Below, in pieces: positions 1-64,000 of a DNA stretch of 64,000 nt; the stretch's first letter is position 1, and each line of letters begins with the position of its first letter. Below the pieces are notes generated by a model. The model worked only from the letters and a program-made list of their open reading frames with translations. It made no database searches and had not been told where the DNA came from. The stretch lies in the IMG/VR virus record IMGVR_UViG_3300021426_000071, positions 1-64,000 of that record, one strand, 5' to 3'. The stretch comes from a virus. Lineage: Duplodnaviria > Caudoviricetes. The translations under genes were made by a program, and so were the position numbers.

Positions 1-103
1 GGAATTATTGGAAGTTACGGCGCACCTCATACGCCGATGCGATTAACGGAGATTCAGGATAACTGCAAACCTCTCTGGTTTAGCGTGGGAAGATACCACG
101 GCA

Positions 104-182
104 TCGGAACGGCGGGACTCGAACCTGCATCGGGGCTTCCTCGGCCGCCATATTCCCCGCTCTACCATTGAGCTACGTTCCG
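104..182 (-). ncRNA. tRNA-like RNA with enlarged anticodon loop
   Basis: Acceptor CGGAACG/CGTTCCG, D-arm GCTC-AATGGTA-GAGC, T-arm GCAGG-TTCGAGT-CCCGC; GGGG/CCCC closes a 19-nt loop instead of 7 nt. Confidence 0.7.
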
Positions 183-186
183 ATAA

Positions 187-277
187 CTGAAGCGGTGTGA
201 TTTGAACACACATCTCTTTTGCGCTAAAGTGTTTTACCATAGGATTTATTTTTGGCACCTCATTAAACTACGCTTCA
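187..277 (-). ncRNA. tRNA-like RNA with expanded D-loop
   Basis: Acceptor TGAAGCG/CGCTTCA, T-arm GTGTG-TTCAAAT-CACAC, D-stem GTTT/AAAC enclosing an inserted hairpin, degenerate anticodon arm. Confidence 0.6.
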
Positions 278-280
278 ATA

Positions 281-335
281 ACTGGCGGCAGTCTTGGCCT
301 TCGACCGCACTTTAAGCGTTCATTAACGCACCAGT
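281..335 (-). ncRNA. small tRNA-like three-stem RNA
   Basis: 7-bp terminal stem ACTGGTG/CGCCAGT enclosing hairpins CGTT/AACG and GCGGTC/GACTGC; packed between other tRNA-like units. Confidence 0.4.
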
Positions 336-340
336 CTAAT

Positions 341-477
341 TATGCGGGTGAGGATTTACACCTCACAGACCAGAGCATTTCGGGCTGTTCGCTTCGCACA
401 TTTTCTAAGGCGTTGTCACGCAACGCTATGCCGCCTCTGGCTCCCCTTTAAGCGTTTACTTATTCCGCCACCGCATA
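341..477 (-). ncRNA. 137-nt tRNA-like RNA with large central insertion
   Basis: Acceptor TATGCGG/CCGCATA, Leu-type D-arm TGGCGGAATAAGTAAACGC, T-arm GTGAG-GTGTAAATC-CTCAC, central stem CCAGAG/CTCTGG. Confidence 0.65.
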
Positions 478-530
478 ACGTGGTCTTTCCTATTGTCAGA
501 CAAAGTTCTCCATTCTTGTACTGAATGGAA

Positions 531-602
531 CTGGGCTAGTTGGATTCGAACCAACGAATGCAGCAGTCAAAGTGCTGTGCCTTACCGCTTGGCGATAGCC
601 CA
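531..602 (-). tRNA. tRNA-Gln(TTG)
   Basis: Canonical cloverleaf TGGGCTATCGCCAAGCGGTAAGGCACAGCACTTTGACTGCTGCATTCGTTGGTTCGAATCCAACTAGCCCAG; CCA not encoded. Confidence 0.95.
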
Positions 603-710
603 AGAAAGGAGGGCGGCGCTTCGATCTTTCACTCCTACGTCGTCCGCAGTTAATATCAGGAGATGTCGAATTCCTGCGACCAAAATGACAAAACGATATT
701 TAACCGTATT

Positions 711-753
711 CTGGGTCTGGGAAGAGTCGAACTTCCAATACCCATCAGACCCA
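711..753 (-). ncRNA. tRNA minihelix-like RNA (acceptor plus T-arm only)
   Basis: TGGGTCTG-ATGGGTATT-GGAAG-TTCGACT-CTTCC-CAGACCCA. Confidence 0.6.
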
Positions 754-758
754 TGTTT

Positions 759-1057
759 TTGCTAATATTACAGCTCTCTATAAGCCAAACCCAAAAAGTA
801 TCCAACGGTATAGAATTTTTACGAGAGATTTTCTTATTCCGTACTGGTTACTCTTTAATGTCTAGTGCTTACTAAACTACTGTTTATTACTTATTGCCTA
901 CTGAGTAATGCTTACTAATTACTACTTAATCCATTTTCTTTCTATTAAATAGTCATCATTAGCATTGACGTTGCCGGAGTTCTTTATCTTTTCAACTCGG
1001 TCTACTTCCGGCTAAAGACAGAGCGGATACCTGTTATGGCTTTCGTAATATTAGCAA
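759..1057 (-). ncRNA. stem-closed ncRNA candidate with heptamer-repeat tract
   Basis: Perfect 13-bp terminal inverted repeat (759-771/1045-1057), nested stems AAGCCA/TGGCTT and AGGTATCCG/TGGATACTT, internal GCCGGA/TCCGGC hairpin, no credible ORF. Confidence 0.75.
830..928 (-). repeat. 14 tandem degenerate heptamers TANNNAN
   Basis: TAAGTAG TAATTAG TAAGCAT TACTCAG TAGGCAA TAAGTAA TAAACAG TAGTTTAG TAAGCAC TAGACAT TAAAGAG TAACCAG TACGGAA TAAGAAA. Confidence 0.9.
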
Positions 1058-1074
1058 TTCGTAAGATACAGCGA

Positions 1075-1112
1075 TTTGCTATAGGATGTAACCGTACCTC
1101 CCCTACAGCAAA
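1075..1112 (-). other. hairpin between the two ncRNA candidates
   Basis: TTTGCTGTAGG/CCTATAGCAAA, with a G-U pair only on the minus strand. Confidence 0.55.
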
Positions 1113-1119
1113 GGTTTTT

Positions 1120-1272
1120 AATAAGAGGTGCCCGACTCATTTGTTCTAGAATTAATAACGCCAAAAATGACATTAAACCTTATGCTCTGGAATCTATAAC
1201 AAATATAATAACTTATAACAAAAACGACGGATTTGATTTGCTTGTATATTTTTGAGCCTGACATCTCTTATT
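1120..1272 (-). ncRNA. second stem-closed ncRNA candidate with GTTAT repeats
   Basis: 20-nt terminal stem AATAAGAGATGTCAGGCTCA/TGAGTCGGGCACCTCTTATT (18/20 paired including G-U); begins 4 nt after the stop of 1277..1786. Confidence 0.65.
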
Positions 1273-1276
1273 CGGA

Positions 1277-1786
1277 TTACACCGCGATTTCGAACTTCAC
1301 GGTGGAATTAACCTTATCAAGTGCCAACTGAAGACCGCTCAGTCTTTCATAAGTCTCTTCGTAGAGCTTCTGAGCATCCTCGATCTCGTAATTCGTGTAT
1401 TCATAATCAATGGTTGAATTCTGCCCCGATCCATATGACCGTGTCCTTACGAACGGAGGTTTGCTAGCCATTGACTTATAGAGTTCTGCCCGCTCTCTCA
1501 GCTGAGGAAGAAGTACTAGAACTTCATCAATCGTAATACCGTCTTCTACCTCAGTAGTTGTATTAAAGACATTGATCGCGTGTTTCACAATTCTGATCTT
1601 CCGGCGAATCTGATTTAATTCGTCATAAGTCTCGAAGATCATATAGTGAGGACGAACATCCTCTTTATTTTCACAGGTTGCTGCCTTAAAAACAGAAGAG
1701 TATGATTCGTCTAAGACTATTCTGTTCTCTTCAACCTTAAGCTTATTGAGCAGCTTTACCGCCTCTGAAGATGTGTATAACGCCAT
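1277..1786 (-). CDS. coiled-coil protein, DIP1984/DUF6847-like (paralog B)
   Basis: GGAGG RBS; motifs EAVKLL..L, AINVFNTTT...TIDEVL, LQLALDKVNST. Confidence 0.7.
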   Translation of the reverse strand: MALYTSSEAVKLLNKLKVEENRIVLDESYSSVFKAATCENKEDVRPHYMIFETYDELNQIRRKIRIVKHAINVFNTTTEVEDGITIDEVLVLLPQLRERAELYKSMASKPPFVRTRSYGSGQNSTIDYEYTNYEIEDAQKLYEETYERLSGLQLALDKVNSTVKFEIAV

Positions 1787-1798
1787 GCTTTCCCTCCG

Positions 1799-2428
1799 TT
1801 AATACTCGATAGTTATATCATGTGTCGCATTTGCTATCTGGATCTGTGTATCTACACCAGACTCAAACTTTGAGATCCAGTCTTCCAGCTTCGCAATCTT
1901 GTCGCGAATATTAAGCGGATCAATAAGGATATACTGATTATCCTCTTTATACTGATTAAGGAAGTCGAGATAGCCGTCAGCCTTTGTGTCGCCCTCGAAT
2001 CTCTGCTTCGCATTACGCTCTGCGGCATCTTCGAGTTTATCGCCATTTTCGGATCTCATCCGACTCTCCGCCTCGTAAAGCTGTTGAGACAGTAGGTCGA
2101 GGAGTTGCTTCTTCTGGTGAATACCATGTTCTTTAATGTACAGCGCTGCCGCCACACTCATCTCCTCTCCGCAAATAGTGATCTTTGTCGAAGCGTTAAA
2201 TTCATTAATCGCCTTCTTCATCGCCAGATAACGGTCGAGAAGCTTTGTTGTAGAGTCATAACTCGATTTCGCCAAATTTGTAAAATCCTCGAGTTTCATT
2301 CCATCGACCTTTTTAGCCGACTGGCGATTCGCAGTAATAAGCTTCATCCCCCTCATCGCCTTAAAAAATCGATCTTCCTGAATCTTCAGCTGTCCGATTG
2401 CTTCGAGAACCTTCATAGTCTCGGTCAT
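1799..2428 (-). CDS. coiled-coil protein, DIP1984/DUF6847-like (paralog A)
   Basis: AGGAGG RBS; motifs VLEAIGQLK, AINEFNAST...SVAAAL, VDTQIQIANAT. Confidence 0.7.
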   Translation of the reverse strand: MTETMKVLEAIGQLKIQEDRFFKAMRGMKLITANRQSAKKVDGMKLEDFTNLAKSSYDSTTKLLDRYLAMKKAINEFNASTKITICGEEMSVAAALYIKEHGIHQKKQLLDLLSQQLYEAESRMRSENGDKLEDAAERNAKQRFEGDTKADGYLDFLNQYKEDNQYILIDPLNIRDKIAKLEDWISKFESGVDTQIQIANATHDITIEY

Positions 2429-2473
2429 ATCTCTCCTCCTTATTTTTTATTGCCCTGTTTTTGATCTAACGGT

Positions 2474-2502
2474 ATTATACTGCCCTTATTATGATTTGTC
2501 AA
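2474..2502 (-). promoter_or_regulatory. sigma-A promoter with AGGG box, driving the coiled-coil/ncRNA/tRNA unit
   Basis: TTGACA-AATCATAATAAGGGCAG-TATAAT. Confidence 0.85.
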
Positions 2503-2647
2503 CACCCTCTTTAAAGAAGAGGATTGATATCATTGCGATTGCAAATGAAATAATATTGTATGTTATATCATTAGATACTTTTGCAATCAGAAGATAATTC
2601 GAACTTAGAATTAAACATAATATGCCCATGATTGTATATTCGACCAT
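2489..2647 (-). CDS. small two-TM membrane protein (52 aa)
   Basis: ATG at 2647; reads MVEYTIMGILCLILSSNYLLIAKV...; below the ORF-track cutoff. Confidence 0.5.
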   Translation of the reverse strand: MVEYTIMGILCLILSSNYLLIAKVSNDITYNIISFAIAMISILFFKEGVDKS

Positions 2648-2649
2648 AA

Positions 2650-3081
2650 TTATGTACCCGTGCTCCCGAAGCCTCCGTCCCCGCGCTCCGTCTCTTTAAG
2701 GTCATCCACCTGTTCGAACTCTACGGCCTGATAAGGAATGATAACCAACTGGGCGATTCTATCCCCGTCATGAACCCGTCTATGATGTTTGCTATCATTA
2801 TGTAGCGCAACAATGACCTCTCCTGTATAGTCGCAATCGACAACGCCGACACAATTGGCGGGCCTCAATCCCTCATTTACAGACAGGCCAGATCTCGCGA
2901 ATATCGCCCCGAAATAACCGTATGGAATTTGTATTGCTATTCCAGTTGAAACTTTGAGTGTTGAACCAGCATCTATTATATGTTCGCCGCTCGCATATAA
3001 ATCATATCCCGCCGCGTATAGGCTGCCCCTAGTTGGAATTTTAGCCGTCTCGTTAAGAAGTTTAATACTCACTTTCTTCAA
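2650..3081 (-). CDS. dut: trimeric dUTPase
   Basis: AGYDL, ARSGL, GVVDCDYTGE, RIAQLV, RGDGGFGSTG motifs. Confidence 0.97.
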   Translation of the reverse strand: MKKVSIKLLNETAKIPTRGSLYAAGYDLYASGEHIIDAGSTLKVSTGIAIQIPYGYFGAIFARSGLSVNEGLRPANCVGVVDCDYTGEVIVALHNDSKHHRRVHDGDRIAQLVIIPYQAVEFEQVDDLKETERGDGGFGSTGT

Positions 3082-3547
3082 TTTCGTATCTCCTATTCTT
3101 CTGAAACTTATATGTAATATCTTTTATTTCATGTGTCGTCATATACATTTTTTGATTGGTCTTAACACTATTTAAACCGCCTAAATTATTATCATAGTGG
3201 CCGACTTTAATGTAATCACACAAACGGAAAAGAATTTGGGAAGGTTGGTCGTTTCCAGTATAAAGGCATATCATCAACTCTGGATGTCTTATTCTTACTT
3301 CTGCAATACAGGAAATTAGTTCTTCTAATTCATGATCCCCTCCCATGAAACAGACACAGCTTATTTCTTCAATATGCTTATCAATTATTGTCATCATGTC
3401 GGGTTTAAGGGGGAGACCAGTGTCTCCCCATAAATATTCCGAATGACATCCTATACAGTGATACGGACAGTTACTGATATTAAAAACCAGTGATATTTCA
3501 TCTGGAACTTCCTGTAAAACCACCTGATATCCAACGTATTTAAGCAT
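3062..3547 (-). CDS. nrdG: anaerobic ribonucleotide reductase activase (radical SAM)
   Basis: CPYHCIGCHS, FMGGD, KTNQKMY; adjacent to nrdD. Confidence 0.93.
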   Translation of the reverse strand: MLKYVGYQVVLQEVPDEISLVFNISNCPYHCIGCHSEYLWGDTGLPLKPDMMTIIDKHIEEISCVCFMGGDHELEELISCIAEVRIRHPELMICLYTGNDQPSQILFRLCDYIKVGHYDNNLGGLNSVKTNQKMYMTTHEIKDITYKFQKNRRYEIEESEY

Positions 3548-5417
3548 AGAATCTCATCTTCGCCTCTTTAATTCTTGGGGCTGAGAATTTCGAAACTCTT
3601 TTCAGATACCCGATCACGCGTGTAGCATAGTCCACGTTTTCACTCCCGCATTTTTCACATCTATCTACATAATGTTTAGATATATGACCACAATCATTAC
3701 AAATTGTATTAGGAATATTGAAGGTAAAATATGTACAGCCAGTCTTAATTGCAAGTCTTAAAAGTTTTCTATATGTTTCATATGTCAGGTGCTCGGAAAG
3801 ATTACAATGAAGCGCACTTCCACCATCGAGATACTTTGTCAGTTTATTACCATGAAGAATAAATTTGTCCGGCACAGAACATGTCTCATCTTCTACTTTG
3901 TAAAAGTAACTATTATAACAATCTCTCGGAACGACATATCCATCCTTGCGATCCCACTTCGCATTTTTAACCCCCAAGTTTTCCGCTGGCACGAACTCGG
4001 TGTTAAACATCAATTCATCTGTTTTTGCGGCCTTGTTCTCCTCGTAAATAGGTTTAAGAATAGCCTCTCCGAACTCGAAATATGCATCATTAGGAGAAAT
4101 ATCGATGCCTAAAAATTCTGCCGCTTCCACAAATCCATTGATACCAATAGTTAAATATTGCTTTTCAAGTGAGATATATCCGGCATCATATACAGGCAGA
4201 AGTCCTGCTTTATAATTATCCTTCATAATCTCATTGAAGGCGATTTGATACTTATGAATCTTCTTAACCTGTTCACGTACCGCCTCGGAAATCTCTTCTT
4301 TTGATACCTCTTCCCTGTTTTTACAAACATTCTGTACCAATCTATTGAGATTAATGGTCATTACAGATTTAGAACCAGTACTAACGCCGCCAGCACCAAG
4401 CGTATAACTAAAAGTATTATCGGTAATGCCGTTCTTGAGCCGACAGCACGACGCCAACGAGTCTACAGAATCACTGGTATAAACGAAAAAGCTATGTCCT
4501 TCCGCATACATCTTTGCAGTAAACTCAAACCATTCCTGATCTACAAAATCTTTTCCGTCGTTGAGCAAATTCACGGTCTCTACTGGAAAAGTAAGAACGG
4601 ACTTCAGCCTTTCGCTATTAAACCATTTCATAAACCGTTTTTGCAGCCAACTAACACTCTCCCACTTTGGTGTTGTTCCGTCTGGAAAAACAAATCCATC
4701 GAATATACCATTGAAATAATTTCTGTCAAAATACGCGATGTTCCAGAAGACACTTTGACTATTCCTAGCTGCCGCTGGCTGGTTCATAGAGTAGACGACC
4801 TGTTCGAAATAATCTGTAATGATTTTATCTATCGTCTTTCCTCCATATCCCTCGGCCTTAAGCTTTTTGCCCGGATTATCTGTCCAGTAAACGACAGAAC
4901 ACACATTTTTATCTAAATAATAATTATCTCCGAATTCTTTTCGAATGAAATAATCGAGATATGTTAGGAATTCTGGTGTCGCAACTGCTCCGGCGAATTG
5001 AGCCGCCACAGCAAATACTAGGTTGATAAATGATCCACAAAATGACTGTAAATTAGTTGGTGCAGTTGAAACGCCTCCGATGTTGGCAAGTCCATTAAAA
5101 AGAAACGGGTACATCGTAATTGAAACACAGTACGGATAAAGACTTGTTTCGTCATGTTTATATATTTCATGAGCGTCGAGTTGTCTACTGTACTCGTTGG
5201 CCAGTTCTTCACCGAATAATTCCTTAATCTTATCTGTTAACATTAGTCGGTTGGTTCCGATAAACAAGCGCTTAGGAAGTTCTCCGGCCATCGTTGCTAC
5301 GTTTTTATTTTCAACATTGGCATTGGCATCAACTTCTGAGCCAGTCGCAGCATTTAATGCTGCTCTATATTTATTAATAAAGTTTGCTTGTGTCCTATAA
5401 CCCTCGTAGTTCGGCAT
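3540..5417 (-). CDS. nrdD: class III anaerobic ribonucleoside-triphosphate reductase
   Basis: IYKHD, PYCVS, TFPV, ASCCRL, C-terminal CxxC..CxxC and glycyl-radical TRVIGYL; no ATP cone. Confidence 0.96.
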   Translation of the reverse strand: MPNYEGYRTQANFINKYRAALNAATGSEVDANANVENKNVATMAGELPKRLFIGTNRLMLTDKIKELFGEELANEYSRQLDAHEIYKHDETSLYPYCVSITMYPFLFNGLANIGGVSTAPTNLQSFCGSFINLVFAVAAQFAGAVATPEFLTYLDYFIRKEFGDNYYLDKNVCSVVYWTDNPGKKLKAEGYGGKTIDKIITDYFEQVVYSMNQPAAARNSQSVFWNIAYFDRNYFNGIFDGFVFPDGTTPKWESVSWLQKRFMKWFNSERLKSVLTFPVETVNLLNDGKDFVDQEWFEFTAKMYAEGHSFFVYTSDSVDSLASCCRLKNGITDNTFSYTLGAGGVSTGSKSVMTINLNRLVQNVCKNREEVSKEEISEAVREQVKKIHKYQIAFNEIMKDNYKAGLLPVYDAGYISLEKQYLTIGINGFVEAAEFLGIDISPNDAYFEFGEAILKPIYEENKAAKTDELMFNTEFVPAENLGVKNAKWDRKDGYVVPRDCYNSYFYKVEDETCSVPDKFILHGNKLTKYLDGGSALHCNLSEHLTYETYRKLLRLAIKTGCTYFTFNIPNTICNDCGHISKHYVDRCEKCGSENVDYATRVIGYLKRVSKFSAPRIKEAKMRFYA

Positions 5418-5421
5418 CCTC

Positions 5422-5622
5422 TCACCTCTCGTTAACCCAGATCATTGCCTGTTGACAATTCTTAATCTTGCCATCAACCTCGAGCATCGGAACCGTCGCA
5501 AACCCTTTTCTAATCATCTCTTTTGTGTCGGTTACCACATCATATTCAATATTCTTTTCATCAAGCTTCTGCTTTAACACCCTACACTGTGGACACCCAG
5601 TTGTGTATAGCACAACTTTCAA
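5422..5622 (-). CDS. NrdH/glutaredoxin-like protein
   Basis: YTTGCPQC, TVPML. Confidence 0.85.
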   Translation of the reverse strand: MKVVLYTTGCPQCRVLKQKLDEKNIEYDVVTDTKEMIRKGFATVPMLEVDGKIKNCQQAMIWVNER

Positions 5623-5805
5623 TTAAACCAACTCCTTTCGTATGTCTTCGCAATACATAAGCGCTCTTTCGATCCACGCATCCTTCGTCAAATTAAAAAG
5701 CTCTTTGAGTACATCGATTGCATTTTCTGTATCATATAAGGTGCGATTTGTGTCTACCCTATAATAATCCATGATCGCCTCGGCGATTTCATACCCATAG
5801 TCCAT
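5623..5805 (-). CDS. hypothetical protein
   Basis: 60-aa ORF abutting the glutaredoxin gene. Confidence 0.55.
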   Translation of the reverse strand: MDYGYEIAEAIMDYYRVDTNRTLYDTENAIDVLKELFNLTKDAWIERALMYCEDIRKELV

Positions 5806-5830
5806 ATTGCCCTATTTGTTATATGTTTAG

Positions 5831-5860
5831 AAAAATCAAAGCCCGACGGTAATCGGGCTT
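5831..5860 (-). terminator. intrinsic terminator
   Basis: AAGCCCGA-TTACCG-TCGGGCTT followed by TGATTTTT. Confidence 0.7.
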
Positions 5861-6131
5861 AGCTACAAAACACAATCGATACAATCGTACCAGATTTGTC
5901 ATACTGAATGTAATACATCCCGTTTCTTATTGTATCAACATGTTTAACATCGTTAAAATCTATAACAAAAATGTTCTCGTCGCTTTTAAGTCTCACCCCA
6001 TATCCGAGTTCTTCTATATCAGGTTTTTTAAGTTTCATTCTAATAGCATTACTGCAAAGTTTACTTTGTAAAGAAACAATAATATCCCCGGCTTCACTAT
6101 TCTCAAAAATCTTTCTGACTTCCTCGTTCAA
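5859..6131 (-). CDS. SOS-regulated hypothetical protein (antirepressor candidate)
   Basis: TTG start with AAGGTGGTGA RBS; own promoter, LexA box and terminator. Confidence 0.65.
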   Translation of the reverse strand: MNEEVRKIFENSEAGDIIVSLQSKLCSNAIRMKLKKPDIEELGYGVRLKSDENIFVIDFNDVKHVDTIRNGMYYIQYDKSGTIVSIVFCS

Positions 6132-6159
6132 TATTTCTTCACCACCTTTACAGAAGACT

Positions 6160-6173
6160 CGAACATATGTTCT
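6160..6173. promoter_or_regulatory. Firmicutes LexA (SOS) box
   Basis: CGAACATATGTTCT matches GAAC-N4-GTTC just downstream of a -10 element. Confidence 0.8.
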
Positions 6174-6181
6174 GCTCCGTT

Positions 6182-6210
6182 ATTATATCACCGCCTTATC
6201 TACTTCGCAA
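6182..6210 (-). promoter_or_regulatory. sigma-A promoter with extended -10
   Basis: TTGCGA-N17-TATAAT with TG at the extended position. Confidence 0.7.
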
Positions 6211-7139
6211 TAGCGTTCTAACATGGCGATCATATAAGGTCTTATAGAGCGTCTAATCTTTGCTGGATCGCTATAAAATAGGTAATCATTAGCAGCCTTT
6301 ACAAGAAGACCATTTTCCTCGTCTGTATTTCTCCTCTTTGAAAACATCTCGTTACAAACGTCATATCCAATATTGAGCCTTAAATAGTTAACGAATCCTG
6401 AATAATACAAATTTGCCATAGTCAAAGGTGATCCAGCCTCGTTCGACGCCCGCCTAAGATATACGGTGATATTGTATTTGCTATTACCAGTTGAGGGAAC
6501 CAATCCGCCCTGAACCATAGGCTCACACGGAATCTTTCTTACTCCAGTGCGGCTTCTGGGATGTGGATTTAAAACATAATCTATATTTTGTACGACATTA
6601 AACGCCTCGCAAAGTTCTTGTGAGATAATTTTGATTCCACGTTTAGTATTGATTGTCTTTTTATTGTAATCGAAGTCATTTTTGCGCAGTTCAAACAAAT
6701 CCTCGGGAGAAAAAGCTACGCCCTCAAAAAATGATCTGATGATAACCTCGTAATACTCCCTGCTCAAGGGCATTTTCTTTACTATGCGGTTAATGTCATC
6801 CCCATCATAAAATTCCACTTTTATCTCAGAGTTGCTTACGATAACATTTGCCGAGATCAAAGCGTCATCACACACATTTCCATGAGTTATCTGACGATTT
6901 GTGATTAGATAATCATAGAAGTTTTTAAACGCCGCAATATAGTTCAGCACGGAGTTCGTACTCTTGAAACCATGTTTTATTAAATACTTGTATAAATCTG
7001 GTGCTTCAAATTCGATTGGTGTTTTTTGTAACTCGTTACAATACTTCTCCAGCTCTGCACTGACAAGCATATATTTATTTGTATAATCGCCGCCAGTGTA
7101 CTCCTCGACAATTCTTTTATAATCCTCAAAATTATACAT
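6183..7139 (-). CDS. integrase-fold protein lacking catalytic motifs (MrpR/YopR-like repressor candidate)
   Basis: Core-binding-like N-terminus (NSVLNYIAAFKNFYDYL), FFEG..LFELRKNDFD, TMANLYYSG in place of HxLR. Confidence 0.6.
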   Translation of the reverse strand: MYNFEDYKRIVEEYTGGDYTNKYMLVSAELEKYCNELQKTPIEFEAPDLYKYLIKHGFKSTNSVLNYIAAFKNFYDYLITNRQITHGNVCDDALISANVIVSNSEIKVEFYDGDDINRIVKKMPLSREYYEVIIRSFFEGVAFSPEDLFELRKNDFDYNKKTINTKRGIKIISQELCEAFNVVQNIDYVLNPHPRSRTGVRKIPCEPMVQGGLVPSTGNSKYNITVYLRRASNEAGSPLTMANLYYSGFVNYLRLNIGYDVCNEMFSKRRNTDEENGLLVKAANDYLFYSDPAKIRRSIRPYMIAMLERYCEVDKAVI

Positions 7140-7161
7140 AGGCGTTCCCCTTTCTGCTACA

Positions 7162-7190
7162 ATAATACCCTATATCTAACTTGCAGTCAA
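7162..7190 (-). promoter_or_regulatory. promoter of the repressor-like gene
   Basis: TTGACT-GCAAGTTAGATATAGGG-TATTAT. Confidence 0.65.
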
Positions 7191-7284
7191 TTTAGAGAAG
7201 CCCATATTTAATTTTTTAGATATCTCCCCGCGCCGCTAGAGTCCCATATGTCATCACCTCGCAATCCAATCACCCTACAATGTT

Positions 7285-7313
7285 ATTATACTGCCCTAAT
7301 TATAATTTGTCAA
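7285..7313 (-). promoter_or_regulatory. sigma-A promoter with AGGG box
   Basis: TTGACA-AATTATAATTAGGGCAG-TATAAT. Confidence 0.85.
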
Positions 7314-7704
7314 TCGCATAAATATTCGGATACCACGAGAATACCCTTAACCTTCTTCCTCTTGTAACAAAGCGATAGGTTTCCCCGACCTTTATTACCG
7401 CAAACATATCTGACGAGTTAAACTTTAATCTAATCCATGAATCCGTGATCTCAAACACTTCTGGTTCGCCAGACTCGTTTTCTGCAAAGATTAAATATTT
7501 TCCATTTCCTCCAACTGGCTTTACTTGTTTATCTGTCACGGTCGCTACCGTCTCAATCTCCCGCCCGAATGTGCTATTAATAGCCGGAGTGATCCCAAGT
7601 ATAATAATCCCAATAATAAAAACGAACCATATAATAAGAAAGGCTAAACCATCTTCTAAATACCTCATATATCTCCTTAAAAATGGCGGGGCGTGCAGTT
7701 TCAA
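7300..7704 (-). CDS. membrane-anchored protein, DUF1523-like
   Basis: N-terminal TM; TVTDK..YLIF..VFEITDS..FNSSD..G.R...SWYPNI; start may be the internal MRYLE. Confidence 0.7.
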   Translation of the reverse strand: MKLHAPPFLRRYMRYLEDGLAFLIIWFVFIIGIIILGITPAINSTFGREIETVATVTDKQVKPVGGNGKYLIFAENESGEPEVFEITDSWIRLKFNSSDMFAVIKVGETYRFVTRGRRLRVFSWYPNIYAIDKL

Positions 7705-7903
7705 TCACGCGCATCTCCTGTGGATTGCGTAGACTTTATTGATTTATCACTCGCCGTGACCTGCCTCGGCGTCATTTCGCCTATATATACTGCGACTTGC
7801 AACATCCAACTTGTCGCGGCAGGATTGATAGCGAGCGCTGTGTTCACCCCACAGACGTTCCACGTATGGAGTCCTTATTGTCTTGGCAACTTTTAATGCT
7901 TGT

Positions 7904-8098
7904 TCACCCGCCATCGAATTTAATTAACATTTCGTCTAACAGCTTTTCTGTAACTGCCTGACCATGAAGATTCTCACTGATCCAGTAATTATCCTTTGCC
8001 ATTATTAACTTATCCTGCCCAGTCGGATTCCGATCAATGGTGGCGTACACATCATGATTAGCTACCCAGCTTTTAATGGTTTCTGCTTCACTCTTCAT
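7904..8098 (-). CDS. hypothetical protein
   Basis: Short ORF in operon context. Confidence 0.55.
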   Translation of the reverse strand: MKSEAETIKSWVANHDVYATIDRNPTGQDKLIMAKDNYWISENLHGQAVTEKLLDEMLIKFDGG

Positions 8099-8118
8099 CC
8101 GCAGCCACCACCTGTCTT

Positions 8119-8661
8119 CTAATTAAACCGCTCACTGTCTCTCCACCTCTTATTCAGCCCGCAACAATTGAATTCATCACATCTGCCGCCGCGATAGAAG
8201 CACATCGGCTCAAAGAGTCCGCTGAACTCAGGGCAGACATCCAATACCTCTCGGCACATCTCTTCTACAACTTCTCTTGTTTCTGGCGATGCCTGAGTAC
8301 AAAGCCTCTTTCTGGCTATTGTCAGCAACTCCTCCGCATTCATCCACCAGCACATGGTCACTGGTACGCTCTGCGGTGCTTCTCCGCGATCATATTTATC
8401 CTGACGATCATTGCGCTGAGTCGATACAAAAGGCACTGCGTGTACATGACGTACCAGATGCACGGATACCCAGTACGGTATATCCGTCAGCCGGAAACAA
8501 AACATCAGCGTCCGTATGGGCGAATGCTGTGCCTTAAGCAGCTTACGCTTCCACTCCATTGTAGGCGGTTTGCTACTACTCTTTGATACAGTTACTAATG
8601 TACACGTTTTGGCCAGTTGCCAATCTTCATCTGTGGGATATTTTAAAACTTCAACCTTCAT
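8119..8661 (-). CDS. thyX: FAD-dependent thymidylate synthase (short ThyX type)
   Basis: HSPIR, SVHLVRH, STQR, RLCTQASPETRE. Confidence 0.8.
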   Translation of the reverse strand: MKVEVLKYPTDEDWQLAKTCTLVTVSKSSSKPPTMEWKRKLLKAQHSPIRTLMFCFRLTDIPYWVSVHLVRHVHAVPFVSTQRNDRQDKYDRGEAPQSVPVTMCWWMNAEELLTIARKRLCTQASPETREVVEEMCREVLDVCPEFSGLFEPMCFYRGGRCDEFNCCGLNKRWRDSERFN

Positions 8662-9002
8662 ATAAACATCCTCATAATCTCCTTAATTGCCATTGCAGTC
8701 GGGGACGAAAGCCAGCCGATCAGATCGTATAAGCTGATCGAAAAGATGACGAATATGATCGTCCCGATTCCCACCGGGAGAAGTGTATAAAACGAATCAT
8801 CAAAGGTATACCCGTCTCTATGGTCGTACTTCCATGCCTTTACCGTCATGACCGCACAGAGCGCCAACATAATTGCCGTGAAGATCACCATAAAAACGCC
8901 TTGAGCGATGTTCAGCTTCGCCATTTCGGGGATCAGAAATTTGGCTGAAGTCCCAAGTTTATCGCACAGATTGTTAATAATCTCGTTTACTTCTTTACTC
9001 AT
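8658..9002 (-). CDS. two-TM membrane protein
   Basis: Two hydrophobic segments; ATGA overlaps. Confidence 0.7.
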   Translation of the reverse strand: MSKEVNEIINNLCDKLGTSAKFLIPEMAKLNIAQGVFMVIFTAIMLALCAVMTVKAWKYDHRDGYTFDDSFYTLLPVGIGTIIFVIFSISLYDLIGWLSSPTAMAIKEIMRMFI

Positions 9003-9376
9003 CTTATAAACACCTTATCGCAATACTTTCTTTTTACCTGTACTTGGCTTGGGGCATTCCACGCAGCCAGCTGCTTAAAGAATTCGGTCGGAGGATCTTT
9101 AATCAGATAAGCAATCCTATCACCGAAAAATACTCCACATATCGTCTCACTTGACGTAGTGAGCGTGAATGCTGTGACATAAGCCCCTGTAAACGCCTGT
9201 CCGCTTAAGCCGCCGTGCCAATCAAACCCAAGCGCTGTAGTTCCCCATACTTGACTGAAAACAACTGCTTCAATATCGTAATGAAACCAATCATTTAAAT
9301 GAAACAGCTTTTCAACTTCAAGCCTGAACTTATATTCCAGTAACTCTAAATTCGGATATTTCATAATCACCACCAC
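8999..9376 (-). CDS. hypothetical phage protein
   Basis: FSQVWGTTALGF..GLSGQAFT.AY pattern. Confidence 0.7.
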   Translation of the reverse strand: MVVIMKYPNLELLEYKFRLEVEKLFHLNDWFHYDIEAVVFSQVWGTTALGFDWHGGLSGQAFTGAYVTAFTLTTSSETICGVFFGDRIAYLIKDPPTEFFKQLAAWNAPSQVQVKRKYCDKVFIR

Positions 9377-9837
9377 ATAGCCGGAAACACAATTCCAAAA
9401 GTTTCAAACGCACTCGCGGCCTTTTCATTGGCCCTGACCTCGTTTTCATCCATATCGTCGCAATGTTTAATGGCATATTCGAGATAGTCAATCATCATCT
9501 TAATAGCTTCTTTCTGAGTCATTTCAGTTGGCTCTACTCTATAATAACAACGCGCATCGTCTTCACGGTCTGTGATCTCAACAAGACGAGGTACGGTAAA
9601 TTTATAATAATCGAGATCTACAATTTCACTGGCTTCTTTCAAAAACATCTTTAAATGAGAGTAAAGCCATCCAGCTGCGGTAAAATATAAGCCCCAAGTT
9701 TCTCTCGAATCAAAACCATATTTGTTGCGCTCTTCGTAAAACCTATCCTGTCTGCCAAGCTTGTCTATATCTGTAGTGTTGAAAATACATATCTCGTCAG
9801 ACGAAATTCCTAAATCGTTTAAATATTTATGTTTCAT
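9367..9837 (-). CDS. hypothetical phage protein
   Basis: YGFDSRETWGL, C-terminal FPAMWW. Confidence 0.7.
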   Translation of the reverse strand: MKHKYLNDLGISSDEICIFNTTDIDKLGRQDRFYEERNKYGFDSRETWGLYFTAAGWLYSHLKMFLKEASEIVDLDYYKFTVPRLVEITDREDDARCYYRVEPTEMTQKEAIKMMIDYLEYAIKHCDDMDENEVRANEKAASAFETFGIVFPAMWW

Positions 9838-9839
9838 AT

Positions 9840-9968
9840 CTACTCATCCCATGGATCAAAGTCCCCAAACGGGCATTCATCACAATAACTGACTAAATCG
9901 CCATCTTCATCGTAATAATAGTCGTCTCCATAAATCCGACACTCTTCGCAAGGATCAAAGTCATCCAT
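9840..9968 (-). CDS. tiny acidic Cys-rich protein (42 aa)
   Basis: MDDFDPCEECRIYGDDYYYDEDGDLVSYCDECPF; fills the gap exactly. Confidence 0.6.
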   Translation of the reverse strand: MDDFDPCEECRIYGDDYYYDEDGDLVSYCDECPFGDFDPWDE

Positions 9969-9973
9969 GATTT

Positions 9974-10201
9974 CTACTCCCTATTCAAAAGTTCTTTATA
10001 TTTGTCGAAATACCACAATGCCTTTCGTATATCCTGTTCTTCGTTGTCCTTGTCTTTTCTACGCCATAAATATTTGTAGCAATTTAAAAGCGAGAATATC
10101 ATTACCCTTTCTTTCCCGAAAACATCTTCCATCGCATCAATGCACTCGACCTTCCCATTCGCATAATGCTGGGGCTTATTTACTGGATCAAAATCGCTCA
10201 T
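9974..10201 (-). CDS. DUF3310 family protein
   Basis: DPVNKPQHY..G.VECID, KYLWR, DIRKALWY. Confidence 0.85.
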   Translation of the reverse strand: MSDFDPVNKPQHYANGKVECIDAMEDVFGKERVMIFSLLNCYKYLWRRKDKDNEEQDIRKALWYFDKYKELLNRE

Positions 10202-10239
10202 TTAACACTCACTCCATAGTTCATATCAGTCATGTTTCT

Positions 10240-10482
10240 TTACCACCTATACACCACATTACCAACCCGAACAATATACTTATCATTCTGTGGAATCTCA
10301 TAACATGAATGATCTGTATATTCTGGGTAGTACGGCAAAATCAACAATCCTTCAGTATCCGAAACCAACCAATCGTTGTAATTACAACTCGGAAATATAT
10401 CCTTTGCTGTTAATGGCTCACCAGTCTCTCGGTCATAGACCTCTATCCCGGGAAACTCGGGAAGATCATCAAAAATGGCCAT
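10240..10482 (-). CDS. hypothetical protein
   Basis: GAGGT RBS, overlapping operon. Confidence 0.6.
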   Translation of the reverse strand: MAIFDDLPEFPGIEVYDRETGEPLTAKDIFPSCNYNDWLVSDTEGLLILPYYPEYTDHSCYEIPQNDKYIVRVGNVVYRW

Positions 10483-10678
10483 CCCCTACCTCCTCGTTAG
10501 TATATTCATCAAACCAATATTCAATGTCATCCATCAGGCAACTCCCATCACATTCTGCCTCATCGTATGTAATGGTTTCCGCTAATAGATTTAGAACATA
10601 CGGGGAGTCTTTCTGTTTACTTAAAAGATTGTATGTGGCGTTTAATAATGTCTTTGCTCTACTTACGGCGTCTTCCAT
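10469..10678 (-). CDS. hypothetical protein
   Basis: GGAGA RBS. Confidence 0.6.
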   Translation of the reverse strand: MEDAVSRAKTLLNATYNLLSKQKDSPYVLNLLAETITYDEAECDGSCLMDDIEYWFDEYTNEEVGDGHF

Positions 10679-10902
10679 CCATCTCTCCTATTCCATGCTC
10701 TAATTGCTCTATCTTTACAAATATCGGTAAATCCTTCCTGATCGTTTTCTTCTAAAACCACCGTTTGTTTACATGCGTTACAGAAAATCCCTACACTTTC
10801 ATCAAGATAGCCGCTAACTGGAACGATATATATATTTCCAGTTCCAGCCCCACAAAATGGACACGGTTTACAATCTGTGGCATTCTTCATCATTTTTCTC
10901 AC
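10663..10902 (-). CDS. Lar-like restriction alleviation protein
   Basis: KPCPFCG...C..C...AIRAWNRR. Confidence 0.75.
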   Translation of the reverse strand: MRKMMKNATDCKPCPFCGAGTGNIYIVPVSGYLDESVGIFCNACKQTVVLEENDQEGFTDICKDRAIRAWNRRDGWKTP

Positions 10903-11062
10903 CTGTTAATGGACAAAACGGAAGCAGCGCAGATATAAATGTGTCGCATCCATCAATCTGGATTTGCAGCAAGTCGCAATAATAACTGTAATCATCAACC
11001 GACATATCCCATTCCGACAAATGCGGACAATCGCAAGGACAGTCGAGGGGAAACTTAGTCAT
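10868..11062 (-). CDS. small Cys-rich protein
   Basis: CxCxCPH, CPL. Confidence 0.55.
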   Translation of the reverse strand: MTKFPLDCPCDCPHLSEWDMSVDDYSYYCDLLQIQIDGCDTFISALLPFCPLTGEKNDEECHRL

Positions 11063-11253
11063 TCATCCATCCTTTCTTTATCATCGTTCCATAACCACTG
11101 TGGCAGTGTCATACTACTAGGAGATATTTTTACTGATTTAGAAACATATCCGCAACTATAGCATTGATAGCTTATTATCGGCGGTATGCTTGCTGTAGAT
11201 ACACAAGTCATAATTCCTCTACACCTCGGGCATAAATAATTCACTCCATCCAC
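11059..11253 (-). CDS. small Zn-ribbon protein
   Basis: CPRC...CYSCG. Confidence 0.55.
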   Translation of the reverse strand: MDGVNYLCPRCRGIMTCVSTASIPPIISYQCYSCGYVSKSVKISPSSMTLPQWLWNDDKERMDE

Positions 11254-11260
11254 CCCTCTG

Positions 11261-11461
11261 TCACCTCATCATCGACTTAAACTGTTCCTCAAATTTCCTC
11301 ATTTCCTCTGATTTCTCGTACTGCTTACATCTCCACAACTGCTGTCTTCCTTCATTGACAGTCCGCATATAATGCTCTGACATGGTGATTTTCTTCGCAG
11401 TACATCGGTATCCTTTTCCGTTGTACTTACAATCCAGTGACGCACAAATTACTTTTGGCAT
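11261..11461 (-). CDS. small Cys-rich protein
   Basis: C..DCKYN...C...C. Confidence 0.55.
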   Translation of the reverse strand: MPKVICASLDCKYNGKGYRCTAKKITMSEHYMRTVNEGRQQLWRCKQYEKSEEMRKFEEQFKSMMR

Positions 11462-11479
11462 TATTCTCCGCTTTACCTC

Positions 11480-11698
11480 TTATATCACATAAATCCGTCC
11501 CATTCTTGCTTTAAGCTGTTCCACAGTTTCTCCATTTGAGTTAAGACCACAATTAGGACAGATCGCATTTGGAATCACATTGTCGTAGTAATTTGCATCT
11601 GAATATCCCCATGCTTCAAATTCATGCTTGCACTTTTCACACATAAAAACAGCCGTGAAGTCGTTCCTGTGGCTATAGGTTATGTCTTTTATCTTCAT
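11480..11698 (-). CDS. small Zn-ribbon protein
   Basis: HRNDF, CEKC, GYSD, CPNCG. Confidence 0.65.
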   Translation of the reverse strand: MKIKDITYSHRNDFTAVFMCEKCKHEFEAWGYSDANYYDNVIPNAICPNCGLNSNGETVEQLKARMGRIYVI

Positions 11699-11961
11699 TC
11701 CTGTTCACCTCTCATATCCGCGTCAGCACAGTAGAAGTTATATCTACGTGTCCCATCTGCCAAAGGGCAATAATGATAATTTGGTGCAAAATCATTTTGC
11801 CATGTCGTGTCCCAATGTTCGCAATCCTTACACCGTATGATTTCTGGCTGTTCTAGTGCGGAGATGGCCATTCTCAATGCTTTGCGATAGTTGCCGGACA
11901 AATAATCATGATGCAGACGCATATCATCTTTAATCATGCCAATGGCTTCTTCTCTTGTCAT
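11695..11961 (-). CDS. small Zn-finger protein
   Basis: MTREEAI..IIRCKDCEHW..FYC; start moved to the ATG after the RBS. Confidence 0.65.
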   Translation of the reverse strand: MTREEAIGMIKDDMRLHHDYLSGNYRKALRMAISALEQPEIIRCKDCEHWDTTWQNDFAPNYHYCPLADGTRRYNFYCADADMRGEQE

Positions 11962-12236
11962 CCTTCCCGCCTTTCTGCACCTCTCATATCCGCACCACAA
12001 TTCGGGCAATACTTAAAATACTGTGCCTGTGTATCCCAATCGTATATGGCATAACACTCACTACATTTAACACGACCACTGTTCTTTACAAGTAACGTGC
12101 CTTCCCACTGCCCTTTCTTCCGCTCTGACAGTGCGGATGGCAAAGCATGAATGTTTGAAGCAACTGGATAGATGCCTGACTTCCATCCTTTATCTAGCAG
12201 TTTAATAACATCATCTTCATATATTGCTCGTCTCAT
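11958..12236 (-). CDS. small Zn-ribbon protein
   Basis: LPSA..RKKGQW..CSEC..YCPNCGADM. Confidence 0.7.
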   Translation of the reverse strand: MRRAIYEDDVIKLLDKGWKSGIYPVASNIHALPSALSERKKGQWEGTLLVKNSGRVKCSECYAIYDWDTQAQYFKYCPNCGADMRGAERREG

Positions 12237-12513
12237 CCTGTTCACCTCTTGTTTGATCCAATGTTGCTTTAAGGTGACTTATTTTTAAATTCATAATGCA
12301 CCATCTATCCTGTAAACCGCCCGTCCAATCATATATGACGTAATTAACGTATCTCGTTACCTCTCGCCCTGTGTATTTTTCACCATCCCATTCTTTTAAA
12401 TGCAGATAATCTCCGGCCTTAAATCCCCTGTCATTCTTTCGCAATTCAAATGTTTTTTCTCTTGAGCATACTGCATCGAAATATTCCGGAAGTATTTTAA
12501 GTTCATGAATCAT
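12217..12513 (-). CDS. ASCH/PUA-like (DUF3850) protein
   Basis: HELKILPEYF..KTFELRKNDRGFKAGD.L.LKEW..YTGR. Confidence 0.85.
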   Translation of the reverse strand: MIHELKILPEYFDAVCSREKTFELRKNDRGFKAGDYLHLKEWDGEKYTGREVTRYVNYVIYDWTGGLQDRWCIMNLKISHLKATLDQTRGEQDETSNI

Positions 12514-12757
12514 CCTGTTCACCTCTCATATCAGCACTACAAAACGGACAATATTCCGTAAAATCCTTTGTGATTTCGCCACACTTAGGACATTCATAAT
12601 AGACTATCCACTTCCCCATCTTCCGCTGTGGCTGTGCGGAGGGCAATGATTTCAATCGCTTTTCTAATCCTCTAAATGACCCACAAATCAAACCTTCATA
12701 CCAATCCTTCGCCGCATCAATCGCGTCATCAAGATATATTATTTTTCTATCATTCAT
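12503..12757 (-). CDS. small Zn-ribbon protein
   Basis: LPSAQP..GKW..CPKC..YCPFCSADM. Confidence 0.7.
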   Translation of the reverse strand: MNDRKIIYLDDAIDAAKDWYEGLICGSFRGLEKRLKSLPSAQPQRKMGKWIVYYECPKCGEITKDFTEYCPFCSADMRGEQDDS

Positions 12758-13214
12758 CGAAATCCCATCCTTCCCAGTCAATCGCCTGTCCGCAATGCTC
12801 GCAGTATGTTATGCGCTTGCCTAGAAAGCGCCAATGTCCCAAATAGTAACCGCACTTTGGGCACACAGGCTCTTTTTCTCTTATCCCCCACATCCTGCTT
12901 GTGGTTTCAGTTGGCTTTCGTGGTGTATCACGTTCCGGCTGTGCGGATGGCATCTGTTTAATGTATTCCGTTGCCAATGCCGCACCGCAGGCAATCCCTT
13001 GTGTGTAATCGTTTCGCATTGGGTCAGCAGGAAATATTTTGTCAATTACTTCAATCGCCGCCTGCCTGTAGATCGTGTCCCCGACATTTGTGTCGGGAAC
13101 ATAACATGGTATTTTCTTAATGCCGTTGATTATAGTTTTTGCAAGACATATCCATTCTCCGCACTCAAACTCAACAATACGGATTACATCATCTTCATCA
13201 ATTAGTCTTCCCAT
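12750..13214 (-). CDS. mosaic Zn-ribbon protein
   Basis: RLID, IYRQAAI, PSAQPER, CPKC..YCEHCGQAIDW. Confidence 0.7.
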   Translation of the reverse strand: MGRLIDEDDVIRIVEFECGEWICLAKTIINGIKKIPCYVPDTNVGDTIYRQAAIEVIDKIFPADPMRNDYTQGIACGAALATEYIKQMPSAQPERDTPRKPTETTSRMWGIREKEPVCPKCGYYLGHWRFLGKRITYCEHCGQAIDWEGWDFDE

Positions 13215-13428
13215 CTTCCCGCCTTTCTGCTGTTTCTTCAATCCGCATCACATACCCTTGGTCTTTGAATTGAAAATTGAACTCCTTATCACCAAACAAC
13301 AGATACTGAGCGACAGCACACAATGCCTCATGAGTAACCTCCGATTTGTTTCGCCAAGTATCGCCTTTAGGGTTAAGCGTTCCCGCATAGATTCCAAAAA
13401 GGCCGCACCCCACATGATATTCAGCCAT
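13198..13428 (-). CDS. hypothetical phage protein
   Basis: GIYAGTL...W.NKSEVT.EAL.AVA. Confidence 0.65.
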   Translation of the reverse strand: MAEYHVGCGLFGIYAGTLNPKGDTWRNKSEVTHEALCAVAQYLLFGDKEFNFQFKDQGYVMRIEETAERREDGKTN

Positions 13429-13649
13429 TATTCTTTCCGCCTTTCCGCATAGCCACAATAGAAATCTTCATCATGTTCTACCCTTAATTCGGGACTTGCT
13501 GTGCAAATATAGCGAGAACCGTTTCCGCTATGTATTCCATGCTCACATTCGTAGCAATTAATAAATGCCAGTCTTACAAGGCTCATTGGGATGCAGCCAT
13601 TCTCATCCTTAGCAGATTCGAGAATGTTTAAAATCTCATTTTTCACCAA
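13428..13649 (-). CDS. small Cys-rich protein
   Basis: CYECEH..C..FYCGYAERR. Confidence 0.6.
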   Translation of the reverse strand: MVKNEILNILESAKDENGCIPMSLVRLAFINCYECEHGIHSGNGSRYICTASPELRVEHDEDFYCGYAERRKE

Positions 13650-14251
13650 TGCGCATCCTCCTCGTATGGAACCCTCACCATGTTAAACCAATCCATAAAG
13701 CCATCTATGTAATTTCCTGTCTTTTCTGGATCTTGAAAATTCTCGTATACCTCGCCATCATAACCAAGCACATTAACATGACCGCCGAATAATGACGTTA
13801 CCACGCCAGTCGTGTACCCGTCTGTAACTTCGTCCCCAACTTGAAGTTCCTTACCATGAGTCCACTTCTCATATTTTTCCACAACGTTCGGGTAACTCAT
13901 TTCTAAAACATGAGGGATACTATAGGCATCACCAAAACATTCTTTAATCTCCTCTGGCTTCATGCTAACCACATTTATGATAAGACTCCATGCACTTTCA
14001 TAGCCGCGTCTATAAGCGTTTTCGCATTCCATCTTTACATATTCGTAATTGACATCTTGTTCGTCTTTTCTTCCTCGGTTATAGATTTCCTTATCGTGAT
14101 CCTCTATTGGATGTAGAATATGCTCAATTCCGAAATCATCAAAAACTAAAGTTTTCGAACCTTTAGCGCGGAACACTGCCGTTTCACCGTGAAGAGTGGA
14201 CTTCCTTACAAGCGGCTCATCTTCAAGTTCAATGATATATTTCTTACCCAT
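13643..14251 (-). CDS. hypothetical protein
   Basis: 202-aa ORF with RBS. Confidence 0.7.
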   Translation of the reverse strand: MGKKYIIELEDEPLVRKSTLHGETAVFRAKGSKTLVFDDFGIEHILHPIEDHDKEIYNRGRKDEQDVNYEYVKMECENAYRRGYESAWSLIINVVSMKPEEIKECFGDAYSIPHVLEMSYPNVVEKYEKWTHGKELQVGDEVTDGYTTGVVTSLFGGHVNVLGYDGEVYENFQDPEKTGNYIDGFMDWFNMVRVPYEEDAHW

Positions 14252-14266
14252 ATCTCCCCCGTGTGC

Positions 14267-14524
14267 TTAGAGATCCCCGAAATCCCTTTTGAGTTCATCC
14301 ATTTCATTAGACAGCTTTTCGATCTGTGCCTTTACCAACTTCTGAAAATCATCATTGGAAAGGTAAAAATTATGTAGTGTCCCATCGATTCTCAAATGAA
14401 TCATCTTCCCAGATCTAGAATCTGCGAAATTGAGACAGTCATGAAACGTATCTAGTTTTGGGAGAAGATAATTCTCGATCTTTGTCTTGATTTGAAAAGC
14501 GGCGTCAAACTGTTCATTTGTCAT
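14267..14524 (-). CDS. hypothetical protein
   Basis: ATGA overlap. Confidence 0.6.
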   Translation of the reverse strand: MTNEQFDAAFQIKTKIENYLLPKLDTFHDCLNFADSRSGKMIHLRIDGTLHNFYLSNDDFQKLVKAQIEKLSNEMDELKRDFGDL

Positions 14525-15042
14525 ACCCTACCTCTTCCTTTATCTATTGCTTTAACTATTTCATCTGCGGCAATGCCCTGAGCATATCTTTCCGAGCAGT
14601 ACACCCACAGGTAGTTCTTTACTTTATTACTAAGCCATTTCGGGTCGTCGCTATGTGACGGGACGTATGACATAATGTAATACGTTTTATCAGGATCAAG
14701 ATCACGAGAGTAATAGTCTAAATACTCCTCCAGATTCATGACGTAATGCGTTGTGTTGGCTGTCATAAATCTAAGCGGCGGAATATATTTGTGATCATAT
14801 ATTTTATCGTATCGATCTACGCCTATATATTCTTTGTGATCCTTAAAGAAGTAGCACTGAGCCGCCTGATTACATCCCAGATCGACGATTGTAAAATCCT
14901 TCGGAATCAGCTGCGAAACAGGGAAATACACATGTTCGAAACATAAAAACTCAGAATCTAATTCACTCATTCCGTACTTCAGTTTTATATCCAACTCCCC
15001 TTGTGGAATCAGATCCCATAACTTACACGTCTTTAGGCTCAT
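14521..15042 (-). CDS. SAM-binding fold-like protein
   Basis: TIVDLGC...YIGVD resembles methyltransferase motifs I/II. Confidence 0.5.
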   Translation of the reverse strand: MSLKTCKLWDLIPQGELDIKLKYGMSELDSEFLCFEHVYFPVSQLIPKDFTIVDLGCNQAAQCYFFKDHKEYIGVDRYDKIYDHKYIPPLRFMTANTTHYVMNLEEYLDYYSRDLDPDKTYYIMSYVPSHSDDPKWLSNKVKNYLWVYCSERYAQGIAADEIVKAIDKGRGRV

Positions 15043-15502
15043 ACGCTTTACACCTCTTTTTTGGATCGAAATACTCTCTACGCTTCATTTCAAATCCATC
15101 TCTTGGTTTTTTACATTTTCTAAAGATTCCGAGAGAAGTCTCTTTCTCTTCCAGCCATTTACATGTGTAGCATTTATACTCTTGCTCTAACCTAGCCCGC
15201 TCTTCCTCTGCTTTCCGCCGGAATTCTCGATCTAACATATTTCTTTTCCAGTCAGAAAGCTTTAAGAAATCCCACACAGGCCAGCCGTTTATAATGTCAT
15301 CTGTTAATTTCTGGTAAATATCTTCTTTAGAAGAGATCCCCCATAGATCGTTAACGAATTTAAATGACGCTACATAATTCGCAACAGCTTCTTCATCAAC
15401 CTCACACTCTCCAATTTCCATTTCTCCAAAGGTTCTTACCACATCAACCACCGCCTGATAAAATCGTAGCTGTATTATTAATTTTTCATTCGGAGTCATC
15501 AT
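15023..15502 (-). CDS. hypothetical protein with C-terminal Cys cluster
   Basis: CYTC..C..C. Confidence 0.6.
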   Translation of the reverse strand: MMTPNEKLIIQLRFYQAVVDVVRTFGEMEIGECEVDEEAVANYVASFKFVNDLWGISSKEDIYQKLTDDIINGWPVWDFLKLSDWKRNMLDREFRRKAEEERARLEQEYKCYTCKWLEEKETSLGIFRKCKKPRDGFEMKRREYFDPKKRCKAYEPKDV

Positions 15503-15810
15503 CTTCCTCGATCTTATAGAAACAATGTCTGTTATATGGTATTCCTAGATATTTTAAAAATGCTCCATGTATAAAATCATCGGTTAACTCTTCTTGTGAG
15601 ACATTATGGAGAATATATTCTATTGTCCCTACAAATTGGGCATCGAATATTAATGTTAAAACCACGCGTCCCTGTACTCCTTCCAATTTCTAGGCATCGT
15701 ATCCTGTTCATATTTCCTCATCTTTGCGACTTCTGCGGTATACTGCTTATAAGCGATGCAGTGGGAATGACATCCCACCTCTCGCTCAGAGCACTGATAA
15801 CACGGTGACT

Positions 15811-16374
15811 TCAAAATATTTTCCTCCCTGTTAGAACCATGACTTTTTCTCGTACAGCCATATCCGCTTCATTAAGATCTCCCCTATATGTCTGGATCAG
15901 CTGCTTATATGACTGATTCTGTGCTTCCAGATTCTTAATCATTGATTTATACTCGGAAATCTTCGCATCATTTTCGGAAATCATTTCTTCAAAACTCTTT
16001 GTGATTTCCGCGATTTCCTTTTCTTTCTCTCCATAATCCGCTTTTGCCGCCTCGATCTGCTCCAGCGCCGCACTCATAAAGGCTTTGTCATAATCCTTAC
16101 CAACACCGAGATCAATCTTATAAAGCGTAACCACTGTGTCGCGATCTGGATCATAGATCACCACCCACAGATCTTTTACATAAATCTTTGACTTCCCCGA
16201 TCCATTCTTGAGAGACTTGCCGGAGTAGATCAACTTCCCATAGGTAATCATCTTTTCAATGTCAATTCCTATATCCTCTTCGTGCCGAGATATATAGACC
16301 GCAACATCGGTTTTGTTTTCTTTTGTCATGATCCGCTCAGCGTACCGCTCTTTGGCGTGTTGAGTAATCTTCAT
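15811..16374 (-). CDS. hypothetical protein (ITQHAKERYAER N-terminus, coiled-coil C-terminus)
   Basis: Strong RBS and own promoter. Confidence 0.75.
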   Translation of the reverse strand: MKITQHAKERYAERIMTKENKTDVAVYISRHEEDIGIDIEKMITYGKLIYSGKSLKNGSGKSKIYVKDLWVVIYDPDRDTVVTLYKIDLGVGKDYDKAFMSAALEQIEAAKADYGEKEKEIAEITKSFEEMISENDAKISEYKSMIKNLEAQNQSYKQLIQTYRGDLNEADMAVREKVMVLTGRKIF

Positions 16375-16409
16375 AGCTCCCTCCCTCTGTAATGCCCTAT
16401 CTACGATTT

Positions 16410-16438
16410 ATTATACAGCCCTATTTCTGATATGTCAA
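16410..16438 (-). promoter_or_regulatory. sigma-A promoter with AGGG box
   Basis: TTGACA-TATCAGAAATAGGGCTG-TATAAT. Confidence 0.85.
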
Positions 16439-19400
16439 TTGAATTCATCGGTCACGACCGAGTAGTCCTTTACCCACCACTCAAGATTTGAATAATCTTT
16501 CACCCAGCCACTTTCTGTCTTCTTTGATTTCGGCTCACGCTTGCACTTTCGTAAAAATAGAACGTCTCCGTTTCTAAAAGGTGTATCATTAAAGGCCGTT
16601 TTGATTTCAGGGTTCTTATAGAACTTTCGTTTATGCACTTTAAGCTCACAAGTCTCTCCTGTCTTTAAACAGTAGGCGGTAAAGCGCGGAGAAAATTTGG
16701 CATCAAGACCAGTTACAAGAACAAGTCTGGAGTTAAGTTTCGGGTCTGAATACTCGATATATCCTAGATACTCAAGCTGATACTGGATTTGTGTTATGAC
16801 GGGACAAGGCGGCGTCTGACAAGTGTCTTCATAGTATCTAAGCAATTCACGGTTTCGTATCTCGGAGAATCCACCAACTACAATTTTGGTTGCATAAGGC
16901 AGCATTTCTGGACTGGTAAGATCAAGACCAAATTTCTTAGCAATCTTCTTCGTACTCCAAGCGCCGCTCGGCTTTTTACATTTTTCAAGATCTGCGGGGT
17001 CGATCATATTCGCCTGTATCCACATATCCGCGTCGATCTCTTCGATTCTAGTCGCAGTTTCCTTATCAGAGAATCTTCGAATATCTTCTACTTCAACACA
17101 CAGGTCGTTAAGTGCATCCCTTTTCAGCGTTTTCCGAGTGGCTAAATCATCAAACCGCCTAACTAAATATCCCAGCTTCTGCGGATCTCCAAAATCGGAG
17201 AAGAAATTTAGCTTAACCAAAACGTCTAGCTGATTGCTTCTCAGACTTGTTTTTTCGCTAAGATCATAGAGGAGATCTACAAAGTGATCGTAATGATTTT
17301 CCCGAAGCGAATACATTTCTTCTGCAACAATCTTGTTCAATCCCTTTATGCTATCTACGCTCTTATAGATTATTCCATTATCTTTATCATAAAAGAATCC
17401 TGCCCTTGATACCCCAAATCTCGGCGGCATAATCTTATATCCAAGTTGCTTTATTAATTCTACTCCGGCGTTGAAATCCTTTTCTGTCTCTGCGCAATTT
17501 AGAAATGCCGCACAAAATTCCAGTGGATAATAATGTCTGTAGTAGGCGCATAAATATCCGAGCATAGAATATCCTGTTGCATGATTGAAGCCGAATTGGT
17601 AGCTTGCGCTATCCTCAATAATTTTAATAAACTGCTTCGCCTCTTCCTCGGCCTGTTCCCGTGGTTTATCAGACTTACTACAATATCCATCAAGGATTTC
17701 CGGCAACGCAGCCTCAAGCCTATCTGCCTGTTTTCTTCCTATTGCTCTTCTTACATTATCTGATGCGCCGCCGCTAAGTCCACATATCTGCTGTAGAAAC
17801 GCAATTGTCTGCTCCTGATATACAAGATATCCATGCGTATTTGACAATAGTTCATCAATCATCTTTGATGGATTGTGGTACTCTTTTAAAGCAATAAGAT
17901 TATCTCTATAACTCGCCCCACTTGGTCGAATACAGGCGTTGCAGAGGGTCATATCGTCGATTGTAAACTTTCTTCCATGCGCCTTTACGTTTTTGTAATA
18001 CTCTTTAAGAGTCCTAAACGCATATTCAGATTCAAACTGGAAGACACCAACAGGACTTATCATCATACTGTCAAATACATCTTGATCTTCCCAGTCTATA
18101 TTAGATTCTGTAGGCTGTGGATTATTTGTATACTCGCATACCTTTTCAATAATGCCAACGTTTTTTAATCCGAGAATATCGTATTTGACAAGTCCGATCT
18201 CATGAAGCTCATCCATATTAATTGGAAGTATCTGAGCACCATCTTTTTCAAAAACGCTGTAGTTATCAATAAGATCTATGGGAGACACAACAATTCCGGC
18301 AGGATGTTGCGATTGAGAAACAATGCAGCCTACAAGTCCGTCATAATATTTAAATATGTCTGGATATTTTTCTCTGGTTTTATCCTGACTTGTCGCCCAC
18401 TCCTGCTTAATTTCCTTAATTTTAGCAAGCGTATATTCCGACTCCGCTCCATTCTGTTCTGCAATGATTCTATATGCTTTACCTATTGTGTCTATAACGG
18501 CGGCGTCTGCCAGAGTACCAACGGCTAAGATGTATGCACACTTACGATACCCAAATCGCTCAAACATATGCTGATAAATAAACGGCCTATCATCTTTAAA
18601 CCAGTCCGTGTCGATATCGCCAATTTCCTCGCGATATTCATTGGCAAATCTCGAAAAAACTGTATGTCTTTTTACAGGATCTACATCAATAATTCCAGTG
18701 ATGAACGCCACTGTAGAACCGCCAACAGAACCACGGCACGGAGATGTATAAAACCCCTGTTCTCTCGCCCAAACCATAAGTTCCGACATAAACAGCATGA
18801 ATCCAACCATGTTAATCTTACGGAAAACATCCATTTCTGTTTTAATGTTTTCAAGATACTGTGGGTTGCTGCCATCGATCATTCCGGCGTCTACTTTTTC
18901 TTTATACATCTTCATTATACGGTCGGACATTATTTTGTTCTCATCCTGTCCCTCGTATAATGTAGGATATTTGATAGATGTATCTATCTCAATCGTTTCT
19001 ACAGAATCTGCCATTTTGTTCGTGTTCTCTATGGCCTGTAAGACCACCTCTTTTGGCAATGACCCCTGTCTAATAAAAGCGTCAACCAGTTCGTCATATG
19101 TCTTAAATGTCAGATCACAATCATTTTCACTATCACCCCAGTCTCCGTCTGTCTTTCCATACTTTAGGATGATCCGGCAATCTGCTTTGTACTGATCGAG
19201 ACTATGTGTATCAGTTCCGGCAATAAGTGGTTTATTTAATTCTTTTGCCAACTCATAAAGGAGCCGATTGTATTCCACCTGTTCGCCGGAATGGTATTGG
19301 ATTTCGAAATAATCATAATGCTGTACGAGTTTAAGATATTTCTCTCTTCTTTCCGAGGTATCCTCTCCATCCGCGTCGGCTGCATCTAATCTCTTTCTAA

Positions 19401-19830
19401 AACTCCACAACGGACTAGCCAGACAGGCAGAGATCTTTATAATATTGTCGCTGATGCCTAAGAACTCATTAAAACTAATTCTTGGCTTATAATAGAAATG
19501 ATCTGGTCTTGAAGATGCGCTGATAAGACGATTTAATTCTACAAACCCATCTTTATTCTTTGCGATCAGAACAGTATGATAATTATCTCGAATCTTGTTT
19601 TCTTGATCTTCTGTTTCTGTTAAATAGCATTCGATTCCATAAAGGAACTTTAATCCGCTTTTCTCAACATAACTTTTTTTCTCGAACCAGTTATAAACAT
19701 TACCGTGTTCAGAAAATCCTATGGCTGTCATACCACAGGATTTTGCTTTGTCCACATAATCTTTATAACTGGTTGTGCTATCAAGTAACGAATCCATTGT
19801 GTGACAGTGATAGACACAATAGTTACTCAT
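16435..19830 (-). CDS. dnaE: DNA polymerase III alpha subunit (family C) with PHP domain
   Basis: HCH/EHGN/DTH PHP residues, RGSVGGS, GDIDTD, SQHPAGIV, KYDILGL, YQEQ, FGFNHA. Confidence 0.96.
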   Translation of the reverse strand: MSNYCVYHCHTMDSLLDSTTSYKDYVDKAKSCGMTAIGFSEHGNVYNWFEKKSYVEKSGLKFLYGIECYLTETEDQENKIRDNYHTVLIAKNKDGFVELNRLISASSRPDHFYYKPRISFNEFLGISDNIIKISACLASPLWSFRKRLDAADADGEDTSERREKYLKLVQHYDYFEIQYHSGEQVEYNRLLYELAKELNKPLIAGTDTHSLDQYKADCRIILKYGKTDGDWGDSENDCDLTFKTYDELVDAFIRQGSLPKEVVLQAIENTNKMADSVETIEIDTSIKYPTLYEGQDENKIMSDRIMKMYKEKVDAGMIDGSNPQYLENIKTEMDVFRKINMVGFMLFMSELMVWAREQGFYTSPCRGSVGGSTVAFITGIIDVDPVKRHTVFSRFANEYREEIGDIDTDWFKDDRPFIYQHMFERFGYRKCAYILAVGTLADAAVIDTIGKAYRIIAEQNGAESEYTLAKIKEIKQEWATSQDKTREKYPDIFKYYDGLVGCIVSQSQHPAGIVVSPIDLIDNYSVFEKDGAQILPINMDELHEIGLVKYDILGLKNVGIIEKVCEYTNNPQPTESNIDWEDQDVFDSMMISPVGVFQFESEYAFRTLKEYYKNVKAHGRKFTIDDMTLCNACIRPSGASYRDNLIALKEYHNPSKMIDELLSNTHGYLVYQEQTIAFLQQICGLSGGASDNVRRAIGRKQADRLEAALPEILDGYCSKSDKPREQAEEEAKQFIKIIEDSASYQFGFNHATGYSMLGYLCAYYRHYYPLEFCAAFLNCAETEKDFNAGVELIKQLGYKIMPPRFGVSRAGFFYDKDNGIIYKSVDSIKGLNKIVAEEMYSLRENHYDHFVDLLYDLSEKTSLRSNQLDVLVKLNFFSDFGDPQKLGYLVRRFDDLATRKTLKRDALNDLCVEVEDIRRFSDKETATRIEEIDADMWIQANMIDPADLEKCKKPSGAWSTKKIAKKFGLDLTSPEMLPYATKIVVGGFSEIRNRELLRYYEDTCQTPPCPVITQIQYQLEYLGYIEYSDPKLNSRLVLVTGLDAKFSPRFTAYCLKTGETCELKVHKRKFYKNPEIKTAFNDTPFRNGDVLFLRKCKREPKSKKTESGWVKDYSNLEWWVKDYSVVTDEFN

Positions 19831-19839
19831 TGCAACTCC

Positions 19840-20301
19840 TTATTGAATGTCTGTACAAAAGAAAACCCCTTCTGTGTTTGCAAAAATATTCCTCGCAATA
19901 TCTTGATAAAGAGTAGATGTTACTCCATGTGCATCATTGATCGAGTCTGTATAATACTGAGCAACCCTTTTCTTAAAAAGAACAAATTCCATTGTTCCAC
20001 CCAGCGCTTCTCTAACAACCACTGACGAAAAGACAGGATTTCCTTTAAAAGCCTTTTCAAAAATGGCCGCCTTAGAATCTTTTACGGTGTTCGCCGGAAT
20101 AATACTAATCGCCACCGATACATTACCGAACGTTTTCTTTGACGGAAGGATCTGTGCCAGAGCGATAGCTTTCTCGTTGTTCTCGACGTACATCCGAATA
20201 ATATTCGCTCTCTCGTCATATTCCAGTATTATTTCGGGATCTTCTCCAAACAGCGCTACCATTTCATAATAATATTCAAACCAAGGCGCAATCTGTTTCA
20301 T
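19840..20301 (-). CDS. hypothetical phage protein
   Basis: ATG at 20301 after AAGGAG; VAQYYTDSIND.HG.STLYQDIA. Confidence 0.7.
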   Translation of the reverse strand: MKQIAPWFEYYYEMVALFGEDPEIILEYDERANIIRMYVENNEKAIALAQILPSKKTFGNVSVAISIIPANTVKDSKAAIFEKAFKGNPVFSSVVVREALGGTMEFVLFKKRVAQYYTDSINDAHGVTSTLYQDIARNIFANTEGVFFCTDIQ

Positions 20302-21115
20302 AATTAAATTCTCCTTCTTCGTAGCCGCGCCGACAGTACTCACATATCTCTCTCTGTCCGCACAAATTTCTACAGTAGTAATCATCTCCGGCTTTTTCAA
20401 TTGGCGTCCAGTCATCTCTGTCATAAAGATTAGAGATCCGCTCTATTGCCCACTGTTTTGCTTCTTCGAACTCCGAAGAGAGCCACGGCAGCTTAAGCCA
20501 CTTGCGATCTTTAAATAGGTTCCACCACAACTCATCTACCTTTCCATATTCTTCAATAACAGGAATACTGTATAGATATAGCTGCCGCTTAAATCCTTCA
20601 ATTGCTTCAAGATTCTTTTTCGATTTACTTAGCGCCCCTTTAGATGTATAAGCGAGCGAATGAGATTTGTGGTCAAGAATAATAATTTTTCCTGTTTCCT
20701 TCTCTCTTAAAAGTAAATCAATATATCCAATCATTTCATGCCTTCCGACCTGAAACTTCACTTCTTTTTCAATACCCAGAACATCAAATGGTGACAGATC
20801 GAAATCAAAGCTATCAAAATACTCTTTTCCTAAAAAGAAATACTTTTCTTTCAGATCTCCGTTTTTCGTATATGGAGCATCCATCCATACCTCATCATCA
20901 AAATGATCTTCGTAGTAAAGGCTTAGATCGAATAGCCCCAGTTCACCTTTTGCGTACTTCTCGAGTATCGAATGTGCGAAGGTTCCGTACTGCCCGAAGA
21001 AATTATCTCCACCACTATTACACTCGATATAATGAAGATAAAATTCTAACAGGCACGTATAATTGATCCGGCTGAAACTCCACGTCATTGTGTCTAATAA
21101 AAAATTTTCACTCAT
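20276..21115 (-). CDS. PD-(D/E)XK nuclease, Cas4/RecB-like
   Basis: SFSR, GTFAH, GYIDLL, LDHKS, QLYLY, C-terminal Cys cluster. Confidence 0.85.
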   Translation of the reverse strand: MSENFLLDTMTWSFSRINYTCLLEFYLHYIECNSGGDNFFGQYGTFAHSILEKYAKGELGLFDLSLYYEDHFDDEVWMDAPYTKNGDLKEKYFFLGKEYFDSFDFDLSPFDVLGIEKEVKFQVGRHEMIGYIDLLLREKETGKIIILDHKSHSLAYTSKGALSKSKKNLEAIEGFKRQLYLYSIPVIEEYGKVDELWWNLFKDRKWLKLPWLSSEFEEAKQWAIERISNLYDRDDWTPIEKAGDDYYCRNLCGQREICEYCRRGYEEGEFNYETDCALV

Positions 21116-21272
21116 CTTCGTCGTCACAATCGATATAATAAATTATTTGCGCACCACAATTTGTGCAATGACATTCATGAATGATGCCAGCTCCCATGAT
21201 TTCATAATCGCTGTAATCAAAGTCTGAATCCCATATCACAGATCTACATCCGCAATGAAAACACTCATACAA
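21108..21272 (-). CDS. small Zn-binding protein (54 aa)
   Basis: TTG start; MYECFHCG..VIWDSDFD..CHCTNCGA. Confidence 0.65.
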   Translation of the reverse strand: MYECFHCGCRSVIWDSDFDYSDYEIMGAGIIHECHCTNCGAQIIYYIDCDDEDE

Positions 21273-22260
21273 CTCTTATTCTCTCCTTGTATAGTTTTTC
21301 CCAAATTTCTCTCCCTTCATCGCACGGGCTATCCTTTTCTTTAAGCAATCCATTTTTATCAAAAATAACGGACACATTTGTAAACCGATTTAATTTCTTA
21401 CCTTCCGCTAAAGCCTTTTCCCAACATACGTCCTGATCAAACGCTAAGACTACCTCGCCCACATTAAGTTTTATAATGACTTTAATCTGTTCATCGTTTA
21501 ATCGAGATGTTTCCGCTGATACGCCATAATCATATCCCCACGCATCAACCTTCATAACAGATTTAATTCCCTCGAATATAATCACAGTGTTCTTTGCTTT
21601 TATATTCTCCCTGTTCTCGTACATCCCCTGTAAAAAGTCCGGCGTTCCAAGCTTTTGATAATTGATATACTTTGATATCCCAAGTGTCTTATATGCTTTA
21701 AATCTGGTTCTGCCTTTAACTCCGATCAGATTTCCATCATTGTCTCTCACAGGATAAACAATTCTGTTGCCGTTGGTATCTATGCGTATATCATATTTTT
21801 TAATCATTTCATTCGTGATTCCTTCGGCGATCCACTCCTCTGGCTGACCGTCAATCACCTGAAATTTGTCAAGATAAGACGAATCTAGTACCTCCCTCTT
21901 TGGCTTTTCATTAACTCTTTTTATTCTTTCAAGAGTTTTATAAAAACTCATCGAGGAGCACGGAGCTATCTTAATTATTTCTTTTCCAGAAATCTTTTCC
22001 GCTTTCTTTACCGCATCATCAAAACGTAATCCCTCATAATGCATTAACCAGTTGAGAATGTTGCCACCTTTTCCACAACCGTGGCAGTACCAAAGGTTTT
22101 TGGACGGCGTAATAAAAAGACTGGGATTAATATCCTGATGTTTACTGCAAAGTGCAGCGTATGAATCCGATCCGACTTTTTTAAAAGTATGTGATTGCTC
22201 CGCATATTCTAGGAGATCAATTCCGTTACATAGTTCGTTAAGTTGCTCTTTATCATACAT
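21265..22260 (-). CDS. dnaG: DNA primase (CHC2 zinc finger plus TOPRIM)
   Basis: CSKH..WYCHGCG.GGN, IFEG, AFDQD, KDSP. Confidence 0.9.
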   Translation of the reverse strand: MYDKEQLNELCNGIDLLEYAEQSHTFKKVGSDSYAALCSKHQDINPSLFITPSKNLWYCHGCGKGGNILNWLMHYEGLRFDDAVKKAEKISGKEIIKIAPCSSMSFYKTLERIKRVNEKPKREVLDSSYLDKFQVIDGQPEEWIAEGITNEMIKKYDIRIDTNGNRIVYPVRDNDGNLIGVKGRTRFKAYKTLGISKYINYQKLGTPDFLQGMYENRENIKAKNTVIIFEGIKSVMKVDAWGYDYGVSAETSRLNDEQIKVIIKLNVGEVVLAFDQDVCWEKALAEGKKLNRFTNVSVIFDKNGLLKEKDSPCDEGREIWEKLYKERIRVV

Positions 22261-23609
22261 TACTCAAACGGCATATCTTCTGGTATTTCATGTTGTTTCG
22301 CATCACCAATTCTCATAATATTCTGAGAGAAGATTACATCTATATAATCGTCGTCTCCCATGCTTATTGCCCCATTTCTGTTTTTATAAATTGAGATCTT
22401 ATAATTACCAGACTCTATCCCATCTCGTTGAATTAATTCCGGCGATTTTTCTTCCCAGCTTAAAAGTGTATCCGCATATCTAGTTGGCTTTTGCGAGTCC
22501 GCAACCCTCCCGGTTACCTCGTTCTGCTGTAGCCCAGCTATAACTGGCACCGAGATTTCCGTACTGATTACGTTCTTTAAAAAATCCGTTGCCAACCCCA
22601 TCGATTGCGAAACTTCCGCCGCGCCGTACATTGTCCCCGGCTTTAAATAATCAAAGATAACAAGCCCAAGACCGATTTTGTTTTTCCACTTTCTGACAAG
22701 ACCCTCGATTCTAAACTTATCAAAAGTGTTAACATACTCGTGAATCAGCGGCGCTTTCCTCAGGATCTCAATTGCTTCCTTTACCTTTTCGTGTTCCTCT
22801 GGAGTCATCATTCCAGTCTTAACTTTATGCACCGTGACCCCGCTTACTGAAGCAATGGCTCTTGGCAGCCATACCTGATCTGTTAACTCTGTATCTATCA
22901 ACAGCGTCGGGACGCCAAGCGCGATTGATTTATGAAGGCATTCAGACAAGAAAAACGATGATTTTCCTTTACCAGTTGCCCCCATGACAAGAGTTAACTC
23001 ACCGGGGACAAGTGTACAATAATCATTAAGCTTCTTAATCTTAAAAGGAATTCCGTAACCGCTCGGCGAACGCTTGTCCATTATATCTTTCCATATAGAG
23101 TCAATCTTCTCACCAAGCATAACAGAATCCGCGCCATATGCGTATCGGTCAACAATTTTACTCAGCCCGTCGTTACAGAAGTCGTTCAATTCTTCAAGTC
23201 CGATATTAAGATTTTCACACTGCCGACCTAACGATGCAGAAAAGGTTTGTAGTTCCCTTCTAAACGCATATGTAATAATCTGATCCTCGAGAACCTTGTA
23301 TTCTTCATATGTTCCACGAGCCGCGTATTTGCTAAACTCGATATATTTAGAAAGATCTTCAAGCCCATGCTCCGCCATAACCTTTTTTACCGCCGCGTTT
23401 GTTGACATAACGGTTTCCAGATTTAGGGCGTCTATTACTTCGACTCCTTTATTGGCAAGAGTCTGTATTCCCCAGACCAGACATTGATTTTCCTTTTCGT
23501 AAAAAAAAGTTGGTCTAAGATTGTTTTCTATCAACAAGAAGCTAGGATTAGCTATCAGCGTCGCAATAGTGGTGGCTTCCAGTTTCGAATCATAAAGTAA
23601 TGTACCCAG
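22260..23609 (-). CDS. dnaB: DnaB-like replicative helicase
   Basis: GATGKGKS, IDTEL, FDYLK, KNRNG; extended upstream to a CTG start 6 nt after GGAGGTGA. Confidence 0.9.
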   Translation of the reverse strand: MGTLLYDSKLEATTIATLIANPSFLLIENNLRPTFFYEKENQCLVWGIQTLANKGVEVIDALNLETVMSTNAAVKKVMAEHGLEDLSKYIEFSKYAARGTYEEYKVLEDQIITYAFRRELQTFSASLGRQCENLNIGLEELNDFCNDGLSKIVDRYAYGADSVMLGEKIDSIWKDIMDKRSPSGYGIPFKIKKLNDYCTLVPGELTLVMGATGKGKSSFFLSECLHKSIALGVPTLLIDTELTDQVWLPRAIASVSGVTVHKVKTGMMTPEEHEKVKEAIEILRKAPLIHEYVNTFDKFRIEGLVRKWKNKIGLGLVIFDYLKPGTMYGAAEVSQSMGLATDFLKNVISTEISVPVIAGLQQNEVTGRVADSQKPTRYADTLLSWEEKSPELIQRDGIESGNYKISIYKNRNGAISMGDDDYIDVIFSQNIMRIGDAKQHEIPEDMPFE

Positions 23610-23615
23610 TCATCA

Positions 23616-24083
23616 TCACCTCCTGATTATTGCCCCAAAACCTTTTCCTTTGCCTGAGTTACTATATCCATCAACCTTAGACAGATCATCTTCGACTATA
23701 AATTCCGTTTTCTTTATAGAAGGTGTAGCCTTTCGCTTTTTCCATGCGTCTTCTATCTCGCTGTTTTTAGCTATGTAATAAAGCCCCGCCGGATTTCTTA
23801 AATTAAATCTATGATTAACAGCGTATTGCAGTGAAAACAAAATATAATCCGCAGAGTTTCCGTTCTTAAAAATCAGATTATTTACTACACCGCGTAAGTA
23901 ATTCCAAATTGGATTCGGATCAATCTTCTCTTTGTATAAGGTAAGAACTTGCTCAATCGTTTCTTTTTCGTGATAGCAATCCTTGTGATAGTATGAGTTT
24001 CTACCTATTAAAATAGCATCCTGTTTTGATAACTCACGACTATCGTGGCGGCAATGAGTCCATCTGCATTTTACGTTATCCAT
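23616..24083 (-). CDS. hypothetical protein (LIM/Zn-like N-terminus; possible initiator or loader)
   Basis: CRWTHC..YYHKDC; lies between SSB and helicase. Confidence 0.6.
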   Translation of the reverse strand: MDNVKCRWTHCRHDSRELSKQDAILIGRNSYYHKDCYHEKETIEQVLTLYKEKIDPNPIWNYLRGVVNNLIFKNGNSADYILFSLQYAVNHRFNLRNPAGLYYIAKNSEIEDAWKKRKATPSIKKTEFIVEDDLSKVDGYSNSGKGKGFGAIIRR

Positions 24084-24096
24084 ATTTACCTCAAAG

Positions 24097-24126
24097 GTCG
24101 CCCGACCTTATTAAAAGATCGGGCGC
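24097..24126 (-). terminator. hairpin after ssb
   Basis: CGCCCGATCTT/AAGGTCGGGCG stem, weak U tract. Confidence 0.45.
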
Positions 24127-24132
24127 TGTTAT

Positions 24133-24552
24133 TTACGAGAAAGGCAATTCTTCATCAACTCCATCTGCAATTGAGGGGTCAAACTTCGGCGGTTCCTGTG
24201 TTGTCCGCGTCGTATTGTCGTCTCCCATTTCGAAGTCATACACATAGAAATTTGTGTATGTTCTTCCGGCTTCCTTTACATATCTCTGTTTAACCGCAAC
24301 TCTAAGAAGCTTAATCCTCAGCCGTGGTCTGTCTCCATCAGGGAACTGAAGCGCTCTCGCTTTATCCGCCGCAGCGCCGCCGAACGTTACGAAACCACTG
24401 AAATCGGTTTCATACTCTCCGGCAATAGATTTAAATGTTCCGTCCGGCTGTCTCTCTGCCCTCAGCTTTGATGTTGAAATTCTTCCCTGTACAAAGCCGC
24501 GATCTTCCTTTACTTCCCATAGTGTTGCATATGTATCATTTGCAAATGCCAT
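24133..24552 (-). CDS. ssb: single-stranded DNA-binding protein
   Basis: OB-fold pattern; acidic tail DEELPFS. Confidence 0.8.
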   Translation of the reverse strand: MAFANDTYATLWEVKEDRGFVQGRISTSKLRAERQPDGTFKSIAGEYETDFSGFVTFGGAAADKARALQFPDGDRPRLRIKLLRVAVKQRYVKEAGRTYTNFYVYDFEMGDDNTTRTTQEPPKFDPSIADGVDEELPFS

Positions 24553-24567
24553 ATATTATTTCTCCCT

Positions 24568-25485
24568 TTACTCAATCGGCTTTACGCCTTTAATTGCAGC
24601 TAAACACTCCTGTGCCTTTTCAATACTCTTAATTGCATTCGGGTTTCCATTGGCCGAAAACTGTTTAAGCGTTGCCATAAGCTGTTCGTTCTTTGTACCG
24701 CCAAGCGCTGTACACAGTTCAACGATTTCCTTTTTAATAGATTTAAGAGATTCCTCTGGGGAAATTGAAGCTTCAGCATATGTTTTAGGTTCTTTTACTT
24801 CAGGCGGAATATCGCTGCTATTGGCCCAGTTATAAAGCTCTTCTCCATGCTTTTCTGTTAAGACTTCATATCTGCCATCGAAAATTCCTGTGTTATCTTT
24901 ATCTGCTGTGCTCACATGGTTTCCCTGATCAATTACCAAAGATACCGTATACTCGTATGAAATATCCTTGTCCTGCTGTGCACCCAAGCCCACCTTCTTC
25001 GGAACCTGTTTTCCATTTTTCTCCTCGAGCACCCATGTATCTTTTCCTCTAGCAGTCGCAATAATATGAATCGGAGAATAAAGAATTTTCTCTACCATCG
25101 CACGATGTCTTGGCTTTAACTTTCCCCAATTTGTAAACGAATTTCCGGGCATCTTATCATGAATATCATTAATCGTAGCCCACTCGTGAGAGAGAGAGTC
25201 AATAATGCATACCTTATAACCCTCAGCAATTGCTAAATCGATTGCCTCAATATATTTCTCTGGGGTATAAGGATCTTCAATTTGTAACAGATCATATTCC
25301 CATCGATCCGAATAATATAAATCTCTGCTACCTTCCGTGCCAATGTATGCAACTCTACTTCCGCACTTATTTGCCAATCCTGTTGCAACCCTTAACGCCC
25401 CGACGCTCTTCCCTGATCCTGAAGGGCCTGTTAAGAGTGTTTTTGTCCATACTTGTTTCCTTTTTGCAGTTACAAATCCTGCCAT
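24568..25485 (-). CDS. AAA_24/Sak4-like ATPase (recombination)
   Basis: GPSGSGKS, IIDSLSHEW, HIIATARGK; adjacent to ssb. Confidence 0.8.
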   Translation of the reverse strand: MAGFVTAKRKQVWTKTLLTGPSGSGKSVGALRVATGLANKCGSRVAYIGTEGSRDLYYSDRWEYDLLQIEDPYTPEKYIEAIDLAIAEGYKVCIIDSLSHEWATINDIHDKMPGNSFTNWGKLKPRHRAMVEKILYSPIHIIATARGKDTWVLEEKNGKQVPKKVGLGAQQDKDISYEYTVSLVIDQGNHVSTADKDNTGIFDGRYEVLTEKHGEELYNWANSSDIPPEVKEPKTYAEASISPEESLKSIKKEIVELCTALGGTKNEQLMATLKQFSANGNPNAIKSIEKAQECLAAIKGVKPIE

Positions 25486-25500
25486 TCTTACCTCCAATAA

Positions 25501-25692
25501 TCATAACTGTCTAAAACACCACTTTTCCCTATCCGGCATTTCTCTATATTCGATTATGTTCGCCGTGCCGCAACACTTACACTTCACTAACTTTGTGTCA
25601 TAATCTATCCCCCTAAAATCCCAATACACATCTTCCCGCTCGTTGTATTCGAATTTTTCTTTACACTTGACGCATACCCTTGTCGCCGCCAT
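25501..25692 (-). CDS. small Zn-ribbon protein
   Basis: CVKC..CKCC. Confidence 0.6.
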   Translation of the reverse strand: MAATRVCVKCKEKFEYNEREDVYWDFRGIDYDTKLVKCKCCGTANIIEYREMPDREKWCFRQL

Positions 25693-25912
25693 TCCTATAC
25701 AGATTTACTGATGCTCTCGGATAGATAAGGCATGTGTTCCACATATTGTGGTTGGTGTCATTTGCGGGATAAATGATATTGCCAGTTTCTAAATCAACAG
25801 CTGCTCCTCCAGTTCCCTTCAGATAAACCTTTCCTTCACATGTGAAAACTGTACCTTCTCTGATCTTGTCGAACTCCATCGATTTCTTAGTCGGCTTTTC
25901 TCCGATCCACAT
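25661..25912 (-). CDS. hypothetical protein
   Basis: AAGGA RBS; AVDLETG. Confidence 0.6.
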   Translation of the reverse strand: MWIGEKPTKKSMEFDKIREGTVFTCEGKVYLKGTGGAAVDLETGNIIYPANDTNHNMWNTCLIYPRASVNLYRNGGDKGMRQV

Positions 25913-25961
25913 AAGTAATTATTTTCCTTTCTTTATATTTGTGATATAGGGCTTTACAGAT

Positions 25962-25990
25962 ATTATATTACCCTATTTCGTGTTTGTCAA
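25962..25990 (-). promoter_or_regulatory. sigma-A promoter with AGGG box (replication operon)
   Basis: TTGACA-AACACGAAATAGGGTAA-TATAAT. Confidence 0.85.
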
Positions 25991-25993
25991 CTT

Positions 25994-26968
25994 TTAAAAA
26001 AGCGATGCCATCATTTCAGCCGCTCTTTCCTTCTCCTCTCCCTTGGTAACAATATAACGCTGGGTTGTGGTGGCGTTCGCGTGTCCTACACAGCGACGAA
26101 CAAATTCGATATCCCCAGTCTTCTTATAAAGGATACTGCAATATCCGCTACGCAGCTTGTGCGGGCTAACGCCATGACCGAGAGCGGCTGCCGTATACTT
26201 CTCTACGACATTCGAAAGCGTATTCCCGTGCATCTCCCTTCCTCTCTTAGATAAGAAGAGGTGGTTATCATCACGTTCTCCACGAATCTCGATCCAGTCC
26301 TTAAGCACCTCGATCATACCGTCGTTAAGCAGATACTCGTGGCGCTTATTTCCCTTATCAATAACAATTAATTTATGCTTCTCCAGATCGAGATCGTCCA
26401 TTGTAATATTACTGAGCGCCGTCTTTCTCATTCCTGTGTTCATAAATAGTAAAATGATGGCTAAATCTCTACGTCTGAGCGTCTCGTTCTCTTCTTTCCT
26501 AATCTCTCGAACAATCTTCTTAAAATCCCTTTCCGTAAGCATGACACGAGATTCATTAATGCGGTCGAGATCTCTGTTCTTCGGTTTTCCAATTGAAGAG
26601 ATGTAGTTCGCTTCAATCATGCCCGAGCTATAAAGATAAGAAAGGAAACTGTTGAGGCAGCACCATACTGTAAGCTGATAAGAGTCAGAAGTATATGTAA
26701 TTTCTCCGTTCTCTTCTTTGGTCTGGATAGAAAGAAAATACCTCATAACAACGTCTTCGGTAATGTCGGATAACTTTACGTTTAAGACGTTAGGATTGAT
26801 GAACTGTAAAAAATGATGGACTTTACTAATATAATCTCTGCAAGTGGCCGCAGTTCTACGCGATGCCTTGAGGCTGAGATACCATCTCCCTACATATGGA
26901 GGCATCTTCGCAACCTTAGCGTCATTCTTCTTTTCAATAGAAAGTTCGCTATGTAATCTTCCGTTCAT
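25994..26968 (-). CDS. tyrosine recombinase/integrase (XerC/D-like)
   Basis: TGMR, DKGNK, PHKLR, GHA, TTQRY; all catalytic residues present. Confidence 0.93.
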   Translation of the reverse strand: MNGRLHSELSIEKKNDAKVAKMPPYVGRWYLSLKASRRTAATCRDYISKVHHFLQFINPNVLNVKLSDITEDVVMRYFLSIQTKEENGEITYTSDSYQLTVWCCLNSFLSYLYSSGMIEANYISSIGKPKNRDLDRINESRVMLTERDFKKIVREIRKEENETLRRRDLAIILLFMNTGMRKTALSNITMDDLDLEKHKLIVIDKGNKRHEYLLNDGMIEVLKDWIEIRGERDDNHLFLSKRGREMHGNTLSNVVEKYTAAALGHGVSPHKLRSGYCSILYKKTGDIEFVRRCVGHANATTTQRYIVTKGEEKERAAEMMASLF

Positions 26969-26985
26969 ATTATTTCCTCCTTATT

Positions 26986-27213
26986 TTATACGATCTCTTC
27001 TAAACTATCGATTGCATCAGAAAGATATTGTGACGCCTCATCTAAACTGCTAATTGCATCTTGAGATTCTTCTCCCCTCATAGAGTATTGAAGCCCCTCT
27101 GGCATACTGTCAAACGCAAACTCCTCATCGTCCTTTACCTTTTCTAATTCATTATATAATTCGTTCAAAGCGGCGCTTATTCTTTTAATTTCTTTTCTTC
27201 TATTATTATTCAT
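26986..27213 (-). CDS. hypothetical phage protein
   Basis: MNNNRRKEI..EE.AFDSMPEGLQYSMRGE. Confidence 0.7.
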   Translation of the reverse strand: MNNNRRKEIKRISAALNELYNELEKVKDDEEFAFDSMPEGLQYSMRGEESQDAISSLDEASQYLSDAIDSLEEIV

Positions 27214-27742
27214 AAAACTCCTCGTAATTATAGAATGTTTTTCCGTTAAGATCTTTTAATTCCGTTACTCGTACCACAACATTCGTTCCATCTACGGATT
27301 CGTATACATAAAAATCACCTTCTTCCATCTCACTGACGAATACTTCGTTTTTAAATTCAACACCTCTCTTTCTCGCATAACTCATCAAAGTGCTCTTTGT
27401 TCTTGCTTTAAAAGATGCAGGTCTGTGTTTACGATAAACGACGGGATCATCATCCTGAAACCAAATACAGACATATACATTATTATCTACAACAGAGTCC
27501 GAAATCTCCATTGCGATATAGTCTTCAATTACCCCATTCGCAAAAAATGTTTGGAGTCTTAAGTTGTTATCACCAAACTCAATCCATCTAAAGGAATCAA
27601 TCAAATCAAATACTTCTTCTCGTTCAATATTCTTTTTATATGTTTCCTTCAAATATGACTTGGCTTCATATTCATCCTTTGCCTTATACAATTCCGGCGT
27701 TCTTATTGGGTTGTCTGTATCCACTACCATTACAATCCACAT
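27206..27742 (-). CDS. hypothetical protein
   Basis: 178-aa ORF in operon. Confidence 0.6.
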   Translation of the reverse strand: MWIVMVVDTDNPIRTPELYKAKDEYEAKSYLKETYKKNIEREEVFDLIDSFRWIEFGDNNLRLQTFFANGVIEDYIAMEISDSVVDNNVYVCIWFQDDDPVVYRKHRPASFKARTKSTLMSYARKRGVEFKNEVFVSEMEEGDFYVYESVDGTNVVVRVTELKDLNGKTFYNYEEFYE

Positions 27743-27752
27743 TCTTCATTCC

Positions 27753-28457
27753 TCAATAGTGCAAATCCTTGCTCCAGCTACAAGTACAAAATCGTGCATT
27801 TATATTATTATCTTCTATCAACTCTTTTCTCGTTCTTTGATTCCCCCACTCCATAATTCCTTTAAGTTTCTCAATCTTGTCCGGCGGTAATGTTTCTTCG
27901 TCAACTATTTTTTCGAATTTAAACGTATCAACATTTACTAATATATTGCCAAATCTGTGAGCACAGAGTACAAAATATCTCTGATCAGTATTGACGTCTG
28001 CATACATAACAGGAGCGTCTGGCAATTCATTAAACCCGTATCCTTCAAACTCAAAACGCTTGTCTATTGCTCTATAGCCATCTCCAACACTTTTCTTTTT
28101 GTCATAAAGGTAATATTTTTCACCTTTATTAATGGCCTCTGTTTTCCACTGCTTTCTTTCAAGTGCTCGCTTATCCCTCCATTCTTGTGATTTATTCCTA
28201 ATTACTTTTCCGTTTCGCGGATTATAATAAATTGTATCCCCATATCTAACAAAATGACCATTCTTAAAAATAGGTCTTACTTCAATTGAGTATGGAATAC
28301 CTGTTTCTGTATCTATTTTGTGACCATATCGGTTAATCCAAAACTTATCGCCATTTTCTTTTGCCCTATTTCGTCTACGATTATCCGTATAAGCATCTCT
28401 AGTCAGATTATAAAAATAGATAGTTACGCCAATAACGATCATTATAACAGCAAACAT
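27753..28457 (-). CDS. membrane-anchored hypothetical protein
   Basis: N-terminal TM; GGAGG RBS. Confidence 0.65.
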   Translation of the reverse strand: MFAVIMIVIGVTIYFYNLTRDAYTDNRRRNRAKENGDKFWINRYGHKIDTETGIPYSIEVRPIFKNGHFVRYGDTIYYNPRNGKVIRNKSQEWRDKRALERKQWKTEAINKGEKYYLYDKKKSVGDGYRAIDKRFEFEGYGFNELPDAPVMYADVNTDQRYFVLCAHRFGNILVNVDTFKFEKIVDEETLPPDKIEKLKGIMEWGNQRTRKELIEDNNINARFCTCSWSKDLHY

Positions 28458-28461
28458 ACTT

Positions 28462-28818
28462 TTACCTCCCTTCCAGCACTCTTCTCCACGCTCTATTTTT
28501 CAGATCTCTCGGCATCTTCTGCTTAAAAACAAGTCTTACATCCGGCTCGTCAGCATACCATTTCCGCATTGCGTCATACACACCGTCCATCTCAAGAATG
28601 GTTGGCTTTACAAACTTCGTACCTTCATAATACCAACTCAGCGTCATTTCATCAAATGCTTCTAAGCAATGCATCTCGCCATCCTTTACCTTAAAAGCAA
28701 CAAATGAAACTTTACCAAGATTTGCAGGATCATTCGGGAATACTGCAACCCAGTGAAATCCGTTTCCGTCATAGTCGGCTTCGCTTCTAATAATTACCTC
28801 GATTATATTCTTTGTCAT
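28462..28818 (-). CDS. hypothetical protein
   Basis: GGAGG RBS. Confidence 0.65.
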   Translation of the reverse strand: MTKNIIEVIIRSEADYDGNGFHWVAVFPNDPANLGKVSFVAFKVKDGEMHCLEAFDEMTLSWYYEGTKFVKPTILEMDGVYDAMRKWYADEPDVRLVFKQKMPRDLKNRAWRRVLEGR

Positions 28819-28833
28819 TACTCAGCCTCCAGA

Positions 28834-29079
28834 CTATACTGTTTTGATATAATTTCCGTCAGGATCATATACAAGATAATTCATGCCGTTTATCTCATAT
28901 CTGTATCCGTCTTCATCTATCATGCCGTGGTAATATCCACGATGTTTAACATACTGTATCAGCCCTCTATAAGGTGTGTTTGCGTTAATCCACTTTACAA
29001 ACTTCTGTTCCGCCACATCATCAAACTCATCTTTGAAGACATCTACTCCATTAGAGTAATACCACTTAACTTTACCCAT
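28834..29079 (-). CDS. hypothetical protein
   Basis: Operon ORF. Confidence 0.6.
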   Translation of the reverse strand: MGKVKWYYSNGVDVFKDEFDDVAEQKFVKWINANTPYRGLIQYVKHRGYYHGMIDEDGYRYEINGMNYLVYDPDGNYIKTV

Positions 29080-29350
29080 TGTATACCTCTGCCCAATAAA
29101 CTGCCTGTTCAGCCTTATCGACGAGTCTACTATATGTACTCACCATAAACGCATGGCGATCATCGTCCTCTTCAGGAATCTGTTTCGCTCTATTAATCAT
29201 CGTCTCACACATTTGAATCATATGGTTACAACGATCAATAATAGCCTGTTTGTTACGACGAGTGCTTCTTACATTCTCAGGAAGGTTTACCTCTTCCCAG
29301 AGGCCCATCGGCTCAAGTCCATACTGCTTAAAAAGATATTCAAAGTTCAT
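29072..29350 (-). CDS. hypothetical protein
   Basis: GGAGG RBS. Confidence 0.6.
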   Translation of the reverse strand: MNFEYLFKQYGLEPMGLWEEVNLPENVRSTRRNKQAIIDRCNHMIQMCETMINRAKQIPEEDDDRHAFMVSTYSRLVDKAEQAVYWAEVYNG

Positions 29351-29700
29351 GCGTTTACCTCCGCTGATATTTTTTCACAATAATGTTCAATTGCCTTTCT
29401 GTTTTCCGGCGTATCAACCCATCCAAAATATCTTCTGTCAAAATTCTCTGGCAACTCATCAACAGGAATGATTTTGCAGAAGCCAGTTCTCTCAGCTTCG
29501 ATTGCGCAAGCTTCATCGTCATACCCTTCAGAATTCGTGTCAGGAACAAGGTACACATCTCCAATTGCTTCGATTTCAAGCATTCCCGTTCCATCGAAAT
29601 CGAAGATATCGTATCCTCTCTCACACGCTTCTAAAGACCATCCTTCTCTAAGTGCATACACAATCTGTCTCTTTGTAGGTTTTACATATGCCATATTCAA
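29347..29700 (-). CDS. hypothetical acidic protein
   Basis: AAGGAG RBS; WVDTPENR. Confidence 0.65.
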   Translation of the reverse strand: MNMAYVKPTKRQIVYALREGWSLEACERGYDIFDFDGTGMLEIEAIGDVYLVPDTNSEGYDDEACAIEAERTGFCKIIPVDELPENFDRRYFGWVDTPENRKAIEHYCEKISAEVNA

Positions 29701-29940
29701 TCTCCTTTCGCTTCAGTTTATTTAATTCGTGGCGTGGTTATCCGATAGAGCGGTGGTCTTCATCCACAATATCGTAAAAATCCGACTCGTAGATGCTGTT
29801 TACTCTGTCATCTGCTTCGTAGTTGCGGATCGCATCTCTCGCATCCGTGACGGTCGCGAATGCCTCAATAAATGTTCCTGTTTCTCTGTCTGCCGTGTAA
29901 AACATGGTGTGGGATTCCTTTCTTCTCTTAGCCGACCGAT

Positions 29941-30297
29941 TTACACATCAAAGTTAACTGCGTGATACGCCATCCATCTGCCGTTTCGCTTAAACAGTTT
30001 GTACCAACTCGTAAACGGTCTGCCTGTGCAGTCGTAGTATGACCAGTACTTGTCAATATATTCCGCGTCTCTGAAATAATCGTCCGCTTCCCTCTCATCC
30101 TTAAGATCATCAGGCAATTCGATCAGGCAAACGTAACCATCAATTCCGTATTCCTTTATGATCCTGCGGTCGGAGTCGCGGTGGGTATAGTCGCGAATTG
30201 CACGTTTCAGTTCTGCAAGATCAGCATCCGCCGGAAGATTTCTAATCAACCAGTAATTAATTCTCAGATCGTCTTTGTTCCTTATGGTAACGGTCAT
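29941..30297 (-). CDS. hypothetical phage protein
   Basis: YDCTGRPFT motif. Confidence 0.65.
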   Translation of the reverse strand: MTVTIRNKDDLRINYWLIRNLPADADLAELKRAIRDYTHRDSDRRIIKEYGIDGYVCLIELPDDLKDEREADDYFRDAEYIDKYWSYYDCTGRPFTSWYKLFKRNGRWMAYHAVNFDV

Positions 30298-30302
30298 CTA
30301 CA

Positions 30303-30548
30303 TCACCATCCTTTCTCTTCATCATCATCGTCAAGATCATCATCAGGCTCTATTTCAAGGTCTTCGGAAAGTACAGATGCTCCGAGCAATTCTCCGATTC
30401 CCTGTTCCCATTGATCGCTCCAATCAATGAAGAACGCTTCATCATCGGATATTCTTACATTTCCGTATTTGTCTACATACACATTGTCTGTTTCGCAGTC
30501 ATACACATTCAGCGTCAAGCTGATTTTTACACGTCCGTTTACTATCAT
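30303..30548 (-). CDS. small highly acidic protein
   Basis: D/E-rich C-terminus. Confidence 0.6.
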   Translation of the reverse strand: MIVNGRVKISLTLNVYDCETDNVYVDKYGNVRISDDEAFFIDWSDQWEQGIGELLGASVLSEDLEIEPDDDLDDDDEEKGW

Positions 30549-30736
30549 TATTTAAACCATCCTGCCTTTTCATACTCATCCGTCAAATCTGCTTCATAAA
30601 CAATTCCGGCAACGCCGATTCCCGAATTTTCAATTGTGTTCATTACTGCGTCAATATAATCGCTTTCCCTCTGCTCATCGGTTAAGATAAGGTCTACGCT
30701 AATCTGAACAATTGACATATCAATCTCCTTTCGTCA

Positions 30737-30943
30737 TTACGCATATACGTTTTCGCAAAACACCACATCATCGTTGCAAAAAATTTGAAGCGTATATGAT
30801 CCGTCATCGGGTTCTCTATACAGGCCAACTTCAATTTTGCGTCCTCTAAAATCTTTACTTTTGTACTGAATGATTTCGCCATACCCAGACCATGTGCCGG
30901 GTTCTAACTCTTCCCAATCAGGAAACATATTCTTCCAGTGCAT
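30737..30943 (-). CDS. hypothetical protein
   Basis: ATG at 30943 after AGGAGG. Confidence 0.6.
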   Translation of the reverse strand: MHWKNMFPDWEELEPGTWSGYGEIIQYKSKDFRGRKIEVGLYREPDDGSYTLQIFCNDDVVFCENVYA

Positions 30944-30956
30944 AAAACCTCCTTTC

Positions 30957-31313
30957 TTAAAATGCGTGAGTTTCGAGATATGTTTTACAAGCTTCATAAC
31001 GATCAGGACAATTCTTACGAATATCTTCAAGTGTGTAACCGTGTTTGTTTGGATCGAATAACTGATAGTAAAAATCCCATTCGTCCCAATTCTCTTCCTC
31101 GGCGACCTGTGCAAGTGCATCAACCTCATCGTCAATTGCTTCCTCGCCGTAAGTTTCAAACCATACTTCTTCGTTACATGTAACAACCAAACGTGCGCCG
31201 ACTATCTCATGGGCAGTCTGAAAATCGCTACTAACAAGATTCGGATTACTAATATAAACAATCGCGTCATCACTACAATGCTCAAGCTGCCTCTTCAGTT
31301 CTCTTACTGTCAT
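30957..31313 (-). CDS. hypothetical protein
   Basis: MTVRELKRQLE N-terminus. Confidence 0.65.
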   Translation of the reverse strand: MTVRELKRQLEHCSDDAIVYISNPNLVSSDFQTAHEIVGARLVVTCNEEVWFETYGEEAIDDEVDALAQVAEEENWDEWDFYYQLFDPNKHGYTLEDIRKNCPDRYEACKTYLETHAF

Positions 31314-31451
31314 ATCAATTCTCCCTTATTTCAAAATCGCCATACGTGATACTCGCTTCGAGGTAATCAATCCCAGCCTTTCGAAGCGTTTCCCTCATCA
31401 TTTCCTTTGTGTCTTCAATATTGGGATCCTTAAATGTAATATTGAATGTTC

Positions 31452-32315
31452 TCATGCCACATCTCCTTTCTTACCCGTAAGAATGAACTCAACTGCCTTC
31501 TCTGCCTTGCTTGCCGCGCTCACGATCAGCCGCTGATCGTTATTAAGCGCTTTCAGCCATCCCTGAATATAGCCCGCAGAATTATTGAAAGTCTTTTCAA
31601 TTTCAATTCCGCAGTGATTGACGAGCATTGCTGCTCCGAGTTCCGCAACCAACTCTTCCTTACTGTAGTCTTCGCCGCCAAACGCCGCCGACTGCCCAGT
31701 CGAAAGTCTGTTAAGTCTGTGAACCGCACCAGTCGAGTGCGTCAACTCATGGAACGCCGTCGAGTAATACTCTTCCCTTACAGGGAACTGGCTCAGCATC
31801 GGAACAACTACCTCATCCGTTGTCGGGGAGTAGTAAGCCTCATTGCTCGGCCTGTCGTTGGTAAAGGTGAGAGACGTTTCCCTCGTCACATACTCAGAGA
31901 TGATGTCTTCTGCTTCCGTAATCGGATCGTGCTCAACGATCTCGATATCTTTCCGTTCAATAGTCGTATCGCCGATCCAAAATACGTTGTAATACCGCAG
32001 GATCGGGATCGTATTGACAACGGGCTTTCCGTCCTTATCTTTCTCGTTCGGATCTTCCTTCCGCATGATCTTCCAGAAGACTACGAACTCGGACTTGGCA
32101 CCCTTATTTACTTTGCCACCCATCTCCTGCACCTGTTTGAAGGTGAGGTAGCCGTCGTTATGGCTAAGAAGAAGCTGATTCAGCAGTGAGTAGCGGCGTT
32201 TCGTTTTGTAGTTGTACGCTCCGTTTACCGTGCCAGTCCAGCCGCGCTGCCACGGAATGATTCCTTCCTGAAGCTTACTGATGATTCTGTTTGTAACCAT
32301 TTCATAAACGTTCAT
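31452..32315 (-). CDS. ardC: ArdC-like ssDNA-binding antirestriction protein with zincin domain
   Basis: IIPW...W, YSLLN, TFKQ...G..V.KG, YYNVF, AYYSP..D, FHELTHSTG, YSKEELVAE. Confidence 0.9.
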   Translation of the reverse strand: MNVYEMVTNRIISKLQEGIIPWQRGWTGTVNGAYNYKTKRRYSLLNQLLLSHNDGYLTFKQVQEMGGKVNKGAKSEFVVFWKIMRKEDPNEKDKDGKPVVNTIPILRYYNVFWIGDTTIERKDIEIVEHDPITEAEDIISEYVTRETSLTFTNDRPSNEAYYSPTTDEVVVPMLSQFPVREEYYSTAFHELTHSTGAVHRLNRLSTGQSAAFGGEDYSKEELVAELGAAMLVNHCGIEIEKTFNNSAGYIQGWLKALNNDQRLIVSAASKAEKAVEFILTGKKGDVA

Positions 32316-32325
32316 GTTTCCCTCC

Positions 32326-33243
32326 TTATTTATTATCTGTGCAGATATATCCTTCGTCGTCTAAATACGACCGTAATTTATCTACGTCCCTTGACATAGC
32401 AGCTTCTACAAACACATACCTTCCTTTATAGAGTTTGTAGAAATCATGGTTGCCATCAATTCGATTTGTATAAGTCTTTGTTTCCGTATCAAACGCAACT
32501 CCGTTACAAGTTCCGTCTTTGCGACAATGACAATATTTTAAAACCTGTCTCATACCTTCCCCTTTCATCCAATGTTCAATATCGCTTACATCTTAATTAG
32601 AATGGCTTCCTTTATTACTTCGGAGAGTTCTCCAGTTGCCTTATCAAGATCGATCACGATATCGGGAGGGCAATCTCCGTATTTAATACCGTATTCGTCC
32701 TGAATCTTAAGAAAAACATCCGTTACTGCATCATTGAGCAGTTTAAAAATTCTCTCGTACATATCATCCAAGAATCACAGAATGCTCTGCATCAGTTACA
32801 TGCATAAATGAACAGGTGGAATAAATTGCGTACTGCACATCTTCCTGATTCGTAGTAAAACCATAAGACAGATCGTGGAATCCGTTCCATTCCTCATCGG
32901 CAGGCACAATTACGTTGCAATCGCCGAATCCATATTCAATCGCTCCATCACACAGATTTCTAAGTTCGCTAATCGTCATCATTTCACCTCATCAGCCCAC
33001 ATAACAAACCACATCATTTACAACATCCCAGACATCTTTTCTGTACTTGATAATGTCGCACAACAGAGACATATCAACCGCATCGACCGAATAAGTGGTG
33101 CGGTCATATATATCCTCTGGATTAGGAACATCTTCAAGTTTTCTATTTGCCGTCATTGCTGCATCGATAGCCCCAGTTTCCGTTTTGGCATTTACAAGAA
33201 ACTGTGTTAAATCAGGTTCCCAAGTAACCAGCCACAGCGTCAT
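32326..33243 (-). other. four small hypothetical CDS (32326-32568, 32586-32771, 32764-32982, 32992-33243)
   Basis: Tightly packed minus-strand ORFs with RBS. Confidence 0.6.
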
Positions 33244-33287
33244 TTACATCTCCTCCCTTCATTCGCATACATAACAGTCATTGTTCA

Positions 33288-33969
33288 TCATCCCAGAACC
33301 CTCCCGTCAAGAATGTGGTCAATGGTATTTAATGTCACCGCGAATGACTCGATCTCAGGGATTGTCATATCAGCGCATTTCCTTACGGAATCCCTGAGAT
33401 CAATAAGAGTTGCCTTTGCGGTAAGAAGCCGCTCCCTATCTTCCTTGTTGAGATCAACTCGCATATACAGATTTACGTTAAACATATTAATTCTCCCTCC
33501 ACTCTTCGATCTCTTCGTCTGTGAAATCATTTTCAAAATCCATTGCGTACCAATACTCAGCCGGAGAATTGAACTCACCTTTCGGATCTGCGAGATCGTA
33601 CAGTGCGTCCTCTTCGTCCTCATCAATGTCGTAATTCTGATACTGATCGTGAATCCAGCCCAGCACCCACGGAATCGACTTCGTCTTCAGTAACTCTTTT
33701 ACCTTATCTGCTCTCATCATTTTCTCCTTTCAGAACGAGAGATTAATCCGCTCGTTAACATCCTCACTAATTGCGTCAACCAGATTCTGCAAGAAGGAAT
33801 AGGTTACCTTCTCACAAAATTCGTTCTCAAGTTTCGCGTACTCCTCGTCCGTTTCCACATCGGTTTCGGGATCTTCAATCCCCTTTGCTGCACAAAATGC
33901 GTAAAAGAGATCAACCGAATTCCATCTGAGATTGTCGTCGAGATACTTGTCGATTTTTGCGAGTGTCAT
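33288..33969 (-). other. three small hypothetical CDS (33288-33485, 33487-33720, 33730-33969), two of them very acidic
   Basis: Packed ORFs with GGAG RBS. Confidence 0.6.
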
Positions 33970-34001
33970 ATTCAGCCCTCCTTTATTACCCTATTTATGA
34001 T

Positions 34002-34742
34002 TTAATGTGCATTGAAAACAACGTGTTCATTTGCCTTAAGTACCCAGCACCCTTCTTTGTAGAAGTGGCAAGCCGAGCAGTTGCCGCCGCAGTAGTACGC
34101 ACCGAACTCCGGCGCAGTCGTGTCTCCGTTCTCCCAAAGAACGTGTGACTCAGGAACGTGATGCGGATTGCTGATCTCCATTCCTTCCCATCTCGAATAA
34201 ATCGGATGCACATTAGAAGGAAAGCCGAAGTTGTCAGGGTTCATATAAATGTAATCGTCAATGAAGTTATTGCATCCATCGTAATTCTTGGTGAAGAACA
34301 AGATGTCCGTTCCCTTATTGTTATCTCCGACTTTAGCAACGAAGCTGAAGTCATCATCCGTAAGATCGCCACCAACATTCAGCCGCAGCTCCGTTACGAA
34401 TTCTGCCTTAATTCCGTCGTCGATCTCCTGCCAGTAGCGGGCGGGATCTGCCATGTGGATCGCGCTGTTCTGCGCTCTCAGATTCACACATCCCTTCTGG
34501 ATGCAATCATGTCTGACGTCGTAGCAGTTCCCTCTGCAACCAGAGCAGTTGGGGCAGTCAATAATCGGAAGCAGTGAAGCTGTACGACAGTTGACACCCG
34601 TCTTCGAGTTGCCGGGAACAAGTCTGACATGAATGTTTGCAACATCTTTCAGGTACTCATCCCTCAGCTTCAGGTATCTTTTTACGGCTCTCTGAATTGC
34701 CGCGTTGCCCCACTCGCCCTTTCTCTTTGCCATCTTGCGCAC
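34002..34742 (-). CDS. gp88-like protein (radical-SAM-related fold)
   Basis: GNSKTG, CPNCSGC...CY, LRLNVGGD, FFTK, C.GNC..C. Confidence 0.75.
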   Translation of the reverse strand: MRKMAKRKGEWGNAAIQRAVKRYLKLRDEYLKDVANIHVRLVPGNSKTGVNCRTASLLPIIDCPNCSGCRGNCYDVRHDCIQKGCVNLRAQNSAIHMADPARYWQEIDDGIKAEFVTELRLNVGGDLTDDDFSFVAKVGDNNKGTDILFFTKNYDGCNNFIDDYIYMNPDNFGFPSNVHPIYSRWEGMEISNPHHVPESHVLWENGDTTAPEFGAYYCGGNCSACHFYKEGCWVLKANEHVVFNAH

Positions 34743-34751
34743 TCCTTTCGC

Positions 34752-35312
34752 TTAATATGTGCAACCTTTAGGATAGAACTCATTCTGTCTCCAGAAGTTG
34801 GACTCGTTTGCCTTGGAAGGATAGAAACACTTTAAGCAGTCATGCGGGCATTCCATCCCAGCCATGATGATTTCCTCAAAAGGAGCGTCTGGATCTAAGA
34901 CGCCAGCGCCGATCCGCTCATCTCCCTTAAACAGCTGATAGAAGAGACCTTCATAGTCTGCGAGCAGCATTCGTAAATCCAACCATGTTTCAACCATCAT
35001 TTCTTTTACGAGCGTTCCGTCTTCTGGATAATTTGCGTAATGTGTCAGATCATCATCTTTCTCTGCTGTAATCACAATTCTGTACTTCATATCCCTTAAT
35101 AACCTCCGCGCCCAATCTACACGATCCGGCAAATCGTTTCCGCAGTATTTAATCTCTTCCTTTAGTGTGTCTGAGATCGCATCATAGTCTCCCTTGAGCA
35201 ACGCATCTTCAATATCGCGAATATAGAAGTGTCTTGCGTCATCTGGCGGCTCGACCATATCTAAATCTGTCATAAACTCAAACATCTCTTCCGCGAATTT
35301 TCGTATGTCCAT
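34752..35312 (-). CDS. hypothetical protein
   Basis: 186-aa ORF with GAGG RBS. Confidence 0.65.
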   Translation of the reverse strand: MDIRKFAEEMFEFMTDLDMVEPPDDARHFYIRDIEDALLKGDYDAISDTLKEEIKYCGNDLPDRVDWARRLLRDMKYRIVITAEKDDDLTHYANYPEDGTLVKEMMVETWLDLRMLLADYEGLFYQLFKGDERIGAGVLDPDAPFEEIIMAGMECPHDCLKCFYPSKANESNFWRQNEFYPKGCTY

Positions 35313-35321
35313 TGCGTTACC

Positions 35322-36372
35322 TCACAGTTTGTAAACATGAACTCCGTCCTTGGTCGCTTCACAGAAGCAGCCCATCTCAACGAGTCGGGTGATAATTGCG
35401 GGCGGGCATTCCTTAATCACAATTCCCTTAACGCATGTCGTTCCCTGAAGTCTCCCGAACTGAAGCGTTACAGGTGATGTGTTCTTCGAAGTCTCATAGA
35501 TAACCTTGACAATGTCGAATTCGTTCATTTCGCTTACTCCTTTTCAGTCGTATATAACCTGATTTCCATCCTCATCTTCAATAAAGAACAGTTCTGCATC
35601 ATGTCCTTCCGCTTCCCATTTCTTCTGTGCTTCGTCAACCGAAGCCGCATCGATCCACTCCTCTTCCACAACTGTACGGATATACACAACTCTATATGTC
35701 CCCATTTCGCTTACTCCTTTCACATATCAACCGTGATCGTCCCCTCGACTCCATCGCAATGCGTCTGTAAATAATCAGCGATCATCTTCGCACAACAGTT
35801 ACTCCATTTCTGTTTTGTCCGTGATATCCGACAGTGTTTTTTATAATCCCAATACTTCAATTCTTCGGCGCAGAAATCGCCGATCCTGTCATCATATTCG
35901 TTTATGTGATACAGTACCGCCTCGGCCTCTCCGCCATAACGGCTTACAATGTACATCGGATTATCATTGTCGAATTCGTCGATTCTCTTAACGCCACACC
36001 AGTCGTAACACTCATCTTCCGTTCCACAGGCGAAGTCAATAACCTCACCCACCTTCATATCATTTACAAGCGTTGCAAGATCGATCAGTTTCATTTCCCT
36101 CATATATTCTCCTCTCAGTGATCTGTACCATGACCGCAGATAATCAGTTCATCGTTTTTCTTTCGCCGGATCTCCATTCGAAGAGGATCAGAGGGATCAT
36201 GCCACGTTCCGTAGAAAACGCACTCCTCAAGATAGTGGTCGGGATCGAGATCCCAGATCCCTTCCAGATAGAGTTCGTAACAATCAGCCATATCCATCTT
36301 GTCGAAGATCTGTATCGGTTTCTCTATTGCCGAATAAATTTCGCCTTCCATCTCATACTTAACAAGAAACAT
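35322..36372 (-). other. four small CDS (35322-35528, about 35544-35705, 35720-36103, 36115-36372)
   Basis: Packed ORFs; two share the identical leader AAAGGAGTAAGCGAAATG. Confidence 0.6.
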
Positions 36373-36376
36373 TTCT

Positions 36377-36883
36377 TCACTTCCTTTCCGTCCACGGCTC
36401 CGGGAGCGGCTGCCATGCAAGTACGTCATCGTCATCAAGATCTCCAAATAACATATCATTCCATTTTTCTTTTCCGCTTCGTGGATCGCATGATCTATGT
36501 GCCGTACATACACTCGGAAGATTCGACCTAAAATTCAATGGTTTTTTAGAGATGAGTACATATGTTCCAACTTCTGGCAACCTCTTACTGCACGGTATCC
36601 ACCCCTGTTCTGGCTGTGCAGGCGGCTCGGTACTAACAACTCTGTCGCAGTAAAGTCCGCCATCCGCTTTCGCTCTTGTCATGAGTCTCAGGAAGAGACC
36701 CATCAGTTCCGCGAACGTGTCGTCATCTGCGTAGTACTCCAGATCTTCGTCCGTCGTTTCGCTTGTGATATCTCCGTCCGCAACTCCTGCGTAGAGCCAC
36801 GGCATGAAGATATCCTCGTTGTTGATGCATCTCACAAGTGTTTCCATTGCACGGATTACTTCCGCTCTTTCCTTAAGCTTCAT
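36377..36883 (-). CDS. hypothetical protein with C-terminal DUF551-like domain
   Basis: WIPCSKRLPE...VLAWQPLPEP. Confidence 0.75.
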   Translation of the reverse strand: MKLKERAEVIRAMETLVRCINNEDIFMPWLYAGVADGDITSETTDEDLEYYADDDTFAELMGLFLRLMTRAKADGGLYCDRVVSTEPPAQPEQGWIPCSKRLPEVGTYVLISKKPLNFRSNLPSVCTAHRSCDPRSGKEKWNDMLFGDLDDDDVLAWQPLPEPWTERK

Positions 36884-36943
36884 AGATGATCTCTCCTTTC
36901 CCATCTTCAATAGTGACTACCTTCAACCGCTAGTGTTACATGG

Positions 36944-39014
36944 TTACCGCTCCCTTCTTCTAAGATCGATCATGTCCTGCTGATACCATCCGTACTGCAC
37001 CTCGGGATCGTTATAATAACCGTCCAGAAACACCTCGCCATCTTCTGCCCACGCCCTCTCATACTCGCGGCTCGCTTCGGTTGTGTTCATACCTTTTGCC
37101 TTGCAGTTCTCCACAAACTCATAAATGTCGATCATCTATATCACCTTCTTCCTTGTAATGTCCATCCATACTCAAAGTGATCTGCTTTACGAACAACAGT
37201 TGTTGCACCATCCGTAATAATCAGCTTGTGTTCTTCAACGATATTTCCTTTCTCATCTGTAATAATCACTACGCCTATACTCATATCTGCTACCCTAATT
37301 TCATTTTGTGGTCACAAAATCGAAATCCCTTATTTCAGTCATGTTACGTTTGCCATTGCAAAATGGACAAAACAGCATCTTTAAATGTCCTCTCTTTCTC
37401 GCCCGATCCATTCGCCTTGGAATAGGAAATGCGTTTCCGCACTCGGGGCATATACATCTGCTTATGTTATATTTCATCTCTCCCCGTCGGCACCCGTACT
37501 CGCAGCCCCGCACCCGCTGTGTTCGTAGCGAGCCACGGCGGAACTGTACCTCGCGTTTGCCTTTTCCGCCTTTCTCTTAATTGCTTCTACACACTTTTCC
37601 TCAAACTGCTTCTGAAATTCGTCTCGAAGATCCGGCCACTTCGTTGCAAAGTCAAAAAGGTAACTGCGTTCCCTACTTCCTTCGTTGGGCATCCTAGTAA
37701 AAAAGATCGGTATCCCAACCGTTTTCCCTTCATATTTTCCAAGATATACTCGATTGTCTTCATAAAACAAGATCGAATAACCGCCGCCCATTGTCTCAAC
37801 AACAATCGTGTCTCCGATCTCCGTTGCTACATCACGAAAGGGTGACAGGTCAGCCACCATCCTTCTGTAGAGATCCTCTGTGTACTCGCGGATTTCCGTA
37901 TCAATCCGCTCGATCTCTTCATCCTGTCTCGCAATCATCTCGTTAAGTTCTGCATTCAGCTTCCTAATATCAATAAGTCCCATCTCATATTCTCCTTATT
38001 CCAGTACTTCAAAGTGTTTATTGTTTCCCTCAAGCCAAGCGACCAGATCGTTTGTCCAATCATGAGTATACTCACTCATGAATGTATCGAAGTCGCATTC
38101 GTTCTCTTGCAGTATTTTGTTTTCATTGAGCCACTCAATAAGATCAGCTTTGTCCAAGCTTAAATACGCGGTGTTGTCGTCTCCGTACTCAGGATTGTCC
38201 CACCAATCACTGTAAATATTATCTGCATAAACACTAACCACGACATATTCATTGCTCATATTTGCCTACCTTTACTTATACGAAATCAAACTGAGGATTG
38301 TTGCGTCTCGCCAACATACGGCGGCACATATCCTTTGTGGTATCATTCCAGTGCTTCTGTCTATCTGTGTATCTGCCATCGGAAAATACAATTCCGTTGT
38401 TGCGGATCATGTGAACCCAATAGTGGCAGTTATCTGTCCACATTGCATTCACGTCTAAGCTATACGGCATCTCGTCAGGTCTAAAAATCGTGGTGTCCGG
38501 GTCAGGAATTGAGATATAATCCTTATAGCTTCGCTTACAGAGTCCGAAGAACCAATCTTCAAATCCGTTAAGCGACATGAATGTCTTCTGTTTATCGCGC
38601 ATAATATAGTCGTTTGTATACTCCTCGTAATATACGGTCACCATAGTTTTCTCCTTTCAGTTAGTTATAGAAATACCTATTAATCCGCTCACTACACGCG
38701 CCGCTCGGCAGTTCCCTCACCCCAATCGCAGGAAGGTAACTGACATAGTAAAGATCCAGATTGTAGATCTCCTTAAACTGTTTCCCTAACCGCTTATACC
38801 ACCTCTCTTCCTTATTCTCTGATTCCTGTGTGTATCGCGAATTGCAACTGCGCTCGTTGTTTGCGAGATACAGATTCCGTTCTGCCAGACCGCAAAGTCT
38901 GTAGAAGCTGTTCATCATGCGGTGCGCTTCCCTATAGTCCGCGTCCGTAGGGAAGTCGGTCTTGTAAGCAACAAGCCTGTCGATCTCCTGTTCCCTTAAC
39001 TGAGCAATCGTCAT
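36944..39014 (-). other. small hypothetical CDS (36944-37135, 37301-37477 Zn ribbon, 37474-37983, 37996-38259, 38276-38644, 38661-39014)
   Basis: Packed minus-strand ORFs with RBS. Confidence 0.6.
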
Positions 39015-39015
39015 A

Positions 39016-39522
39016 TTACACCTCCAACTTAATCAGCTTTCCGCCGCATCTGCCACATCTGTAGTACATATAGTTGCGAGTAAACTTGCTCGCCCTTCTC
39101 CGTCTTATAACGCCGCCGCATCCTTCGCATCTAAACTTGTACTTCACGGACTCTCTCGGCTTTACGTCAGCAGGATCAACTCCCTTTGACTCAGCCGAAT
39201 TGGTTCTCGTGATGTCATAGCCAAGGCGATCCTTCACCATCGCGGCATACCCCTTCCATTTCGCTTTATGGTTCATACAGCCGTCGCAAGTATGGATGAT
39301 CTCGTGATACAGCGTGTTTCTCAGCCCGTCATCGTGGTTTCCATCACACAGCAAGTGGTTGATGTTGATGTGGTAGCCATCGGGACGCCGCTGGCACTGA
39401 CCCCATCGCCGCGCTCTTGTGTTAATTGTGAAATCCCTTATGTTTCCATAAGGGATTCCGATATGGTCAAGCTGAACCATGCAGTCTTTTGCGATTGCGT
39501 CAAGATAGTCTGCGTTACTCAT
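39016..39522 (-). CDS. SprT-like zinc metalloprotease
   Basis: RRWGQC, HEIIH, H...WK, C-terminal CxxC..CxxCGG. Confidence 0.85.
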   Translation of the reverse strand: MSNADYLDAIAKDCMVQLDHIGIPYGNIRDFTINTRARRWGQCQRRPDGYHININHLLCDGNHDDGLRNTLYHEIIHTCDGCMNHKAKWKGYAAMVKDRLGYDITRTNSAESKGVDPADVKPRESVKYKFRCEGCGGVIRRRRASKFTRNYMYYRCGRCGGKLIKLEV

Positions 39523-39766
39523 CTAATACATCACCTCCAATCGCTTCGTTGTATCCAACTTCCTTCAGTCCACGATCATAGTAGATGTTTGAATGGGCAT
39601 ATCTAATTCGGTTGCCATCATAGAGCCTGATAAATACAGGGGTAGGAGATGGAATACATTCCGTCGGATACTCTCCGCTGCTCCACAAAAACCCTCGTTC
39701 TTCAAGCACTTCGAGCAGATGTCTTAACGCGTTTTCCGTTGGAACTTTTACAAATACTTCACTCAT
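39515..39766 (-). CDS. small paralog-family protein 1
   Basis: VPTE..W..EVGYNE. Confidence 0.6.
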   Translation of the reverse strand: MSEVFVKVPTENALRHLLEVLEERGFLWSSGEYPTECIPSPTPVFIRLYDGNRIRYAHSNIYYDRGLKEVGYNEAIGGDVLDE

Positions 39767-39989
39767 ACATAAGCACCTCGTTTATACCGACTTCTATATA
39801 GTTATCAAAGTAGAGTCCACAGCACATTCTGTTATCAGAACCAATCTTCAAAAACTTTGGAAACACGTTCGGTATCCAGCCGGACGGCCTCTGTCCCTCG
39901 ACCCACCTCAAGTCATCAATCGTATCAAGGTGCTTCAGCACCTCACGGCAGATGTTTTCCGTTGGACAATACACAGAAAATTCCCTCAT
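39759..39989 (-). CDS. small paralog-family protein 2
   Basis: CPTE..W..EVGINEVL. Confidence 0.6.
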   Translation of the reverse strand: MREFSVYCPTENICREVLKHLDTIDDLRWVEGQRPSGWIPNVFPKFLKIGSDNRMCCGLYFDNYIEVGINEVLMYE

Positions 39990-40864
39990 CTTTTCCCTCC
40001 AATCATCTTCATAATCATATTTGCCTGTGGCGCATCATCGATGGTGGCGAGTTCACCACCATCAAAGACGTATTTGAACAGCGCCACGGTTGCCTTCCTG
40101 AACTCCGAATCGGAGTCGATATACCCCAGCAGATCGACCCAATCCTTCTGGAACTCGCGTTTCGGTTTCTCTGCAACCTTGACGACGGGCTGTGCGACCT
40201 TTTGACTCGACAGATCAACCCCGAGCACCTCGGCGATCTTTCCCTTAAACGCATCGGTCGGGATATACCCGTCTCTGCGAATTCGACCGAGCGTTGTCGT
40301 AGATACGTCAAGCTGCTTTGCGAGCTTGGCCTGTGTCATCTTCTTCTTGGTCATTCCTGCGGCGATCTGCGCCCACATCGCCTTCCCTGTCTGTGCCTGT
40401 TCTTCGCTTGCAGGAGGGACAATTACCTTCTCGCTCTTGTCCATCGGCTTCATCCCATACCGCTTCGCTATCACTTCGATATCGTTGCCAAACAGGTCTT
40501 TCAGCTTGGCGTAGGTTCCCTTGGTGATGCTTCGCGTTATGCCACGCTCAAGCGTGCTGATTACGGACATGCTGATTCCTGTCACCTCGGAGACCTCGTC
40601 CCTTGACAGGCCGGACTTTTCGCGCAGCCTTCTGAAGTCACGACCGAAAGACGTGAACTCCAAGTCGTCTCCGCACAGTTCCCTTACAGAGACATTGAAC
40701 TTATTGGACATAGTTTCGAGGACTCGGGGATCGGCTTCGTAATGGCCGTTGAGGTAGCCCGCGAACTCGTCCGTTGTGATACCACACATGGCCGCCGCGT
40801 TTGCGGCAGTCAGGTTGTTATGCTCTAAGATGTTCTGAAGATTATTAGAAAAACTCATTTGCAT
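39986..40864 (-). CDS. triple XRE-type HTH regulator
   Basis: Three HTH_3-like units (LTAANAAAMCG; LSRDEVSEVTG; MTQAKLAKQLD). Confidence 0.85.
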   Translation of the reverse strand: MQMSFSNNLQNILEHNNLTAANAAAMCGITTDEFAGYLNGHYEADPRVLETMSNKFNVSVRELCGDDLEFTSFGRDFRRLREKSGLSRDEVSEVTGISMSVISTLERGITRSITKGTYAKLKDLFGNDIEVIAKRYGMKPMDKSEKVIVPPASEEQAQTGKAMWAQIAAGMTKKKMTQAKLAKQLDVSTTTLGRIRRDGYIPTDAFKGKIAEVLGVDLSSQKVAQPVVKVAEKPKREFQKDWVDLLGYIDSDSEFRKATVALFKYVFDGGELATIDDAPQANMIMKMIGGKR

Positions 40865-40878
40865 TTCCTCCCCTTAAA

Positions 40879-41811
40879 TCAAATCGTGTAGTCGTAGTAA
40901 TAATCGAGAATGTCGTTGTACTTTACGTTCGGATAAGTCATGAAGAACTTTCCAAGCGCTTCATACATACTGTCGGCTTCTACATAGTCTTCCACCTCCT
41001 GATTCGTTTCGTGGTCAAACCACACGAAGTATGTGATCTGGCTTTTCTTATTTGTGTTGTAGTACTGCCGGGTCAGCGGACTCCATGTCGTATCCCACGA
41101 ATAACCGTAGTTGTATTTCGCTTCAATAAACTCGAAGTACGGAGTCTCATCAAGCTGCGCTTTCTCCATGATCTTGATGACGGCTTTTATCGTGTCGTAC
41201 ATCTCGGTTACCTTGACGAACTCTTTCGTGGTGTGGGCTTTGTAATAGCCACAGGAAAGATTGACGCTCGCCACTCCACACGCCGGAGACAGGTTACAGA
41301 TGTCTGAGAAGCTTCCCCAATCTTCCCGATATCGGGACGTTTCCGTTATCCAGTCCGTGAAGTCTGGATTGTCGCAATCATAAAAGACCGCGTCGTTACT
41401 GCCGCACCGATCCAGTTCGATCAGCATCTTCAGAGGTTTTAACTTGTTGATGTATTTGGTTTTCGTGAACTTATCCGACCCGACTCCGCCGATCTCCTCA
41501 TCCTCACAGAAAAGAATTGTCGGTCGCAGTTCCGTTTTCTCCAGAATCTTCATGATTATGAAGATGCCACAACGATCATCACCCCCGATCCCTTGCGGCG
41601 AAGTAATCGTGTCGCTCCCATACCACACATCTTTTACCTTTTCCTTGTGGACGGTATCCAAATGAGCCGTGAGCAGAACGGGGACGTTTGTCCCCTCTGC
41701 AAACACGAATCCGTCTTCCTTAACAGGGTTATAGCCCCGCTTCTTAAGAGTGTTATAAAGGTATCCCTTGAGATCCTTCTGGCTTTTCTTGCAAATTGAT
41801 ACAAATTTCAT
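40879..41811 (-). CDS. M28/M20-type zinc peptidase
   Basis: AHLDTVH, GGDDRCG, DEEIGG, ELDR, SDI, GYYKAHT; ATG overlaps upstream TAA. Confidence 0.85.
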   Translation of the reverse strand: MKFVSICKKSQKDLKGYLYNTLKKRGYNPVKEDGFVFAEGTNVPVLLTAHLDTVHKEKVKDVWYGSDTITSPQGIGGDDRCGIFIIMKILEKTELRPTILFCEDEEIGGVGSDKFTKTKYINKLKPLKMLIELDRCGSNDAVFYDCDNPDFTDWITETSRYREDWGSFSDICNLSPACGVASVNLSCGYYKAHTTKEFVKVTEMYDTIKAVIKIMEKAQLDETPYFEFIEAKYNYGYSWDTTWSPLTRQYYNTNKKSQITYFVWFDHETNQEVEDYVEADSMYEALGKFFMTYPNVKYNDILDYYYDYTI

Positions 41812-43622
41812 TACGCAATCTCCTCTCTGTTTCTGGCGCACTCGACACAGCACTCGTTGTCTGCGTCCCAGTTGCTTTCGGTTACCCAGTGGCCACACTC
41901 CCCGCAGTAGTAAGCGTTGTTCTCATAAACCCACTCGCCTACATCATCGCAGTAGTGGTAGCCGTATTCCTCGGCGTTCTCTTCCGTTGCGAAGGTGAGA
42001 CCGTCAACCTCTACGCGATTCTCCCAGTAACCGCGTCTGTCATACAGCCACTCCTGCTCGTAGTCGTCAAAGATGACGTCTCTGCACGTCTCGTGACGCC
42101 ACCAGCCATCGTCACACAAATGGTATCCGGCGTTTTCTGCGCATTCAGCGCAGCAGTATACGTTTCCATCGACCTCAATGTGGTCATAGTCGTCACGTCT
42201 GACGACGCATCCGCAGTTGTCGCAATATATTTCGTTTGCACAGTCGCGGCAGACGATGCAGTCTTCCGTATGGTGACGCTCTCCGCACTCGGGGCAGATC
42301 GGATCAGCGCCGACAACCATCGGCTGATCGTTCTCGCTTCCCTTAAGGGTCGAGACGTTGCAGTTGTCAAAGTTCTCGTAATCGCGGTAATGAACGCCGC
42401 GAGAGATGATCGCGTGCTCACAAGCACACGTTCCCTTCTTGTTCTCCCAGAGGTTGGTAAAACCAAAGCACTCGGAGATCACGCGCTGAACGATAGCGCG
42501 GATCTGACGGTACATATCCTCGGCACCGCTATCGTTGTCCTGCGGGTAAAGGCGACCCTGAACAAGTTTGTCTTCGCCGAAGTGGAACATCTGGCGGTTG
42601 ATCTTCGGCTGAAGCTCGTAGTGCGTTCCGTCATACGCCGCTTCAATCGTGTAGACTACAAACGAAGACGGATCGAGCATGTAGCTTTCCGTTCCGCCGG
42701 AATACATGCCGGAATAGTCGTTGGGCATGTCCCGGATATTTGTCTTGTCAATCGTGTGGCAGGACGCCCACGAGTTTCCGAAAGACATGGTGTAGAAGTC
42801 TACGGGATGAAGCGACAGGATTGTCCACCGCGTGATCTTCAGCGGATTGATTCCGTCCGCGAACTTGGTGTACTTTCCGTTAAAGTCCGCGTCCTCATCG
42901 AACTTGTACTGATGGCAGATTCTGCGCACGTTTCTGGAAGTCTTGCTTCCGTTGTGCGCCTTCAGCCACGGAAACGCGGCGTTGATCTTATCGATCTCGT
43001 CCTTGTCCATGTACTGGCCCATCTCGGACAGTTCGTTGAAGAAGTTAATCTGCTCGTATGTGAACGGTTCGGGCATTTCCGTTTTCGGACGATCCTCGAG
43101 AAGCTCGAGATAGTCCGCATCATAGAAGAAGCGGTTGCCGTCGAGCCTGATCCCGAACTTACCATCCATCCACCATTTATCAACGGTCGCGACAACCCCT
43201 TCCCTTCCAATCGTGGGAGTCATTCCATCCACCCACGAGGTGCAGTATTTGGGATCTGCGCTTCCGTCAAGGATGCGAACCCTGTCGCCAACCCTGATCG
43301 GGCAGGCCGCGGCGGAGATTCTTCTGTTGTGGCGATTCATCATCCAGGAAATATACTCCCCGAAGCGCTTGATGGAGTTATTGTCCTTGTTTCTGTACAT
43401 GTCCTCGGAGAGGACGATTTTGTAGTGCCCGTCGTAGTGCGGATGACGGCTGAACGCCTCGAGAAGCGCGTTCTTTTTCGTCATCCACTCGTTGATGATC
43501 GCCGCCAGACCGTGATCGGTCGGGCGATAGTTGCGACCCTCGCGGATCTCATACTGCTCAAGGATGCTCCTCATTTCTCTTCTGAGGGTGTGAATGGATT
43601 CTGCGCTGAGTGAATAAGACAT
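41811..43622 (-). CDS. large phage protein with SWASC motif and C-terminal CxxC repeats
   Basis: SLHPVDFYTMSFGNSWASCH, GRLYPQ, multiple CxxC. Confidence 0.8.
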   Translation of the reverse strand: MSYSLSAESIHTLRREMRSILEQYEIREGRNYRPTDHGLAAIINEWMTKKNALLEAFSRHPHYDGHYKIVLSEDMYRNKDNNSIKRFGEYISWMMNRHNRRISAAACPIRVGDRVRILDGSADPKYCTSWVDGMTPTIGREGVVATVDKWWMDGKFGIRLDGNRFFYDADYLELLEDRPKTEMPEPFTYEQINFFNELSEMGQYMDKDEIDKINAAFPWLKAHNGSKTSRNVRRICHQYKFDEDADFNGKYTKFADGINPLKITRWTILSLHPVDFYTMSFGNSWASCHTIDKTNIRDMPNDYSGMYSGGTESYMLDPSSFVVYTIEAAYDGTHYELQPKINRQMFHFGEDKLVQGRLYPQDNDSGAEDMYRQIRAIVQRVISECFGFTNLWENKKGTCACEHAIISRGVHYRDYENFDNCNVSTLKGSENDQPMVVGADPICPECGERHHTEDCIVCRDCANEIYCDNCGCVVRRDDYDHIEVDGNVYCCAECAENAGYHLCDDGWWRHETCRDVIFDDYEQEWLYDRRGYWENRVEVDGLTFATEENAEEYGYHYCDDVGEWVYENNAYYCGECGHWVTESNWDADNECCVECARNREEIA

Positions 43623-43708
43623 ATAGTTACCTTCCCTTTCTGTCGGGTTGACCCGACGCTTTATTGAATCCCGATATCGGGATGTGTTAATACCCTATTT
43701 AGTTTTTG

Positions 43709-43858
43709 TTATCTCATTTTCTTACGCGCTGTAATCAGCACGCGAGTTACCTCATGTTCAGTTGTCGCGGCGTTAATCCGCTTTTCGATGTCCGGCATAA
43801 CGCGCTCATATCCGAGCTGTTTCGCTATGCGGCGAGCGTCACGTTTGATCTGTCCCAT
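43709..43858 (-). CDS. small basic protein
   Basis: ATG after GGAGG; ARRIAKQLGY. Confidence 0.55.
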   Translation of the reverse strand: MGQIKRDARRIAKQLGYERVMPDIEKRINAATTEHEVTRVLITARKKMR

Positions 43859-44539
43859 GATCTTCCTCCAATAATTCGTTGATTCCAATTTCCGTAAATC
43901 TGCCATCTCCGCTATACCAACTTCTATTCCACGACAGCTTATGGTCATCTCCTTTAATCATGTAAAGATAGAACGGTAAGCCGGGATCATATCCGTATGG
44001 ATCCGAAGTGCTAAACCAGTGCCATCCCCGTTTTGCCAGAATGCCGTAAACGAGTTCCTTTACCTTCACACTCGGAATGTAAACAAAAACGTCAAGTTTC
44101 ATCTCTCAACACCTCATTGATTCCAATCTGCGTATACCACCCATCATCGGTAAACGGCGTTTTATCCCAACCAAGGCCTTCGTCACCTATCCTCTCCGGC
44201 GCATACAGAAAGAACGGTATTGGCGGATGGAAATTGAAACGCCATCCCTTTTTAGCCAGAATGGCGCATATGTTTTCCCTTACTATCTCGCTCGGGATGT
44301 AGACAAATTCTCTATACTTCATTTCTCAACACCTCTAAAAATTCGTTTAGCCCGACTTCTGTATAGTCCCTCGCTGGGATACGTTGAGTATCGGCATAAA
44401 AAAACAGAACACTTTCTCGTATGAGGTAAAGGTAGAACGGCGCGATGGGAGTCCACTCACCCAAACTCTGTCCCTTCTCAGCCATGACCTCTGTCACGAC
44501 TTCCCTTACCTCTTCGGAAGGGATGTATGTGTAGATCAT
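43839..44539 (-). other. three tandem small paralogous CDS (43839-44102, 44092-44322, 44312-44539)
   Basis: Shared YIPS, PF(Y/F)LY and G(I/L)NE motifs. Confidence 0.7.
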
Positions 44540-45015
44540 CCGTCTACCTCACCTCTTTCCCTGAAGCTGTAATAACTGCCGTCGCCAATAATGAGATTGT
44601 CGACCTGCGAAATCTCCATGAGGGCGCCGCACTCGTTTAGCTTCTTGTGGATAGTAACGTCTGCATCTGACGGCGTCGGATCTCCGCTCGGGTGATTATG
44701 CACCATGATGAAGTTCACTGCCCCAAGAAGAAGAAGCTTCTGAAAGATTTCTCTTCGGCCGACCAATGAGACGCTGACCGTGCCGTGCGTGGCCTCGAAT
44801 ACGCCGCAAAGATGCATTGCGTTGTCGAGCGCGAAGATGTAAACGTACTCTTCGGCGGCAGTGTCGAGTCCGAGTTCCCTTACGCAGAAGTCGTAGATTA
44901 TGTCGGGGTTGTCGAACTTCTTGCGGCCATCACAGACATAGCGTTTGCCTTTCTCCGCCACAAGACAGGGATAACGCGAACTGTCGAGGACGGTTCTGTA
45001 GATGGATACTTTCAT
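44536..45015 (-). CDS. JAB/RadC-like domain protein
   Basis: EE.VY, REIF, HNHPSGDPTPSDAD, DNLIIG..YYSF. Confidence 0.9.
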   Translation of the reverse strand: MKVSIYRTVLDSSRYPCLVAEKGKRYVCDGRKKFDNPDIIYDFCVRELGLDTAAEEYVYIFALDNAMHLCGVFEATHGTVSVSLVGRREIFQKLLLLGAVNFIMVHNHPSGDPTPSDADVTIHKKLNECGALMEISQVDNLIIGDGSYYSFRERGEVDG

Positions 45016-45029
45016 AGCGCACCTCCGTT

Positions 45030-45536
45030 TTATATGTATCCTTCTTTGCAAAACTGAAAATATATGTCTCCGACTCTGACAAGATCGTATGTATCAGGAT
45101 CGTGATAATTAAAGGGATGCTCCGTCTCAATCTCCGCCGTGAATTCTCTAATTCTCCTCGTCGGCCTGATTGCATTGAAGAAGCGATCCAGCTTGGCGGC
45201 GGAATAACTGCCACATGTAATGTCATACCCGTTTCGCTTCAAGATTTTCCAGATTGCCCGTGACGTTCTCATCCCTTTGTGTGAGTCAAGAGCTTTCGCT
45301 TCCTCGTCTGTTAAATATGTTGAAAGCGTTTCGGGTTTCAGTCCTTTGGTGATCTCTGCGTAGGCTGTCGGGTACTCCTTCTCTAAGTATCTGAAAAAGG
45401 AGAACACTTCCGACCTCTTAAAACTCCTTTCAGTAGTTGCAGTAAACTCAATCGGCTTGCCGAGTTCCGTTAGTGCCGCAACGAGAGCACGTTTGAGAAT
45501 GTAGCTCTCTTCTGGAGTGTATGCTGATCCGTACAT
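45030..45536 (-). CDS. hypothetical protein
   Basis: AAGGAAGG RBS preceded by a hairpin. Confidence 0.65.
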   Translation of the reverse strand: MYGSAYTPEESYILKRALVAALTELGKPIEFTATTERSFKRSEVFSFFRYLEKEYPTAYAEITKGLKPETLSTYLTDEEAKALDSHKGMRTSRAIWKILKRNGYDITCGSYSAAKLDRFFNAIRPTRRIREFTAEIETEHPFNYHDPDTYDLVRVGDIYFQFCKEGYI

Positions 45537-45572
45537 GTTTACCTTCCTTTCTGGTTGCCTTCGGCAACCGAC

Positions 45573-45872
45573 TTATTCGTCTCCCTTCTGTTGCGACGTC
45601 GCGACACTACATCTGCTAAGTTCTACTCCACACTCGCACTGATGATCGAAGTCGAAGTGATCCCAATTCAGCAATACGAGTTTACCTTCGTCGATCACGG
45701 CGATCATTTCCAGTTCCGGAAACTCCGACGGATCGTCTACGTACCAAGCGGGCGATTCGATCCACCTGACCGGAGCGTTCTGATACTTCTCTTCCTCGAT
45801 CAGGTCGCGGTCAAGAGAGTAGATCGTAACCTTTCCAAACGAATCGTATTTGTAACTGACATAAAATTTCAT
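45573..45872 (-). CDS. hypothetical protein
   Basis: AAGGAG RBS preceded by a hairpin. Confidence 0.6.
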   Translation of the reverse strand: MKFYVSYKYDSFGKVTIYSLDRDLIEEEKYQNAPVRWIESPAWYVDDPSEFPELEMIAVIDEGKLVLLNWDHFDFDHQCECGVELSRCSVATSQQKGDE

Positions 45873-46414
45873 TTCACTCCTTTCTGGTCAACTGCGTTGA
45901 CCCGTCGTTTTAAAACGACGCTTCGATCTCCCTGAGCACATAACAGCTCAGAATTGTAAACTGACGGTTGCGAGCACGGTTCTCTTCCGTGTCCTGCGGA
46001 GTGGACTCCGCCATCTCCACGTAATACCTGTACAGGTTAATAAGATCTGACATAATTGTCTCCTTTCTGTTTGTGTCGGGTTAACCCGACGTGCTTGAAA
46101 TCAAACGCACGGAATCCCGATATCGGGAAGCGTTCGAAATCACAGATTTCTTCACGCTATTACGTTGCATTTGCCTTGTAGAACAGCAGAAGCCAGCCGC
46201 CCGACAAGATAAGCAGAGTCAGCATGTCGTGTGTCTCCATGCTGTCTGCAAAAGCTACTGCCGCAAAGAGTGTGAATACTGCGGCAGTTGTAATCATCAT
46301 CAAGATATAGTTCTTCAGCATTTCCGTTCTCCCCCTTATTTGTTTCCCCTGATTTTAATACCCTATTTAATATTTATCACGCCGTGGCGCATTTGTCAAT
46401 TCCCGATATCGGGA

Positions 46415-46933
46415 TTACACTGATTCCTCATAGAGATCTCCGTCCACCTCTACGATCTCATCCGGCTCTTCCGTCAGATTGGACTTCTCACGGATTTTCC
46501 GTTTGGCATCCTCAAGAGAGAACGCCTGAACTACGCCAACAGTCTGACTTCCCTTATGCGTGTAGACGTACAGGGACGGCAGCTCTGTTACCACGCGGAA
46601 GTAGTATCCTGTGTCAATTACGTTGCCATCATCATCTTTCCAGTTATAATGCTGCACGTCCGCATATGCGTAGTATCCCATGAGACACTCGCAGATCTCA
46701 TCTGCCTTCTCCATCAGCTCGTCATGCGAGATGTCGAACTGATAGCAGATGTCCGCAAAATCATTCTTCATAGGGTCATCCTGAATCATCTGTGTGATTG
46801 CTCCAACAACGTCAAACATATCGTATCTCCTTTCAATGTTATGAAGATCGTCTCCCTTTGAGACGTACTCGGTTCCATCAGGATACAGTTTACCTGTTAT
46901 GACCACGCCGGACTCTACATCCTCGAACTGCAA
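46415..46933 (-). CDS. acidic hypothetical protein
   Basis: ORF bracketed by TCCCGATATCGGGA palindromes; start uncertain. Confidence 0.6.
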   Translation of the reverse strand: MQFEDVESGVVITGKLYPDGTEYVSKGDDLHNIERRYDMFDVVGAITQMIQDDPMKNDFADICYQFDISHDELMEKADEICECLMGYYAYADVQHYNWKDDDGNVIDTGYYFRVVTELPSLYVYTHKGSQTVGVVQAFSLEDAKRKIREKSNLTEEPDEIVEVDGDLYEESV

Positions 46934-46983
46934 TCCGTTTTCGTTGATGTTCGTATTGTTCTCCCTTCTTCCCGATATCGGGA

Positions 46984-47772
46984 TTACGAATGATGCTTTG
47001 CATTTGCAAAGCTGTAGTCGGAGTGATCTCTGTCGAAGTCTTCCGGCGAGAAATCATCCTGACAGACAACGCCGCAGAAAAACGTTTCATGACCGTTGAC
47101 ATGGTCGGGGCGCTCGTAGAACATCGTCCAGTTTACCTTGCCGCCGATCCACATACACATACTGAGATCGTCTCTAAAGTTGACCCAGCAAACTGCCTCA
47201 CAGAGCTTCTGGAAGGACTCGTCACTGATTTTTCCGTAGCCGCAAAGGATTGCCAGAAAAACGAACTTATGACCGTATTCGTCTTCCTTTACGGTGTACT
47301 GCATCTTCTGGAGCCATTCTTTTGCGAACGGGGTTTCAAGGTACTTTCTGTACTCCTGCACCTTCAGTTCCGTTTTGGCCTCCACATAATCGGCCAGAAG
47401 CTTCCTTGCCTCTTCCCTTGTGATGTCAAGAACAAACCTACTGTGATTGATTGCCCAGTAGGGTCTGTCATCATATTTAAAATCAATGACGGGCACGTCG
47501 GCGAAGACTTCTCTGGAATCACAGTCAGAGAGAATCCAATAGATGTCATAACCGTCTTTTGTTTCCAGCTTATCTTTGTAGTTATAATCCAGATCTTTCC
47601 CTTTGAAGGAAGGGAGTTCGATCTCTTCAACCAGCAACTGGCAAGCTGCGTGCGGATTGTCGGCAACCTCCTCATCGTGCATTTTCTGCATCGCTTCCCT
47701 TGAGGGGAAGTAATTCCAGAAGCATTCGAAGCCGCTCTTGTACCTCTTTGTCACTGCATAGATTTTCTTCAT
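46984..47772 (-). CDS. hypothetical protein
   Basis: ATG after AAGGAG; bracketed by palindromes. Confidence 0.7.
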   Translation of the reverse strand: MKKIYAVTKRYKSGFECFWNYFPSREAMQKMHDEEVADNPHAACQLLVEEIELPSFKGKDLDYNYKDKLETKDGYDIYWILSDCDSREVFADVPVIDFKYDDRPYWAINHSRFVLDITREEARKLLADYVEAKTELKVQEYRKYLETPFAKEWLQKMQYTVKEDEYGHKFVFLAILCGYGKISDESFQKLCEAVCWVNFRDDLSMCMWIGGKVNWTMFYERPDHVNGHETFFCGVVCQDDFSPEDFDRDHSDYSFANAKHHS

Positions 47773-47890
47773 AATGAACTCCTTTCTGTTTGTCGGGTCA
47801 ACCCGACATTTCATTGAATCCCGATATCGGGATCATAACCACACCCAAGCCCATGATGCACCGATCACGGGCCTTCCGAATGACTATGAT

Positions 47891-48298
47891 TCACCGATCT
47901 ATAATCCAGTCGTAGCGGTCAGCGATATCATCGCTTCCCTTACGATCAGGGGAATAGATGAAGACGGTCATCACCACGTCTCCCTTCCGTACACCCTTCA
48001 CCTTGCGGTAACTGATATAGTTGTACCGCTTGGAAGAGGTGTTAATCATCCTGCCGTCCCCTTTTGCATTGAGGACGACTCCATATGAGATCTCAATCAC
48101 GAGATCCCCCTTACCATTGAGGATACGGTCTACCTTGCGGCTCGCCATATCCTTTCCGTCAAGAACCCTAACAAGTCCCTCGCGTTTCCTCACCTTGCGG
48201 AGTACTGCAAGGGAAGGGAACGACTTCCCTGTTGCCGAGATGGGGAGAGACAGCATAATGAGCGCTGTCGTTATAGCTGTAATCAGAACTTTCTTCAT
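47891..48298 (-). CDS. secreted basic protein with signal peptide
   Basis: MKKVLITAITTALIMLSLPISA; YISY..V.KGD.V.T. Confidence 0.7.
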   Translation of the reverse strand: MKKVLITAITTALIMLSLPISATGKSFPSLAVLRKVRKREGLVRVLDGKDMASRKVDRILNGKGDLVIEISYGVVLNAKGDGRMINTSSKRYNYISYRKVKGVRKGDVVMTVFIYSPDRKGSDDIADRYDWIIDR

Positions 48299-50450
48299 GC
48301 GAATCCCCACCCTTCTACAACTCCTTCGTCTTCGTCATCGTAATCCGAGAGAGACTGATATCTCTCTTTCATGAACTTCATCCCGCGCTCATCCGGCACG
48401 GGCTGAGTGAAGCGGACTAACGTATAGTCCACCACATCCTCTGGAAATCCGCTTTCGAATCGGACACAGTACTTCCAGACCTTTGTCTTGCCTTCCACTG
48501 TAAAGCAGGACATAGTAAGCACCTCATTAAAAACATAGGTGTCGTCATCTTCCCCAAACATTTCGCTTAACAGGAAATCCTGTGCGTTGATTCCCTGTCT
48601 TGCTTTCAGCTTATTAGCAGCGTCGTTTATGTCGTTTGCGATAACGACGCCTTCACTCACGAATGACTTCCACGCGAATACCATTCTGTTTTCCTTTCTA
48701 TCCCGATATCGGGATTAAACCTGATTACATTGTGTGGATGACAGCACTCTTTATGCGGCTGCCTACGCGTTTGTCGTGGATGCATGCCATGCGGTAGTCT
48801 TCCGCATAGTAATCCTCCCACAGATTTTCTGTTCGGAGTTCATAGTTCGCGCCGTGAGACGGATACCCTTCGGCGGCGCATTCTTTTGCGATGTGGTCGA
48901 GTTCCCTATAATAACTCTTCAGAATCTTTTCCCTCATGGTTTTTCTCCTTTCATGGTGGGTGGGACATGGTGACTCGGAATTAAAAATTTCTCCGCCTTG
49001 AAACACCATAACGAAGAAAGTTGTCTATGCCCGTCTCCATAATGAGACTGGCAGTATCATTAAGGTCGCCTATGGTGACCTTTGTAGTCACACCATGTCT
49101 GGTCATAAAATGGGAAAGTACCACCTTTCCCTTATAGACGACCGCCGCAGACCCCCTTCCGCAGTTGGCGGAATCGCTATAAGCGAGTGCCACATAGGGG
49201 CTACTCGGCTTTTCTTCAAAACATTCGCAATCCTCTCCTCCGTTGAAGAGAAGATCGAATACGTTAACATATCCATAAACCTTGTGATAATTTCCGTTTA
49301 TATACATCTTTCATTTCCTTTCCTTTCTGAAATGTTTATTCTCCCTTTACGGCAAGCCGAGCGATCTTGCTTGCCTTTAAGCGCATAGAAGGCGTGACTT
49401 CCCAAAACCGAATAGTGCCCACGTCATTCATGATGTTAACGAGGGCATTTCCGTATGCCTCATTAAGGGCATAGTCGTAGTTTCTGTTGGAAGCTGCGTA
49501 CGCCTTATCAAACGCTTCCCTTGCGGAAGCAATCTTTTCACCGAGCGTCATTCCCAGCACCTCCACTCTGTAATCTCCACCGTATAATCGGTGGGCGCTT
49601 CGTCTTCTATTTCCACATCAAGAAGCTTTGCGTTCGCGAAATCATCGGGGATGTTGTAGTTCTCGCCACTTTCATCCCAGATGTGGCAACACCGCCACTC
49701 CATGTCAAGATTTCCGTTCTTGGCGCTCCAGTACGTCTCGAGACGATTAATCGTCAGTTCTCTTCCGTCAGGAAGCGCAAAGCGAGCCGTGTTGATATAC
49801 ACGTCCTCGCTGTTCGTCTTCCCTTTGAATTCAATTGTCACAACGACACCCCACTTCCTCATATTCCCTTCCGTTAAACAGGCGCACAGCGCCTGAAGTC
49901 AACAACATCACCCGTGCTTCCTCGAGCGTAGCGCACATCACGCGCTTGCCACCCTCGAAGTAGACGGGGAACATGCGCCCGATTGGGCGCGTCTTCTTGG
50001 GGCGATCTGCGAAGGGATTCTCGCAGTAGCCCTGTCGCACTGCCCACTCCTCGCACGGAGTGAGCAGATGCCTGTACTTCCACGCCTGACGATCCTCGAC
50101 GTAGGTGTTCATGTCGTCATAGAACGACATGGTACGTCCGCGCTGAAGGTCGGCGGCATCACCCCGAGACTGCACGTACAGTCTCTCCTGAATGTCGTAC
50201 TTCCGCGCCTTGAGCGTGTTCGCCGCTACGGCGCTGTTGCCCCTGCTGCTCATACGCCCCACTCCTTTTTGAGTGCGGCGCACTCTTCCTGCGTGATGAT
50301 CCCACGATAGTAATCACGCATGATTACATCGCGGATTGTTTTATCCAGATACTTCCCCAGAGCCATCCCTGACTTGTGGGCTTCCTCGCGGTGCTCGCGC
50401 ATAGTCTTGCGAGCGAGCACCGCGTCGATGTGCTCGTTATACCACAGCAT
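48295..50450 (-). other. small early hypothetical CDS (48295-48684, 48725-48937, 48981-49307, 49336-49566, 49548-49862, 49831-50253, 50250-50450)
   Basis: Packed minus-strand ORFs with RBS. Confidence 0.6.
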
Positions 50451-50608
50451 AGTATCCCCCTTTCATCCCAGAACGGCATCCTGAAGGATGTCGCACTGAT
50501 CCATGTCAAGATCGTACTTGTTCGCGACCTTGACGAGTGCCGTACAAATATCCTGCCCATCGCGAACGAGGGAGAGGACTTCCTGCGCGAGGTCGGAGTA
50601 GATGAACA

Positions 50609-50860
50609 TTACACCCACCCCCTGACCTCGGCGGTCTCCCAGTAAAGGGAGTCGGAGTCCGAGTACTCGGACTCGATGGCAGCAATCTGCCCCTCGAGGT
50701 CGGCAATCTGCTCCTCGAGGTCGTCAATGCGGGACTCCGCGTATGCGGCTTCCTCGCCGTCATCGTAAAACTCCGCATCGCGGAGATCACGATACCAGTG
50801 CCCACTCATAGCTCTGATATCGGCAATGCGGGACTCAATCTCGGCAACTTCGTAGAACAT
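50609..50860 (-). CDS. small acidic coiled-coil protein
   Basis: Internal repeat ESRIAD/ESRIDD; QIADLEGQIAAIE. Confidence 0.65.
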   Translation of the reverse strand: MFYEVAEIESRIADIRAMSGHWYRDLRDAEFYDDGEEAAYAESRIDDLEEQIADLEGQIAAIESEYSDSDSLYWETAEVRGWV

Positions 50861-50974
50861 ACTGCCCCTTTCTGCCCATTCCGGGCATGCGCACAAATCG
50901 CAGGTGATGACGCACCTGCCAACAATAGTGTCTCATCCCACCATCAGCGCGAAGCGTGACAGCAGGTCGAGAAA

Positions 50975-51050
50975 AGGCGAGGGTGGGCGTCGAACCCACT
51001 TCGGGCGAGCCGCGAAAAGCGCGTGCACACCCGATCCACTCTCCCCGCCT
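50975..51050 (-). ncRNA. D-armless tRNA-like structure
   Basis: Acceptor AGGCGGGG/CCTCGCCT, loop AGAGTGGA, long stem TCGGGTG..CGCCCGA, T-arm GTGGG-TTCGACG-CCCAC. Confidence 0.65.
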
Positions 51051-51068
51051 GAATGGGAAGACCGCGAA

Positions 51069-51743
51069 TTACTTCGCGGACTTCTTCGTCTTGAGGTAAC
51101 GGGCACGAGTCAGCTCGGGGATCTCGACCACGAGTTCCGCAGTCTCAGAGCCTGCCTTGACCTTGCATCCGTCAACCTTGATAGTTCCCGCCTTGACCAT
51201 CGCGTCAAAGAGACGGCGATAGACAATCTTCAGGAATTCAGAGCGACCGCGAGTCTCCATGGCCGCCTTGCCTGTCTTGACAAACTGGCGAGTATTAGAG
51301 CGGGACGAATCCCCCGCGACCGCTGACACGAGCGTGTTGACAAGGTCGCAGTCAGATCCCGCCTGAAGCTCATACTTGCCGAGAAACTCCACGAACGCAT
51401 CACGGAGCGCCTTCTCATCCTCAGCGGCGGAGTACGCCTTGTAGAGAGCCTTCGCGTGTGCACTGTAGTCCACGCGAGTCCATGCGGACACCACGTCCGC
51501 ATATGCCGCTTTATAGGTCTCGACAAGGTCTTCGCGCTCTTTGATAGCCGCGTCAACCTGATCCGAAGTCATGATAGAACTTCCCCGCATGTTATTGAGA
51601 TACTTAATTGAGCCTGTCTCGCTCTCAATAGCTTCCGCCAGTTCGAGCTTGTACTCCGAGCGCCAGACGGACTTCACCATGAACATGGCGACTTCCTCAG
51701 AGAATGTGCGTGTTGCGTCAAAAAGATTGATCTTGCGTGCCAT
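51069..51743 (-). CDS. first gene of the leftward arm, helical hypothetical protein
   Basis: AAAGGTGG RBS; strongly biased codons. Confidence 0.8.
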   Translation of the reverse strand: MARKINLFDATRTFSEEVAMFMVKSVWRSEYKLELAEAIESETGSIKYLNNMRGSSIMTSDQVDAAIKEREDLVETYKAAYADVVSAWTRVDYSAHAKALYKAYSAAEDEKALRDAFVEFLGKYELQAGSDCDLVNTLVSAVAGDSSRSNTRQFVKTGKAAMETRGRSEFLKIVYRRLFDAMVKAGTIKVDGCKVKAGSETAELVVEIPELTRARYLKTKKSAK

Positions 51744-51800
51744 AAGTTACCACCTTTCTGCCCACTTCGGGCGTAAAAAATATGCGCACTATTGCGCTAG

Positions 51801-51849
51801 TCACACTTGGGGCATCGAACCCCAGACCGCCACTAGTTTCTCAGTGTGA
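51801..51849 (-). ncRNA. tRNA minihelix-like structure in the leader
   Basis: TCACACT..TGGGG-TTCGATG-CCCCA-AGTGTGA. Confidence 0.55.
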
Positions 51850-52197
51850 ACCACTGCCCATGCTACGATTCATCCCGCACGTCTAAACGGACTTTCCACA
51901 ATGTGGCAGGGAGTACCAAGGGAATCCACCTTGGCAGAGGACAGACTATCAGCCCTTACTTTGACGACTGACTGACTCGGACGCCTGTCGAGTGCACGCA
52001 CTCCCCCCTGTATAGCTACATGGGACTTCAATATTTCAGCGTTCCTTCATGCCATACCTCGATCGCACTCTCACCTGCAGGCTTTATTGGCTCCATGTTG
52101 GGGCTCCATCCCCGAATACTACCATCCCTTTATTTGCCCTTCAGAAGTAAAGCAGGTTACCACCAATCGCACTTCCGGCACTTCCGGCACGCTATCG

Positions 52198-52210
52198 ATT
52201 TTCAAGGTAC
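52198..52210 (-). promoter_or_regulatory. boxA-like element in long leader
   Basis: GTACCTTGAAAAT resembles Firmicutes rrn boxA. Confidence 0.4.
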
Positions 52211-52415
52211 TTTGCTAGGTTGACAGTTACTTTGCTTTTGCCCTTCAAACCTTGATTTTAAGGGCGGCATCGATAGAGCCGTGACTCTTTCGATGGTTAT
52301 ACCCTAATCTATTTTTATGCACCGGTCAAATTTTCCCAAAAAGCCCGTATTTACTGGAAAAAATCACCATTTTTCACACTTAAAGAGGGATAAAATTCCG
52401 GGGGATTCCGGCCGT

Positions 52416-52487
52416 GTATTTGAATGTGTATTACGCAAAAAGGGGCGTATTTTCAACCAAAACGGCGTATTACAATTTGTATTACGC
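52416..52487 (+). repeat. GTATT iterated motif / 21-bp imperfect direct repeat
   Basis: GTATTTGAATGTGTATTACGC vs GTATTACAATTTGTATTACGC. Confidence 0.55.
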
Positions 52488-52819
52488 TACAGGTGTTCAC
52501 CACCAACACCAACTCAAAAATCCATCCTCCCCAACCAAAAAACTCCACCCATTCCCCATTCTTCAAATGCATAATTATGCATAATCTATGCATAATATTC
52601 ATTATCGGCCACTCACTCGCGCTTCTTATCTTTGCATGAAATAATACAATTAGAATAGCTGCAAAAGAAATTAAGATCAGGAATTAAATCGATTTTGGAT
52701 CAGAGAAGAAATGACTGCATCGTTAGAAGAGTTTAACGATTGCTCTTTATTGGAGAATTTTTGAGGGTGCTAAATTTCTGCTAGGCAGCTTAGCGAATAA
52801 GCGCCCGAGAAAATTCGCC

Positions 52820-53106
52820 AATAGTTATAAAGAACTATAGTTATTAATAGCAGTAATTAACTAAGTTCTTTATAACCTTGTGTTAACTAATTAAACATAA
52901 GCCATTGTTTAATTATATGCGTTAGCTAATTATATAATGCCTATAATTAACTAGTTATCTATAGCTATAATTAACTATTAGTTCATAGCATTAGTTAACT
53001 ATATATTAATTACTGCTATAATTAACTATTAAATAATACCATTAATTAACTATATATTAATTAATAGCAATTAAACAATAGCATTAATTATATAATTATA
53101 TATATA
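52820..53106. other. AT-rich palindromic repeat region, candidate replication origin
   Basis: TAATTAACTA x5; 13-bp inverted repeat 52824-52876; at the strand switch. Confidence 0.55.
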
Positions 53107-53179
53107 GGGGGAAGAGCAACTTGCATAGAAAATTTTTAGGTCACCTAATTATTTTTGCGCATCCCGCCATAAGGCGCAC

Positions 53180-53208
53180 TTGACATATACTAAATAGGGT
53201 ATTATAAT
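53180..53208 (+). promoter_or_regulatory. sigma-A promoter with AGGG box (rightward arm)
   Basis: TTGACA-TATACTAAATAGGGTAT-TATAAT. Confidence 0.88.
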
Positions 53209-53258
53209 AAGATCATGAGATAGTCGAAAAATTAATACAGACGAAGGAGGAAACCCGG

Positions 53259-53618
53259 ATGGAACATTTCCCAAAAGGTACAGCAATAACATGGAATGAT
53301 GTATATGCCTTCTGCGGCAATAACGTAGTCGGACGCAAAACCAGAGAGACATTCGCTCGCCGTTATCCCGACGCTGGACAGTGTCTATGGGCAATTGCGG
53401 ACAGTCTTCACGGCCCATACTTCCCCGCCAACTATTACTGGGCAGTTACCGAATACGACATGACCGAAGACCAGTATCACGCGGCGGTTCGTGCGGCGGC
53501 TGAAGAGATCTACGAGCAGCGAAAGCTTCATAAAGATGAGACGCTTGAGTACTGGATCTTCGCGATCAATAACTGCCGAGTCCTTCTTGAGAGAATACTG
53601 GAGAGGGACAACACATGA
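53259..53618 (+). CDS. hypothetical protein
   Basis: AAGGAGG RBS. Confidence 0.7.
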   Translation: MEHFPKGTAITWNDVYAFCGNNVVGRKTRETFARRYPDAGQCLWAIADSLHGPYFPANYYWAVTEYDMTEDQYHAAVRAAAEEIYEQRKLHKDETLEYWIFAINNCRVLLERILERDNT

Positions 53619-54724
53619 TTTATCTGGATGTAGCCGCAACCACAAAGCCGACTCGGGCGGCGATTGACGAGTTTAACAGGATTTCTACAGACTGCTGGCT
53701 TAACCCTTCGTCGCGCCTCTACTCTACCGCTGCCGCACAGAATCTGGAGCGGGCGAGAGAGGATATAGCGAACGTACTGGGGGTTAGCCCCACAACAATT
53801 GTTTTCACCTCAGGCTCGACAGAGACGGCCAACTGGATTATCCGTCGCTCAGTCGGGGAGGGGGATCATATCATTACAACGCATCTGGAACACCCATGCG
53901 TATATAACACGGTACTGGAAACTAATTGTAATATCCACTTTTTAGATAATGACGAGAATGGTCAGATCGACCTTCTTACATTATATAATCTTCTAGAGTA
54001 CTGCAAGCGAACAGGGGGAAGGGTTCTCGTAGCAATCATGGGCGCGAATAACGAGATCGGTACAATTTACCCTACTAGGCTGATCGGCGAGATGGTTCAC
54101 AGCTATCCGAAAGCCCGCTACTTCTGTGACGCGACGCAGCTTTGGGCGCATGGCGAGATTGATATTGAAGGGGTCGATTTCGCGTGTGCGTCCGCCCATA
54201 AGTTCGGCGGCTTTAAGGGAAGCGGCTTCCTATATGTCAAAGAGGGGGTCGATCTTCCGCCGCTGATCTATGGGGGACATCAGGAGCACGACATGAGGGC
54301 AGGAACCGAAAATCTGGCGGGCATCTGCGCGATGTCGCTCGCGTTTAAGGAAAGCGCAAAGAGGCGTCATCAAAGTTTAATTAGGGCACTTTCCGTCCGT
54401 GGCCATGCTATGAATCTTTTCTCTGGCAGCTACCGTGTAAACGGAGGGATCGATGTACTTCCGAATATATTGAGCGTCACAATGCCGAGCGGCGATGCGA
54501 GTAAAGTAATCGCGGCGCTCTCATTAGATGAAATCTATCTCTCAGCCGGATCGGCGTGTTCACTCGGACTGCCTGAGCCTTCAAGGATTCTAATGTCAAT
54601 CGGACTCAGCGAGATGGAGGCCAGAAGAACAATTCGCATCTCGTTCGACGACACAATTACTGCGGAGGATATAGATACGGTATTTAAGAAAATCGAGAAC
54701 TACAGGGAGATGCTGGATGATTAA
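53615..54724 (+). CDS. iscS: cysteine desulfurase (IscS/NifS group I)
   Basis: IYLD.AATT, FTSGSTE, NNEIG, SAHKFGG, RAGTEN, SAGSACS. Confidence 0.92.
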   Translation: MIYLDVAATTKPTRAAIDEFNRISTDCWLNPSSRLYSTAAAQNLERAREDIANVLGVSPTTIVFTSGSTETANWIIRRSVGEGDHIITTHLEHPCVYNTVLETNCNIHFLDNDENGQIDLLTLYNLLEYCKRTGGRVLVAIMGANNEIGTIYPTRLIGEMVHSYPKARYFCDATQLWAHGEIDIEGVDFACASAHKFGGFKGSGFLYVKEGVDLPPLIYGGHQEHDMRAGTENLAGICAMSLAFKESAKRRHQSLIRALSVRGHAMNLFSGSYRVNGGIDVLPNILSVTMPSGDASKVIAALSLDEIYLSAGSACSLGLPEPSRILMSIGLSEMEARRTIRISFDDTITAEDIDTVFKKIENYREMLDD

Positions 54725-55034
54725 GGTAACCGAAGACTATTATATAGAGCCGCTGATTCGCCCGACTCAGTTTGTTTTAAAGCATCGGTACATGTCAAAG
54801 CCGAGAGACGGCGGGGAGCCTACAGAGCGATTTGCTGTTGACGGCTACTATACGACCATTAGAGGAGCACTTAGGGGTTTAGCCAAACAAGTTAGCGCAG
54901 AGATCATTGCAGAGGGGTCGTACAGTCTTTCAGACGCCCTCAACAGGATTTCAGAAGAATGGGATAGGCTTTGTCAGAAAATTGACGGGGCTACTCCTTG
55001 GGAGGAAGAAGTTGGAAAAAAGAAAAATATTTGA
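54717..55034 (+). CDS. hypothetical protein
   Basis: GYYTTIRGAL pattern; overlapping operon. Confidence 0.65.
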   Translation: MIKVTEDYYIEPLIRPTQFVLKHRYMSKPRDGGEPTERFAVDGYYTTIRGALRGLAKQVSAEIIAEGSYSLSDALNRISEEWDRLCQKIDGATPWEEEVGKKKNI

Positions 55035-55779
55035 GCTATTAACCGGGCAGTTCGAGACCGAGGAATTTAAAAATTATTATTTAGATATGGTTGAGCATAT
55101 TCCCGATTACATCTTCACCATGCCGAGTTCAACTTCAGGCAAATACCATAATGCTACGCAGTGTCAGGTTTATGGGCAGCTATATCATATCTTTATGTTC
55201 CACAGCATTCTCGAACACCGCCTGAGACTCAAGGGTAATAAGGAGAAATTCTCTACGCCGCAGGAGCGGGATGCAATGAGGTGTGTACCAGCATTCCATG
55301 ACGCGGTAAAGTGCGGTTGGAACGGATCTCAGCACACCGTTGCGAATCATCCGGTGCTGGCTGCGCAGTGGGTGCTGGACACTAAGGTTGATCACGACAT
55401 TCCTGCGGACTGGAAGAATTGTATCGCAGCCATGTGTGAGTCGCATTCCGGCGAATGGAATAAAGATCGCAGCGGCAACGTGATTATGGCCGAGCCGAGA
55501 AACGAGCGCGAATTTTTTATTCACGAGTGTGACATTCTCGCGTCCCGTGCAGACCTTGATTGGATTATCTCAGACGATCTTAAGACGGTATTAGGTCAGG
55601 AGGATCCCGCACCGATTGAGGACTATGAAATTCCGATTGGCAAATATCGGGGGCGAAAGCTTGTTGAGATCTTTAATGAAGACCCAGATTATTGCCGCTG
55701 GATGCGGGAGAACATTGAGCGGCAGCCGCTGAAGAGTATGGTGGAAAGACTTTATGAGCAATCGGAGGGAGTGAAGTGA
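55012..55779 (+). CDS. HD-domain phosphohydrolase with C-terminal DUF3820-like tail
   Basis: SGKYH, FHDAVKCG, HP, SHSG, HECD; PIGKYRG..DPDYC.W; TTG start after GGAGG. Confidence 0.8.
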   Translation: MEKRKIFELLTGQFETEEFKNYYLDMVEHIPDYIFTMPSSTSGKYHNATQCQVYGQLYHIFMFHSILEHRLRLKGNKEKFSTPQERDAMRCVPAFHDAVKCGWNGSQHTVANHPVLAAQWVLDTKVDHDIPADWKNCIAAMCESHSGEWNKDRSGNVIMAEPRNEREFFIHECDILASRADLDWIISDDLKTVLGQEDPAPIEDYEIPIGKYRGRKLVEIFNEDPDYCRWMRENIERQPLKSMVERLYEQSEGVK

Positions 55780-55780
55780 T

Positions 55781-58366
55781 ATCGGAGAATACGGATTAAA
55801 GATTCTTAATATTGCCGCAGCTTCGATCTACGAGATGAACTGCGGCGTTAGGGAAAACCTAGATACCACGGATGCAATGTTAACGAACTCGCTGTTTTTG
55901 GATTTCTTGTTAGAGAACGGACTTGACGTATGGAAAGACGCCTCAACCAGATCAATTGTTACTATCACATTTGACTATGGTTCTCGCAGCTACGAACAGG
56001 AAAGGAAACATCTCGAAAAGCTGCTGAAGGAAGCAGACACCGACGAGCGTAGAGAGAAAATCACCTCTCTGCTAATGACTGCCGAATCGAACAAGGATAA
56101 ATATCGCCGACTAACCAAGCAAGATCTAAGGACTTTGTACTACAGAGAAGGCGTTGATATCACTTACAACACTAGAAATCGGGCGGGGGAGGTTATTAAA
56201 ACTGAGACGCGGCATTATAAGATGCTGTATCGCACCCCCGGCAAAGCAAAGAAAGGTTTATGTACTTTTTGCGAAGATAAGATATATGATAAAGCTATAG
56301 ATTTTCTAAGAATGGGGTTGAGGTTGCCATATGACAACGCCCCGATTGTGGAAATCGGTGCCTACTCCTCTCTCATCACAAGTTCGATTGTGGGCAGAAT
56401 TAAGATCGAACCTGAGAATATTTTAATAATGGATGACTTCAAGGTTCCATTTATGACGGATGTTGTCAGTGTAGAGATGAATGAGGATAAGGAATGTATC
56501 GCAGTGCCACGAAAGAACTACGAGGTTACGAATGAACTCTGGGACGGACAGGCGCTGATCGACTCCAGTATTTTTCCAGCTTGGGCCGACGGCTATGTGT
56601 TACTCAGGCATCATATGACGAAGTGCGCGGCGTTCTGTACTCACATTCAAAGGTTCTTTAAAGATTACTGTGCAGAGCGGGGCGTTGATTATGACACATT
56701 TACTATTAAGGACAAATGGGGCAACGAGCATCTGGCGCGGGACGTCAAGCTGATCACGACAACGAACGCTTGTAAGTTTTTGAAGTTCGGCGTGTCATAC
56801 GAATACTGGTCAGATTGGGTAAAAAAGAATGGATGTCTTTTCGGAGTAGTAAAAACAGCACATCCGTCAAAACTGGGCGAGGTTCAGCAGATGTCTTACC
56901 AAATGATTAACACTCTAGGTATAGACACAATGCACGAGGTAGTCCGCCCAACTGCTGAGTACATACAGAAATTACAGACAGACGACAATGTCTTCTTGCA
57001 GTACCTTGAAAAGAATAAAAATTTCTCAAATGATTTTGAGGTGTTAATCGCGCTGGTTAACCATAATCCTGACTTTATTAGGAGCGAGTATTTTAAAGAG
57101 CGCCGCTCTCGTATTATCAGGGCTTATGTTGTTAATATGAAGACGGGTAAGCTGATACAGAATGCAGATAACCTTGTCATTGTTGGTTCTCCAGCATCAA
57201 TGTTGGAGAAGACTGTTGGCAAAGATCCGAGGGTAGATCCGACATTCGAGCATGAGGACGGGGTGATCCAGTGTTATACCGAGCGGTTTGAGGATGGGGA
57301 GTATCTGGCGTCGTTCCGCAGCCCGCATAATAGTTGTAATAATATCGGGTATTTACATAACCGCCATCATCCGTTTTTTAAGCGATACTTCAACTTTGGG
57401 AAGCAGATTATAGCGGTAAATATGAATGGCACAGACTTTCAGGATCGCCATAATGGAAGCGATCAGGACTCAGATACAGTCTATGTAACAAATCAGCCGG
57501 ATATAGTTGCACACGCCGGATACTGCTACCGCAACCACCACACTATAGTTAACAATATACCAAAAGAGTCGAAGACATATAAAAACACTCCAGAGGATTT
57601 TGCGACAGTAGATAATAAACTTGCCGCCAGTCAAAACGACATAGGAATTAGTTCGAATCAGGCAGCTATCTGTTTAACATATTCCTATAATTTTAACGAC
57701 AGTAAATTTTACGAATATATTTGTATATTATCAGTATTGGCCCAAGCGGCAATTGATTCCAGCAAAAGGGCTTACGCCGTAGATATTACATCGGAAATAA
57801 AGCGCATCAAACATGATATGGACATTAAGGAACATGGTTATCCGCGCTTCTGGCGCTGTATTCATCCAGAGTACCACGGCTATATAAATAACAGTCTCAA
57901 ATGTCCAATGAACGAAGTCACACAATTTAGAGCACAAAAGCCACATCATAATTCCAATCCAATATCAAATCGTCAATTTTTCATCAAACACGACCTTACA
58001 GAATCAAGGCGCAAATGCAAGCGCGTAGAAAACTTAATACAGAAATATTCTCTCGAACTTCTAGATTATAACAAGTCCGAGGATCGAGATTATGAAGAGT
58101 ATCTTTTACTGCGGCAGGATTTCGACAATCTGGTTGAGGATATACGAAGAATATATATCTCAAATAATTATCTTGGCCTGATGTCGTGGCTGATAGATCG
58201 GGCGCTGATTATCACACCAGAAGTCAGCAAAAATGCCGGACAGCTAAAATCGAGACTCAATAAGAATAGATCGTTACTATTAAAGGTGCTTTATGAAGTA
58301 AGCCCTAATCAGTTTTTGCAATGTTTCTATTCGAAAAGTGGTACACCTGACGCCAAGCGGCGTTAA
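55781..58366 (+). CDS. YonO-like single-subunit RNA polymerase
   Basis: WDGQ, YVLLR, MSYQ, FRSPH, NGSDQDSD, AIDSSKR; SPbeta-like position before HU and terminase; first ATG at 55835, frame open from ATC 55781. Confidence 0.8.
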   Translation: MGEYGLKILNIAAASIYEMNCGVRENLDTTDAMLTNSLFLDFLLENGLDVWKDASTRSIVTITFDYGSRSYEQERKHLEKLLKEADTDERREKITSLLMTAESNKDKYRRLTKQDLRTLYYREGVDITYNTRNRAGEVIKTETRHYKMLYRTPGKAKKGLCTFCEDKIYDKAIDFLRMGLRLPYDNAPIVEIGAYSSLITSSIVGRIKIEPENILIMDDFKVPFMTDVVSVEMNEDKECIAVPRKNYEVTNELWDGQALIDSSIFPAWADGYVLLRHHMTKCAAFCTHIQRFFKDYCAERGVDYDTFTIKDKWGNEHLARDVKLITTTNACKFLKFGVSYEYWSDWVKKNGCLFGVVKTAHPSKLGEVQQMSYQMINTLGIDTMHEVVRPTAEYIQKLQTDDNVFLQYLEKNKNFSNDFEVLIALVNHNPDFIRSEYFKERRSRIIRAYVVNMKTGKLIQNADNLVIVGSPASMLEKTVGKDPRVDPTFEHEDGVIQCYTERFEDGEYLASFRSPHNSCNNIGYLHNRHHPFFKRYFNFGKQIIAVNMNGTDFQDRHNGSDQDSDTVYVTNQPDIVAHAGYCYRNHHTIVNNIPKESKTYKNTPEDFATVDNKLAASQNDIGISSNQAAICLTYSYNFNDSKFYEYICILSVLAQAAIDSSKRAYAVDITSEIKRIKHDMDIKEHGYPRFWRCIHPEYHGYINNSLKCPMNEVTQFRAQKPHHNSNPISNRQFFIKHDLTESRRKCKRVENLIQKYSLELLDYNKSEDRDYEEYLLLRQDFDNLVEDIRRIYISNNYLGLMSWLIDRALIITPEVSKNAGQLKSRLNKNRSLLLKVLYEVSPNQFLQCFYSKSGTPDAKRR

Positions 58367-58467
58367 GTTTTGTACCAGAATCTGGGATAAAAAATATACC
58401 CCAAAATAAGACAGTAGTGAGAGAGACGGAATCCGCCTTTCTTAAGAATAAAAAGGAGAAAAATAGA

Positions 58468-58740
58468 ATGGTTAATAAGAAAGATTTTATTTCTAAAATT
58501 TCTGAGAAGTCTGGTTATACAAAGAAGGATATTGCGAATGTACTCTCCGCAATGGATGATTGCATTTTCGATATCGTCAAGAACGAGGATAGCGTGAGGC
58601 TCCTCAACGGAATTGTCGTTGGAGGCACCCATGTAGATACTTATAACAAGAAGCTTCCTAGTGGCGAGGTTGTTGAGGTTGCCGAGCACACGAGACCCGT
58701 TTTCAGATTTTCTACCACTTTTAAACAGGCGCTTAGATGA
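58468..58740 (+). CDS. HU-like DNA-binding protein
   Basis: NKKDFISKISEKSG.TKKD, PSGE.V, PVFRFS. Confidence 0.85.
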   Translation: MVNKKDFISKISEKSGYTKKDIANVLSAMDDCIFDIVKNEDSVRLLNGIVVGGTHVDTYNKKLPSGEVVEVAEHTRPVFRFSTTFKQALR

Positions 58741-59543
58741 TATATAAAGGCTATCGTATATTAAATGGTTCGTCCGAGGAAATTAACGACGTAATGTCGA
58801 ATATAGATTATTCGGACTGGAACGTGAACGAATATCTTCTTATCCAAAATACAGACGATGGATCGGAAAAGGAGATGCGCTTTGATGGGCGGCAATTTGT
58901 TGGGCTTAAGCTGCCGCCCTCCAAATATATTAAGGCAAAGAATGCATTACAGAGATGCGCTTTAGATATTCTTATGAATCCAGATATTACAGTTGCTGCA
59001 ATATTAGGAGGTTACGGAACTGGCAAAACCCGTTTAGCAATGTCTATGGCTCTTTATCATGTCAGAGAACGAGGAAATCAAGCTGCGATCTTAGGTGTTA
59101 GAGAGCCGACTGGTGAAGGAGAAGACATAGGATATCTGCCCGGTTCAGCCGAAGATAAGACTAATTATTTCTTTGCCCCTCTTACTCAGCAGTTAGATGG
59201 CGGGGAGTTCGAACTTGAAAGCTTAAAACAGCGTGGAGTGTTAGACACAATGATTCCTCGGTTTATGAAGGGCATGACTTATAACGACACTATTATTGTA
59301 TGTGATGAGGCCGAGGATTTTAGTAAAAGCGTCTTGAGATTAGTTGGCACGAGAGTTGGAAGAAATAGTCGGATATTTATGGCTGGCGATTATAAACAAT
59401 CTTTGACAGATCGAAGCATTAGTAATCCGTTAATTTTAATGTGTAATGCATTTAAAGGAGATTCCCGATTTGGGTGTATCTATATGGAGGAAGATGTGAG
59501 GTCTGATACTTCTAAAATGTTTGCAGATTTGTTTCAAGATTAA
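58737..59543 (+). CDS. phoH: PhoH family ATPase
   Basis: GGYGTGKT, IGYLPG, MKGMT, DEAE, TRVG, GDYKQ, VRS. Confidence 0.88.
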   Translation: MIYKGYRILNGSSEEINDVMSNIDYSDWNVNEYLLIQNTDDGSEKEMRFDGRQFVGLKLPPSKYIKAKNALQRCALDILMNPDITVAAILGGYGTGKTRLAMSMALYHVRERGNQAAILGVREPTGEGEDIGYLPGSAEDKTNYFFAPLTQQLDGGEFELESLKQRGVLDTMIPRFMKGMTYNDTIIVCDEAEDFSKSVLRLVGTRVGRNSRIFMAGDYKQSLTDRSISNPLILMCNAFKGDSRFGCIYMEEDVRSDTSKMFADLFQD

Positions 59544-59554
59544 CGAGGAATAAC

Positions 59555-60145
59555 ATGGAACTTATACCTATTGCACTGAGTGATTTGCTGGACTCGAGTC
59601 TTCCTGATCCCGTAGATTACGCATATTATAACGGACTTACGGAACGTAAGATTATTATTAATTCTCAGATTAGCGACGACCTTCTGGAGGTAGCAATTCT
59701 TCCGTATATTCAGATGGATAACGACGGAAGCGGTGAGCCAATCGAGATTATTATTTCAACGGTGGGCGGCGATATTTATAGCGGCTTTAATCTGGTAGAT
59801 CAGATTGAGAAGGCTAAGACTCCAACCACAATTCATATTATGGCTATGGCAGCTTCAATGGGGACGCTGATTGCAATGGCTGGGAAGAATAACCCGAATG
59901 TGAAGACCGTGTGTCATCCGTTCAGTGTTGGTCTGATCCACAGTGGTTCCCAGTATATGGAAGGATCTGCCCATGCCGTAAAAGATACGTTTGATTTCAC
60001 ACAGCATTACGAGGAAAAGATTAAGGCGTATATCCTCTCCCACTCCAATATTGACGAGGATTACTACGAAAAGATTGAGCGGAAGGAGCTTTGGCTCGAC
60101 GCTGACGAAATGCTGAGACTTGGAATTGTTGACGAGATTATTTGA
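59555..60145 (+). CDS. ClpP-like protease
   Basis: ISTVGG, AASMG, LIH, WLDADE..LGIVDEII. Confidence 0.85.
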   Translation: MELIPIALSDLLDSSLPDPVDYAYYNGLTERKIIINSQISDDLLEVAILPYIQMDNDGSGEPIEIIISTVGGDIYSGFNLVDQIEKAKTPTTIHIMAMAASMGTLIAMAGKNNPNVKTVCHPFSVGLIHSGSQYMEGSAHAVKDTFDFTQHYEEKIKAYILSHSNIDEDYYEKIERKELWLDADEMLRLGIVDEII

Positions 60146-60186
60146 TAACAGGGCGGCTTAATGCCGCCCAATTGGAGAAAATAGAG

Positions 60187-60354
60187 ATGAAGAAAAAGAA
60201 TCTAATGAAGCTTCAGGAAAAGTATAGAAAAGATTATCAGATGCAGGATCTGATTGCCCGGACTCAGAAGGTAAAACCTTATGTAGATCAGGAGCTTAGC
60301 AAGGCCATGTGGGGAACCGACGCGTCGATTCGCAAGGAGTCAAAACATGAGTGA
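60187..60354 (+). CDS. small hypothetical protein
   Basis: ATG after GGAG. Confidence 0.55.
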   Translation: MKKKNLMKLQEKYRKDYQMQDLIARTQKVKPYVDQELSKAMWGTDASIRKESKHE

Positions 60355-61534
60355 GTATAAGCGATTCGAGGGAGAGTCCGACGAGGAACTGATCTTTCGA
60401 ATCTGTTCAGATAAAGAGAGTATCGGCAGCTGGGATCAGGTGAAAGATATTCTTAATAAGCTTCTGGATAAGGATTACGGTGAAAGTACATACCGCAAGA
60501 AGTTCGCCGCTTTTAATAAAATGTTTCTTGCTAATCGGTCGCGCTTTATTGATTCGGACAAACAGCTGGAGGCGCTGCGCGAGGAAGAACGCCGACTGGA
60601 AATTGAAAAGATTAAATTCCGCGACGAGCGTAACGCGTGGAGCGCACAAAACCGAATTCAGGCAAGAGCCGAAGCTAAACTAGATAACATTGAAGACGCC
60701 CTATGTGATATGGGGCGTATTTATTTTCCAGAACATCCCGCTCCAACTGTGACCAATGCTGATAGAACAATCTTGATTATGCTTAACGATCTTCATATTG
60801 GTGCCACGTTTGATAATTTCTTTGGCAAGTACGATCTTGATACAGCTAGGAATCGACTTGGGCAGCTACTCGAGGAAGTGAAAATTATTGCAAAGAGGCA
60901 TGATGCAGATGAATGCTATGTTAGTCTCGGCGGTGATGCTATCAGCGGTAATATTCATCTGAATCTTCGGATTACAAATCGAGAGAATGTTATTTCACAG
61001 ATTAAGCGATGTTCGGAATTAGTCGCTTCATTTTGTTATGAACTGACAAAAATATTTTCTACTGTCAACCTTGTCAGTGTTGATGGTAACCATTCCAGAA
61101 TTGACAAGAAGGAAGAAGCGATGGGCGAAGAACGGCTGGACTCGCTTATTCCTTGGGCTGTCAGTATGGCGCTTCACGAGGTGGAAAATTTTAAATATAT
61201 ACAAGATAACAATATTAATAATGGGATAGCGCTTATTAATATTCGCGGCAAATATTACATCAGTGTTCATGGCGATTATGACTCATTTAATAAGGCTGGA
61301 GTACAGAATCTAATTACAATGATTCGCGTTGTACCTTATGGGATCCTGTTCGGTCATAAACATTATTGCGCAATTGAGGAATGTAATGGCGTAAAGATGA
61401 TTCAGGGCGGCGCACTTTGTGGAAGCGGCGACGAGTTTACCGTTGAAAAACGAATTCGCGGCAAGGCCAGCCAAATGGTGTGTGTCTGCTCTCCTGATGG
61501 AATAGAGGCGTATTATCCTGTTGAACTGGATTAA
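60347..61534 (+). CDS. calcineurin-like metallophosphoesterase (YonJ-like)
   Basis: DLHIG, GD, GNH, HGD, GHKH. Confidence 0.85.
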   Translation: MSEYKRFEGESDEELIFRICSDKESIGSWDQVKDILNKLLDKDYGESTYRKKFAAFNKMFLANRSRFIDSDKQLEALREEERRLEIEKIKFRDERNAWSAQNRIQARAEAKLDNIEDALCDMGRIYFPEHPAPTVTNADRTILIMLNDLHIGATFDNFFGKYDLDTARNRLGQLLEEVKIIAKRHDADECYVSLGGDAISGNIHLNLRITNRENVISQIKRCSELVASFCYELTKIFSTVNLVSVDGNHSRIDKKEEAMGEERLDSLIPWAVSMALHEVENFKYIQDNNINNGIALINIRGKYYISVHGDYDSFNKAGVQNLITMIRVVPYGILFGHKHYCAIEECNGVKMIQGGALCGSGDEFTVEKRIRGKASQMVCVCSPDGIEAYYPVELD

Positions 61535-61547
61535 AGGAGAATAAATA

Positions 61548-62828
61548 GTGGCTACGGCAAAAAGAATGTCCACTACGGCAAAGGCTTCCGGGTCGAAGAA
61601 ACCTATTGCTCAGGTTCGTGCCGAGAATGAGAAGCTTCGCGCTGAAAATGAGAAATTAAAAGGAAGTGCATATTGCCGTATGTGTGATTCCATTAAAACA
61701 AAAGATAAATTTTATGTAAGTACCGATCCGATGTGTAAAGGTGGGGTAACTCCTATTTGCAAAGAGTGCGCTCGCAAAATTGCGCTAAGGGTCGATAGAG
61801 TTGGTGGACTACATGAACCAACTAAAGATTCCGTTATTCTTGCAATGAGATATTTAGATAAACCGTTTCTTGAAAGTGTATGGAACTCAAGCATACAAGA
61901 GTCTGAAAATCTTAATGGCGGACAAGTCAAATCAAACCCATACGAGGCATATGTGAAGAATATTGCGATGATGCAGCATAATGGGAAGACATATAAAGAT
62001 TCTGACATGTTTAAAGAAACCATTATTTATGATGATGAAAAATCGCCACAGGAACTCGTCGAGGAACACAACGGTCAGGATACTTACGACTCGTATCTGA
62101 AAAATAAACAAGATGTAATAAGATTGCTGGACTATGATCCGTTCGAGGAAGAACCGATCAAAGACCAGCCATTTTTATATTCTCAACTGCTTGGAATGCT
62201 TGATTCTTCTGAGGATGCCAATGAGGATATGATGAGAGTTTCTTCTGCAATACAGATTGTGCGCGGTTTTCTTCAGCAGTCAAAAATTGATAATGCGATT
62301 GCAAAATTAATGGGTGATGTTACTGCCGTTCAGGAGAACTCTGGAACTATTAAGTCTTTACAGGATAGTAAACAGAAGCTAACAAGTATGATTACTAACT
62401 TGGCGGCTGAAAGCTGTTTGAGTTTGAAGAATAGCAAAACTAAAACAAAGGGCGAAGATACCTTTACTGGCAGGCTGCGCAAAATCAGAGAGCTTAACCT
62501 TCGAGATTCTGAGTTAAACGGATACGATATTGAAACGTGCAAAGGAATGCAACAGGTTGCCGACGCCAGCATGGAGGCAATTATAAAAGGTCTCCGGCTA
62601 TCTGAGGACGAGATGTCAGATATAGTTGCTGCTCAGAGAAGAAAGATTGGCGAGATGGATTTGCAGACCAAATCATATAAAGAGGCAGTAAGAATTCTTC
62701 TGAAAGAAAACCTTGATCTTAGAGATGCGCTTGATAATTTAGGCGGTTTGCAAAGCGGCCTAATTAACCTTGATGATTTGGTTAGCACCTATATTGTTGC
62801 GGCTCAAGAGGTGACTCCAAGTGAATAA
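61548..62828 (+). CDS. Zn-finger protein preceding terminase (YonG-like; possible small subunit)
   Basis: CRMC..FY..PICKEC, LDKPFL; position. Confidence 0.65.
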   Translation: MATAKRMSTTAKASGSKKPIAQVRAENEKLRAENEKLKGSAYCRMCDSIKTKDKFYVSTDPMCKGGVTPICKECARKIALRVDRVGGLHEPTKDSVILAMRYLDKPFLESVWNSSIQESENLNGGQVKSNPYEAYVKNIAMMQHNGKTYKDSDMFKETIIYDDEKSPQELVEEHNGQDTYDSYLKNKQDVIRLLDYDPFEEEPIKDQPFLYSQLLGMLDSSEDANEDMMRVSSAIQIVRGFLQQSKIDNAIAKLMGDVTAVQENSGTIKSLQDSKQKLTSMITNLAAESCLSLKNSKTKTKGEDTFTGRLRKIRELNLRDSELNGYDIETCKGMQQVADASMEAIIKGLRLSEDEMSDIVAAQRRKIGEMDLQTKSYKEAVRILLKENLDLRDALDNLGGLQSGLINLDDLVSTYIVAAQEVTPSE

Positions 62829-64000
62829 TTATAATGTATGTTATGATGACAAGATTGCGAACCAATGTATTTATGGGAGCGATTTTGTCAAAGAAATTCT
62901 TGGGATTGAAAATCATCATAATGATATATTTGCACCGCAACGAGAATATCCGATTAGCAATAAAAAGCTTGAGGGATTCATACGTCTTAACGAGGAACGG
63001 AATTATTATCAGCAAAATCCTGTTAAATTCTATGAGGATTTTTTCAGAATACAGCTATTAGATTCACAGGCGTACCTCATGCAGTCTGCATGGCCCACAA
63101 AGAACGTCGTTGTGTGCGCTAGTCGTGCTTGGGGAAAATCACTATGGATAGTGCTCTTCATCATGGGAAAGCAAATGTTATCCAGCGAACCTTGGAATTG
63201 TTATATCGCGTCTGGGTCAAGCCAACAATCTGCTACAACTTTCAGAAAGCTGGAAGATGTTGCGAATGATCGAATTTCCAGTTTGAGAGGATCGACTGGA
63301 AAAATATTTAAAAACGAGGTTGTTGTAAACGCCGCTGCCGGAGATGGCTTTAGCCATAATCCATCTGGATTCGAATATAAAGTTTATAACGATGCTTTTA
63401 CAAGAACTCTTTCGTCGAACGTAGATCGCGCCAGAGGTGCAAGAAGTGATTGTGTCGTATTTGATGAATGCGGCTTCTTGGATGGGAATTTAATCGAAGT
63501 TTATAAAGCATTCTGTGCTGTTGATAATACGTTTGCTACTGGTTTTGATGAAAATGGAAACAGTATAGATATGGTCAGATTGATGGCTATGCCACAATCG
63601 CCGCCAAAGCAATTAATATATGTTTCCTCTGCGTCAAGTGTTGATACAGAATTTTACAAAATATACAGGGATTATAGCAAACAGATGATCGCTGGTGATC
63701 CAGATTATTTCGTTGCCAATATAGATTGCGAACTTGCTATGAGGCCGACAATTCACAATGTGCCGACTGTGTCTGCTCTTACGAGGGATATGATTGAAGC
63801 AACTATGCGAACCAATCCCATTAAGGGGCGCAGAGAATATTATTGTGAGTTTTCTGAAGACGCCGGGGCAGACGCAATTATAAAGCGCGGTGTTATTACG
63901 AGGAATGAGGAGACTCGTGTCCCACTTCTTTATAATGATACTGGCGAGAAGAGATTTATCTTGGCATATGACCCGGCTAGAAGTATGGATAACTCGGTTA
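62821..64000 (+). CDS. terL: terminase large subunit (truncated by window end)
   Basis: Absent from the ORF track; GTG start, ASRAWGKS, RGARS..VFDE, IYVSSA, AYDPAR. Confidence 0.9.
   Translation, partial: MNNYNVCYDDKIANQCIYGSDFVKEILGIENHHNDIFAPQREYPISNKKLEGFIRLNEERNYYQQNPVKFYEDFFRIQLLDSQAYLMQSAWPTKNVVVCASRAWGKSLWIVLFIMGKQMLSSEPWNCYIASGSSQQSATTFRKLEDVANDRISSLRGSTGKIFKNEVVVNAAAGDGFSHNPSGFEYKVYNDAFTRTLSSNVDRARGARSDCVVFDECGFLDGNLIEVYKAFCAVDNTFATGFDENGNSIDMVRLMAMPQSPPKQLIYVSSASSVDTEFYKIYRDYSKQMIAGDPDYFVANIDCELAMRPTIHNVPTVSALTRDMIEATMRTNPIKGRREYYCEFSEDAGADAIIKRGVITRNEETRVPLLYNDTGEKRFILAYDPARSMDNSV

What the first reader, a model, noticed from the sequence alone, without database searches (positions are those of the whole stretch)
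759..2502. Candidate undescribed ribonucleoprotein system: two coiled-coil paralogs followed by two stem-closed ncRNAs
Seen: one consensus promoter (2474-2502) precedes two distantly paralogous helical proteins. These are followed immediately by two ORF-free segments, each closed by a long terminal stem (1120-1272 and 759-1057; G-U pairs favour the minus strand) and each with an A/U-rich repetitive interior. A hairpin separates them and they run into the tRNA array. Recalled: the protein motifs resemble the uncharacterised DIP1984/DUF6847 family. Inference: each protein binds a cognate RNA, giving two protein-RNA pairs. Possible roles are an oligomer or filament templated by the repeat tract, a type III toxin-antitoxin-like module, or an anti-defence RNP.
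Basis: partly seen in the sequence, partly recalled or inferred. Interest (0 to 1): 0.92.

Follow-up and report, generated by a model that had tools for sequence, protein, structure and literature searches.

The report
Two nested phage protein–heptad-RNA modules
This phage carries, side by side, two related small helical-protein genes, each with its own conserved, knotted non-coding RNA displaying a row of evenly spaced 7-base units; the same gene-plus-RNA pairs recur in hundreds of phages (including model phage T5) and prophages, so they probably form undescribed protein-RNA particles whose job is unknown.

Summary
One 12/12 consensus promoter drives two DIP1984-fold paralogs (P2 2428-1799, P1 1786-1277, minus strand), followed by two ORF-free structured RNAs and a tRNA-like array.

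Comparative data split the locus into two gene-RNA modules. About 95 P1 homolog loci carry RNA-A directly after the stop codon. It has a covarying closing stem, about seven GUU units spaced 6-7 nt, AAAAACUU, and a hairpin with the loop GAAGUWCGGUU and a covarying pseudoknot. About 55 P2 homolog loci carry RNA-B. It has a closing stem, YGAAAAC, 2x7 phased heptamers, AAAAUC, a stem, and CUG. P2 homologs occur in 746 phage records; RNA-B was checked in T5, pVp-1, phiCD211 and Jenst.

The first 86 nt of RNA-B are the orphan Rfam motif RAGATH-27. The rest of RNA-B, and all of RNA-A, match nothing in Rfam.

Syntenic relatives have P2 followed directly by RNA-B. The window therefore holds a P1+RNA-A cassette nested inside a P2+RNA-B module.

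The "separating hairpin" is really the conserved 3' domain of RNA-A.

Protein-RNA binding, stoichiometry and function are inferred, not shown. This scan already noted the same gene-RNA pair in at least 8 other genomes; I found no publication describing it.

The parts
2474..2502 (-). Consensus sigma-70-type promoter (TTGACA, 17 nt, TATAAT) for the whole operon
   Evidence: 12/12 match. No terminator-like site follows on the minus strand until about 530.
1799..2428 (-). P2: 209-aa DIP1984-fold helical protein (phrog_1491; the database label 'tail fiber protein' is probably wrong). Partner gene of RNA-B.
   Evidence: phrog_1491 E 1.2e-37. AF2 pLDDT 92.9, best PDB match 3KDQ. Homodimer ipSAE 0.60 vs best control 0.00. 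Homologs in 96 phage records directly and 746 through pVp-1.
1277..1786 (-). P1: 169-aa DIP1984/DUF6847-like protein. Partner gene of RNA-A.
   Evidence: PF20935 25.4 bits (cut-off 27); NF038048 28.1 bits (cut-off 70). AF2 pLDDT 95; 3KDQ at Z 13.2 over 151 of 152 residues. 1140 cluster representatives at E<=1e-3.
1078..1276 (-). RNA-A, about 200 nt. UCCG directly after the stop codon; closing stem 1272-1253 with 1139-1120; GUU/GUUAU tract 1151-1229; AAAAACCUU 1111-1119; hairpin 1078-1109 with conserved loop GGAGGUACGGUUACA (1087-1101), whose AGGU pairs with ACCU of AAAAACCUU (pseudoknot).
   Evidence: Same plan in about 78-90 of about 96 P1 loci. Hairpin: 9 of 9 pairs covary; pseudoknot pair UA:40 CG:3 UG:1. 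Closing stem: cognate -20.4 vs non-cognate -13.5 kcal/mol, p 6e-19. CM R2, built without the window, hits 1073-1122(-) at 35.7 bits, E 4.7e-5. Lag-6/7 periodicity z 12.6/14.8 over 69 loci.
759..1057 (-). RNA-B, about 300 nt. Closing stem 1057-1045 with 771-759; CGAAAGCC 1038-1045 (pseudoknot partner GGCUU at about 780-786); RAGATH-27-like 5' domain 973-1057; heptamer array 828-933 (about 15 NNNARUA units in two halves with a 1-nt phase slip); GAAAAUC anchor at about 823-833; stem UCUC/GAGAG, then CUG 771-778.
   Evidence: Fold z -3.65. Top lag-7 window of the genome. RF03100 25.6 bits, E 1.4 at the homologous position, with relatives up to 77.2 bits. CM R1, built without the window, has its best hit at 751-848(-), 20.2 bits, E 0.056. 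Alignment with L107, L160 and L161 shows compensatory changes. Family-wide cognate stem tests.
713..752 (-). tRNA-like minihelix (7-bp acceptor stem plus T-arm GGAAG-UUCGACU-CUUCC), 6 nt after the 3' end of RNA-B. Likely a processing signal.
   Evidence: Read directly from the sequence. In 27 of 39 unique P2 loci a same-strand tRNA starts within 60 nt of the RNA-B 3' end.
104..603 (-). Downstream tRNA and tRNA-like array, co-oriented with the operon. It continues across the contig junction to genome positions about 127704-128284.
   Evidence: tRNA-Gln 530-603; tRNA with a 19-nt anticodon loop 104-182. ARAGORN on the whole contig.

Best explanation
The locus holds two copies of one kind of phage gene-RNA module, one nested inside the other.

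Each module has two parts. The first is a small DIP1984-fold helical protein, which probably forms a symmetric dimer. The second is a pseudoknotted non-coding RNA, co-transcribed just downstream, that displays phased units about 7 nt long between a long closing stem and a conserved A-rich/pseudoknot core. RNA-A has about 7 GUU(AU) units and belongs with P1. RNA-B has 2x7 NNNARUA units and belongs with P2.

In this phage the P1+RNA-A cassette sits between P2 and its RNA-B. Everything is read from one consensus promoter into a tRNA-like array.

Shown here:
- Both RNAs are real, conserved, covarying structures on the gene strand.
- Each RNA type co-occurs with its own protein family.
- The unit period and number are conserved while the unit sequence changes between protein lineages.

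Inferred:
- Several protein copies bind the phased units, roughly one protomer per unit. For RNA-B this might be seven dimers bridging the two half-arrays.
- The result would be a particle of defined size.
- The RNA would be freed from the operon transcript by tRNA-processing enzymes (RNase P at the adjoining tRNA or minihelix) or, in prophage versions of RNA-A, by a terminator-like 3' hairpin.

The cellular role is unknown. Candidates are handling of phage or host RNA and tRNA, or counter-defence.
For: RNA-A with P1:
- The motif set (GUUAU repeats, AAAAC(U/C)U, loop GAAGUWCGGUU) lies directly after the stop codon in 78 of about 96 loci by a strict regex, and in more by CM.
- In the hairpin, 9 of 9 pairs covary. 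Covariation score 0.527 vs 0.201 in shuffles (0/500 reach it); slid controls score 0.07-0.14.
- Pseudoknot switch: every AAAACC locus has a GAGGU loop, and every AAAACU locus has GAAGU.
- Closing stem: cognate arms beat non-cognate arms, p 6e-19.
- GUU spacing has its mode at 7; mean 7.4 units per RNA.

RNA-B with P2:
- All lineages share the plan, with a constant array of about 98 nt and a constant 57-60 nt distance from AAAAUC to CUG.
- The stem after AAAAUC is paired in 17 of 17 sequences, with 3 covarying positions.
- Closing stem: -14.5 vs -5.4 kcal/mol, p 3e-8; the gene strand is favoured, p 6e-4.
- Pseudoknot: cognate -5.9 vs non-cognate -3.0 kcal/mol, p 2e-8.
- The unit motif differs by protein clade: AAAG, UAUU/UAAU, AGUA, GUUACU.

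Nesting: relatives L160 and L161 (NrdD-NrdG-dUTPase-P2) have RNA-B directly after P2 and no P1.

Proteins: both models point to the 3KDQ fold. For the P2 homodimer, ipSAE is 0.60 against a best control of 0.00. That mark was reached by 20 of 30 proteins solved as pairs and 1 of 23 solved as single chains. Runs agree in at least 96% of contacts and the partner pLDDT is at least 88. The pass could reflect likeness to the multi-chain 3KDQ entry.

Transcription and processing: one promoter and no internal terminator. A tRNA lies within 60 nt of the RNA-B 3' end in 27 of 39 loci.
Against: - There is no direct evidence that either protein binds RNA. The fold has no known function and no recognised RNA-binding motif.
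- The link between unit motif and protein clade could be plain co-inheritance of linked DNA.
- Each CM or Rfam hit on the window's own RNA-B is marginal on its own: 25.6 bits with E 1.4, and 20.2 bits with E 0.056.
- The window's RNA-A shows only a weak lag-7 signal by itself (0.44).
- The stoichiometry (7 or 14) is read from unit counts alone.
Confidence: 0.6

Rival explanations
1. The RNAs act only in cis. They would be 3'-UTR or operon-leader structures that stabilise the upstream mRNA, direct processing, or promote read-through into the tRNA array. The neighbouring proteins would not bind them.
For: The RNAs start 4-15 nt after the stop codon with no promoter of their own. RNA-B usually heads a tRNA array. 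Some RNA-A hairpins are followed by U-tracts, like terminators.
Against: RNA-A rarely has tRNAs nearby (5 of 87 loci), yet it is as conserved as RNA-B. In the window RNA-B is separated from P2 by about 700 nt and is still retained. Fourteen phased units, whose sequence turns over while their phase and number are kept, are hard to explain without a repeated ligand. Each RNA type tracks one protein family rather than the downstream genes.
Confidence: 0.15
2. The phased units bind a host factor, such as an abundant RNA-binding protein or an RNase, so the RNA works as a sponge or decoy. The phage protein would be a helper or unrelated.
For: Repeat-bearing sponge RNAs are an established principle (CsrB/RsmZ; general knowledge). 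Nothing here excludes a host ligand.
Against: Unit motifs differ strongly (AAAG, UAUU, AGUA) among gut-metagenome viral contigs whose hosts were not determined, and they follow the clade of the linked protein. A conserved host target should keep the motif constant. The tight protein-RNA linkage over more than 150 loci would also go unexplained.
Confidence: 0.12
3. Each pair is a type III toxin-antitoxin-like module: a repeat RNA neutralises a toxic protein.
For: A protein gene is linked to an RNA with tandem units. The pair is mobile as a cassette, as the nesting shows.
Against: Known type III systems place 34-36-nt repeats upstream of an endoribonuclease toxin, with a terminator in between (general knowledge of ToxIN). 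Here the units are 7 nt and lie downstream inside one large knotted fold. The proteins have a helical DIP1984 fold. Neither protein gave a relevant PADLOC match; the only hit was a weak Type II methyltransferase model for P1 (E 0.0041).
Confidence: 0.05
4. The repeats and inverted repeats act as double-stranded DNA, for example as iterons, a centromere or an origin bound by the helical proteins.
For: The tracts are AT-rich and repetitive, next to genes for small dimeric helical proteins. Some carriers are plasmid-like prophages (phiCD211, D-1873).
Against: G-U pairs make the stems strand-specific. Pseudoknots covary. A 7-bp period does not match the DNA helical repeat. The element is always co-oriented with the gene and abuts tRNAs.
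Confidence: 0.03

Closest known systems
RAGATH-27 RNA motif (Rfam RF03100; orphan candidate sRNA, function unknown)
   Same: It corresponds to the first ~86 nt of the RNA-B family: the 5' strand of the closing stem, YCGAAAAC, and the first hairpin. Relatives score 65.7-77.2 bits. The window matches at the homologous position and orientation.
   Different: The Rfam model treats its first 46 nt as unpaired and stops before the heptamer array, the AAAAUC/CUG domain, the closing stem and the pseudoknot. It records no protein partner. The window copy scores only 25.6 bits against a gathering score of 76.1. RNA-A matches no Rfam family, even at E<=10.
DIP1984 family / Pfam DUF6847 (NF038048, PF20935; crystal structure 3KDQ, function unknown)
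   Same: Both P1 and P2 models have 3KDQ as their best structural match. For P1, Z is 13.2 over 151 of 152 residues. P1 also hits both sequence profiles.
   Different: P1 falls below both curated cut-offs and P2 hits neither. No RNA partner or function has been reported for the family; the full-text search returned one paper, with a single occurrence of 'DIP1984', which I did not read.
TRAP and the Bacillus trp leader (11 (G/U)AG triplets wrapped round an 11-subunit ring); HutP (UAG-N4 repeats)
   Same: In both, a single-stranded RNA tract carries a fixed number of short motifs at constant spacing, and the known cases are read by an oligomer with one motif per subunit (general knowledge).
   Different: Here the fold is helical, the units are 7 nt, and there are 7 or 2x7 of them. 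The tract sits inside a large closed, knotted RNA downstream of the gene, not in a 5' leader. Binding is not shown.
RAGATH-18-derived reRNA with IS607 TnpB (PMC11061315)
   Same: This is a precedent: an orphan RAGATH motif lying just downstream of a protein gene proved to be that protein's partner RNA (abstract seen).
   Different: That pair is an RNA-guided nuclease with a guide segment. Nothing here suggests a guide or a nuclease.
Type III toxin-antitoxin systems (ToxIN)
   Same: A protein gene is linked to an RNA with tandem units.
   Different: Gene order, unit length, the lack of a nuclease fold, and the single large fold all differ (see membership test).

Membership tests
RAGATH-27 (RF03100) | Score at or above the Rfam gathering threshold (76.1 bits) | tested here: not met
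   Window 973-1057(-) scores 25.6 bits, E 1.4. Relatives: L102 77.2 bits (met); L112 70.9, L109 68.0 and L110 65.7.
RAGATH-27 (RF03100) | Same position and orientation within a homologous larger RNA, directly 3' of a phrog_1491 gene | tested here: met
   The hit starts at the 5' strand of the RNA-B closing stem, as in L102 and L109. The 3' domain model R1 has its best hit at 751-848(-). RNA-B aligns with that of close relatives L107, L160 and L161.
DUF6847 / DIP1984 (PF20935, NF038048) | Sequence score above the curated cut-off | tested here: not met
   P1: PF20935 25.4 bits against 27; NF038048 28.1 bits against 70. P2: no hit.
DUF6847 / DIP1984 (PF20935, NF038048) | Fold of the solved member 3KDQ | tested here: met
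   P1: Foldseek E 1.1e-4; VIA-align Z 13.2, 151 residues aligned, rmsd 5.6, and the next hit scores Z 8.5. P2: 3KDQ is the top match at E 2.3e-3.
Gene-plus-heptad-RNA module (this scan's provisional class) | Closed, pseudoknotted RNA with phased ~7-nt units directly downstream of, and co-oriented with, a DIP1984-fold gene | tested here: met
   Both modules meet it.
Gene-plus-heptad-RNA module (this scan's provisional class) | The protein physically binds the RNA units | not testable with these tools
   The complex predictor takes no RNA, and no expression or binding data were available.
Type III toxin-antitoxin | Repeat RNA upstream of an endoribonuclease toxin gene, with units of about 34-36 nt | tested here: not met
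   The RNA lies downstream, the units are 7 nt, and the fold is a helical DIP1984 fold. Neither protein matched a toxin-antitoxin model in PADLOC; P1's only hit was a weak Type II methyltransferase model, E 0.0041.
TRAP-type attenuation protein with phased triplets | Beta-sandwich ring protein acting on a 5' leader | tested here: not met
   The models are helical. The RNA is 3' of the gene.

The most novel reading that the evidence does not exclude
These modules could be a new class of RNA-templated protein assemblies. A knotted scaffold RNA would present exactly 7 (RNA-A) or 2x7 (RNA-B) phased sites, each read by one protomer of a DIP1984-fold dimer. The result would be a particle of fixed size that phages from T5 to gut Clostridia phages make alongside their tRNAs. 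Its job might be to act on tRNA or RNA metabolism, or to counter host RNA-targeting defences. The motif code would co-evolve with the protein, which would let two orthogonal modules coexist in one operon, as seen here.
Probability: 0.4. Interest if true: 0.9.

Novelty: categorically new. Interest (0 to 1): 0.82.

Why it matters
If the proteins do assemble on these RNAs, this would be a widespread ribonucleoprotein that has gone unrecognised. P2 relatives occur in 746 deposited phage genomes, including T5, Bf23 and many Salmonella, Vibrio, Bacillus, Lactococcus and Clostridioides phages. The P1 family has at least 1140 sequence clusters.

It would give a function-bearing partner to three orphans: a structural-genomics fold (3KDQ), a Pfam DUF, and an Rfam motif (RAGATH-27).

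It would explain long 'empty' regions beside phage tRNA arrays.

It would correct a propagated 'tail fiber protein' annotation.

The window is especially informative because two orthogonal versions sit nested in one operon. That argues for cassette mobility and for pair-specific recognition. Because T5 carries the module, the idea can be tested directly.

Tried and rejected
- The search for related loci with the single P2 protein found nothing; the family alignment was needed.
The profile search lists only the best 150 of 1140 hits, so distant members could not be fetched.
- R1 with default filters missed the window's RNA-B. It was found only with filters off.
- Tandem Repeats Finder reports nothing in 600-1400, because the units share only 3-4 of 7 bases.
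- Rfam at E<=10 gives only chance-level hits on RNA-A.
- No RtcB gene lies in this genome, so the RtcB association noted elsewhere does not apply here.
- No supplement text is held for the paper that described skipping-rope and other motifs.
- 'RAGATH-27', 'DUF6847' and 'DIP1984' returned no functional literature.
- I considered and rejected alternative genetic codes or hidden ORFs in 759-1272. Only short ORFs appear there under table 11 (other codes were not run), and the sequence constraints are on base pairs and phase, not on codons.
Full report
**Context.** The window is the first 64 kb of a 129,022-nt viral contig whose ends overlap by about 133 nt. The neighbouring genes on the minus strand are phage-typical: dUTPase, NrdG, NrdD and glutaredoxin. 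A perfect TTGACA-17-TATAAT promoter at 2502-2474(-) precedes P2 (2428-1799) and P1 (1786-1277). Downstream lie about 520 nt without credible ORFs, then a tRNA/tRNA-like array that runs over the contig junction. No terminator-like site lies on that strand before about 530.

**The proteins.**
- P1 hits DUF6847 (25.4 bits, cut-off 27) and NCBIfam DIP1984_fam (28.1 bits, cut-off 70).
- P2 hits phrog_1491 (E 1e-37, labelled 'tail fiber') and no Pfam family.
- The AF2 models are confident (pLDDT 95.0 and 92.9). Both have terminal beta-strands and long helical hairpins.
- For both, the only meaningful PDB match is 3KDQ, the function-unknown DIP1984 structure. For P1, VIA-align gives Z 13.2 over 151 residues, with the next hit at Z 8.5.
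- Profile-profile comparison of the two family alignments gives 79% probability, E 1.6e-5, over the shared K(H/K)AINxFN..T region. One P2-family member carries a precomputed PF20935 hit.
- A P2 homodimer is supported by the complex predictor. ipSAE is 0.60 against a best control of 0.00. That mark was reached by 20 of 30 proteins solved as pairs and 1 of 23 solved as singles. Contact agreement is at least 96% and partner pLDDT at least 88. The pass could be memory of the multi-chain 3KDQ entry.

**RNA-A goes with P1.** I collected about 99 loci with P1 homologs (32-54% identity) from IMG/VR, metagenomes and Clostridia genomes, the last probably prophages. Almost all share one plan directly after the stop codon:
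- UUUUCCG, then the 5' strand of a closing stem;
- a tract with GUUCAA and GUUAU units, then the 3' strand of the closing stem;
- AAAAAC(U/C)U;
- a hairpin whose loop is GAAGUWCGGUUWYA.

The structural evidence is as follows.
- On a 44-sequence alignment, all 9 hairpin pairs show compensatory changes. The covariation score is 0.527 against 0.201 in shuffles (0 of 500 reach it), and 0.07-0.14 when the partners are slid.
- The loop's A(A/G)GU pairs with AC(U/C)U of the A-rich motif. Every AAAACC locus, including the window, has GAGGU; every AAAACU locus has GAAGU (UA:40, CG:3, UG:1, none unpaired).
- Closing-stem arms pair far better with their own partner than with arms from other loci (-20.4 vs -13.5 kcal/mol, p 6e-19).
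- Over 69 distinct interiors, identity at lags 6 and 7 is 12.6 and 14.8 sd above shuffles. Successive GUU triplets are most often 7 nt apart, with a mean of 7.4 GUU per RNA.
- A covariance model of the 3' domain, built without the window, finds window 1073-1122(-) at 35.7 bits, E 4.7e-5. It finds nothing in the 13 P2-family loci scanned.

No Rfam family matches it.

**RNA-B goes with P2.** P2 homologs occur in 96 phage records directly and 746 when bridged through the Vibrio phage pVp-1 homolog. These include T5, Bf23, many Salmonella T5-like phages, and Bacillus, Lactococcus, Erwinia and Clostridioides phages. In phiCD211, pVp-1, Dulem virus 39, Jenst, 55 IMG/VR contigs and T5, the gene is followed by 370-800 nt of ORF-poor DNA with one plan:
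- the 5' strand of a closing stem, then YGAAAAC;
- a variable region;
- about 98 nt of phased heptamers in two halves, separated by one extra base or, in L146 and L151, by an inserted hairpin;
- (U)AUAAAAUC, then a stem spanning a constant 57-60 nt;
- CUG, then the 3' strand of the closing stem.

The structural evidence is as follows.
- The stem after AAAAUC is paired in 17 of 17 sequences, with three covarying positions.
- Closing stems: cognate -14.5 vs non-cognate -5.4 kcal/mol (p 3e-8). The same arms on the opposite strand give -9.8 (p 6e-4), which shows G-U pairs on the gene strand.
- The 5' GAAAAC-NNN segment pairs with a segment inside that stem's loop, forming a pseudoknot: cognate -5.9 vs -3.0 kcal/mol, p 2e-8, with visibly compensating sequences.
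- The heptamer motif differs between protein clades: YUAAAG, UAUU/UAAU, AGUA, GUUACU. Period, number and flanks stay the same.

The 5' 86 nt of this RNA are Rfam RAGATH-27. L102 scores 77.2 bits (gathering score 76.1), and L112, L109 and L110 score 65.7-70.9.

The window's RNA-B scores only 25.6 bits there and 20.2 bits, E 0.056, with my 3' domain model (best hit in 20 kb, full length). However, it aligns along its whole length with the RNAs of close relatives L107, L160 and L161, with compensatory changes in the closing stem and inner long-range helices. Its heptamer tract (828-933) is the top lag-7 window of the entire genome.

**Nesting.** L160 and L161 are syntenic relatives (NrdD-NrdG-dUTPase-P2, with P2 56-63% identical). 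In them, RNA-B begins about 15 nt after the P2 stop, and there is no P1 homolog. Conversely, none of the P1 loci has a P2 homolog next to it, and no P2 locus has P1. The window's order P2-[P1-RNA-A]-RNA-B is therefore best read as a P1+RNA-A cassette inserted between P2 and its RNA. This argues that each gene-RNA pair is a unit.

**Processing (inferred).** In 27 of 39 distinct P2 loci a same-strand tRNA starts within 60 nt of the RNA-B 3' end, several within 1-12 nt. In the window a tRNA-like acceptor/T-arm minihelix (713-752) starts 6 nt after it. RNase P cleavage would then define the RNA's 3' end. Many prophage RNA-A hairpins are followed by U-tracts.

**Mechanism.** A fixed number of short motifs at a fixed spacing, preserved while the motif itself turns over with the linked protein, is what one expects of a tract read repeatedly by an oligomerising partner. 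The co-inherited, probably dimeric DIP1984-fold protein is the obvious candidate. Two half-arrays of seven units, sometimes separated by a hairpin, could fold back antiparallel and be bridged by symmetric dimers.

The rivals are cis-acting RNA, a host-factor sponge, a type III TA-like module, and a DNA element. I weigh them in the Rival explanations section. Each explains the module-specific linkage, strand-specific pairing or motif turnover less well.

**Novelty.** Full-text searches for DUF6847, DIP1984 and RAGATH-27 gave no functional study. The only catalogued piece is the 86-nt orphan motif.

This scan has independently flagged the same kind of pair in at least eight other genomes. I reached the RAGATH-27 link and the pairing before reading those notes. 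I then checked their T5 claim myself and it holds. Their RtcB association does not apply to this genome.

What this window adds is the tandem, nested occurrence of two orthogonal modules, and a well-sampled description of the RNA-A type.

Noticed in passing
window 104-477 and 713-752 (minus strand); L160 about 3720-4110: Several tRNA-like units depart from canonical tRNA: a 19-nt anticodon loop, long inserts in the D/anticodon region, and an acceptor/T-arm minihelix. ARAGORN and Rfam do not call most of them. At least two of the odd units are conserved, nearly base for base, in the syntenic relative L160, so they are not decay products.
   Followed up: partly
L103 (Brevibacillus phage Jenst) 3134-3211: A skipping-rope RNA (RF02924, 67.6 bits) lies directly after the P2-homolog stop codon, in the place where other phages have the RAGATH-27 domain. 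The heptamer array follows about 150 nt further on. Skipping-rope may be an alternative 5' domain of the same large RNA.
   Followed up: no
L162 (phage T5, AY692264) 1501-2130 of the locus = record 35303-35929 complement: In this T5 record the P2 homolog is not annotated. An opposite-strand ORF (T5p083) is annotated across it. The ~390 nt downstream hold the closing stem, CGAAAGCC, NNNAAAG repeats and the AAACC...CUG domain.
   Followed up: partly
window 1799-2428 and phage records: The phrog_1491 family is widely labelled 'tail fiber protein'. Its 3KDQ-like helical fold, early/tRNA-region location and RNA linkage make that label very unlikely.
   Followed up: partly
genome contig ends (1-133 and 128890-129022): The contig's first ~133 nt recur at its end, either as a circular assembly or a short terminal repeat. 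IMG/VR nevertheless classes it as linear and 72% complete. The tRNA array continues across this junction.
   Followed up: partly
genome 123961-124974 (outside the window): ARAGORN in intron mode proposes a tRNA-Ala with a 928-nt intron. This is possibly a false call or an intron/HEG-bearing tRNA.
   Followed up: no
L102 (Dulem virus 39) 5574-5633: An RtcB RNA-ligase gene lies about 2.4 kb downstream of that phage's P2+RNA-B module and tRNA array. No RtcB is present in the window's own genome.
   Followed up: partly
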